A DNA stretch of 64,000 nt from contig CAMKSF010000001.1 of the NCBI GenBank assembly GCA_946415375.1, positions 8,867-72,866 of the forward strand, written 5' to 3'. Of the stretch, positions 1 to 64,000 are shown piece after piece. The stretch comes from an uncultured Clostridia bacterium. Lineage in GTDB: Bacteria > Bacillota > Clostridia > TANB77 > CAG-508. The stretch's first letter is position 1. Each line of letters opens with the position of its first letter. A model generated the notes under the pieces. The model was not told where the DNA came from. It saw only the letters and a program-made list of their open reading frames with translations, and did no database searches. The position numbers were made by a program, and so were the translations under genes.

Positions 1-1799
1 TTTTTTATATCTTTTCTTTCATAAGTAGATTTAAACCAATCCTTGTTTATACTTGGATCAAAATAAGTCTCAATTATTGGAATAATTAAATCATATGTGT
101 TTTCAACAAACTCTTTATTATAATTACCATTTTTTGAAATAATAGAACCAACTGTATATCGATAACTTCTTTTTGTTTCTTCTTTTTTTATAGCATTGTC
201 TATATCTATCTTTCTATAATCTCTTCCAATGAAACCATATTTTTCGCAAAACTCTTTTAAAATATCTTTCCAATTTTCTGTATATCTCGCATGATCAAAA
301 CTAACTTTTACATAACAGTTATTATCTTCTTTAACTAATTCCCATACTTTGTGATTATTATAATAAATTATTACAGAATCTCTTCCATTTCCTCTAAAAC
401 ATAAAGCAAGTTTCTTATTTGGATTTTGTTTAACAAATTTTACAAACTCTGAAAACCTTCCATGCTTTAGTTCATATAGCATTTCATCAGATACTTTTCT
501 TGAATCTTCGTCCTTCAAATTTCTCACGTCTTTTGCTATATATTCACTTATGTTCAATTTGATTTTTTCTTTTAACCCATAACTTAACTTTAAATTTCTT
601 AATCCTTTTGCATTTTCTGTATGAATTGGAATTATTGCTTCTTGTGGATATACTGCATTGATAAATTTTTCTAAGTCTTTAGGATAAATATGACCACTTG
701 TATGCATTGGTATAGCTTTGTATTTTTTACAAAACTCAGCAATTTTTTCATTATATGCCTTATTTCTTTTTTTTAAGTAGCCATCCCACATTGAATATAT
801 TACAATAGGCTTTTCTTCCATATTTTTAAAACGTTCTATCCACTTTTCATATTTTTCATTAGCATTTATTAAGGTTACAAAACCATATTTCTTCATTCTA
901 TCTTCTTGTGTAATTATCTCTCCATTTTGCAATTTTGTTTCATAACCAAACATAACTGGCTCTATATTTTTAAAATTATACCAATCTGTTTTTTTTCCAG
1001 CTGTTTTGCTAAAAATCTCCAACTGATTAATCACATAACTATTTCCATACATTTTTTTATTTTGTCGTTGCCCTGCATGATAAAATGATGCTAAACTATC
1101 TAAATTTGTAGATGAACAAATTAAAAAAACATATTTATGATTTTTCATTAATTCAGTTGCATCTTTTAATAAATCCTTTTCTTTGTAATATTTTTCTCCA
1201 TTTCTTGAAAGCATGGTGCCTTCTGTTATCAATATATCTATTTTTCTTTTTCCAAATCTCTTAACATAGCTTTCTATTAAAGGAATAGTTTTATATCCAC
1301 GATATCCATGAAATCTAAAATCACCTGTATGCAAAATCACTTTATCCGGTGTCTCTATTAAAAACATATATGCATCATAAGCAGAATGATCTATTGAATA
1401 TGGAGTAACTTTTATATCCTCACCAACTTTTATTGTTTGATTTTCTACAAAAGTGATAACTCTTTCTTCATTATTTAATATGTCACACATTTTTTCATTT
1501 TTTATTGTTTTATTTATTTCAAGTAAAACTTCTTTTGCAGTTTTTCCTAAATACATCTTAACATTTTCTATTACATCTTGCATTCTTCCAACATGATCAC
1601 CATGATAGTGTGTGAAAAAAAGTGCATCATATGGTTTAGCTTTATTGTTAGTAAGCCCATCTATTCCCTTCTTCTCATTTTCATTATTTCCAGGTAAGTT
1701 TTCTCCAAAGTCGATACAAATTTTTGTTTTAGGTGTTTTAATACAAGTTATACATCCCCCAATTTGATTACCATTATATATATTTATTATAGTATTCAT
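1..1799 (-). CDS. MBL-fold metallo-hydrolase (beta-CASP/RNase J-like core) with an extra C-terminal domain; C-terminus lies beyond the window edge
   Basis: Absent from the ORF track because no stop is reached. Hand translation from ATG at 1799 (TGGAG RBS upstream): MNTIINIYNGNQIGGCITCIKTPKTKICIDFGENL...ALFFTHYHGDHVGRMQDV (HxHxDH zinc motif), later ILHTGDFRF and PMHTSGH. The frame stays open to position 1. Confidence 0.65.
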   Translation of the reverse strand, partial: MNTIINIYNGNQIGGCITCIKTPKTKICIDFGENLPGNNENEKKGIDGLTNNKAKPYDALFFTHYHGDHVGRMQDVIENVKMYLGKTAKEVLLEINKTIKNEKMCDILNNEERVITFVENQTIKVGEDIKVTPYSIDHSAYDAYMFLIETPDKVILHTGDFRFHGYRGYKTIPLIESYVKRFGKRKIDILITEGTMLSRNGEKYYKEKDLLKDATELMKNHKYVFLICSSTNLDSLASFYHAGQRQNKKMYGNSYVINQLEIFSKTAGKKTDWYNFKNIEPVMFGYETKLQNGEIITQEDRMKKYGFVTLINANEKYEKWIERFKNMEEKPIVIYSMWDGYLKKRNKAYNEKIAEFCKKYKAIPMHTSGHIYPKDLEKFINAVYPQEAIIPIHTENAKGLRNLKLSYGLKEKIKLNISEYIAKDVRNLKDEDSRKVSDEMLYELKHGRFSEFVKFVKQNPNKKLALCFRGNGRDSVIIYYNNHKVWELVKEDNNCYVKVSFDHARYTENWKDILKEFCEKYGFIGRDYRKIDIDNAIKKEETKRSYRYTVGSIISKNGNYNKEFVENTYDLIIPIIETYFDPSINKDWFKSTYERKDIK

Positions 1800-1857
1800 A
1801 TTTTACTCCATTTCTTAATATATTGCATCAATTCATGAAAATACCAAATTTAAAAAT

Positions 1858-2472
1858 TTAATTTCTTACTACTTTAGAATTTGTATTTGTTTTATTGTCA
1901 TTCATTTTGATTTCCTTTTTTGCTATTATATTATAAAAATGCCACTTTTTATTATCTGATTCTCTAACATATTCTATCTCATCAAGTTTCAACACTTTAT
2001 ATCTTTTTAAATATGCTTCTACTTCTTTTATTGTAAATGTATTAATCAATTCATTATCCTTCCATCCATCTCTGTCTCCAAATAATTGTCCCACAAAGTA
2101 TCCGTTTTCATTTATCGCATCGTAAATCTTATCCCATAATTCATCAAAATGTTTTGGATTACAAAATGGTATACTAAAAAAAGCTATAACTACATCTGTA
2201 CTTTCTAATTGAATGTTTTCAAAATCTTCTTCACAAAAAAATATATTCTCTTTTTCTTTGTCATTTAATCTTTCTAAAACAAAATTTTTATTAAGTTGTC
2301 TATCTATTGCTGTGACTTTAACTCTATTTTTTATCATATATACTGTTTCATTTCCACTTCCGCATCCTAAATCTATTGCATTATTAATCTTATACTTCTT
2401 TAGGAAATAAACTAAAAGTTTACTTACGCTATTATTATATGTTTTGTTTTGATATTCCAACCAATCTTTCAC
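1858..2472 (-). CDS. class I SAM-dependent methyltransferase
   Basis: 204-aa ORF. Motif I AIDLGCGSGNETVYM, followed by an acidic residue after beta-2 (VTAIDRQ); typical small MTase size. Confidence 0.75.
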   Translation of the reverse strand: MKDWLEYQNKTYNNSVSKLLVYFLKKYKINNAIDLGCGSGNETVYMIKNRVKVTAIDRQLNKNFVLERLNDKEKENIFFCEEDFENIQLESTDVVIAFFSIPFCNPKHFDELWDKIYDAINENGYFVGQLFGDRDGWKDNELINTFTIKEVEAYLKRYKVLKLDEIEYVRESDNKKWHFYNIIAKKEIKMNDNKTNTNSKVVRN

Positions 2473-2549
2473 TATTCACACCTTTTTTCTTCTATTAGTT
2501 TACTAGTCTATTATTATTTAAACATCTATATTGTTCATAATATTATTTT

Positions 2550-3206
2550 TTATACTATTTTATTTTGAATCTCTTTTAATTTATAAAATAGAATCTTTAC
2601 ATTCTCTATCTCTGATGTCTTAACAGTATACTTTCGCTTTTCTCTTTGTTCGCAATAATCTTTACATTCAGATATAGCAACACTTACATTTTGTGTATTA
2701 ACTCTATCTTCACATACTTTTAAAGCTGTATTAATATATCCACATATTGCACAAGCCATCATTGCTCTAAAATACGAGGTTTCATTTAAAGAAGATGCCT
2801 TATATAATTCCTTTGCAAAATCATCGTCTATCTTTCTTGGGTTTCTTAGAATCATCTTATCACAAACATATATGCCACTATCACTTATTGTCTTATATAA
2901 TTTTCCATCTTCAGGAATTATAACTTCGCACAACGAATCACCCCTAATTAGCCATCTAAAGCAGCAATTATATGTTGTGACACAGAATCCACCCATTTCA
3001 GTATTGTCTAATGCATTTAAATTAATTTCTTTATTTGCAACAACCACTTCATCTATTGGAAATCTATTACCATCTCTATATTCTTTTATTGTTTGTATAA
3101 CTTTATAATACTTCCTATTTTTATCAGCTTCACATTCAAACAACTTACCTAACATTTTTTTCATCTCCAAAAAACGATATTTTTTCTTTTTCATAACGTA
3201 TTGCAT
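2550..3206 (-). CDS. hypothetical Cys-rich protein
   Basis: 218-aa ORF in an AT-rich, stop-rich background. Block GGFCVTTYNCCFRWLIRGDSLCEVIIPEDGKLYK. No family I can name with confidence; start codon uncertain. Confidence 0.45.
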   Translation of the reverse strand: MQYVMKKKKYRFLEMKKMLGKLFECEADKNRKYYKVIQTIKEYRDGNRFPIDEVVVANKEINLNALDNTEMGGFCVTTYNCCFRWLIRGDSLCEVIIPEDGKLYKTISDSGIYVCDKMILRNPRKIDDDFAKELYKASSLNETSYFRAMMACAICGYINTALKVCEDRVNTQNVSVAISECKDYCEQREKRKYTVKTSEIENVKILFYKLKEIQNKIV

Positions 3207-3233
3207 TATTATATATATAAATATCTTTAATTA

Positions 3234-3842
3234 TTATTGTTCTATTAAATTATTTGCTAAAAACTCTACTACATCGCTTTCATCTTCATGAATCAAAACT
3301 TTGTCCTCTTCTGTTATATCAGTAAAATACTTATTTAGTTTTTTATTTATAGATATTGTATCTAAAGGATACCCTGGTCTTATTTTATTTGAAGGGGTAT
3401 CTACCATATAAAAATCCTCCTTACTCCATGAATATGTACTTTCTTTTCCGTTATTAATAACAGCTATTCCATATACATATCTGCATGTAAGCTTACCATT
3501 AGTTCCATATATCCTTGCTAAATTTGAATAATACTCTATCATTTCATCGTCATTTAATTTTTTTCCATTAACTCGTCTAACATACATACCTGGTTGTTTT
3601 TCTTTTGGAACATTTTCCATATATAAAGTATCATCCATTGCAAATACCGGTAAACTCGTAATTTTAGAATATGCTCTAGCTTTTATTAATGCATTATCTA
3701 TTGCATTTTTCCCATTTTCTACTATTTCAATTTCTTCATTAATATCTTTTATTGTTAATACTTCTATTCCTCTCTCTTTTAATCCATTTGTAAATCTTTT
3801 AGCTTTTGTTTGATTTCCTGTTGCAAATAATACTTTTTTCAT
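3234..3842 (-). CDS. Ham1/RdgB-like non-canonical purine NTP pyrophosphatase family protein
   Basis: N-terminus MKKVLFATGNQTKAKRF matches the ATGNxxK signature of the Ham1/RdgB family. 202 aa. Confidence 0.55.
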   Translation of the reverse strand: MKKVLFATGNQTKAKRFTNGLKERGIEVLTIKDINEEIEIVENGKNAIDNALIKARAYSKITSLPVFAMDDTLYMENVPKEKQPGMYVRRVNGKKLNDDEMIEYYSNLARIYGTNGKLTCRYVYGIAVINNGKESTYSWSKEDFYMVDTPSNKIRPGYPLDTISINKKLNKYFTDITEEDKVLIHEDESDVVEFLANNLIEQ

Positions 3843-3971
3843 TATTTATTCCTCTCTTTACTATATTACTAGTCATTATTTTAACACAAAAGCAAGTAAT
3901 TTTCAATAAATTACTTGCTTTATACTTTATATTTTACTAAATAACTATTTGTAAAAGAATATCATCCGCTT

Positions 3972-4454
3972 TTACAAGGTTCTATATTGGTTCTTATCAG
4001 CTCTTTCATCCATTTCTCTATCATATTTATCATTATTAAAATACCAATCTGTTTTATTATCTGTAAAGTGTTTGGCTGTTACTTTTTGAACTGCAATGTC
4101 TATTATTATACAAAGTGCAATTACAATTCCTAAAATTCCTGCAACAGAATTTTGAAGCACCATCATGTCTACTCCTGATTCACTTGATAGAGATGGAATA
4201 AGATTATTTATTATATAACCACCAAAATAGATAGAATATGCAACTAAATATATTATTCCTCCCCAGATTACTCTTTTCATTATTAATATAAAACAAAAGA
4301 TTGTTAAAAATAATAATACAATTTCAAAAGTTAAATCAAAAACTATAAACCCTCCAAAGTCTCCACCAAACTGTGCCGATAAAGTTACTGCTATTCTAAA
4401 AATCCAAAACATCCCTAAAAGAAATACTAATAACCAACTTGCAACATTTTTCAT
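3972..4454 (-). CDS. integral membrane protein (about 4 TM), unknown function
   Basis: Hydrophobic segments throughout. Start moved to the internal ATG (MKNVASWLLVF...), which is preceded by GAAAGGA. The track ORF extends to 4499. Confidence 0.5.
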   Translation of the reverse strand: MKNVASWLLVFLLGMFWIFRIAVTLSAQFGGDFGGFIVFDLTFEIVLLFLTIFCFILIMKRVIWGGIIYLVAYSIYFGGYIINNLIPSLSSESGVDMMVLQNSVAGILGIVIALCIIIDIAVQKVTAKHFTDNKTDWYFNNDKYDREMDERADKNQYRTL

Positions 4455-4538
4455 ATAATTCATCCTTTCCGTGTTAATTATAAAAAAATGGCAATTCAAA
4501 CCACATTGCCATTTATGCTCCTTTGGTAAGGAACTTTT

Positions 4539-4841
4539 TTAATCTTCATCAACAAAATTAAATTCATCTTTAAATTTTTCTTTAAAAATGTTAAATACCT
4601 TCATTAATACTTCCTCATCATCAACGCTTACATAAGATTCTTCATCAGAGTCTTCATCTGTGTCTTCTAATTTAAGAATTACTACTTCGCCCTCTTCTTC
4701 TTCCCCTTCTGCCAATGGTAAAAGCACTACATATTGTTCATCATCTAAATCTACTAAATCTAAGAATTCAAATTTTACTTCTTCTCCATTTTCATTATTT
4801 AGAACAATTATATTGTCTACTCCCTCCATATTTTCATCCAT
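4539..4841 (-). CDS. DUF1292 (YrzB-like) acidic protein
   Basis: IVLNNENGEEVKFEFLDLVDLDDEQYVVLLP...EVVILK pattern. Sits in the conserved position downstream of ruvX, as in other Firmicutes. Confidence 0.8.
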   Translation of the reverse strand: MDENMEGVDNIIVLNNENGEEVKFEFLDLVDLDDEQYVVLLPLAEGEEEEGEVVILKLEDTDEDSDEESYVSVDDEEVLMKVFNIFKEKFKDEFNFVDED

Positions 4842-4894
4842 TTATTTTTTCTCCTTTCTTTCTATCATTTATATTTTTAAAATTAATAACTGAT

Positions 4895-5308
4895 TTATTT
4901 TTTGTTTACATATGTTTCTAAAATATATACTGCAGATATAGTATCTACTATATTTTTCTTTTTATGCTTATTTATTTCTAATAAGTTCATAGTTTTATGT
5001 GCAGCGACTGTTGTAAGTCTTTCATCAATCCATTCGATTTTTAATTTGTTATATTTACACTTTAATTTATGTATAAACTTTTCTGTTTTTATAGCCCTTT
5101 CTGATTTATCTCCACTTAGCATAAAAGGCATTCCAACAACAATTGTGTCTATTTCATATGTTGTACAATATTCATCAATTTTTTTTAAAATAAGTTTATC
5201 GTTCCCATTAGTCTCTAATGTTTCTAACCCTTGTACAGTTATATTAAGTGCATCGGTAATCGCAAATCCACATCTGCTATCTCCATAATCTATTCCCAAA
5301 GTTCTCAT
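4895..5308 (-). CDS. ruvX: Holliday-junction resolvase-like nuclease RuvX (YqgF)
   Basis: [20 protein letters not shown]-terminus and 137 aa length are typical of YqgF. Overlaps the upstream ireB-like gene by 4 nt. Confidence 0.85.
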
Positions 5309-5562
5309 TGCTCATCTATTCCTATATAGAATTTAACAAGCTTTTCAAGTAATTCGTCTCTTTCAATTGCTCTTATTTTGTTTCGAGCATCATTATGGCT
5401 AGTAATATATGTTGGATCACCTGATAAAATATATCCCACTAATTGATTTATTGGATTATAGCCTTTTTCTAATAAAGCATCATATACTTCTTTTAATATT
5501 TTTTTACTGTCAGCATCTTTTTCTCTTTCAAATTTGAAATTCATTGTTTTGTCAAAATTCAT
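5305..5562 (-). CDS. IreB-family regulatory phosphoprotein (UPF0297/DUF965)
   Basis: [43 protein letters not shown] is the hallmark UPF0297 block. 85 aa. Confidence 0.8.
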
Positions 5563-5573
5563 ATATTTCCTCC

Positions 5574-6707
5574 TTAAATACTATTTACTTCATTTACATT
5601 ATGATTTTCATCATCTATATATGACTCTAGCGCCTTTAATACTGTTTCCATTCCTGTTCCCTTATAGTATGTTGATATAACAAATCCTAATGTTGGTGAA
5701 ACAGATATATTTTCTTTTCTTTTTCTTTTTGGAGTTCTTTTACTACTATCAAGTTCTTCCACAGAATAATCTTCGTTATATAATTTAATGTCTAATTTTT
5801 CAGCAGATTCCTTTAATTCATTTATAAACTCAGATGCAGAATTAGTATCAATTCCACAAAAAACTATTACAAATTTCGGTCCCATATATCTTACAAAAAT
5901 ATAGTTATCTGAGATACTTCTTTTTATAAAATCGCTTATATGTGTAATTACTTTATTACCGAGTTCTCTTGAAATCTTGTTTATCTCTACAATATTTGTA
6001 ATCTTAAACATACAAACGGCAGATGATATAAACTGGTCGACTTTCTTTTTACCTTCTCCATATAAATACTCTGCTGAATCTAGGCCTGAGTACAAATCTT
6101 TTCTAACTAAACTTTCTAGAGTTTTTTGGTAATTTACTGATTTCATAGCTGAAATCATATTCTCTTTTGCAGTTTCAAATACTGTTATATCTATATTGTC
6201 AAAATCATGCGGCGTACCGCTTTCAATTAACCAATATCCTATATAAACATTATCTATATAGAGAGGAAAAAACACTGCTGACTTTGCTCTTCCAAATTCA
6301 AGCTTTTGATATGGAAGTTTTTCTCTTTCATTGTTTACTGTTATATATTTGGGATTTGTAGTTTCGATACTGTCTTTAAATATATCTAATTCATGTAAAG
6401 ATGATAGTGTGTCCCAATGTTTTCTATCAACATTAGATGCTCTTATTGTATAATTGGCACCATCAAATATTACTATAGTTGAATATTTTACTTCATATTT
6501 TTCTATTATAACATTATTTATTTCTTTTATTTTATTATCAACAGGAATATCACTACCAGCTATATTTATAAAATCTTGTATGATATTCAAGTTTGTAACT
6601 TTTTGATGTAGATTTTGAAAGTCTTGAATCTTCCTGTGTATTGACATATTATATATTGTTAATACTGCTATAATAAAAACTAAAATAATTATTATTGCTA
6701 TTGCCAA
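5574..6707 (-). CDS. membrane-anchored GGDEF-like protein with a degenerate active site
   Basis: N-terminal TM helix. The C-terminal region aligns by eye to a GGDEF domain: DLYSGL for DxLTGL, and [13 protein letters not shown] where RYGGDEFvil is expected. The catalytic GGDEF is replaced by MGPKF. Confidence 0.5.
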
Positions 6708-6723
6708 TTTTATTACCTCCGTT

Positions 6724-9132
6724 TTAATATTTTTTCCTCATATTGTTTAAAGTATTGTTTACATTATCTGAAAATCCACTTGTATACCCATTTGAATATT
6801 GATTTCCTCCATTCGGAGTTTCTTTTGTTTTTCTTGCTGGTAATAATGGATATATAATATTTGATAATTTATTTAACAGATTTTGAAAATCTTTAGGATA
6901 TTTGCTTACAGAAATATTACATTCAGCTAATCCTTCTAGATATTTTGCATATACCTCCATATCAAATGGTATTTCTATTGGTATAATTGCATTTCTATCA
7001 AATAATTCAGTCATCATAGACATTTCTGGGTTATTATACCTTGACATTCCCCCAACAATTTTTTTAGCAGTTATTCCTCTAAGTCTTACTGCCTTATTAA
7101 TTACAATTCTTAATTTTCGTTGCTCTAATATTTCTCTATTTTTTAATTCTTTTAAGAAAGCTGTTAGAGGTTGTATTGTTAGTACATCCATACTTTGAAT
7201 TAAATAAATCTCTTGCGCTTTTTCAAAATACTCAAAAGGTGTTGAAAAATCACAGTCTAATAATGTTGCAGAATGATTCTGTACCAAATTTTCTAATATT
7301 GGACCAACTTCATTTATTCTTGTATTGTCTTGGCCTGGTATTTCAACATATACAGAAAGATTCTTAGCTACTCTCATTCCTCCAGGTTGTCCTTGAATTA
7401 ATCTTTCTATGCTGTTTGCAGCATCATTTCTTAAGCTATCATCATTATCATTATAAATATAGTATGAATTTTTATTATGTGTAGTATCTAAGATAGCTGT
7501 GTTAATGCCATTGTCTGAAAGTACTTTTGCAATATTATTCACAATAAATGATGTACCATTTTTACTTGTTCCAACAAATGCAATTACTTTTCTCTCACTT
7601 GAAAGCAAATTATTATAGTTTGTATAATCATACTCATCATTTGATTGATTGTAGCTTTGCATTTCCATTTTAGGAATTTGGTTATTTTCTATTCCATAAT
7701 TATATTCTTTTGATTCAACATTATTTTTATAATTTGTATTATAATTTTGACTTTCAAAAGGATCTTCTTCAATACTTCTTTCGTTTTTCTCATTTTCTTC
7801 ATTTTCGACTTCATTATAATCTAAACTATCTCTATCTTCATTATATAAACTTCCTATGTCATCTTTATTTGTATCTTCATAGTTGTCTATATCCTCATTT
7901 TCTTCTTCATCTTCAAATCCTGGTAAAACATCTTCAATTATAGGTTTTGGCCTTAGAAGGTTTTCATTTATAGGTTTAAGTTTTTCTTGGCTATTTATTT
8001 CTTCCTCTGGCTCGTCGTTAATTCCAGGTAAACTATCTATATCTAAATCTGATATATCTACTTGTCTATTTTCTATATCTTCTTCATCAGAAATTCTATG
8101 AGGAGTAGCAATCTTTCTCTTTGTTTTTTCAGTATTATCTTCTACTGATTTTTTTGAAGGTCTACCTCTTTTTTTAGAAGGCTGTTCTTGCACTTCTTCT
8201 TTTTTAATTCTTTCTTCATAGTCGTCCTCGAAATCATCATCGTCATCTTCATCATATTCTGTTATTGATATGGGTTTTTTTATAGTTACTTTCTTTATAA
8301 TGTTCTTATCTAAAGAAGAAGGTATTATAATTTGCTTTTTACTATTCTTTTTAGAATCCAATAGTTTTTCACTTGTGGGCTCTGTTTCTTCTATAGGTCT
8401 ATATTTTGACTTTGTTGTCCTTGGACTAATTGTTTTTTTGTCAGGAACAAATTTCTGATATTCTGTTGATACATCTTGAAGTATATCTTTTACATTTTTT
8501 GGTAAAATAGCAATAATGATTTTCATTTGTTTTTCGTTATACTGTGAAGCGATCTTTTTGAAACATTCATCATATTTATCTGCATTTCTTCCTAATTTTT
8601 TGAAATAACTTAATATATGTTGCATTTCTTCTTCACTAACATCATTTTCATCTTCAGGATCATACTCAACATTTTTAGAGTCGATTTTATAGTAATTTTT
8701 AGCATCTTTTTTTGAACGTGGTGAATTAATAAGTCTACAAACTTCATCTGTACTTCTATCATTTCCAACGATTGCATTATATATTCCAATACCAAATAGT
8801 TTAACTAATATTTCATCAGATTTAATTCTTCTTTCTGTACAAATTAATATTATTGGTATATCCTTTCCTTTTGTGCTAGAAGCCTCATCTGTAATACTAT
8901 CAAGTTTATTAAATACAAATCTATCTTTTTCTTCATAACTCGTACTGGTAAATTCTTCTAAATCTTCGTCTATTATAATTCTATCATACGATTTATCTCT
9001 TTGAATTTCTTTTAAAATAGCATTAAAATAATATACATTTTTATATGAGATAATCTCTTTATATTCTTTTTGATATTTCTTCACAATTGACAAAGACACC
9101 TTTTCATCATGTACTGCAAACAATACTTTCAT
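6724..9132 (-). CDS. multidomain protein: receiver-like N-terminus, long acidic low-complexity linker with an AT-hook, C-terminal ParA/MinD-like domain with a degenerate P-loop
   Basis: 802 aa. The N-terminus has CheY-like alternating beta/alpha character (MKVLFAVHDE...RIIIDEDL...IPIILIC). KKRGRPSKK at aa 320-328 (nt about 8158-8169 for RGRP). C-terminal VIAFVGTSKNGTSFIVNNIAKVLSDNGINTAILD resembles a deviant Walker A but lacks the GK[ST] lysine. Confidence 0.5.
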   Translation of the reverse strand: MKVLFAVHDEKVSLSIVKKYQKEYKEIISYKNVYYFNAILKEIQRDKSYDRIIIDEDLEEFTSTSYEEKDRFVFNKLDSITDEASSTKGKDIPIILICTERRIKSDEILVKLFGIGIYNAIVGNDRSTDEVCRLINSPRSKKDAKNYYKIDSKNVEYDPEDENDVSEEEMQHILSYFKKLGRNADKYDECFKKIASQYNEKQMKIIIAILPKNVKDILQDVSTEYQKFVPDKKTISPRTTKSKYRPIEETEPTSEKLLDSKKNSKKQIIIPSSLDKNIIKKVTIKKPISITEYDEDDDDDFEDDYEERIKKEEVQEQPSKKRGRPSKKSVEDNTEKTKRKIATPHRISDEEDIENRQVDISDLDIDSLPGINDEPEEEINSQEKLKPINENLLRPKPIIEDVLPGFEDEEENEDIDNYEDTNKDDIGSLYNEDRDSLDYNEVENEENEKNERSIEEDPFESQNYNTNYKNNVESKEYNYGIENNQIPKMEMQSYNQSNDEYDYTNYNNLLSSERKVIAFVGTSKNGTSFIVNNIAKVLSDNGINTAILDTTHNKNSYYIYNDNDDSLRNDAANSIERLIQGQPGGMRVAKNLSVYVEIPGQDNTRINEVGPILENLVQNHSATLLDCDFSTPFEYFEKAQEIYLIQSMDVLTIQPLTAFLKELKNREILEQRKLRIVINKAVRLRGITAKKIVGGMSRYNNPEMSMMTELFDRNAIIPIEIPFDMEVYAKYLEGLAECNISVSKYPKDFQNLLNKLSNIIYPLLPARKTKETPNGGNQYSNGYTSGFSDNVNNTLNNMRKKY

Positions 9133-9139
9133 TTGTTAT

Positions 9140-9562
9140 TTACTCCCTTCCCAATTTAACTACTAAGGCAAATACTAATGGTAATACCTGGCATATTATT
9201 GTTAAAGTTACAACTGCTACTATCATACCAAGTCCCTTTTCTGCATTTTCTAAATGTCTAGCACCTATAATTCTGTATATAGTACTAATTATTATTCCTA
9301 AAAAGCAAAATGGAATACTGTATACTTGAACCACATGTAAAACATATGCAGTGAATCCATAGCTGTCTGACCCATATTTTGCTTTATATTCTTCTAATGA
9401 TTTTGCTTGATTTTCTTTTAATTCTATTAAATTTCCTTGTTCTCTTGTAACTTCACTTACTAAACTATTATTATCTTCTGCATATACCTTTGTAGTAAAA
9501 ATACTAAAACAAATAACTAAAAATAATAAAACTATAGCAAACACTACAATTGCTTTTTTCAT
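9140..9562 (-). CDS. small secreted/membrane protein (signal peptide plus 2 C-terminal TM helices)
   Basis: Start set at MKKAIVVFAIVLLFLV, which is preceded by AGAGGAGGAAA. Signal-peptide-like N-terminus ending VYAEDN, then two hydrophobic helices. Confidence 0.55.
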   Translation of the reverse strand: MKKAIVVFAIVLLFLVICFSIFTTKVYAEDNNSLVSEVTREQGNLIELKENQAKSLEEYKAKYGSDSYGFTAYVLHVVQVYSIPFCFLGIIISTIYRIIGARHLENAEKGLGMIVAVVTLTIICQVLPLVFALVVKLGRE

Positions 9563-9693
9563 TATATTTCCTCCTCTTTTTATTTCTCCATATATTTTAA
9601 CCTTTTTTACTCTTATATCATACAATATATTTAAAAAAATAGCAAGGATTATTTCAAATTTTTTATTATTTTTTTATAATCCTTACTATTTTT

Positions 9694-10683
9694 TTATTTT
9701 AGTTTATTGTATAAATACTGCATGTGAGAATACACTCCATTTGCCCAGTGTTTATCTGTTGCATATCTTTTATTTACAGCTGATAAAGTATTTCCACTAT
9801 AATATTTACCATTAGCTGTTTGTCCATCATATATTTTTGCACCCTTTGGATTCAAATAGAATTTTACAAATACTCTTGAAACAAGGTCTATTGCCTCTGC
9901 ATAATCATCAAAAGTATAAGCTCCATTATATGGATTAGAATCATATGCTCCATATCCAAACAAATTGTTTTTATTACGTGCAATTCTTGATGTTCCCCAC
10001 GCACTTTCATGAATTCCAACTGCTGCAACAAACATTCCATTAATGTTATACTGTTTTTCTATGTAATAAAAATACTTTGCATTTTTCTCAAATATTTTAT
10101 TTTTATCTTTTGAATCTGTAAGTGCTTTTGTAAATTGTTCTAATGTAAATCCACTTGGTTTGTTGAGTGCAATATTAAAATTTAAACTTCCATTAGTACT
10201 ACCTATTAGAACTTTTGACTTAGGTTTAACATATTTTTTAGTTCCTATATCAATAACCTTGTTAATAGATGATTTAACTACAACTGCTGACACCTGTTCT
10301 TCTTTTATTAGCTTTCCATTTTCATCATATACTTTTTTTGTTGTAATTGCTTGTATTCCATTTTTTCCTTCCTGTGCAATCGCTGTTTTACCAATATATA
10401 GATTATCATTATTTCTATATTTTGTTATGTATTCTAATTCTTCTTGATGAACTATTATTTCTTCTCTATATCCATTGTTTTTCGAGTTTTTTTCGATAAT
10501 TTCATCTAAATTAATCGTCTCAGCACTACTAATTATTAGATTATTATTTTGGTATTTTTCTAGTGTTTCATATGCATATGTAATTTTCTCATTTTTTTGA
10601 ATTAATACAAGTATTATTAATATTATCCCTAGTATTAACAATCCTGTTAGATACTTATATACTTGTTTTTCTTTTGCCTTCAT
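9694..10683 (-). CDS. membrane-anchored G5-domain / mannosyl-glycoprotein endo-beta-N-acetylglucosaminidase
   Basis: TM anchor. G5-like stretch ending VVKSSINKVIDIGTKK. C-terminal glucosaminidase block GIHESAWGTSRIARNKNNLFGYGAYD. Confidence 0.75.
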   Translation of the reverse strand: MKAKEKQVYKYLTGLLILGIILIILVLIQKNEKITYAYETLEKYQNNNLIISSAETINLDEIIEKNSKNNGYREEIIVHQEELEYITKYRNNDNLYIGKTAIAQEGKNGIQAITTKKVYDENGKLIKEEQVSAVVVKSSINKVIDIGTKKYVKPKSKVLIGSTNGSLNFNIALNKPSGFTLEQFTKALTDSKDKNKIFEKNAKYFYYIEKQYNINGMFVAAVGIHESAWGTSRIARNKNNLFGYGAYDSNPYNGAYTFDDYAEAIDLVSRVFVKFYLNPKGAKIYDGQTANGKYYSGNTLSAVNKRYATDKHWANGVYSHMQYLYNKLK

Positions 10684-10821
10684 ATTTTTCCTCTCTTAAT
10701 TCAACATTTTTTATTCTTTATAAAATAATTTTAGTATTTAAAGACTTTTTTGTCAAGCGAATTTTTACCAAATTTGCAATAAAAAAGGACTTACAAATTA
10801 ACACTCGTAAGACCTTATAAT

Positions 10822-11616
10822 CTATTGTGACATTCCATATTGACTGTATAACCAATTCATATAATTAAATGGTTTCATGGTCTCAGGATTCCCATAATCT
10901 ACTCCAAATGTATCAACTGTAACTGATTTAATTTTTACATCTTTTTTAGGAGTAGATTCTTCTGTATTTCCTGTTTCTTCACTATTATCTGCTTTTTTCA
11001 CTTTAACAGCTGCTATCTTTTTAACAACGTCCATTCCTTCTATAACTTTTCCAAATCCTGCATAATAACCACTTAAATTTGTATGATCATTAGTTGTCAT
11101 TATAAAGAATTGTGTACCAGCAGAATTATATGACTGTGTTGCAAGTGTAGAAGAATATTGTGTATAATCAGCACGTGCCATTGCTATTGTCCCCTCTGTT
11201 AAATTTAAATCATTTTTCACAAATTTGTTGGCATTAAATTCACCTTTTATGCTGTATTCTGTGTCATCATCATTTTGATATAAATCTTTTAATTTTGCGC
11301 TTCCTGTTCCGTCTCCACTTGAGTCTCCACCTTGAATCATAAAGTCTTTTATAATTCTATGAAATTTTAGTCCATTATAAAAACCATTATTTGCAAGTTT
11401 AACAAAGTTTGTTACAGTGTTTGGTGCTTTATTTGGATATAGTTCTATTTTAATTGTTCCATACCCTTCTACCTCCATAGTAGCTATTGGATTTTGTATT
11501 TTTGTAGTAGCCTTTTTTGCATATCCTACACATAAAATTACTAATATTGCAACTAGTATAATCAATGTAATAATTGATATTATTATTTTCGGCATATTTT
11601 TCTTTTCTTTTTCCAT
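10822..11616 (-). CDS. ppiB: membrane-anchored cyclophilin-type peptidyl-prolyl cis-trans isomerase
   Basis: FHRIIKDFMIQGGD and GTIAMAR cyclophilin motifs. Start moved to MEKEKKNMPKIII, preceded by GGGAGG located inside the end of the upstream ORF. The track start at 11691 would overlap that ORF. Confidence 0.85.
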   Translation of the reverse strand: MEKEKKNMPKIIISIITLIILVAILVILCVGYAKKATTKIQNPIATMEVEGYGTIKIELYPNKAPNTVTNFVKLANNGFYNGLKFHRIIKDFMIQGGDSSGDGTGSAKLKDLYQNDDDTEYSIKGEFNANKFVKNDLNLTEGTIAMARADYTQYSSTLATQSYNSAGTQFFIMTTNDHTNLSGYYAGFGKVIEGMDVVKKIAAVKVKKADNSEETGNTEESTPKKDVKIKSVTVDTFGVDYGNPETMKPFNYMNWLYSQYGMSQ

Positions 11617-11621
11617 TTTTA

Positions 11622-12983
11622 TTAATCCTCCCTTTCTATACTCGTATCTGTTTTTTCTCTTTCTTGTTTTCCTTCTAAAAGTGCTTTGCATACATATTCA
11701 TCTAATATAGCCAATTTAGGTCTAAATACGTCATTATAGTATTCTGTAGTATGTTCTCGTATATATTCTGTTTGAAATCTTTCGTCATTTATTATATCTT
11801 CCGATATATTGTAATTATTTTTCTTTAATATGTTTATATAATAATTAACAAATGTTTCATTTGTATATTTATAATCATCCAAAAGCTTATGTCCGTGATT
11901 TTCAATAAGCTCTAACAACTCTTCTAAAGTTGGATTTAATCCCTCTTTTTTTAATAATTCAAATATCGAAATAATACGATTTGCTCTTTCTTCTAATACC
12001 CTCTGCATCATATTCTCAGATTCCACATGTATTACGCCTTCATATTTACTTCCTTGCTTACAAGACTTCAGCACTTTTCTTGCATTTAGTTCAACCTCTG
12101 AATCTTCTTTCAACCAGCCATTATTAGTAATTTCCTCTGGTTGTTTTCCTAAGCAAGCAACTAAACTTAAAACCGCATCATTTAATGATATTCCATCATA
12201 TGGTACAATTATAGCATTAGGATTTAAATTCAACTTATTCTTTTTTATTTCCTCTATTTCATTTTTTGGGACTAATATATAATATTTTTTTTCTAAGTGT
12301 ACATTACCTTCAAAATAAGTATCTTCAAAATTTACAGAAAGCAAATTTTCTCTATTAACGTCATTAAACCCTACTACTATTGCATATTTTCTATCATCCC
12401 AATTCCCATATCTATGACTTGTTACTGGTCCATTTAAGCCAAAATGTGTAGAATCATTAGCAGCTAAATAATCTGCTTCATATTTTTTTCCCCTAAAAGA
12501 AAAACGGGTTGTTTTTTTAGCATGTGTAGATTTAGCTGTATATATTGTATCATTACACGGAAAAAAGTTAGTTTTATGAACTAATAAAAAATCTTCTAAA
12601 CTTTTAAAAATAGGTTTTTCCTTTTTCTTTTTGTAATAATTACCTGTTGTACTTTCACTTATTATCGTATCATTTTCATCAAATTCATAGCATATTTTTC
12701 CACTTTTAACAAATTCAAAAATGTCTTTTATTCTTTTTTCCGAATAAATTTTTCTATTATCTCTTTCTACTCTTATATCTTCAATTTCTTTATCAATTTT
12801 TTCAATCTGATCTTTTATAGGTCGATTTTTTTCACGATGCTGTCTATTAGTATCTTTAATATATTTTTTTCTAAAAATCTTATCAAATAATGAGAATCTT
12901 TTATAGGGTATCATCTCATTTTGTAATTTATGCTTTTCATTTTCCAACTCTTGCAACTTTTTTTCATAATATTCTTTTAACAT
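11622..12983 (-). CDS. uncharacterised protein, paralogous to the ORF at 14785-16728 (family A)
   Basis: Long open frame. Start set at MLKEYYEKK, preceded by AGGGAGAA. Shares blocks with the 647-aa ORF (STHFGLNGPVTSHRYGNW...NLLSVNFEDTYFEGN versus TLHFTVNSLVSDHMYGKF...NLLPSDSFITGN). Its 3' end carries the ppiB RBS. Confidence 0.7.
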   Translation of the reverse strand: MLKEYYEKKLQELENEKHKLQNEMIPYKRFSLFDKIFRKKYIKDTNRQHREKNRPIKDQIEKIDKEIEDIRVERDNRKIYSEKRIKDIFEFVKSGKICYEFDENDTIISESTTGNYYKKKKEKPIFKSLEDFLLVHKTNFFPCNDTIYTAKSTHAKKTTRFSFRGKKYEADYLAANDSTHFGLNGPVTSHRYGNWDDRKYAIVVGFNDVNRENLLSVNFEDTYFEGNVHLEKKYYILVPKNEIEEIKKNKLNLNPNAIIVPYDGISLNDAVLSLVACLGKQPEEITNNGWLKEDSEVELNARKVLKSCKQGSKYEGVIHVESENMMQRVLEERANRIISIFELLKKEGLNPTLEELLELIENHGHKLLDDYKYTNETFVNYYINILKKNNYNISEDIINDERFQTEYIREHTTEYYNDVFRPKLAILDEYVCKALLEGKQEREKTDTSIERED

Positions 12984-13010
12984 TATATTATTTCTCCCTA
13001 AACAAACCAT

Positions 13011-13039
13011 ACTATATAACAATTTTTTTTTTATGTCAA
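13011..13039 (-). promoter_or_regulatory. sigma-A-type promoter for the family-A ORF / ppiB unit
   Basis: Minus strand reads TTGACA, then 17 nt, then TATAGT. It lies immediately after the hydA stop and upstream of the RBS and ATG at 12983. Confidence 0.55.
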
Positions 13040-13046
13040 GAAAAAC

Positions 13047-14792
13047 TTAGCAATATTTTTCTCTTTTTGCATAAACTGTATGTAATAGTTCATGTGCTTT
13101 GTGTCCGTTTGGTTCTCCAAAGAAATCTTTATAAATCTCTTTAAGTATAGGGTTTTGATGTGATTTTCTAATTGTTGATTTTTCATCTATTGTGTATAAT
13201 GCATCTGCTCTTAATTTTCTAACATCATATTTCCTTCTAATTTTTGAAGATTTTATAGGTTGACCTCCACCCATTATGCATCCTCCTGGGCAAGCCATAA
13301 TTTCTATAAAATCTGCTTCTACTGTTCCATCTTTAACCATTTCCATCACTTTTCTTGCATTTCCTAAGCCGCTTGAAACAATGATTCTAATATCTTTTCC
13401 ATTAACATTTACAGTTGCTCTTTTTATTCCTTTTTCTCCACGTACATCCTCGAATTTTATTTCTTCTAAGTCTTTTCCTGTTAATAAGTCTTGTGCTGTT
13501 CTTAATGCAGCTTCCATAACTCCACCTGTAGTTCCAAATATTGCTGCAGCTCCTGTTGCTTCTCCCATAGGATTGTCAAATTCTGAATCTGTCAAATCTT
13601 CAAAATCTATATTTGATTGTCTTATCATTTTTGCAAGCTCTCTTGTTGTAATAACTGCATCCACATTATATAAATCTTCATTTTTCATTTCCGGTCTTTG
13701 TCTTTCAAATTTTTTAGCAACACATGGCATTACAGATACAACAAATATATTTTTAGAATCAATATTATTCTTTTCAGCATAATATGTTTTTAAAATAGCA
13801 CCAAACATTTCATGTGGTGATTTACAACTTGACACATTTGCTAAATATTCTGGATATTCCATTTCTATAAATCTTATCCATGCTGGGCAACATGATGTAA
13901 ACATTGGCAATGGCTTTTTCTCATCAGCTTTTAAAACTCGATTTATAAACTCTGATGCTTCCTCCATAATTGTAAAATCAGCTCCTGTGTTTGTATCAAA
14001 TACTTTATTAAATCCAAGTCTTTTAAGTGCTGTAACCATTTTACCTTGTACATTTGTACCAATTGGCATACCAAATTCTTCTCCTAACGCAACCCTTACT
14101 GCTGGAGCTGTTTGTACTAATACAACTGTATCTTCATCTTTTAATTTTTCCCAAACTTCATCTATATTTTCCTTTTCATGTAAAGCTGCCGTTGGACAAT
14201 TTTGAATACATTGTCCACAAAATGTACAATTTACATCTGCAAGTGATTTATTTCCTACAGTTGAAATGCTTGAGTCAAATCCTCTATTAACACATTCAAT
14301 TGCTCCTATTTCTTGTACTTTTTGACAAGTACTTGTACATCTTCTACATAACACACATTTTGCAGTATTTCTAACTATCGATGTAGATTTATCATCTATT
14401 TGCTTTTTATTTATTTCACCCTCAAACTCCACATCAGTTATTCCAAATTTTTTAGCTAAATCTTGTAATTCGCAATTCTCATTTCTAATACAACTTAAGC
14501 ACTTTTTTTCATGTGCTGAAAGTATTAATTCTAATACATTTTTTCTAGCCTCATTAACTTCTTTTGTATTTGTTCTAACTACCATTCCCTCTGTAACTTT
14601 TTGCATACATGAAGGGACAAATCCTCTTGCACCTTCAACTTCTACAAGGCACATTCTACAATCTCCAACTTCATTTATATCTTTCAAAAAGCATAATGTT
14701 GGAATATCTATCCCTACTGATTTGGCTGCTTCCAAAACAGTCATATTTTCAGGTACCTCAGTTTCAATTCCATCTATTGTAATTCTAATCAT
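13047..14792 (-). CDS. hydA: [FeFe]-hydrogenase catalytic subunit, HydA of a HydABC (NADH/ferredoxin, bifurcating-type) complex
   Basis: All three H-cluster motifs are present: TSCCPAW, MPCVAKKFE, EIMACPGGCIMGGGQP. N-terminal 2Fe-2S and 4Fe-4S ferredoxin Cys clusters. Neighbours NuoF- and NuoE-like genes. Confidence 0.92.
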   Translation of the reverse strand: MIRITIDGIETEVPENMTVLEAAKSVGIDIPTLCFLKDINEVGDCRMCLVEVEGARGFVPSCMQKVTEGMVVRTNTKEVNEARKNVLELILSAHEKKCLSCIRNENCELQDLAKKFGITDVEFEGEINKKQIDDKSTSIVRNTAKCVLCRRCTSTCQKVQEIGAIECVNRGFDSSISTVGNKSLADVNCTFCGQCIQNCPTAALHEKENIDEVWEKLKDEDTVVLVQTAPAVRVALGEEFGMPIGTNVQGKMVTALKRLGFNKVFDTNTGADFTIMEEASEFINRVLKADEKKPLPMFTSCCPAWIRFIEMEYPEYLANVSSCKSPHEMFGAILKTYYAEKNNIDSKNIFVVSVMPCVAKKFERQRPEMKNEDLYNVDAVITTRELAKMIRQSNIDFEDLTDSEFDNPMGEATGAAAIFGTTGGVMEAALRTAQDLLTGKDLEEIKFEDVRGEKGIKRATVNVNGKDIRIIVSSGLGNARKVMEMVKDGTVEADFIEIMACPGGCIMGGGQPIKSSKIRRKYDVRKLRADALYTIDEKSTIRKSHQNPILKEIYKDFFGEPNGHKAHELLHTVYAKREKYC

Positions 14793-16728
14793 CTCTTCCT
14801 CCTTTATCTACTTTATATTCTTCATCGAAATCTTCTTTTGTAATCAATCTCTCATCTAAATTTTTTTGATCTTCTTTTTTTCTTTCTAACTCGTATCTCT
14901 TTTCTATAGTCTCATCATATTTTCCAATGATTTCTTTCATTTTAGAAGGAGATATTTTTTTCAATACATCTGTTAAATAATCACCATATAGTTTATCTAA
15001 TTCAATCGTTTCAGGCTCATAATAAAATTTTCCATCACCAACATCCATTCCAACTCCATTCATATATCCTAAAGCCATTTTTAATCTATCATAATCAAAA
15101 TCTTCGCCAAGTAAGTGATGAGCTTCTTCTTTTATTATTTCAACCATAATCTTTATTTCTTCTCTTATAACTTTCATACTTTTATTTATATCTTGATTAT
15201 CCCATTTTGAACCCATATGAGATCCACACTCTATACCTTTTTGTTGAGACTCTTTTATCAATCTTTGATTCATTTTATCTAGGTACTTTTCTGCATATTC
15301 ACCTTCATCATAATTATAATAAAATGAAGATACTGTTCCAAAAACTTTATCTTGTTGATTTAAATATAATTGAGCTGCATATTGATATATATCCTTTTCA
15401 TCATCAACATTTCTTTTTATTTCTTCTTCATCAAATAATATAATGTCTAATCTTTTTAATTCCTGTGCAATTTTTTCATCTTTCATTAATTCTTTGTAAT
15501 TTTTAAATGAAATTAGTGCTATCTTCACCTTCAAATTTCCTGTTATAAAGCTGTCTGATGGAAGTAAATTAACAGCTCTATCCTCTATATCATCTGCTGA
15601 AACTATATAAATAATTTTTCCCTCACTAAATTTACCATACATATGATCACTTACCAAAGAATTTACAGTAAAATGTAACGTCTGTCTTAGTTGATTCGTT
15701 TTCTGTTTATAGTCATCTATATTCTCATCTGGAAAAGCATTTTTTATTGTTTCTAGTCCAAAAAATGAGTCAGTTTTTCTTGGTTCAGAAAATAGTCCTA
15801 TTGGCTCTAATAATCCTAAACGAGAAATTCTATCCGTATTAACAAGTCTTAAATAGACTGTATCTTCTTTTTTCACCTCATGATTGTTTTCAGATAACTT
15901 TTTTTGTGCTAATTCATCATTAGCTCTTATTAAAGACTCTCTGTCAATCACTTCAAGTATTTTTGGGCATTTTTCTTGACTATTTATTTCTATACCTTTT
16001 TCAGATAAAATAATTCTATTTTTTATATCCTCTTCAACACATTCTAAGAAATATTTCTTAAATTCTTTAGTTAAATCATTACCTAAAACTTCCCTTGCTA
16101 ATCTCATTTTTTCTTCGGTATCTTTGCATCTTTTTATAGATTGTATCTTTTTATTAATAAATGAAATCTTTGCATTTTTTATTATTTTTTTTCTTTGTTC
16201 ATCTCTGTCACAATTTCTTTCTATAAATGAAATAAAGTTTTCTAAAATACTATATGAATTAAAGCTTTTTAATTCATCTTTATTGTCTTTTGAATAATAT
16301 TTTTCGAAATGTCCATAAATATCAATTATACCTTCACTTGTATATCTTACGCCGTACTCTCTTTCCTCTACATTCTTATTTATTTTAGAATAAGTTCTCT
16401 TCTCTCTCACAAATTTAATTGATTTTTGAATTTCTTCGTCATCTTTCAAAATAGATTCGATATAATCATACTCGTCCCCATATGATTTTTTTTCTGAAAT
16501 GATGTTGTTACTATTTATTTTATTATAGTATCTAAATAATTCCATTATTCTCGATAATAATATTTCTAATTTATATTTTTTTGAACTACCATCTAAATTA
16601 TCATCATTAATTATCTCATTTATTTCTTTTTTTAAAATATCAAGTTTAGATTCGAATTCTTTTTCTTTATTTTCGTCTTTTTCCTTATTCAACATTTTTT
16701 TTATTATTTTTAATAAATTAAAATTCAT
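14785..16728 (-). CDS. uncharacterised 647-aa protein (family A paralogue) inserted between hydB and hydA
   Basis: 647-codon open frame with an AGAGGA RBS. Its stop overlaps the hydA start (ATGATTAG) and the hydA RBS AAAGGAGGAAG lies in its last codons. No recognisable domain. Confidence 0.75.
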   Translation of the reverse strand: MNFNLLKIIKKMLNKEKDENKEKEFESKLDILKKEINEIINDDNLDGSSKKYKLEILLSRIMELFRYYNKINSNNIISEKKSYGDEYDYIESILKDDEEIQKSIKFVREKRTYSKINKNVEEREYGVRYTSEGIIDIYGHFEKYYSKDNKDELKSFNSYSILENFISFIERNCDRDEQRKKIIKNAKISFINKKIQSIKRCKDTEEKMRLAREVLGNDLTKEFKKYFLECVEEDIKNRIILSEKGIEINSQEKCPKILEVIDRESLIRANDELAQKKLSENNHEVKKEDTVYLRLVNTDRISRLGLLEPIGLFSEPRKTDSFFGLETIKNAFPDENIDDYKQKTNQLRQTLHFTVNSLVSDHMYGKFSEGKIIYIVSADDIEDRAVNLLPSDSFITGNLKVKIALISFKNYKELMKDEKIAQELKRLDIILFDEEEIKRNVDDEKDIYQYAAQLYLNQQDKVFGTVSSFYYNYDEGEYAEKYLDKMNQRLIKESQQKGIECGSHMGSKWDNQDINKSMKVIREEIKIMVEIIKEEAHHLLGEDFDYDRLKMALGYMNGVGMDVGDGKFYYEPETIELDKLYGDYLTDVLKKISPSKMKEIIGKYDETIEKRYELERKKEDQKNLDERLITKEDFDEEYKVDKGGRDD

Positions 16729-16757
16729 ATTTATCCTCTAATTGTTTATATTTTTTA

Positions 16758-18617
16758 TCACTTAATAGCCTTAAATGGACACTTACTAATACATGTACCA
16801 CATTTAATACATTTTTCTTGATTTATCTGTCGTTTGGTTCCTGGTCCTTCTCCTTCAATTGCTCCAACAGGGCAATTCTTTTGACATAATCCACAACCTT
16901 TGCATAATTCGGGATTAATCTCAATTTTTGCTAATTTCTTACATTCATTTGTACTGCATTTTTTATCTACAGCATGTTCTTCATATTCATTTCTAAAATA
17001 TTTTAATGTACTAATTACAGGGTTTGAAGCTGTTTGTCCAAGTCCACAGACACTTGCTTTCGATATTGTTTTTGTTAATTCCTCTAATTTATCTATATCT
17101 GCTAGAGTCCCTTCTCCGTTTGTAAGTTTTTCTAATATCTCATACATTCTTTTTGTTCCAATTCTACATGGATTACATTTTCCACAGCTTTCATCTACGG
17201 TAAATCCTAAATAGAATTTTGCAAGATTAACCATACATTTTGAATCGTCCATAACAATAAGTCCACCTGACCCCATCATCGAACCTATTTCTTTTAAAGA
17301 TTCATAATCTATTGGAGTATCTAAATATTCTGCTGGAATACATCCTCCAGATGGTCCTCCTGTTTGAGCAGCTTTAAATTCTCTTTTATTTGGAATTCCT
17401 CCACCAATATCATAAACAATTTCTCTTAAAGTAGTTCCCATAGGTACTTCCACTAAACCTATATTATTTACATTTCCTCCAAGTGCAAATACTTTTGTTC
17501 CTTTTGAGCCTTCTGTTCCAATAGATGCATACCAATCTGCTCCATTTCGAATTATTTTAGTAATATTTGCATATGTTTCAACATTATTTATAAGTGTTGG
17601 ACATTTCCATAATCCACTATTTGCTGGAAATGGTGGCTTTAGTCTAGGCTGTCCACGTCTTCCTTCAATTGACTCAAGTAGTGCTGTTTCTTCTCCGCAA
17701 ACAAAAGCCCCAGCTCCAAGTCTAATATGTAAATCAAATTCAAAATCAGTTCCAAAGATATTTTTTCCAAGTATTCCTTTTTCTCTTGCTTGGTCTATTG
17801 CAATTTGAAATCTTTTAACTGCAATTGGATATTCTGCTCTAACATAAATATATCCTTCATTAGCTCCTATTGCGTATCCCGCAATCATCATTGCTTCTAT
17901 AACACAGTGTGGATCTCCCTCTAATACACTTCTATCCATAAATGCTCCCGGGTCTCCTTCGTCTGCATTACATACAACATATTTTTGCTCTCCTTCTGCT
18001 TGTTTCGCAAAAAGCCACTTCTTACCCGTTGGGAATCCAGCTCCTCCACGTCCTCTAAGTCCTGATTTTGTTACTTCTTCTATTACTTCATCAGGTGTCA
18101 TTTCTTTTAATACTTTTTCTAATGCTAGATATCCATCAAAAGCTATATATTCATCTATATCTTCTGGATTAATGACTCCACAATTCTTTAAAACAATTCT
18201 TTGTTGTTTCTTATAGAATTCAAGTTCATCTAGTTTTTCGACTAGTTTTCCATCAATATCCTTGCATAAAAGCCTTTCAACTCTTTTATTTTCAACAATA
18301 TGCGTTTGAATTATTTCTTCGCAATCTTCTGGTTTAACATGTGCATAAAAAGTATTTTCAGGTCTAATTATTACAACAGGTCCTTTTGCACATAATCCAA
18401 AACATCCTGTTTTTATAACTCTTACATTTTCAATATTTTTTTCTTCTAATGTTTTTCTAAAATTTTCTAAAATTTCAGGTGATTTAGAAGATGTACATCC
18501 TGTTCCATGACATACTAAAATATGTTTTTCCCTTGTATCAGATTTTGTATTTATTCTTAATTCTAACTCTTTTTTCTTTTCTTCTCTTATTTTATGAATT
18601 TCTTCTATTGTATTCAT
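16758..18617 (-). CDS. hydB: NuoF-like NADH-binding flavoprotein subunit HydB
   Basis: GLRGRGGAGFPTGKKW FMN/NADH motif. N-terminal thioredoxin-like 2Fe-2S (VCHGTGCTSS). C-terminal 2x[4Fe-4S] (CKGCGLCQKNCP, CIKCGTCISKCP). Confidence 0.92.
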   Translation of the reverse strand: MNTIEEIHKIREEKKKELELRINTKSDTREKHILVCHGTGCTSSKSPEILENFRKTLEEKNIENVRVIKTGCFGLCAKGPVVIIRPENTFYAHVKPEDCEEIIQTHIVENKRVERLLCKDIDGKLVEKLDELEFYKKQQRIVLKNCGVINPEDIDEYIAFDGYLALEKVLKEMTPDEVIEEVTKSGLRGRGGAGFPTGKKWLFAKQAEGEQKYVVCNADEGDPGAFMDRSVLEGDPHCVIEAMMIAGYAIGANEGYIYVRAEYPIAVKRFQIAIDQAREKGILGKNIFGTDFEFDLHIRLGAGAFVCGEETALLESIEGRRGQPRLKPPFPANSGLWKCPTLINNVETYANITKIIRNGADWYASIGTEGSKGTKVFALGGNVNNIGLVEVPMGTTLREIVYDIGGGIPNKREFKAAQTGGPSGGCIPAEYLDTPIDYESLKEIGSMMGSGGLIVMDDSKCMVNLAKFYLGFTVDESCGKCNPCRIGTKRMYEILEKLTNGEGTLADIDKLEELTKTISKASVCGLGQTASNPVISTLKYFRNEYEEHAVDKKCSTNECKKLAKIEINPELCKGCGLCQKNCPVGAIEGEGPGTKRQINQEKCIKCGTCISKCPFKAIK

Positions 18618-18646
18618 AACATTCTCCTTTCAAATAATTTTGTTTG

Positions 18647-19411
18647 TTAAACTCTCTCTTCAATTTGTTTTTCGTTTTCTTCTCTTATTTCTAAAACTCT
18701 TTTTTTAAATTCTTCATCATCTTTAAATATATCTGGATTTCTTTTGATATCATTTAATAATTCTTTGCCAAAGACAGACACTACCTTTGAACCAACAATC
18801 TCTTTATTGTAAAGCTTTGAAAGTATTTCTAATAATTCTTCACTTTTAATACTTTCCAAAACTCTAAATCCTGTTAATTTTATATATTCGTCTTTTGGCA
18901 TAACAAGATTTCTTGTCCAATCAATTATTTTTCCATTCTTTGTTTCAATAACTGAATGCAAATACCTTCCACCAGATACATTTGTATATCCAGTTAGTAC
19001 ATTATTATTTATCATTCCAACTGCCATTCCTATTGAAGCCAAATGACAGTGCCTATACCTTTTTTCTGATTCTAATTCTTTTTTACTTTTTTTATCATCT
19101 ATTGAATTTGATATTTTATCAAATGTATATTTTTCTCCTAAATACTCAAATTCATATTCCTCATTTTCTTCATTCCAAACTATTCGAGAAAAATCAAATT
19201 TTGTCTTAGCTCCAAAATATTTTTTAATAAAAGATATAAAAATGCTCTTCTCTCTAAATCTTGTATAGGTTTCTATAATGTATAAAATATAATCTCTTAT
19301 CTCTTCTTCTTTATCACGCTCTCTAATATTATCTTTATCCGTAAACAATAGGTCATATGTATTTTTATTAATGCCATTTTCTTTATATTTCATCTCATTA
19401 TTATCTTTCAT
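18647..19411 (-). CDS. uncharacterised protein with a possible transglutaminase-like Cys-His-Asp core, inserted between hydC and hydB
   Basis: 254 aa with an AAGGGG RBS. RYRHCHLASIGMAVGM (Cys) followed by GGRYLHSVIETKNGKIIDWTRN resembles the C...HxWxE...W.xDpT layout of the transglutaminase-like peptidase fold. This is a by-eye assignment only. Confidence 0.6.
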   Translation of the reverse strand: MKDNNEMKYKENGINKNTYDLLFTDKDNIRERDKEEEIRDYILYIIETYTRFREKSIFISFIKKYFGAKTKFDFSRIVWNEENEEYEFEYLGEKYTFDKISNSIDDKKSKKELESEKRYRHCHLASIGMAVGMINNNVLTGYTNVSGGRYLHSVIETKNGKIIDWTRNLVMPKDEYIKLTGFRVLESIKSEELLEILSKLYNKEIVGSKVVSVFGKELLNDIKRNPDIFKDDEEFKKRVLEIREENEKQIEERV

Positions 19412-19433
19412 ATAAAATAACCCCTTAACAAAC

Positions 19434-19931
19434 TTAAGTGTTTTCTTTCAGAATTTGGTCTATTACTTGATCTAATATCTGTACTGTTGCCATTCCATAT
19501 ACTTCTCCATTTACTGTAAATACAGGTGCTAGTCCACAAGCTCCAACACATCTTGTTTCTTCTAAAGAAAAAAGTCCATCTTCTGTAGTTTGTCCTGGTT
19601 CAATTTTTAGTCTTTCTTTTGCTCTATCTAATATCTTTTCTGAACCTTTTACAAAACATGCTGTTCCAAGACATATAGCAATATTATATTTTCCTTTTGG
19701 TTCTAATGTAAATCTTGAATAAAATGTTATAACTCCATATATTTCTGCCATAGGCATATTTAAATATTCTGATATTTCCTCTTGTGCATGCTTTGGTATA
19801 TATCCATAATGTTCCTGCACACTATTTAATATTTGAATTAAATTGTCTTTTTCTGGTTTATATTCTTTTAATAAATCTTTCATAAAGCAATCTTTCTTTG
19901 AATTTCCACATTGACATTTGTTTTCTCCCAT
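19434..19931 (-). CDS. hydC: NuoE-like 2Fe-2S subunit HydC
   Basis: CLGTACFVKG...CVGACGLAP thioredoxin-like [2Fe-2S] ferredoxin motif. 165 aa; first gene of the hydrogenase cluster. Confidence 0.9.
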   Translation of the reverse strand: MGENKCQCGNSKKDCFMKDLLKEYKPEKDNLIQILNSVQEHYGYIPKHAQEEISEYLNMPMAEIYGVITFYSRFTLEPKGKYNIAICLGTACFVKGSEKILDRAKERLKIEPGQTTEDGLFSLEETRCVGACGLAPVFTVNGEVYGMATVQILDQVIDQILKENT

Positions 19932-20074
19932 ATTTTTTCCCTTTCTTTCTTATTAATTTCCATACAAGTATATATTAACATTTATTATTTTTTATTTCAA
20001 TAATTTATGCAAAAAAATTTGCCGTAAATTTTTGGAAATTTAATTTTGATTTTTATTGAAAATAGCTGACAAAT

Positions 20075-20103
20075 TTGATTTTTTTCAATAAAAATGATAT
20101 AAT
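20075..20103 (+). promoter_or_regulatory. sigma-A-type promoter for the 121-aa membrane protein gene
   Basis: TTGATT, then 17 nt, then TATAAT, about 75 nt upstream of the AAAAGGAGGA RBS. Confidence 0.5.
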
Positions 20104-20177
20104 AGATTATAGAACGTAAGGCAATTTGCCTTGCTTAAAATAGATGTTCCATAAAGCAAAACACAAAAGGAGGACAA

Positions 20178-20543
20178 ATGAAAAAAGAAGATAAAAATGC
20201 TTTGATGTACCTTATTACATCAGTAATGCTGGTGATTACAAGAATACTAGGGCTTTATGCTCTACTAAAGTACTGCACCACATTGGAGCCGATCGACAGC
20301 ATAGAGCTCATCGTCACGTGCGTGTTGGCGGCATGGTTTTCTATTGATATTCTGTACACCAATTTTGACCTGGTGCCGCGTATCAAGACAGTACTCCTAA
20401 ATGCTGTCGCCGGCCTGGGAATATATTATTTAATTAATGGAACATCATCTTTCTGTGCAAAAAGACTAATTCTTTTAGTCATTTTCACAGTGCTGATTTC
20501 ATTTATTGAATCCCTGTCTGATTGGACAATAATTGATGAATGA
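20178..20543 (+). CDS. small 4-TM membrane protein, compositionally atypical (higher GC)
   Basis: Strong RBS AAAAGGAGGACAAATG and four hydrophobic segments. The central part is visibly GC-richer (for example gtcacgtgcgtgttggcggcatgg, gctgtcgccggcctggga) than anything around it. Followed by a strong terminator. Confidence 0.6.
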   Translation: MKKEDKNALMYLITSVMLVITRILGLYALLKYCTTLEPIDSIELIVTCVLAAWFSIDILYTNFDLVPRIKTVLLNAVAGLGIYYLINGTSSFCAKRLILLVIFTVLISFIESLSDWTIIDE

Positions 20544-20549
20544 AAGATT

Positions 20550-20587
20550 GCAGGGGGGACAATAGTATATTGCCCCCTGCTTTTTTA
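20550..20587 (+). terminator. rho-independent terminator
   Basis: GCAGGGGG..CAAT-loop-ATTG-CCCCCTGC stem followed by TTTTTTAT. Confidence 0.85.
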
Positions 20588-29598: not shown

Positions 29599-30318
29599 TT
29601 ATTTTGAAAAAAGAACCGTCCCCTTTTCCAAATATGTTGAAGGAATCTCTCCAACAACAATATGTTCAGCTATTAGCACACGATTTTCTATTGTTTTTTT
29701 CATTGTTTTAAATGATGTTAAAACACTCACATTTGTTTTTATTTCTAAATAAACTCTATGTATTGTTTGATTTACACCTTGTGATATAAATTCACTTTTT
29801 AAATTTGTGTCAATATTTCCTGATGAAGAAATATTCAGATTGATTCTTGGTCCAAATCCAGATAAATATTCTATTCCAGTGATTGCTCCACAAGGAATAT
29901 AAATATTATTATTTTGTTCACCATCTAATCTCTTTTGAATATTAATTGCAATGTCTGATGTTATTTGATTTATCTTTAATACATTTAGATTTATCATTTG
30001 TATGTTTCCTTTTTCACCTTTTTCTATTGTAAAAAAAGTATCATAGTTATATTTTTTCATTATATTAGTTGTTTCTTCATTTGTAATTAAAGTTGCAACA
30101 GATTTAGCTTTATCTTCACAAAGATTTTCAAATACTGGATTAATAAAATTCCAAACTGAAAAACATGTTACTATCGCTATTACAAGCGCTGTAAAAATAG
30201 GTGATGTTTTCTTTATTTTTCTTCTTAACATATGTCCCTTAGGATATTTTTTAAAATCTCCTATTTTTAATCTTGGTCTTGAATAGATTTTATAACTATT
30301 TTTAAGCTGATACTGCAT
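29599..30318 (-). CDS. yunB: sporulation protein YunB
   Basis: N-terminal TM helix, IPCGAITGIEYLSGFGPRINLNI block, about 240 aa, sporulation gene neighbourhood. Start set at the ATG after AAGGAAG. Confidence 0.6.
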   Translation of the reverse strand: MQYQLKNSYKIYSRPRLKIGDFKKYPKGHMLRRKIKKTSPIFTALVIAIVTCFSVWNFINPVFENLCEDKAKSVATLITNEETTNIMKKYNYDTFFTIEKGEKGNIQMINLNVLKINQITSDIAINIQKRLDGEQNNNIYIPCGAITGIEYLSGFGPRINLNISSSGNIDTNLKSEFISQGVNQTIHRVYLEIKTNVSVLTSFKTMKKTIENRVLIAEHIVVGEIPSTYLEKGTVLFSK

Positions 30319-31873
30319 TAACACTTCCTTTTCTTTTTACATATTTAAATTTTGGGATATATATTTTCTGCCCCACTTGAACTTGATTTGAGTTTTCTAT
30401 TCCATTCATTCTAACAATGCTATCTACAGTACTTCTGAATTTTTTAGCTATTTTCCACAATGTATCACCTTTTTGAACTATGTAAATAACTAAACTATCA
30501 TAATCATTTGTATTCTCTTCAATGTCTTGTATCTCTATATTATCTATTATATTTATAATTGTATTCTGCGAAAATTCTACTATAGCTTCCATATCAATTG
30601 TACATTCTATATCTCCATTTGATTTCACATCAAAATTTTTATTTATAATCCTTAGACTTGTATCTATATTCGCATCCTCATCTTGTACTGTATTTTCATC
30701 ATCAAACTCAAAAGAAATTTTTTGAATTTTACTATTTACATTTCCATTACTGTTTTGAAATATAAAATTAACACTTAATTCTCCCTCATTTATTAATTTT
30801 TCCTTCGTTTTTCTCTCCTTTAAAATAGATGTACTAATTTCAACATCTAATAGATTTCCATCAACTAAATCTGGTATATTCGTCTTACTAGTAATTGTAA
30901 AATTTTTATTTTTTGAAATATTATTTGATGTTGTATTTATCTTTTTCTGTGAAAATAACATGTTCAGAGTTGGACTATATAAATCTTGTATCAATGCAAT
31001 TTCTTTTTTTTCAAATGCCATGCAATTTGCTTCAATCTCAATCTCAACATATATTGAATGTTCTTCTGATGAATTAGGTCTTATTATTATATTATTTATT
31101 TCATTATTGGCTTCACAAATATTTTCTTCTGAAATATTAGGCATATCTATAAAACCAACAGCTGGTATTTTACTGGTTATAGTGTTTATTCTATTATCTT
31201 CTGTTAAATACATTACCTTTACATTAGCTTCACATTTAGAAAGAATCTTATTGTAACTTATTTTTATGTCACTATCTTCTAAACTTACTTCTGCTTTTAA
31301 TATCTCTGCTATTTCATCTCTCTCATCCACATTTATTGTATCTTTTAAATATACTTTTTGTTTTCCATTTCCTATTAAAGAATTAATCCAAATAGTATCA
31401 TCTAGTGTTTGAATATCTTTTATATTGTTAATACTTGTAACTATTTCAATATCTTCATTCGAATACAATTTAATTTTTATTTCTAATCCTGCTCTAACAG
31501 TAATTTTTCGTTCATTCAAAACTTTGCACTCTAAATCTTTTAATTCTATGCAAGTTTCTGCTAACATTCCCTCTTTACATTCGGGTATTGAAATGCTTTG
31601 TGAAAATTCAATTGAAGCATTTAACCCTCTTAAATTATCTTCCTTGCTATCAGGAAGATAAATTATATATGTATTTATGCATCCATCTATTTTTATCCTT
31701 TCATCCATAATCTCCTTTTTGTAAATACATACATTTCCATTTAAATTAATAGAATTTAAAATATCTGGTTTCGAATCGGGCACTATCATATCCTCTTCAA
31801 TAAATACTATTTCTTTTTTTTCACACACTAATTTATTAATACAAATCTGCTCCTTACTTACATCAATCTCCAT
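30302..31873 (-). CDS. DUF3794 (SPOCS)-repeat protein with C-terminal LysM domain (SipL/SpoVID-like coat morphogenetic candidate)
   Basis: N-terminal VPDSKPDILNSINLNGNV type DUF3794 block. C-terminal LysM YIVQKGDTLWKIAKKFRSTVDSIVRMNGIENSNQVQVGQKIYIP. Confidence 0.7.
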   Translation of the reverse strand: MEIDVSKEQICINKLVCEKKEIVFIEEDMIVPDSKPDILNSINLNGNVCIYKKEIMDERIKIDGCINTYIIYLPDSKEDNLRGLNASIEFSQSISIPECKEGMLAETCIELKDLECKVLNERKITVRAGLEIKIKLYSNEDIEIVTSINNIKDIQTLDDTIWINSLIGNGKQKVYLKDTINVDERDEIAEILKAEVSLEDSDIKISYNKILSKCEANVKVMYLTEDNRINTITSKIPAVGFIDMPNISEENICEANNEINNIIIRPNSSEEHSIYVEIEIEANCMAFEKKEIALIQDLYSPTLNMLFSQKKINTTSNNISKNKNFTITSKTNIPDLVDGNLLDVEISTSILKERKTKEKLINEGELSVNFIFQNSNGNVNSKIQKISFEFDDENTVQDEDANIDTSLRIINKNFDVKSNGDIECTIDMEAIVEFSQNTIINIIDNIEIQDIEENTNDYDSLVIYIVQKGDTLWKIAKKFRSTVDSIVRMNGIENSNQVQVGQKIYIPKFKYVKRKGSVNAVSA

Positions 31874-31997
31874 ACTTTTCCTCCTTGTAAATTATTTTAG
31901 TTTGTACATTTATATTTAGTATATTGGTAATATATTCATAAATTTATCAGAATTTGATGTATTCTTTTAAATAATTCTCTTTCTTGCATAATTAAAA

Positions 31998-32033
31998 TAG
32001 ACATATGATTATTTATATTAATCATATGTCTAT
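31998..32033 (-). terminator. rho-independent terminator after the CBS gene
   Basis: Perfect 15-bp stem ATAGACATATGATTA / TAATCATATGTCTAT with a T-tract downstream on the minus strand. Confidence 0.7.
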
Positions 32034-32062
32034 ATTTCTTTTAGTTATCTATTATTCAGTTT

Positions 32063-32512
32063 CTATCCGCAATTTTTACTACTTCCTTGACAATTACAAA
32101 TATTTTCTATTGTTGTACTTACATTTTGTTGTCCTATTTTTTTATCATTTTTTGCCAAATCTCCCATTGTTAAAATCCCCACTATTTTTTTAGCTTTATC
32201 TACAATAGGAAGCCTTCTTATCTGATTTTGAGCCATTAAGTTTTGTGCCTCAGTTATCTCTTTTTCAGGATTACATGTATAAACATTTGTTGTCATAATC
32301 TCACTAACTGGTGTTGTCTTTGTTTCTTTATTACATGCTACTGCCCTAAGTAAGATATCCCTATCTGTTAGTATTCCTACTACTGACTTCTGTTCATCAC
32401 ATACCGGAATACATCCAATATGATTTTCGCACATTATCCTTGCTGCATCATAAGTATTACAATTAGGTTTTACAAAACAAACATCTTTACTCATACATTC
32501 ACTTATCTTCAT
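32063..32512 (-). CDS. CBS-domain pair protein
   Basis: Two CBS repeats (IGCIPVCDEQKSVVGILTDRDIL; IRRLPIVDKAKKIVGILTMGDL). 149 aa. Confidence 0.8.
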   Translation of the reverse strand: MKISECMSKDVCFVKPNCNTYDAARIMCENHIGCIPVCDEQKSVVGILTDRDILLRAVACNKETKTTPVSEIMTTNVYTCNPEKEITEAQNLMAQNQIRRLPIVDKAKKIVGILTMGDLAKNDKKIGQQNVSTTIENICNCQGSSKNCG

Positions 32513-32619
32513 TTTTTATCCACCTTTCTAATTTATTATTTCTTATATTTTTTACAATTTCAAAAAAAATATGCAAAAAAAAACACCATTTGATTATACA
32601 AATAGTGATTTTTTTAAAA

Positions 32620-32823
32620 TTATGCAAGACCATATTTTTTCTTGAATTTATCTGCTCTACTTCCTGCTGTATCTTGTCTCATCAAATTACCTGTCCAAAA
32701 TGGATGGCATTTAGAACAAACATCTACTTTTATATCTTTTTTTGTTGATCCTACTTTCATAACATTTCCACAAGCACATGTTATTGTTGTTTCTCCATAT
32801 TCTGGATGTATTCCTTCTCTCAT
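32620..32823 (-). CDS. rpmE: 50S ribosomal protein L31 (Zn-ribbon type)
   Basis: MREGIHPEY...CACGN...CSKCHPFWTG. Confidence 0.92.
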   Translation of the reverse strand: MREGIHPEYGETTITCACGNVMKVGSTKKDIKVDVCSKCHPFWTGNLMRQDTAGSRADKFKKKYGLA

Positions 32824-32905
32824 GAAAATTCACCTCTTTCTTCCTCTTTTTAAACTGCTAATATCTATCATACCACAATATTAAAATAATTTCAAGTGTT
32901 TTATT

Positions 32906-33079
32906 CTATTTTATTACATTTTCTTCAGTTTCATATTTATATTCATTATACATATATCTTGCAGAAGACAAAATTTCAGTATTAAACGATACTTTATGTA
33001 CTAGCTTTGATACTATATTAAACAAACAAGCAACTACCAATATTGCTATACAAACTTTTTTCCAAACTTTTGCTAACAT
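32906..33079 (-). CDS. small (57 aa) membrane protein, hypothetical
   Basis: Below the ORF-track cutoff. ATG preceded by AAAAGGAGAAATAAT. Translation MLAKVWKKVCIAILVVACLFNIVSKLV...TEENVIK* with one TM helix. Confidence 0.45.
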   Translation of the reverse strand: MLAKVWKKVCIAILVVACLFNIVSKLVHKVSFNTEILSSARYMYNEYKYETEENVIK

Positions 33080-33192
33080 ATTATTTCTCCTTTTATTTTT
33101 AAAAATCTATCAATTTAATTATACTATCTTTTTTATAATTGTCAAGTTTTCTTTATTTCTACTTTTAATAGTCTTTCTGAAAATAAATATAT

Positions 33193-34347
33193 TTATATCT
33201 TACTCGCTTTACTTGCAGGTCCCTCTTTAATTTCAATTTCATTATTCTCTATAATTGATTCAAAAAGTTTAACTAAATTCTCTGCCCCCATCTTTGCAGT
33301 CCACTTTTCTGTAATAAATGTATATGCATTTTTACTTAGTTTTTTTCTTAATTCTTTATTATCTATAACCAATTTTACGGCATTTTCTAGTTCTTGATAC
33401 GAGCTATATATAATTCCTGTATCTTTATCTTTTATTAAAAATGGTACTGATCCCATTTTTTTATTTGCAATAACAACACATCCTGCATTCATCGATTCGT
33501 TTACAACTGCTCCCCAGCCTTCATTGCTATCACTTGTTCCTATAAAGATATTTGCTTTTTCATAATAATCTTTTACTTTATCACTTGGAACTTGTCCTAC
33601 AATTTCTACTACATCATCAATTTTATAGTCTTTTACCTTTCTTTTCATTTCTTCTTCAAGTTCTCCTGCCCCAAGCATTTTTAACTTAAAATTATATTTT
33701 TGCTCTTTTAGTTTTTTAGCTAAGAATAATGCAATTTCAGGATGTTTCCATTTTATAAATCTAGCTACCCAAACAATTTCCATTTTTTCATTTTTTTCTT
33801 TTTCTTCAATCAGTTTATCTATATCGTAATGATTTGTTTCTAAAAAATATCCCCATTTATACATCTTATTTTTATATAGTCCTAATGCTCCAAAGTCATT
33901 GGCTCCATATGCATTAGCGCATAACATATACAAGTTCTTATTATTCCTATATTTAAGATGTCTTTGATATAGCAAATGCCATTTTTCTTTGTTAAGTATT
34001 GTCTTCCAAAATCCATCTGTAAAAAGCAAAATTCTTGAACGATATCTAAAAGTTATTTTATCAGCTTTTAGTCTGTCTTCTATTAAATCATCAGTTGTAG
34101 ATCCAATAATAACTATATCACTTTCATCAGCAAGTTTTTTTGCCTTTGCATATTCTTCATCATTTTCATATGCTCTTACCACAAAATCATATTCTTGATC
34201 TAAATCTTTAAATCCTAAATCAAGCCTCCATTGAAATATTTTTACTGTAGATACAAATTTAAAATCATTACCTAATAGTTTTTGCATTTCTAAACAGAAT
34301 GGTACTTGATGATGTGTTAAAAAATTCGAATAAAAAGTTACTTTCAT
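33193..34347 (-). CDS. GT-B (family 4-like) glycosyltransferase
   Basis: C-terminal EGWGAVVNESMNAGCVVIA (E-x7-E motif region). 384 aa; abuts the GT2 gene. Confidence 0.75.
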   Translation of the reverse strand: MKVTFYSNFLTHHQVPFCLEMQKLLGNDFKFVSTVKIFQWRLDLGFKDLDQEYDFVVRAYENDEEYAKAKKLADESDIVIIGSTTDDLIEDRLKADKITFRYRSRILLFTDGFWKTILNKEKWHLLYQRHLKYRNNKNLYMLCANAYGANDFGALGLYKNKMYKWGYFLETNHYDIDKLIEEKEKNEKMEIVWVARFIKWKHPEIALFLAKKLKEQKYNFKLKMLGAGELEEEMKRKVKDYKIDDVVEIVGQVPSDKVKDYYEKANIFIGTSDSNEGWGAVVNESMNAGCVVIANKKMGSVPFLIKDKDTGIIYSSYQELENAVKLVIDNKELRKKLSKNAYTFITEKWTAKMGAENLVKLFESIIENNEIEIKEGPASKASKI

Positions 34348-34349
34348 AT

Positions 34350-35408
34350 TTATTCCTCCATCATTTTCTTATATAAATCTTTACTGAGTGCATGCATATT
34401 TTCTCTTTCTAAATCATTAATACTTTTTCTATACTCTTTTGCTTCTTTAATCATTTCTATACTTTCTTCATAATCTTTTCTATTAATACTATTAACTATA
34501 TTTTGCAATCTATCATCAAGCACAGCTATATTATATGTTTCTTTTTGTTCAAAATACCATCCTAATTTTTTTAGTGTTTCTATCATTTCTTCATCCTGCA
34601 AAGAACTTGTATCTATTATTTTACATAACATATATGGCATTACCCTTGCATAAAAGAATCTATAAAATCCAATGTTATCTGTAGTTTTAAAGCTTTCAAA
34701 TAGATTTAAGTATGCTTCATTTAATTTTTCAAAATATTTTAAATCACAATTTGTAGATATTGAAACATTCTCAGGGTTTTGTCTATAGTTATATATTATA
34801 TCATTTATATAATAACCTTTATCTGTATGAGTATAACAATATATTGAAAATATTGCATCTTCCGCTATTGCTTTCGGAATAAATCTCAATTTATGTTCTT
34901 CTATAAAGCTTCTTTTAAATATTTTGTTCCAAACAACTGAATTCATTACAAAGAACGACTTTTTATAGTCAGTGGTTTCTATTTTAAAATCATCAAATGA
35001 TGCTTGATCAAATACAGGGTCATCCCACTTCTCTCCCTCATATGTAATATGTATATAATTTCCTATTACATAATCTGCATCTGTTCTTTTTATTTCATTG
35101 TATAATAACTCACAAGTATTTTCTTCATATAAGTCATCTGCATCAATAAACATTATATATTCACCTGTTGCCTTGTCTAATCCTGCATTTCTAGCTTCAG
35201 ATATTCCTTTATTTTCTTGATGTATAACTATTACTCTTCTATCGCTTTTAGCATATTCTTCAAATATTTCTCCTGTTGAATCCTTTGAGCCATCATCAAC
35301 TAATATTATCTCTAAATTCGTATATGTTTGATTCATCACAGACTCAATACATTCTCTTGCAAATTTTTCTGCATTATATCCTGGTACAATTATTGATATC
35401 TTTTCCAT
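34350..35408 (-). CDS. family 2 glycosyltransferase
   Basis: ISIIVPGYNAEKF, VDDGSKD and IDADD motifs. Confidence 0.82.
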   Translation of the reverse strand: MEKISIIVPGYNAEKFARECIESVMNQTYTNLEIILVDDGSKDSTGEIFEEYAKSDRRVIVIHQENKGISEARNAGLDKATGEYIMFIDADDLYEENTCELLYNEIKRTDADYVIGNYIHITYEGEKWDDPVFDQASFDDFKIETTDYKKSFFVMNSVVWNKIFKRSFIEEHKLRFIPKAIAEDAIFSIYCYTHTDKGYYINDIIYNYRQNPENVSISTNCDLKYFEKLNEAYLNLFESFKTTDNIGFYRFFYARVMPYMLCKIIDTSSLQDEEMIETLKKLGWYFEQKETYNIAVLDDRLQNIVNSINRKDYEESIEMIKEAKEYRKSINDLERENMHALSKDLYKKMMEE

Positions 35409-35569
35409 TACTACCCTCCATTTACAATTTGTATAATTATATCATAAAATTATAATTTTCTCAACATTTTTCGTATAAAAACTATAAAATAGCAAAAAAA
35501 GAAAAAATTATAATTGATTGAATCTCTTCAAACAATTATAATTTTTTACATACATATGCTATTCTTTGT

Positions 35570-36154
35570 TTAAAATGTATAATACATTATATCATCAACA
35601 AAAATTCCATGTGGGAAATATATTTGATGTGTTTTTGTGTTTATAACATATAGTTCATCTTCTATCAAATCTTTACTTCCTTCTTCAGTGCCATCATTAG
35701 CTGGATTAAAGACTTTCCCTTCTTTCTTAACTCTCATATATTCTGTATCATATCCATATGTTAAAGTTATAAAATCTAATTTTTCTAAATCAATAACAAT
35801 GTAATCATCACTATCATGTATATTAGGTTGTACATTTAGCACTGCATTTCTAGCTTCTGCTTTTTCCATTAAACTATTTCTAAAATCTGTTGTATTGTGG
35901 AAATTTGATGCATCTGGAGCTGAAGAATCAGCTTTAGTTGTGTAATCACACAGTTTAGGTAACTCTCCATATTTTAAATAATACTCATCTACTTTTGCAT
36001 TTAAAACTTCTATGTCATTATTTAAATTATGAATAGATTTCATTTGTAATTGGTTTTGAGTATTATATATCATTGCTGCAGTAATTATTAAAATAATAAT
36101 TACTGTAAGAATTAATGATATAAGTGTTAATCCTTTGTTATTTTTAACATTCAT
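35570..36154 (-). CDS. type IV pilin-like (prepilin-type N-terminus) protein lacking Glu+5
   Basis: MNVKNNKG-LTLISLILTVIIILII resembles the G/FTLIE class III signal, but Ser replaces the conserved Glu. The ATG is 2 nt after the Lon-like stop, with the RBS inside that gene. Confidence 0.5.
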   Translation of the reverse strand: MNVKNNKGLTLISLILTVIIILIITAAMIYNTQNQLQMKSIHNLNNDIEVLNAKVDEYYLKYGELPKLCDYTTKADSSAPDASNFHNTTDFRNSLMEKAEARNAVLNVQPNIHDSDDYIVIDLEKLDFITLTYGYDTEYMRVKKEGKVFNPANDGTEEGSKDLIEDELYVINTKTHQIYFPHGIFVDDIMYYTF

Positions 36155-36156
36155 AA

Positions 36157-38565
36157 TTATTCATCCTTCATTTCATTTTTTCTTTTTCCAACTTTTGAAT
36201 ACTTTTTTAACTTTTCATTAACCAAATAGTTTACAGTTCCTGCCGGATAGTTGCCCATTCTATTTTTCTTTCCTGCTGGAACCCCTGTTAAAACTTCTAT
36301 TCCTTCATCTATATTTGACACAGCATAAATTGTAAATAATCCATTTTTACAACTTTCTACTATTTCATCTGGAAGTTGTAAATTTCTAACATTTTGAGTT
36401 GGAATCATTACTCCATGTGACCCATCTAATCCACGCATTTTGCATATTTGATAGAATCCTTCTATTTTTTCATTTACTCCACCTATTGGTTGTATTTCTC
36501 CTTTTTGATTTACAGAACCTGTAACTGCAATTGATTGATTAATTGGCATTTCAGATAGACTTGATAGTAATCCATAAAGTTCTGTACTTGATGCACTATC
36601 TCCATCTACTCCATTATATAGCTGTTCAAAGCAAATGCTTGCTGTTAAATTAAGCGGAATATCCTGTGCAAATCTTTCTCCTAAAAATCCTGAAAGGATA
36701 AGTACTCCTTTTGAATGGGTTGTTCCAGACATTTCGACTTCCCTTTCTATGTTTATTATTCCATCTTTTCCAGAATAAGTATTTACCGTTATTTTAACTG
36801 GCTTTCCAAACGTGTAATCACCTATCGACATTACTGTAAGTCCATTTAATTCTCCAACTTTATTTCCTGATGTATTTATTAAAAGACTATCATCCTTAAT
36901 CATTTGAGCATATCTTTCATCATATTTCTTAACTCTATCTTTACTTTCTTTTAATGCCTTTTCAACAAAACTCTCTGTTATTATTTTTGACCTAGCCATT
37001 TTTGCCCATGTTGCTGCTTCTGCAACAACCATAAAAATATCATTAAATGCTGTTGATATTTTCCTTTGATCTCCAACTGTTCTCGATGCATATTCAACGA
37101 TTCTTGCTACTGCATATTTATCTAATGGTGCTAATTCTTCTTGAACACAATAACCATTTATTATTCTTGCTAAATTATTAACATTCTCCTTATTAATTGG
37201 TGCTTCATCTTCCCATTCTACTTTAATTTTAAATAGCTTTCTAAAATCAACATCCATAGAGAATAAAGTATAATAAATATTTGCATCCCCTATAAGTATA
37301 ACTTTTAAGTCTAATGGTATTGGCTCAGGCTTTAGTGAAACCATAACCATTGAACTCCTCTGTTCATTTGCATTATCTATTGATATTTCTTTTATTCTTA
37401 ATACTTTTTTCAAATTCTCATAACAAGCAGGATTTTGTAATAAATCTTTTGCCTGGAACATAATATATCCACCATTAGCTTTTTGTAAAAGTCCTGCCTG
37501 AAGCATAGTATAATCTGTCTTTAACGCACCATAATAGTTTTCATATTCTAGCTTTCCAAAAATATTGCTATAAGTATAATTCCAATCCATTATTACTGGT
37601 GCACCTTTTAAATAGCTATTATCAACAAATAAATTTACTCTATAGTTTAAACATGGATCAGCTTGTTGTTGCATAGGATTAGGTTGCCCCCCTTGAGGAA
37701 GCGAAGCTTTTTCTTCTTCTAAAAATTTAGGTACATTTTTTAACACATCTTGTTTTACTTCATTTAAAAAATTGTTTATTTTTTTGTTTCTTTTATATTT
37801 TGACTTTAAAAAGTTTATATGAACATTTACTGTTAAAAGTGCAACATTAGATTGCCATTCTGCTATTTTTTTATCTGATTCTCTTTCAATATTTTTTATT
37901 TCTCCAATTGCATCCATTATCATTTGTTGTACTACTTCTGACTTTTGTTCATATTCAGCTTTAATACTTTCGTCTAACTTATCGAATTCCTCTTCTTTCA
38001 AAGCTTTTCCATCCAAAATCGGCATCATATATATACCATTTTGAGCTGATTTTACCTGAAAATTAAATTTAGCAGCTTCTTTTTCAAGTCTTCCCATTAA
38101 TACTTCTCTTTTTTCTTCATATTGTTTTTTTATTAAATCTTTTTCTTTTTCAAAATCATCATTATTAAAAGTGGCTTTTATATCTTTTTTTATTTCTTTT
38201 ATAAAGCCATCCATACTATCTTTAAATTCTTTTCCTTGTCCTGCTGGAAGACTTACTGCTATTGGCTCATTTGGATTACTAAAATTATATATATAGCACC
38301 AATCTTGTGGAACCTTTTTCTTAGGTGCAATCCTATCTAAATAGTTTTTTGTGTACATTGTTTTCCCGACTCCACTTGGTCCTTCTATATATAGGTTATA
38401 TCCTTTTCCTTCTACATTAACTCCAAATTCTAGTGCCTTTATCCCTCTTTCTTGTCCAATTCCTGTCTCTATATGTTCAAGATTCTCTGTTGTTTCAAAA
38501 TCAAACCAATTTGGATCACAAGTCATTTTTAAGCTTCTGTGGTTTACTTCATATTTGTTCTTCAT
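36157..38565 (-). CDS. Lon-like ATP-dependent protease (AAA_32 + Lon C-terminal protease domain type)
   Basis: Walker A GPSGVGKT. Long helical insert. C-terminal Lon protease domain with DGDSASSTELYGLLSSLS (catalytic Ser region) and GGVNEKIEGF. Confidence 0.8.
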   Translation of the reverse strand: MKNKYEVNHRSLKMTCDPNWFDFETTENLEHIETGIGQERGIKALEFGVNVEGKGYNLYIEGPSGVGKTMYTKNYLDRIAPKKKVPQDWCYIYNFSNPNEPIAVSLPAGQGKEFKDSMDGFIKEIKKDIKATFNNDDFEKEKDLIKKQYEEKREVLMGRLEKEAAKFNFQVKSAQNGIYMMPILDGKALKEEEFDKLDESIKAEYEQKSEVVQQMIMDAIGEIKNIERESDKKIAEWQSNVALLTVNVHINFLKSKYKRNKKINNFLNEVKQDVLKNVPKFLEEEKASLPQGGQPNPMQQQADPCLNYRVNLFVDNSYLKGAPVIMDWNYTYSNIFGKLEYENYYGALKTDYTMLQAGLLQKANGGYIMFQAKDLLQNPACYENLKKVLRIKEISIDNANEQRSSMVMVSLKPEPIPLDLKVILIGDANIYYTLFSMDVDFRKLFKIKVEWEDEAPINKENVNNLARIINGYCVQEELAPLDKYAVARIVEYASRTVGDQRKISTAFNDIFMVVAEAATWAKMARSKIITESFVEKALKESKDRVKKYDERYAQMIKDDSLLINTSGNKVGELNGLTVMSIGDYTFGKPVKITVNTYSGKDGIINIEREVEMSGTTHSKGVLILSGFLGERFAQDIPLNLTASICFEQLYNGVDGDSASSTELYGLLSSLSEMPINQSIAVTGSVNQKGEIQPIGGVNEKIEGFYQICKMRGLDGSHGVMIPTQNVRNLQLPDEIVESCKNGLFTIYAVSNIDEGIEVLTGVPAGKKNRMGNYPAGTVNYLVNEKLKKYSKVGKRKNEMKDE

Positions 38566-38756
38566 TAGTTACCTCCAATCTTTCAATTGTATTATATACA
38601 AATTGATATTTTTTATCAAGTAATATTCAAAAAATATTTATATTTTTTCTCACCTATTGTCTTAGAACAAAATAATTAATTCATAACTATTAAATTTAAC
38701 TTGTAATTTGAACTGTTTTGTAGTAATATATATACATAAAAGAATTGGAGGAAGCA

Positions 38757-39236
38757 ATGTATAAAATAGAAATTATATCAAATGATACCGAACAGACATT
38801 AAAATTAGGCTGTGCTTTTGCAAGTCTTCTTAATAAAGGAGATATCATTGTTTTAACTGGAGAATTAGGTTCAGGCAAAACAAAATTTGTAGAAGGAGTT
38901 CTAAAAAACTTTGGATTAGAAGATGAAATTTCAAGTCCAACCTTTACAATTATTAATGAATATACCAAAAATGATATTAACATATATCATTTCGATGCAT
39001 ATAGATTAGAAGATTCTGATGAATTTTACGCTATTGGTGGAGAAGAATACTTTGAAAAGGGCATTTGTTTAATAGAGTGGGGCGAATTAATTTCTGATGT
39101 TTTACCTAAGGATTATATTCATATAAATATAAATAAAGATGAAACAAATGAAAATAAGAGAATATTTTGTTTTGAAATAAATGATGATTCAAAATATATT
39201 GATGTTTTAAACAAATTAAAGGAGGATTTAAATTGA
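38757..39236 (+). CDS. tsaE: tRNA t6A37 biosynthesis ATPase TsaE
   Basis: GDIIVLTGELGSGKTKFV P-loop and HFDAYRL block. Start at the ATG after GGAGGA. Confidence 0.88.
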   Translation: MYKIEIISNDTEQTLKLGCAFASLLNKGDIIVLTGELGSGKTKFVEGVLKNFGLEDEISSPTFTIINEYTKNDINIYHFDAYRLEDSDEFYAIGGEEYFEKGICLIEWGELISDVLPKDYIHININKDETNENKRIFCFEINDDSKYIDVLNKLKEDLN

Positions 39237-39919
39237 AAATATTAAGTATAGATACATCTAGTAGACTATGTGGTATTGCAGTTTTAGAAAATGAAAATAT
39301 AATAAAAGAAGTATCACAAAACAATGGGCTTACGCATTCTGAAACTTTAATGCCCATTATAAAAGAATCATTAGAACATTTAAACCTAAATTTACATGAT
39401 ATTGATTTATTAGTTTGTGATAAAGGTCCTGGTTCTTTTACTGGGATTCGTATTGGAGTTGCAACAGTCAAAGCATTTTCAGATAGCTTAAATATCCAAG
39501 CAATTGGAATAAGTTCATTAGAAGCATTAGCATATAATGTAAAAGAAAACGGTGTCATTTGTTCACTTATTGACGCTAAAAATGATAATGTTTATGTTAG
39601 TGTATTTGAAAACATAAATGGTAACTATATTTTAAGACGTAATTACTCTGCTGAAAATATAAATGATTTACTAGATGAATTAAAAATAGTAGAATATTCA
39701 ATTACCTTTGTTGGAGATGGCGCTGTAAATTACAAGTCAATAATCACTTCCGCATTACCTAACAAATGTAGTTTTATAGAAAACAATACCCTGTCTGCAT
39801 ATAATTTAGGTCTTGCAGGTTTGTCACATTATAAAAAAGAACAATTTGATGATGTAGCACCTCTATATCTTCGCAAACCACAAGCAGAAAGAATGTTAGA
39901 AAATAAAAATGAAACATAG
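39233..39919 (+). CDS. tsaB: tRNA t6A37 biosynthesis protein TsaB
   Basis: MKILSIDTSS...GPGSFTGIRIGVATVKA. ATGA-type overlap with tsaE. Confidence 0.88.
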   Translation: MKILSIDTSSRLCGIAVLENENIIKEVSQNNGLTHSETLMPIIKESLEHLNLNLHDIDLLVCDKGPGSFTGIRIGVATVKAFSDSLNIQAIGISSLEALAYNVKENGVICSLIDAKNDNVYVSVFENINGNYILRRNYSAENINDLLDELKIVEYSITFVGDGAVNYKSIITSALPNKCSFIENNTLSAYNLGLAGLSHYKKEQFDDVAPLYLRKPQAERMLENKNET

Positions 39920-39935
39920 TTGGAGAAATAAATTA

Positions 39936-48681: not shown

Positions 48682-49968
48682 ATGATAGATATAAAGTTTT
48701 TAAGAGAAAATCCTGATATTGTAAAGGAAAATATTAAAAAGAAATTTCAAGATGGTAAATTAAAATTAGTAGATGAAGTATTAGAACTTGACAAAAAAAA
48801 CAGAGAAGCCAAACTAAATGGAGATATTTTAAGAAGTGATAGAAAAAATCTAAGCACTCAAATAGGGAATCTTATGAGAGATGGCAAAAAAGATGAAGCA
48901 GAAGAAATAAAAAAACAAGTTGAAGCAATCAACAAAAAACTAGAAATGAATGAAGCTGTTGAAAATGAGTATTCAGAAGAAATAAAATCTAGAATGATGA
49001 AAATACCAAATATAATGCATGAATCTGTTCCAATTGGTGAAGATGATAGCAAAAATGTTGAAATAGAAAAATTTGGTGAACCAGTTGTTCCAGATTATGA
49101 AATTCCATATCATGGTGAAATTATGGAATCACTTGGTGGCCTTGATTTAGATAGTGCTCGTCGTGTCGCTGGAAATGGTTTTTATTATTTAGTTGGAGAT
49201 TTAGCAAGACTTCATTCTGCAGTTCTTACTTATGCAAGAGACTTTATGATTAATAAAGGTTTTACATATTGTATTCCTCCATTTATGATTCGCTCAGATG
49301 TGGTAACAGGCGTTATGAGCTTTGAAGAAATGGACGCTATGATGTATAAAATTGAAGGAGAAGACTTATACTTAATTGGTACAAGCGAGCATTCAATGAT
49401 TGGAAGATTTAAAGATCAAATTCTAAAAAAAGAAGATATGCCATATACTATGACTTCATATTCTCCTTGTTTTAGGAAAGAAAAAGGAGCTCATGGTATT
49501 GAAGAACGTGGTGTATATAGAATTCACCAATTTGAAAAACAAGAAATGATTGTTGTTTGCGAACCTGAAGACAGCTGGGAATGGTATGATAAAATGTGGT
49601 CATATACAGTAGAATTCTTTAGAAGCATGAATATCCCAGTAAGAACTTTAGAATGTTGCAGTGGTGATTTAGCAGATCTTAAGGCAAAATCTTGTGATGT
49701 TGAAGCATGGTCACCTCGTCAGCAAAAATATTTTGAAGTTGGAAGTTGTTCAAATCTTACTGATGCTCAGGCAAGACGTCTTGGTATTAGAATAAAAGGC
49801 GAAAACGGAAACTATTTTGCACATACTTTAAATAATACTGTTGTTGCTCCACCTCGTATGCTTATTTCTATTGTTGAAAACAATTATCAGCCTGATGGAA
49901 GTGTAATTATACCAGAAGTATTAAGACCATATATGGGTGGATTAGAAAAATTAGAGCCAAAAAAATAA
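48682..49968 (+). CDS. serS: seryl-tRNA synthetase
   Basis: MIDIKFLRENPD N-terminus with coiled-coil arm. Class II motif 2 region FRKEKGAHG...RIHQFEKQE. Start moved to the ATG after GGAAGGAAG. Confidence 0.92.
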   Translation: MIDIKFLRENPDIVKENIKKKFQDGKLKLVDEVLELDKKNREAKLNGDILRSDRKNLSTQIGNLMRDGKKDEAEEIKKQVEAINKKLEMNEAVENEYSEEIKSRMMKIPNIMHESVPIGEDDSKNVEIEKFGEPVVPDYEIPYHGEIMESLGGLDLDSARRVAGNGFYYLVGDLARLHSAVLTYARDFMINKGFTYCIPPFMIRSDVVTGVMSFEEMDAMMYKIEGEDLYLIGTSEHSMIGRFKDQILKKEDMPYTMTSYSPCFRKEKGAHGIEERGVYRIHQFEKQEMIVVCEPEDSWEWYDKMWSYTVEFFRSMNIPVRTLECCSGDLADLKAKSCDVEAWSPRQQKYFEVGSCSNLTDAQARRLGIRIKGENGNYFAHTLNNTVVAPPRMLISIVENNYQPDGSVIIPEVLRPYMGGLEKLEPKK

Positions 49969-50011
49969 TTTCAATTAAATAGCAGATATTATTATCATAT
50001 TGGAGGTACTG

Positions 50012-50818
50012 ATGAAAAAAAACAATATAACCCTATCAATTTTGTTTTTATTCTTTATTACAATATTAATAATTCTTTTACCTATTACATATAAAACTGT
50101 AAAAGCATATAATGACTCAAATACTTTTGTTGATAGTATAATAAAAATACAACAAAACAATAATGACTCTATCTTTGAAATAAATAAAATCACATATTAT
50201 AGTGGATGTAATGCGAAAGGTGATACAAATTCAAATTCATCTTTTACAATTTCGGATTTGTACCAGTACACAGATATTGCTATTTTCATTAATCCTGTAT
50301 CAGATGAACTAACAAGTAAAAACACATTAAAAAATGTTCTAATTAATAACATACAATATGTACTTACACCAAGTATGGGCAATCAAAAATTGTATTATAA
50401 AAACCTTTCAGATTTTGCTTCTTCTAAATTTAATCAAGAAGATCAAATCGATAAATCTATAAATTTTATTGCAACATCTGAAAATAGTATAGACTATTCT
50501 AAGCCTATTCTTTATAACAATTGCGCTAATCCAATTACTATTTGCTATGTAAATTCTGGAATAAAAGAGAATTATACCTTTTCTAATGATATCTCAAAGC
50601 TTACATATAATGGCTCATTATTGAAAATGTGTGGAATTGCATTAAGTTCGCTTAATTGCAAAATATCTTTAGATATTACAATTACCAATAATTTAGATGA
50701 AAGCTATTTCTGTCCAATTACTTTAAATATTCCACTTTCTACAGAGAATAGTACAATCTATGATGGAAACCTAACTATAAAAGATTCTGTAAACTATAAA
50801 TTTATAAAAATAAGTTAA
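50012..50818 (+). CDS. signal-anchored hypothetical protein
   Basis: Start at the ATG after GGAGGT. N-terminal hydrophobic anchor, N/S-rich remainder. No recognisable domain. Confidence 0.5.
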   Translation: MKKNNITLSILFLFFITILIILLPITYKTVKAYNDSNTFVDSIIKIQQNNNDSIFEINKITYYSGCNAKGDTNSNSSFTISDLYQYTDIAIFINPVSDELTSKNTLKNVLINNIQYVLTPSMGNQKLYYKNLSDFASSKFNQEDQIDKSINFIATSENSIDYSKPILYNNCANPITICYVNSGIKENYTFSNDISKLTYNGSLLKMCGIALSSLNCKISLDITITNNLDESYFCPITLNIPLSTENSTIYDGNLTIKDSVNYKFIKIS

Positions 50819-50851
50819 ATAATCTTCAAATACAAAATTAAGAGGTCAAGG

Positions 50852-51514
50852 TTAATTCTTGGCCTCTTTTATTACTATTTCATTTTTATTTTTATAAATA
50901 CTATTTTCAGGTATTACACCTCTAACACATGAAAGTGGATATATATTTGAATTTCTTCCAATTATAGTTCCTGGATTTAAAACAGAATTGCATCCAACTT
51001 CTACCCCATCTCCTAAAAAAGCTCCTACTTTTCTTAAATTTGTTTCTATTATGTCTTTTCCTTTAATCTGTACATTGGTTTTATCAGATTTAACATTTGA
51101 TGTTATACTTCCAGCTCCCATATGTGCTTTAAATCCTAAAATTGAATCCCCTACATAATTATAGTGAGGTACTTGTACATTATTAAATAATATACAATTT
51201 TTAAGCTCTGTAGAATTTCCTACAACAGCATTTTTTCCAATTATTGCTTTTCCTCTAATAAACGCGCAGTGTCTTATTTCAGCATTTTCATCTATTATAA
51301 CTGGTCCAGTTATACTTGAAGAAGGAGCAATTTTAGCAGATTTTGCTATCCAAATATTTTCGCCTTTCTTTTCATAAATATTTTCGTCCAATTTAGGACC
51401 TACTTCTAGTATAAAATTACTTATTTTAGGCAATATTTCCCATGGATATTGTTCCTTTAATAACAACTCTTTTGCTATTGTTTCATTCAAATTATACAAT
51501 TCTTCTATTTTCAT
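50852..51514 (-). CDS. left-handed beta-helix (hexapeptide-repeat) acyltransferase, GlmU C-terminal-domain-like
   Basis: Repeated [LIV]-G-x4 hexapeptides (IGKNAVVGNSTELKNCILFNNVQV...). 4-nt overlap with the upstream pyrophosphorylase gene. Confidence 0.7.
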   Translation of the reverse strand: MKIEELYNLNETIAKELLLKEQYPWEILPKISNFILEVGPKLDENIYEKKGENIWIAKSAKIAPSSSITGPVIIDENAEIRHCAFIRGKAIIGKNAVVGNSTELKNCILFNNVQVPHYNYVGDSILGFKAHMGAGSITSNVKSDKTNVQIKGKDIIETNLRKVGAFLGDGVEVGCNSVLNPGTIIGRNSNIYPLSCVRGVIPENSIYKNKNEIVIKEAKN

Positions 51515-52761
51515 TTTTTCTCTTCCTTTTTATAGAAATTCTCATATATTTCCTTTGCTGACTCTGGACTATCAACACCTGTAGCATTTTTTATAGGTGC
51601 AAATTCTTCTTCCCTATTTACTCTTAAAATAACCATATCATTTAAATATTCAAATCCATCAAATATATATGCTTCAAACTTTAATGTGTTTGGTTCATTA
51701 GGTATTACTTCTTTTAGGTCAGAGTCAATAAATGTATTTTTCTTTCTAGCACAATGATATTCAAATTTATATTCTGCCATCTTCTCAAGAGTTTGTATAT
51801 TAAACAAATGTCCTACAATATTTGACTCTCCATACAATAATTCTCCATTTTCATCTTCAGCATAAATCATCTTCTCATCCATTTCTGTATATTCAATAAT
51901 TGCAGGTTTTCCATTTCTTTTACAAAAAATTCCAACCTTTTCTTCTGGATATGCTTTTTTTATCGACTTAGACGCACTTGAAACATCATTTTTAATTGCC
52001 AATCCAAGTAATATTTCATCTGTCATATTTGCCATGATATTATCAACACCACAAACATATACCCATTTTATGTTGTGTGCTTTCATATCATCAATCATTT
52101 TTGAATTCTTTAAAGCCACAAATACTCCACCATTTCCATCTGAAGCTTCTTTAATTGTGTAATTCTTATCAACTAACAAATTCCCCTCAAAATCTAATAA
52201 TGGTAATATATTTTGTGTAAAAAACTTAACTTTATCTTTATTATACCCAAAGTAATTATGTTTTTCAAAAAAATTAATAGTTTCATCATTATTTTCAATA
52301 CTTGTCATTATATACCAATATACTTCTTTTCCATATTTGGCAGTTGTTCTCTTTAGAGTATTTGCTAATATCTCAAAAATGTACTTTCCATCTTCTCCAA
52401 CATCTAGTTTATATGTTCCTTTTGGGCCTTTCCATCCAAGTCTTGTTCCTTGTCCTCCTGCCATTGTTACTACCGCATATTGATTTTGTCTTAATACTTT
52501 TTCTCCTAATTTTTCAATTTCCTGTCTTTGCTTATTATTAAGTTTGTTTTTATCAATATATTTTATTGGTTCTATTTTATCATTTTTATTTTTCTTACTA
52601 TCCTTATTTTGATATAATCTGTTTATCAAATTAAAATCTACTTTTAAAATTTGTTTTGCAAGTTGTTCTTTCTTCTCATCCATTAAATTCTCTAAAATGC
52701 TTAATACTTTGAATTGTTTATTATCTTCAAGTCTTTTCTTTGCTTGTTCTATTTTTTTCAA
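51511..52761 (-). CDS. UDPGP-family UDP-sugar (UDP-GlcNAc-type) pyrophosphorylase
   Basis: VVTMAGGQGTRLGWKGPKGTY nucleotide-binding loop and overall UAP1-like length (416 aa). Confidence 0.78.
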   Translation of the reverse strand: MKKIEQAKKRLEDNKQFKVLSILENLMDEKKEQLAKQILKVDFNLINRLYQNKDSKKNKNDKIEPIKYIDKNKLNNKQRQEIEKLGEKVLRQNQYAVVTMAGGQGTRLGWKGPKGTYKLDVGEDGKYIFEILANTLKRTTAKYGKEVYWYIMTSIENNDETINFFEKHNYFGYNKDKVKFFTQNILPLLDFEGNLLVDKNYTIKEASDGNGGVFVALKNSKMIDDMKAHNIKWVYVCGVDNIMANMTDEILLGLAIKNDVSSASKSIKKAYPEEKVGIFCKRNGKPAIIEYTEMDEKMIYAEDENGELLYGESNIVGHLFNIQTLEKMAEYKFEYHCARKKNTFIDSDLKEVIPNEPNTLKFEAYIFDGFEYLNDMVILRVNREEEFAPIKNATGVDSPESAKEIYENFYKKEEKK

Positions 52762-52918
52762 TGTTTATCCTCTCCTTGTAAAATGTATATGCACTCATTA
52801 TACAATAATTAACTAATAAATTCAACTATTTTTTATTTTTTTATTGTACTATCTAGTATTTTACTTTCATATATTTTACAAAGTCTAAAAATATTATTTA
52901 ATTATAAGGACGGTTATA

Positions 52919-53980
52919 ATGATTTATGTAAAAAAATATATAAATAACGAAATCATAAGGAAATATTTATTTCCTATTTTTTTAGGTATTTTTATTACTA
53001 GTTTAGTTATATTTTCTTCTTCTAATCTTATTGCGGCAAAATTTGGAATGATGTTATGGGCTAATTCCATAGTTCCGTCTATATTTCCATTCTTTGTTGC
53101 AACAGAGCTTATCTCAAATACACAATTCCCATATTTATTAGGCAGAATATTTAATTCATTTATGAAGCCATTATTTAATATAGAAGGTGAAGGTGCTTTT
53201 GCATTAGTATTTGGAATTCTATGTGGCTATCCTATGGGAGCAAAAATTGCTTGTAATTTTAGAAAACAACATATCTTAAGTAAAGCAGAGTGTGAAAGAC
53301 TTTTGAGTTTTACTAATAATTCTGGACCAATGTTTATATTGGGAACTGTTGGCATAACAATGTATGGCAATTCAACAATTGGAATATTATTGCTCATTGT
53401 TCATATTTTATCTTGTTTTATAGTTGGTTTTATATTTAGATTTTGGAAAAAAAATGAAAATTGTTATGATAATTATTTTATTAAAAAGAAGCAAAGTAAA
53501 TCTTATAAAAATATAAATGTATCAAATTTAGGAGAAGTTTTATCTAGTTCTATTTCCTCTTCTATATCTAGCATCATGATGATTGGTGGATTTGTAATAA
53601 TATTTTCGGTAATTATTTCTATATTTAAATCTAGTAAATTATTGAATCTTTTTACTTTTATTATTTCGCCTATCTTTAAGTTTATAAACATACCTACTTC
53701 TTTCGTTGCTCCTATATTAACTGGTTTTCTAGAAATAACAAATGGAATATCATTAATTACATCTATATCCATAAAAAAACTATCCATCAACATTATACTT
53801 ACATCCTTTTTACTTGGTTTAGGTGGATTTTCTGTTTTTTTACAGGTATTAAGCATAGTTTCAAAAACAGATTTATCCATAAAGCCTTATATTTATGGTA
53901 AATTATTGCATAGTATAATATCTGCTTTTTTATCTTTTTGGCTTTTAAAACTATTTCCATTTTTTAATTTTAATTTGTAA
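52919..53980 (+). CDS. ylbJ: sporulation integral membrane protein YlbJ
   Basis: Polytopic. MLWANSIVPSIFPFFVATELI and GYPMGAKI blocks typical of YlbJ / nucleoside-recognition-domain proteins. Confidence 0.72.
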   Translation: MIYVKKYINNEIIRKYLFPIFLGIFITSLVIFSSSNLIAAKFGMMLWANSIVPSIFPFFVATELISNTQFPYLLGRIFNSFMKPLFNIEGEGAFALVFGILCGYPMGAKIACNFRKQHILSKAECERLLSFTNNSGPMFILGTVGITMYGNSTIGILLLIVHILSCFIVGFIFRFWKKNENCYDNYFIKKKQSKSYKNINVSNLGEVLSSSISSSISSIMMIGGFVIIFSVIISIFKSSKLLNLFTFIISPIFKFINIPTSFVAPILTGFLEITNGISLITSISIKKLSINIILTSFLLGLGGFSVFLQVLSIVSKTDLSIKPYIYGKLLHSIISAFLSFWLLKLFPFFNFNL

Positions 53981-54115
53981 TAAAATTATTATTTATGAAT
54001 AAAAATATTAAAGATAACGTGTTAGTTATACTAATTAAATTATGAAATATTTTTTTAGAAAGGAGAAATAATCTAATTAACCAATATATTAGTAAAATTA
54101 GATTATAGTGGATAT

Positions 54116-54331
54116 ATGGAAAAAGATTTTGTCGATTTTCAAAATAATTATGGATTTCAAAATAATTTTGACGCTAATGATATTTATAAAGATCCTATGT
54201 TTAACCCAGTTTCTCAATATGAGCAAGCATATACATATTATAAATACTTATGTATGCAAATGGATTATAAAATTAAATGCAAAGAATATGAAAAGATGTG
54301 TTTAAATAATCCTTTACAAAAAAACACTTAA
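54116..54331 (+). CDS. small hypothetical protein (71 aa)
   Basis: ORF followed directly by a bidirectional terminator. Aromatic/Cys-containing sequence. Weak RBS. Confidence 0.4.
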   Translation: MEKDFVDFQNNYGFQNNFDANDIYKDPMFNPVSQYEQAYTYYKYLCMQMDYKIKCKEYEKMCLNNPLQKNT

Positions 54332-54353
54332 AAAAAATAAAAACATAAAACAT

Positions 54354-54382
54354 AAAAAAAAGCCATAATTGGCTTTTTTTTA
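54354..54382. terminator. bidirectional rho-independent terminator
   Basis: AAAAAAAAGCCA-TAAT-TGGCTTTTTTTT between convergent genes. Confidence 0.7.
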
Positions 54383-54826
54383 TATATTATATTCTTTAAC
54401 TTTTTTTAATGAATATCCTGCAATGATTGCTCCAACTAGAATAACAACTACTAATATACTATTATTTTCAATTCCTGTATATGCTAAATTATTAACTTCA
54501 TTTTCATCATCACTTGTTGTTGAATTGATTGTTGTTGTTGCATTTCCAGTACTAATTGTTGAATTATAATCACTTGATGTATCTGTTGTAACATTTGTTG
54601 TAAAAGTTGTTGATGAATCAACAGTATTAGTTGTTCCTGTTGTATTAGTTGTTCCTGTTGTGTTTGTTGTATCTGTAGTATTTGTTTGTGTAGTTGTATT
54701 TGTTTCCGGAGCAGTCCATCCGCTAAAATCATTATCATCTGCTCTTACAACAGAAACTAAATTGAATGCTAATACAATACTTAATCCGATTACAACTATT
54801 ATTTTTAATAAACTTGATTTTTTCAT
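54380..54826 (-). CDS. Thr/Asn-rich surface protein with LPXTG-like sorting signal (LAYTG)
   Basis: Signal peptide, TNTTGTTNTTGTTNT repeats, then C-terminal LAYTG + hydrophobic helix + KKVKEYNI tail. Confidence 0.7.
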   Translation of the reverse strand: MKKSSLLKIIVVIGLSIVLAFNLVSVVRADDNDFSGWTAPETNTTTQTNTTDTTNTTGTTNTTGTTNTVDSSTTFTTNVTTDTSSDYNSTISTGNATTTINSTTSDDENEVNNLAYTGIENNSILVVVILVGAIIAGYSLKKVKEYNI

Positions 54827-54981
54827 AAAATATCCTCCTAATAATATAAAAATTAACTATCTTATACTTTACATTTTTTATTATACTCTCTTTTAATTCT
54901 TTTGTCAAATAAATATGAAATATTTATTATTATAATATTGTTACATTTATATTACATATTGTAATATTTCCATTTTTTTCT

Positions 54982-55332
54982 TTATGCATTTTTTGCAATG
55001 TTAGCAATTTCACTAAATGCTTTTGGATCATTAATAGCAATTTCTGAAAGCATCTTTCTATTTATTGTAATATTTGATTTTTTCAATCCTGCTATCAATT
55101 TACTATATGTTGTGCCATTTAATCTTGCTGCTGCATTTATTCTAGCAATCCACAATTTTCTAAAATCGCTCTTCTTGTCCTTTCTTCCAACGTATGCATA
55201 TGATAAAGATTTTAAAACTGCTTGGTTTGCATTTCTAAATCTGTAATGTTTTGCACCAAAATATCCTTTTGCTAATTTCATTATTTTCTTATGTCTTTTT
55301 CTTGTTATTTTTGCTGTTTTAACTCTTGCCAT
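54982..55332 (-). CDS. rplT: 50S ribosomal protein L20
   Basis: [29 protein letters not shown]. Confidence 0.93.
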
Positions 55333-55352
55333 TTTAATTCACTCCTTCCTAA

Positions 55353-55556
55353 TTAATTACCATATGGTAATAATTTCTTTATAGTATTCTCACATGATTT
55401 ATCAGCATAAGCTCCTGGGCGTCTTGCTGATAATTTTTGTCTCTTTGTTTTATTAGCTAATAAATGTCTTCTATTAGCTGTTGTTCTTTTTACTTTTCCT
55501 GTTGCTGTTAAAGAATATCTTTTCCTTGCAGCTTTATTTGTTTTCATTTTTGGCAT
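55353..55556 (-). CDS. rpmI: 50S ribosomal protein L35
   Basis: MPKMKTNKAARKRY. Confidence 0.92.
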   Translation of the reverse strand: MPKMKTNKAARKRYSLTATGKVKRTTANRRHLLANKTKRQKLSARRPGAYADKSCENTIKKLLPYGN

Positions 55557-55624
55557 AATAATCTCTCCTTGTATATGAATATTTAGGTTTTTATGGATAC
55601 CTATAAACCTTTCAAAATATGTAA

Positions 55625-56134
55625 TTATATTTTTTTCGATAACATGACAAACATATTTCTTCCTTCTAGCTTAGGGGCTTTTTCCACAATAGCAATATCA
55701 GATAATTCTTCAATGAATTTATTTAATACCATTTCCCCTGCTTTAGAATTATTTATTTCTCTGCCTCTAAATCTTACTGTTATTTTTAATTTATTTCCAC
55801 TTTCTATGAATTTTCTAGCATTCTTTGCTTTAAATCCAAAGTCATGTTCTTCAATATTTGGAGTAATTCTAATTTCTTTTATCTCCATAACTTTTTGTTT
55901 CTTTTTGGCTTCTTTTTCTTTCTTTGCTTGTTCAAACTTATACTTACCATAGTTCATTATTCTACAAACTACTGGTTTAGCATTTGGTGCAACAAGTACT
56001 AAATCTAGCTTTTTTTCTTCTGCCATATTTAACGCATCATTAAAGTTTACTACTCCTAGTTTTTCTCCATTCTCTCCAATTAATTGAACTTCTTTTGCTC
56101 TAATTTGGCCATTTATTGGCAATTCTTGTTTTAT
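55625..56134 (-). CDS. infC: translation initiation factor IF-3, probable non-canonical ATA start
   Basis: IKQELPINGQIRAKEVQLIGENGEKLGV onward is the conserved IF3 N-terminus. GGAGGTG lies 6 nt upstream of ATA at 56134. The track's longer N-terminus (MCGLACNK...) is unlikely to be real. Non-AUG infC starts are well established. Confidence 0.85.
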   Translation of the reverse strand: MKQELPINGQIRAKEVQLIGENGEKLGVVNFNDALNMAEEKKLDLVLVAPNAKPVVCRIMNYGKYKFEQAKKEKEAKKKQKVMEIKEIRITPNIEEHDFGFKAKNARKFIESGNKLKITVRFRGREINNSKAGEMVLNKFIEELSDIAIVEKAPKLEGRNMFVMLSKKI

Positions 56135-56285
56135 ACAAAACACCTCCATTTTTGTTTTATTTTTCAATAAAAAAATTGACTTATTACAAGCCAATCCACA
56201 CAAAAATAAACATAGTTATAGTATATTTATTATTAACCTTTTTCCACATAGATAAGGTGAAGAGTGGATAACTCTTGCTTGCAAC
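56135..56285 (-). promoter_or_regulatory. long 5' leader of infC-rpmI-rplT (candidate L20-responsive leader)
   Basis: About 150 nt lie between a consensus promoter and the infC start. Firmicutes regulate this operon through an L20-binding leader. I could not verify the fold by eye. Confidence 0.3.
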
Positions 56286-56291
56286 ATAAAT

Positions 56292-56320
56292 ATTATATAC
56301 TATTTTTTTCTACTTGTCAA
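56292..56320 (-). promoter_or_regulatory. consensus sigma-A promoter of the infC operon
   Basis: Minus strand reads TTGACA, then 17 nt, then TATAAT (perfect consensus). Confidence 0.7.
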
Positions 56321-56363
56321 CCCTCTTTATCGTTTTTTTTAGATTCTTCTTTTGTTAAATTAC

Positions 56364-56819
56364 TTAACCTATACAAATAGCTTTAGGATATAATTTTTTC
56401 ATTTCTTTCCATTGAACTATAAATAAATCTGATATTGGATATATAATCTTTCCAGTTAATGATTTTCTTGTGATATTTGCATATGTTTCTATATATACAA
56501 TTTTTTTATTAAATATTTTTCCTATTAAACATATTGGAATTGCAGTATGCGTTCCAGTTGTAATAATCACATCAGGTTTTATCTTTATAAAAAGGATTAT
56601 CAATTTTAATATAACATAAGAGTATTTAAAAAAGTATCTTATTATTCTACTTCTTGTAGAATATGGCACATAATATACTCTATATCTATCCTTTAGTTTT
56701 TCTGTTGAAAAATCTTTTTCAGTTATAATACTATAATCGTATTTTTCAAATAACGGTTCTAGTTTCATAAGTTCACTTAAATGTCCACCTGTACTGGATA
56801 TAAATAAAACTTTCTTCAT
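56364..56819 (-). CDS. Alg14-like / PssD-type glycosyltransferase membrane subunit
   Basis: MKKVLFISSTGGHLSELMKL N-terminus typical of Alg14/PssD. No Alg13/PssE-like partner is adjacent. Confidence 0.6.
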   Translation of the reverse strand: MKKVLFISSTGGHLSELMKLEPLFEKYDYSIITEKDFSTEKLKDRYRVYYVPYSTRSRIIRYFFKYSYVILKLIILFIKIKPDVIITTGTHTAIPICLIGKIFNKKIVYIETYANITRKSLTGKIIYPISDLFIVQWKEMKKLYPKAICIG

Positions 56820-56893
56820 TATACTCACCACTAATATTTTATGTATATTTCTTTAAATAATACAAAAAAGAGCTATTTTCATAGCTCTCAATA

Positions 56894-58057
56894 TTATCCA
56901 AAAATACCTCTTTTCTTAATTGGTGGTTGCTCATTCATTGTTTTAGCAAGTTGTATTAATAAATCTCTTTGTTCTTTTGTAAGTTTTTTAGGTGTTTGAA
57001 CAACAACTTTAAATATGAAATTACCAACATAAGAAGAGTTTAAGCTTTTAAATCCTTTTCCTTTTACAACAAATTGTGTTCCTGTTTGAGTAGCTTCTGG
57101 TATTTTATATTTTTCTATTTTTCCATTAACCATAGGTATTTCTATATCAGCTCCTAATGTGGCTTGTGTAATAGTAATTGGAATTTCACATACTACATTA
57201 TTTCCATCTCTTTTATATATACTATGTTTTTTTACTCTTATAGTTATGTATATATCTCCTGCTGGTCCACCTTTTGTTCCTGGATTTCCCTGTCCTCTTA
57301 AGACTACTGTCTGATTATCTCCTATACCTGCTGGAATTTTAACTTTAACCTTTGGCATTTTTCTTACAGTACCTTTTCCATGACAATTTTCACAAGGTTC
57401 TTGAATTACCTCTCCTGTTCCATGGCATTCAGGACATGTTCTTGTTGTTTGAATTTGACCAAGTATTGTTGCTTGCATTTGCCTTATTTGACCTGTTCCA
57501 TTACATGCTTTACATTTTATAGGATTAGTTCCTGGCTTTGCCCCTGTTCCATGACAGATAGAACATGTTTCTTGTCTAGTAATAGTTACTTCTTTTTCAA
57601 CTCCCATAAATGCTTCTTCAAATGTAATTTCAAGATTTAAGTTTAAGTCTTCTCCCTTTCTTGGTCCATTATTTCTTCTTGAACTTGCTCTTTGTCCTCC
57701 AAATCCACCACCAAAGAATGATGAGAATATATCACCTAAGTCTCCAAAATCATCCCATCCAGAACTTGTATATGAATAATAACCATTCCCACCTCCAAAT
57801 GGTCCTCCTGCTCCTCCAAATCCAGCCTGAGGATCGGCAGTTCCAAACTGATCATACATTCTTCTTTTTTGTGGATCAGAAAGTATTTCATATGCTTCAT
57901 TTACTTCTTTAAACTTCTTCTCTGCTTCTTTTTTATTATCAGGATTTGCATCTGGATGATACTTTTTTGCCATCTTTCTATATGCTTTTTTAAGTTCATC
58001 ATCAGTTGCAGTTTTTGATACTCCTAATATTTCATAATAATCCTTTTTCTCTGCCAT
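56894..58057 (-). CDS. dnaJ: molecular chaperone DnaJ
   Basis: J domain (YYEILGV...HPD), G/F-rich region, four CxxCxGxG zinc-finger repeats. Confidence 0.93.
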
Positions 58058-58113
58058 TATATCCTCCTATCCTATTTCTAACTCTTTTTCTTTTGATTTT
58101 TTATATCTATTTT

Positions 58114-58836
58114 CTATCTTTGGTCTCCTTGACTTATATCTACTGTTTTCTCATTATCTATTTCATTCATTACTATTCCAACTAATTTTTCTATTTCTTC
58201 TTTATCTAGCTCTTTTCCATCAAAGTCTTTGAATTTATAGTATTTAATAACACTTCTTTCTATTGGCTCTCTACATGTATATAAATAATCCTGTTCTATA
58301 AAATCTACTGCTGGTTCACAACATGTTATTGATTTCGTTCCGTCACTATTAGTATTTACAAAAACATACCCTGCTAATAGTAGAAGTTCAAATCGAGTAA
58401 AATTATGCCCAGTCTCTTTGTTTATTTTAGCTAAAGTTTCATCATTTAGATTTTTTGGTAAACTTTTATATCTTTTTCTTTTAGTGAATACTCTTTCAAC
58501 TATACCTTCGAATTCATTTTCTCCTTTTACAGCATATATGCTTTCAGGAAAAACAAAATCGGTTTTTCCTTCAGCATTTTTTACTATTTGATATATCCCC
58601 TTTATTGGTCTTTCACAATATCTTCCTTCGATTTGATTTATCCCTTCATAAAATTGTTCTTGAATTTCTATTACTTCATTTGCAGTATCCTTTGGTAAAC
58701 CCTCAATTACACTTTTTATTGTTTCATTTGAGGCTTGTTCCTCTTTTTTAGCCCAATCTCTTATTTCATCAATAAAACCATTTCTTTTTTCACTCATTTT
58801 TTTGCTAAATCTTCCTTTCAAAAATCTCCTCCTCAT
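58114..58836 (-). CDS. uncharacterised protein (family B paralogue) inserted between dnaK and dnaJ
   Basis: 240-aa ORF. The likely true start is the TTG at about 58821, after GAGGAGGAG. Shares the block NFTRFELLLLAGYVFVNTNSDG..CCEPAV with the neighbouring 190-aa ORF. Confidence 0.65.
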   Translation of the reverse strand: MRRRFLKGRFSKKMSEKRNGFIDEIRDWAKKEEQASNETIKSVIEGLPKDTANEVIEIQEQFYEGINQIEGRYCERPIKGIYQIVKNAEGKTDFVFPESIYAVKGENEFEGIVERVFTKRKRYKSLPKNLNDETLAKINKETGHNFTRFELLLLAGYVFVNTNSDGTKSITCCEPAVDFIEQDYLYTCREPIERSVIKYYKFKDFDGKELDKEEIEKLVGIVMNEIDNEKTVDISQGDQR

Positions 58837-58857
58837 ATTGTAATCTGTTGTTCTTCA

Positions 58858-64000: not shown

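Follow-up and report, generated by a model that had tools for sequence, protein, structure and literature searches.

Strain-variable single-gene insertions at the junctions of a HydABC-type hydrogenase operon in an uncultured Clostridia bacterium

The window analysed here, i.e., the whole stretch of 64,000 nucleotides (positions 8,867 to 72,866 of contig CAMKSF010000001.1, assembly GCA_946415375.1), comes from an uncultured Clostridia bacterium and contains the genes of an [FeFe] hydrogenase interleaved with large ORFs. Read along the minus strand, the genes run hydC, a 254-aa ORF (orf254), hydB, a 647-aa ORF (orf647), hydA, a 453-aa ORF (orf453) and ppiB; this order, first proposed in a sequence-only reading, was borne out by the ORF listing and by domain searches. 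That reading offered two explanations for the intercalated ORFs: selfish free-standing genes settled between conserved genes, or accessory or regulatory subunits of the hydrogenase. What kind of genes are they, and how are they accommodated in the operon? The features are as follows.

19434..19931, minus strand: hydC, 165 aa, NuoE-like 2Fe-2S subunit, first gene of the host operon (PF01257, E 3.5e-52)
18647..19411, minus strand: orf254, guest in gap 1 (hydC-hydB), putative divergent transglutaminase/papain-like protein
16758..18617, minus strand: hydB, 619 aa, NuoF-like flavin/NADH subunit (Complex1_51K, E 1.6e-47; NADH_4Fe-4S, E 3.7e-33)
14785..16728, minus strand: orf647, guest in gap 2 (hydB-hydA), divergent member of the orf453 family
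13047..14792, minus strand: hydA, 581 aa, catalytic subunit of a group A6 [FeFe] hydrogenase (Fe_hyd_lg_C, E 4.8e-102)
13011..13039, minus strand: promoter-like site TTGACA-17-TATAGT (consensus match 11/12), now before orf453
11622..12983, minus strand: orf453, guest in gap 3 (hydA-ppiB), within the ppiB 5' UTR, member of a large unannotated family
10822..11616, minus strand: ppiB, cyclophilin-type isomerase, 264 aa from the ATG at 11616 (Pro_isomerase, E 3.9e-42)
11550..13208, no strand: low-divergence tract shared with the relative L090, comprising orf453 together with the last ~160 nt of hydA and the first ~65 nt of ppiB

The host genes encode a HydABC-type NADH-dependent [FeFe] hydrogenase of group A6, and the hallmarks of HydA, HydB and HydC were all found. 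HydA scored 885 bits against NF040763 ('NADH-dependent [FeFe] hydrogenase, group A6'; cut-off, 765), HydB also carries the Pfam domain Fer4, and HydC, which carries 2Fe-2S_thioredx (Pfam), is 91-99% identical at the amino acid level to its counterparts in the relatives L003, L086 and L090. The ppiB gene calls in L090 and L092 are likewise 264 aa long. The orf453 reading frame (11622-13022) gives 466 aa when started from a TTG and 453 aa from the ATG at 12983. The earlier view that characterised HydABC loci are contiguous was correct only in part: hydCBA-ppiB is otherwise contiguous, but the order in A. woodii is hydA1-hydB-hydD-hydE-hydC (bioRxiv 10.1101/2020.01.23.904417), and the Anaerotruncus locus L036 is also interrupted. 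In L036, a HATPase_c ORF (E 2.7e-18) and a 2Fe-2S_thioredx ORF lie between hydC and hydB. A similar spacing of ~1 kb is seen in many more distant Clostridia.

The junctions, read directly, confirmed that every inserted ORF has its own ribosome-binding site: AAGGGG precedes orf254, AGAGGA precedes orf647 and AGGGAGA precedes the ATG at 12983, while hydB retains AAAGGAGA. The 3' end of orf647 reads ...AAAGGAGGAAGAGATGATTAG, its stop and the hydA ATG sharing an 8-nt overlap; the hydA Shine-Dalgarno sequence lies inside the last orf647 codons, and orf647 is translationally coupled to hydA via the ATGATTAG overlap. Likewise, the ppiB Shine-Dalgarno sequence (AGGGAGGA, 5 nt upstream of the ATG at 11616) lies within the last codons of orf453. 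Both arrangements had been described correctly from the letters of the window. No minus-strand terminator was found between hydC and ppiB. An assembly chimera was excluded because the junctions recur on the independent contigs L002, L090, L091 and L092.

The synteny comparison that had been suggested as a check was informative. In close relatives, whose hydB is 95-97% identical to that of the window, the same three gaps are empty or hold unrelated ORFs. L003, with hyd genes 88-89% identical at the nucleotide level, has empty gaps 1 and 3 and an unrelated 122-aa ORF in gap 2; L086 has a single guest, an orf254 relative, and empty gaps 2 and 3. L090 has a divergent orf254 allele, an orf453 that is 98% identical, and, in place of orf647, an unrelated 165-aa ORF whose reading frame likewise crosses the hydA Shine-Dalgarno sequence, ending in ATGATTAA. 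Among ~30 related genomes, the hydB-hydA gap holds eight unrelated gene families and the hydC-hydB gap three; some of the unrelated occupants are membrane proteins. In these comparisons, the junctions behave as gene-turnover hotspots, which contain nothing, divergent alleles or unrelated genes among related strains and species.

The alignments also define the layout. Homology with the empty-gap relatives ends at the upstream stop codon and restarts at the downstream Shine-Dalgarno sequence, showing that, as judged by these alignments, each cassette replaces the short spacer between these two points. Both orf647 and orf453 run through the ancestral Shine-Dalgarno sequence of the downstream gene and orf254 stops just before it, and thus hydB, hydA and ppiB keep their translation signals. 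The TTGACA-17-TATAGT site had been read as orf453's own promoter. It is kept directly 3' of hydA in L086 and L003, both of which lack orf453, and we therefore assign it, from this conservation, as the ancestral promoter of ppiB, which would be older than the insertion of orf453.

Signs of a dedicated mobility system were sought at several levels. The ORFs at 10822-19931 contained no integrase, transposase or other mobility domain and five further ORFs of the window no integrase domain (Pfam), and searches of the three guests against Pfam, NCBIfam, PHROGs and PADLOC revealed neither nuclease nor mobility domains. Terminal, target-site, inverted and direct repeats flanking the inserts were limited to AT-rich chance matches. 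A motif present in the spacers of relatives, TTKGGGACGGAGGRAAAAA, is absent from the window, and an Rfam search of four relatives gave nothing relevant. The idea of selfish free-standing genes thus stands insofar as the ORFs are lineage- and strain-specific and their families also occur between other conserved genes, but it finds no counterpart in nuclease or mobility domains or in terminal repeats. A foreign composition was also rejected: the GC content of the three ORFs (0.25-0.26) is inside the range of the window (0.28 +/- 0.03), so that donors would be similar organisms or the genes would be old residents of the lineage.

Profile and structure searches, also suggested at the outset, placed only orf254. 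It has no direct match in Pfam or NCBIfam, including Transglut_core, and none in PHROGs or PADLOC. Its family comprises 35 homologues with invariant C122, H123, H152, S153, D164 and N168; C122, H152 and D164 are invariant in the 26 aligned sequences. In the AF2 model (pLDDT 85), which has a helix at 122-131 and strands at 148-156 and 161-164, Cys122 is at the helix N-terminus, and His152 and Asp164 are on adjacent strands. The family profile matched a 275-aa ORF of L004 (hhalign probability 96.9%, E 1.3e-10) that itself scores 23.4 bits on PF01841 (Transglut_core; cut-off, 23). A Foldseek search of the PDB with the model gave weak top matches to the Legionella effector Ceg10, vasohibins, USPs and GtgE (E >= 0.14, TM ~0.2); apart from Ceg10, these are well-known cysteine proteases. 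The family profile (A1) found nothing among PDB sequences and no relative in a scan of viral contigs. We consider orf254 to encode a divergent transglutaminase/papain-like protein, putatively a cysteine peptidase. With transglutaminase-like and papain-fold peptidases (Transglut_core, vasohibins) and Ceg10, it shares a Cys at the N-terminus of a helix, with the His and Asp on successive strands after it; it differs from them in N-terminal and C-terminal helical parts that have no counterpart there, and in lacking a direct Pfam match.

The other two guests share a common core. An independent profile of the orf453 family matched orf453 with an E of 1.8e-89 and residues 341-634 of orf647 with an E of 5e-9; orf647 itself has only four close homologues, and an exact look-up found it not on record. 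The orf453 family, represented by homologues P0005-P0009 among others, numbers 1,053 clusters at 50% identity (E <= 1e-3) and has the invariant residues H180, N184, D221 and H319. Neither ORF matched Pfam, NCBIfam, PHROGs or PADLOC; 62 family members gave nothing meaningful in the same four libraries, with one marginal PADLOC match (E 3.4e-4). The family profile (A3) found nothing among PDB sequences, a Foldseek search of the PDB and BFVD with the AF2 model of orf453 (pLDDT 76) gave no fold match, and a tblastn search of plasmids and phages with P0009 gave no match. None of ten family members bore a name in its cluster (0/10). A scan of genome contigs with orf647 peptides returned no relative, the 8-mers being too specific. 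An HNH-like reading of the H-x3-N-x5-H motif was rejected because, in our judgement, its spacing is too short for a beta-beta-alpha-metal finger. Taken together, these searches indicate that orf453 and orf647 belong to a large family that is absent from Pfam, NCBIfam, PHROGs, PADLOC and the PDB and has an enzyme-like signature.

The guests are probably genuine, fast-evolving genes. Their dN/dS values were 0.20-0.44 (0.43 for orf647 against L002), compared with 0.03-0.06 for hydB and hydA (0.04 for hydB) and up to 0.12 for hydC; these values argue that the ORFs are real genes evolving approximately ten times faster than the hydrogenase. Evidence of exchange came from the low-divergence tract shared with L090, in which 21 mismatches were found over ~1,650 nt (1.3%), as against ~8-18% in flanking hydA and ppiB; dS was 0.04 for orf453 and 0.38 for hydA. 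The tract, which concerns one cassette and one strain pair, is compatible with orf453 having been transferred through homologous recombination within hydA and ppiB on its two sides. The alleles of orf254 also vary more than their neighbours, with 54-59% identity between strains that are 95-100% identical in hydB, and the allele of the window is nearer to that of L087 (63%; hydB 81%) than to those of its own clade.

On balance, we regard it as probable that each of the three ORFs is an accessory gene cassette without a promoter, set in an operon whose junctions form a gene-turnover hotspot, and is most likely independent of the hydrogenase. The cassettes, each a single gene, occupy the three junctions of a co-oriented conserved hydC-hydB-hydA-(P)ppiB unit, where (P) denotes the ppiB promoter, and would be read from host transcripts. 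First insertion may have occurred by illegitimate recombination in the spacer, and passage from strain to strain through double-crossover homologous recombination within the core hyd and ppiB genes on either side; the L090 tract supports the latter for orf453, and the other cassettes may have moved in the same way. The guest products would have a hydrogenase-independent, fast-evolving role at the strain level, e.g., in inter-genomic conflict, and would exploit a strongly expressed operon. Searches of PADLOC and PHROGs gave no match that would point to conflict or defence, and the scan of viral contigs returned no relative. A stronger version, according to which the junctions of a strongly expressed core operon in this gut Clostridia clade are dedicated slots whose cassettes are exchanged through recombination in the neighbouring core genes, integron-like without integrase or attachment sites, with a cargo of unrecognised conflict or defence enzymes among which would be the hyper-variable transglutaminase-like peptidase and the orf453 family, is a tentative proposal that we think rather unlikely to hold.

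A different history, in which the lineage has long carried the ORFs under relaxed constraint and relatives with empty gaps have lost them by clean deletion, with neither gain nor exchange, would account for several observations. The orf647 relative in L002 has diverged about as much as its flanks, a 44% identical relative lies 3' of hydB in L001, L003 is the one member of the tight clade without an orf254 relative, and the ORF composition is native to the window. We nevertheless judge it improbable. The empty gaps contained no ORF remnants or deletion scars (z-scores -1.1 to 1.9), sister strains have unrelated genes in the same gap, the dS of the orf453 tract is far below that of its flanks, and the relationships among orf254 alleles conflict with the hydB tree; dN/dS values below 0.45, together with invariant catalytic-type residues, argue against decay.

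The alternative in which the ORFs serve HydABC as lineage-specific accessory, regulatory or maturation factors, e.g., a transglutaminase-like protease or cross-linker co-translated with a subunit, seems to us distinctly improbable, even though the tight co-orientation and the orf647-hydA coupling are what one would expect of it. A functional link could also be reflected in the orf254 relatives found in the hydC-hydB gap of two separate clades and in the distant transglutaminase-like relative of orf254 in the hydB-hydA gap of L004, and extra small genes are known in such loci (hydD and hydE in A. woodii; the HATPase_c and 2Fe-2S ORFs in L036). Against this, L003, L086, L090 and most of L004-L030 have an intact hydCBA with at least one gap empty or filled with unrelated genes, and the families recur in unrelated contexts: the orf254 family lies between miaB and mutS at ~17 loci and also has a third setting, and the family of orf453 and orf647 is found next to ispG, rnr and uvrB and, in one case, within a conjugative element. 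The ORFs are without Fe-S, flavin or HATPase motifs, and orf254 alleles of 54-59% identity beside a hydB of 95-100% fit poorly with a conserved interaction between partners. The maturation of [FeFe] hydrogenases involves HydE, HydF and HydG and, to our knowledge, uses no protease. Nor do the ORFs correspond to the known accessory ORFs of HydABC loci: they have no HATPase_c or 2Fe-2S_thioredx match and are not conserved with the hydrogenase in close relatives; by comparison, the hyd set of A. woodii is reported to be well conserved with the hydrogenase across the genus (bioRxiv 10.1101/2020.01.23.904417).

Homing-type selfish elements, whose site-specific nuclease would cut empty junctions and be copied in by repair, would explain why highly conserved genes are separated by a precise insert in some strains and by nothing at the identical site in others, and why the orf453 tract reaches a short way into both flanks, like a co-conversion tract. 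The invariant His, Asn, Asp and His of the orf453 family might conceivably make up a new type of metal-dependent active site. This origin is nevertheless highly improbable since no LAGLIDADG, GIY-YIG, HNH, VSR or PD-(D/E)xK domain was found in the three ORFs or the 62 family members (Pfam, NCBIfam, PHROGs), the orf453 model has no fold match, orf254 resembles a cysteine peptidase rather than a nuclease, and the gaps hold highly divergent alleles at the same site and many unrelated genes, including membrane proteins, instead of one homing gene with its cognate site.

The reading of promoterless cassettes has several consequences. All three junctions of a core energy-metabolism unit are occupied, two inside hydCBA and one between hydA and ppiB, with the host translation signals preserved. 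Should this arrangement prove general, strain-specific genes could have an overlooked home in the highly expressed operons of small, AT-rich gut genomes. Two families are worth characterising, namely the fast-diverging transglutaminase-like protein and the large library-absent orf453 family. For annotation, location alone is no ground for naming such ORFs hydrogenase subunits.

Among known systems, A. woodii hydD and hydE and the HATPase_c and 2Fe-2S ORFs of L036 share with our locus extra ORFs interleaved with hydA, hydB and hydC, but the three guests are unrelated to them in sequence and are strain-variable. Integron cassettes differ in having attC-type inverted repeats and an integrase: around the guests, inverted and direct repeats were limited to AT-rich chance matches, and no integrase domain was found among the ORFs at 10822-19931 and the five further ORFs. 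Like the free-standing homing endonuclease genes of T4-like phages, the guests show precise intergenic presence/absence and short shared flanking tracts; unlike these, they have no recognisable nuclease domain, and unrelated families and divergent alleles occupy the same site. Phage morons are classically single genes with their own promoter and terminator in phage genomes. They share with the guests the insertion of variable, functionally unrelated single genes between genes that are adjacent in relatives, whereas the present host is a metabolic operon of the chromosome, and its guests lack a promoter and terminator of their own and have no phage relatives that we could find. A further parallel is offered by horizontal-transfer hotspots, many of which contain no mobile elements and owe their diversification to recombination at the core genes beside them (PMC5635113). 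Shared features are a core-gene interval with many unrelated accessory families and no integrase or transposase, and a recombination tract whose two ends fall within the adjacent core genes, seen here for one cassette and one strain pair. New genes are reported to integrate rarely inside operons (PMC5635113), yet one hyd junction turns over among eight unrelated families. In contrast to those hotspots, the hyd slots are found at each junction of a compact operon, and each holds not a multi-gene island but a single promoterless ORF that extends from a stop codon to the next Shine-Dalgarno sequence.

The hydrogenase genes hydC, hydB and hydA (NuoE-like, NuoF-like and catalytic subunits of a HydABC-type [FeFe] hydrogenase) and the cyclophilin-type isomerase gene ppiB are accompanied by guest ORFs in the hydC-hydB (gap 1), hydB-hydA (gap 2) and hydA-ppiB (gap 3) intervals:

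19434-19931, minus strand: hydC, 165 aa
18647-19411, minus strand: orf254, 254 aa, in gap 1
16758-18617, minus strand: hydB, 619 aa
14785-16728, minus strand: orf647, 647 aa, in gap 2
13047-14792, minus strand: hydA, 581 aa
11622-12983, minus strand: orf453, 453 aa (466 aa with the TTG start at 13022), in gap 3
10822-11616, minus strand: ppiB, 264 aa

Family scans assigned hydC to the thioredoxin-like 2Fe-2S proteins and found Nuo51 FMN and NADH_4Fe-4S domains in hydB, and hydA scored 885 bits against a cut-off of 765 for NCBIfam NF040763 ('NADH-dependent [FeFe] hydrogenase, group A6'). The ORF listing and direct reading of the junctions confirmed the gene order, ribosome-binding sites and orf647/hydA overlap described in the sequence-only reading. 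A ribosome-binding site precedes every inserted ORF, the overlap is 8 nt (ATGATTAG), and, again as had been claimed, the last orf647 codons contain the hydA Shine-Dalgarno sequence and the orf453 tail contains that of ppiB. No minus-strand terminator was found between hydC and ppiB. A chimeric locus was rejected because the same junctions recur in the independent metagenome contigs L002, L090, L091 and L092.

Two other minus-strand ORFs in the window drew our attention. An 802-aa ORF (6724-9132), conserved in the relatives L003 and L090, has a long acidic low-complexity middle and, by eye, a ParA/MinD-like P-loop stretch (VIAFVGTSKNGTS) in its C-terminal part, with no Pfam match. A 351-aa ORF (23149-24204) is a strong compositional outlier (GC 0.417 vs a window mean of 0.277; GC3 0.42) and may be a recent foreign acquisition; it carries a HIT-like HAHTHV motif and had no Pfam match at E <= 0.001.

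The scan for hydB relatives, with one genome per species, returned 80 loci. Above 74% hydB identity, every locus belonged to an uncultured member of the Clostridia; gut samples, including those of ruminants and rabbits, were the source of many. Synteny comparison, which had been proposed as a check, showed that gaps are empty or otherwise filled in three relatives:

L003 (goat omasum MAG RGIG2666; hyd genes 88-89% identical in nucleotides): gap 1 empty (95 bp); gap 2, an unrelated 122-aa ORF, weakly nucleoside-deoxyribosyltransferase-like; gap 3 empty
L086 (hyd genes 85-89% identical in nucleotides): gap 1, an orf254 relative (59%); gap 2 empty (55 bp); gap 3 empty
L090 (hydB 97% identical in amino acids): gap 1, an orf254 relative (58%); gap 2, an unrelated 165-aa ORF at 2971-3468, hydrophobic by inspection; gap 3, orf453 (98%)

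Homology between the window and the empty-gap relatives ends at the upstream stop codon and restarts at the downstream Shine-Dalgarno sequence, and no ORF remnants were found in the empty gaps. In orf647 and orf453, the C-terminal codons come from the ancestral hydA and ppiB Shine-Dalgarno regions, respectively. The 165-aa ORF of L090 is arranged as orf647 is, running through the hydA Shine-Dalgarno sequence and ending in ATGATTAA, which overlaps the hydA ATG. In most of L004-L030 hydCBA is contiguous, with other small ORFs in some. Over about 30 related genomes, eight unrelated families occupy the hydB-hydA gap and three the hydC-hydB gap. The hydB-hydA gap of L001 contains three ORFs, namely, a 44% orf647 relative, a 568-aa unknown and a 551-aa ORF whose precomputed DUF4153 match in the gene call was not reproduced by a Pfam scan at E <= 0.001. 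The hydA gene of this locus (L001:5976-7728) is frameshifted into 76-aa and 528-aa reading frames and is a pseudogene unless the assembly is in error; hydA is also split in L024.

A motif resembling TTKGGGACGGAGGRAAAAA lies a few bases past hydC or hydB stop codons in relatives (L002:387, L003:3156, L013:7957 and 9867, L022:7958, L121:2177, L098:214 and L109:312); in the L003 ppiB 5' UTR it is inverted, with the anti-Shine-Dalgarno-like sequence CCCTCCGTCCC (reverse orientation at L003:5595 and 5530). The entire window lacks the motif, for which Rfam gave no match; a regulatory element of UTRs or intercistronic spacers may thereby have been replaced by the insertions.

The TTGACA-17-TATAGT site after hydA in the window had been taken as orf453's own promoter, an assignment that fails because a TTGACA-17-TATAAT-like site directly 3' of hydA is kept in L086 and L003, both of which lack orf453. 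Because of this conservation, the promoter-like site, which predates orf453, is the ancestral ppiB promoter, and orf453 lies within the ppiB 5' UTR. The premise that HydABC loci are contiguous does not always hold: the order in A. woodii is hydA1-hydB-hydD-hydE-hydC (bioRxiv 10.1101/2020.01.23.904417), and Anaerotruncus L036 has a HATPase_c ORF and a 2Fe-2S ORF between hydC and hydB. A similar spacing of ~1 kb is repeated in many more distant Clostridia. The three guests are unrelated to the intervening genes of L036 and A. woodii.

Thirty-five homologues of orf254 were found, with C122, H123, H152, S153, D164 and N168 invariant. Its AF2 model (pLDDT 85) places C122 at the N-terminal end of a helix, with H152 and D164 on consecutive strands, a predicted layout that corresponds to the papain/transglutaminase arrangement. 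There was no direct Pfam match; the family profile matched, with 96.9% probability, a 275-aa ORF that lies between hydB and hydA in L004, and that ORF is barely over the Pfam Transglut_core threshold. The top Foldseek matches (Ceg10, vasohibins, USPs and GtgE) were not significant. Relatives of orf254 occupy three settings: the hydC-hydB gap (the window's clade, L087, L088 and L095), the interval separating mutS from a miaB-like gene (~17 loci, 39-48% identity) and another context in organisms of 24-25% GC. Because hyd loci repeatedly contain transglutaminase-like genes, the alternative, also raised in the sequence-only reading, that the guests are hydrogenase accessory factors retains some weight, but it is unlikely given that the guests are missing from close relatives and that their families also occupy unrelated contexts.

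In a different gut lineage, further ORFs in the miaB-mutS interval vary among L083, L084, L111 and L106: L084 and L111 have a 250-aa helix-turn-helix ORF and a 98-aa ORF, L106 has a 229-aa Xre-like helix-turn-helix ORF, and L083 has none of these. In an organism of 24% GC, two tandem divergent orf254-like copies (226 and 219 aa; L120:263-2381) are separated by a 231-aa ORF with a hydrophobic stretch near its N-terminus. In L112, L117, L118 and L119, which are otherwise collinear, the gene upstream of a distant orf254-like gene varies (a DUF1835/DUF3658 protein, a KAP-family P-loop NTPase with a partner ORF, a 184-aa ORF or a class I tRNA synthetase) while the downstream genes are constant; this is therefore another variable junction.

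orf453 and orf647 have a common core. A joint profile detected 1,053 clusters (50% identity) at E <= 1e-3 and 136 at E <= 1e-30 in a full HMMER search, and a profile built without window sequences recovered orf453 (E 1.8e-89) and orf647 (E 5e-9). Across 62 orf453-family members, H180, N184, D221 and H319 do not vary; position 238 is a near-invariant Cys in the family, Val in orf453 and not Cys in the aligned orf647. These 62 members had no meaningful match in Pfam, NCBIfam, PADLOC, PHROGs or PDB. Among the profile and structure searches that had been suggested, that of the orf453 AF2 model (pLDDT 76) gave no fold match. Family members are found immediately upstream of ispG, where the block also includes ltaS (L124), downstream of rnr (L126) and upstream of uvrB. 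A distant member, P0009 (L089:7001-8431), which is 30% identical over half of its length, is surrounded by unannotated ORFs and, because it adjoins TrbC-type pilin, TraC-like and TraG-like genes, is in a conjugative element, the only mobile-element link found for the orf254 and orf453/orf647 families. No relatives turned up in viral, phage or plasmid collections, and the inserts have no flanking terminal or target-site repeats. The proposal of selfish genes between conserved genes holds insofar as the guests are strain-variable, but their being homing-type elements is not supported, as a nuclease is not evident and each gap has many unrelated occupants.

The dN/dS ratios of the three guests were 0.20-0.44, compared with 0.03-0.06 for hydB and hydA and a maximum of 0.12 for hydC; on these values the guests appear to be genuine proteins under constraint, with about tenfold faster evolution. 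Their GC (0.25-0.26) is inside the window's range. Gap-1 alleles are 54-59% identical across strains with 95-100% identical hydB, and the drop is restricted to the ORF; the window allele is closer to that of L087 (63%), though hydB of L087 is only 81% identical. orf453 shows the opposite pattern, being 98-100% identical in nucleotides to L090 with flanks of 87-95%. The low-divergence tract extends from ~13208 to 11550, ~160 nt into hydA and ~65 nt into ppiB, as would be expected after a double crossover in the core genes on either side. That the guests are old residents cleanly deleted in relatives is contradicted by the replaced gap contents, the incongruent alleles and the youth of the orf453 tract.

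The best-supported reading is that the guests are promoterless single-gene cassettes in junctions behaving as gene-turnover hotspots. The polymorphism among strains, the insert boundaries, the selection acting on the ORFs, the contexts outside hyd and a single recombination tract have been shown. The cassettes would use the expression signals of the host operon and pass between strains via homologous recombination in flanking core genes, original insertion having presumably occurred by illegitimate recombination. We infer that the guests function independently of the hydrogenase; a role in conflict would be putative. Oliveira et al. (PMC5635113) described a class of hotspots without mobile elements, which the hyd/ppiB junctions match. 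They also reported that new genes rarely integrate within operons; the hotspots described here lie inside an operon, which is their unusual feature.
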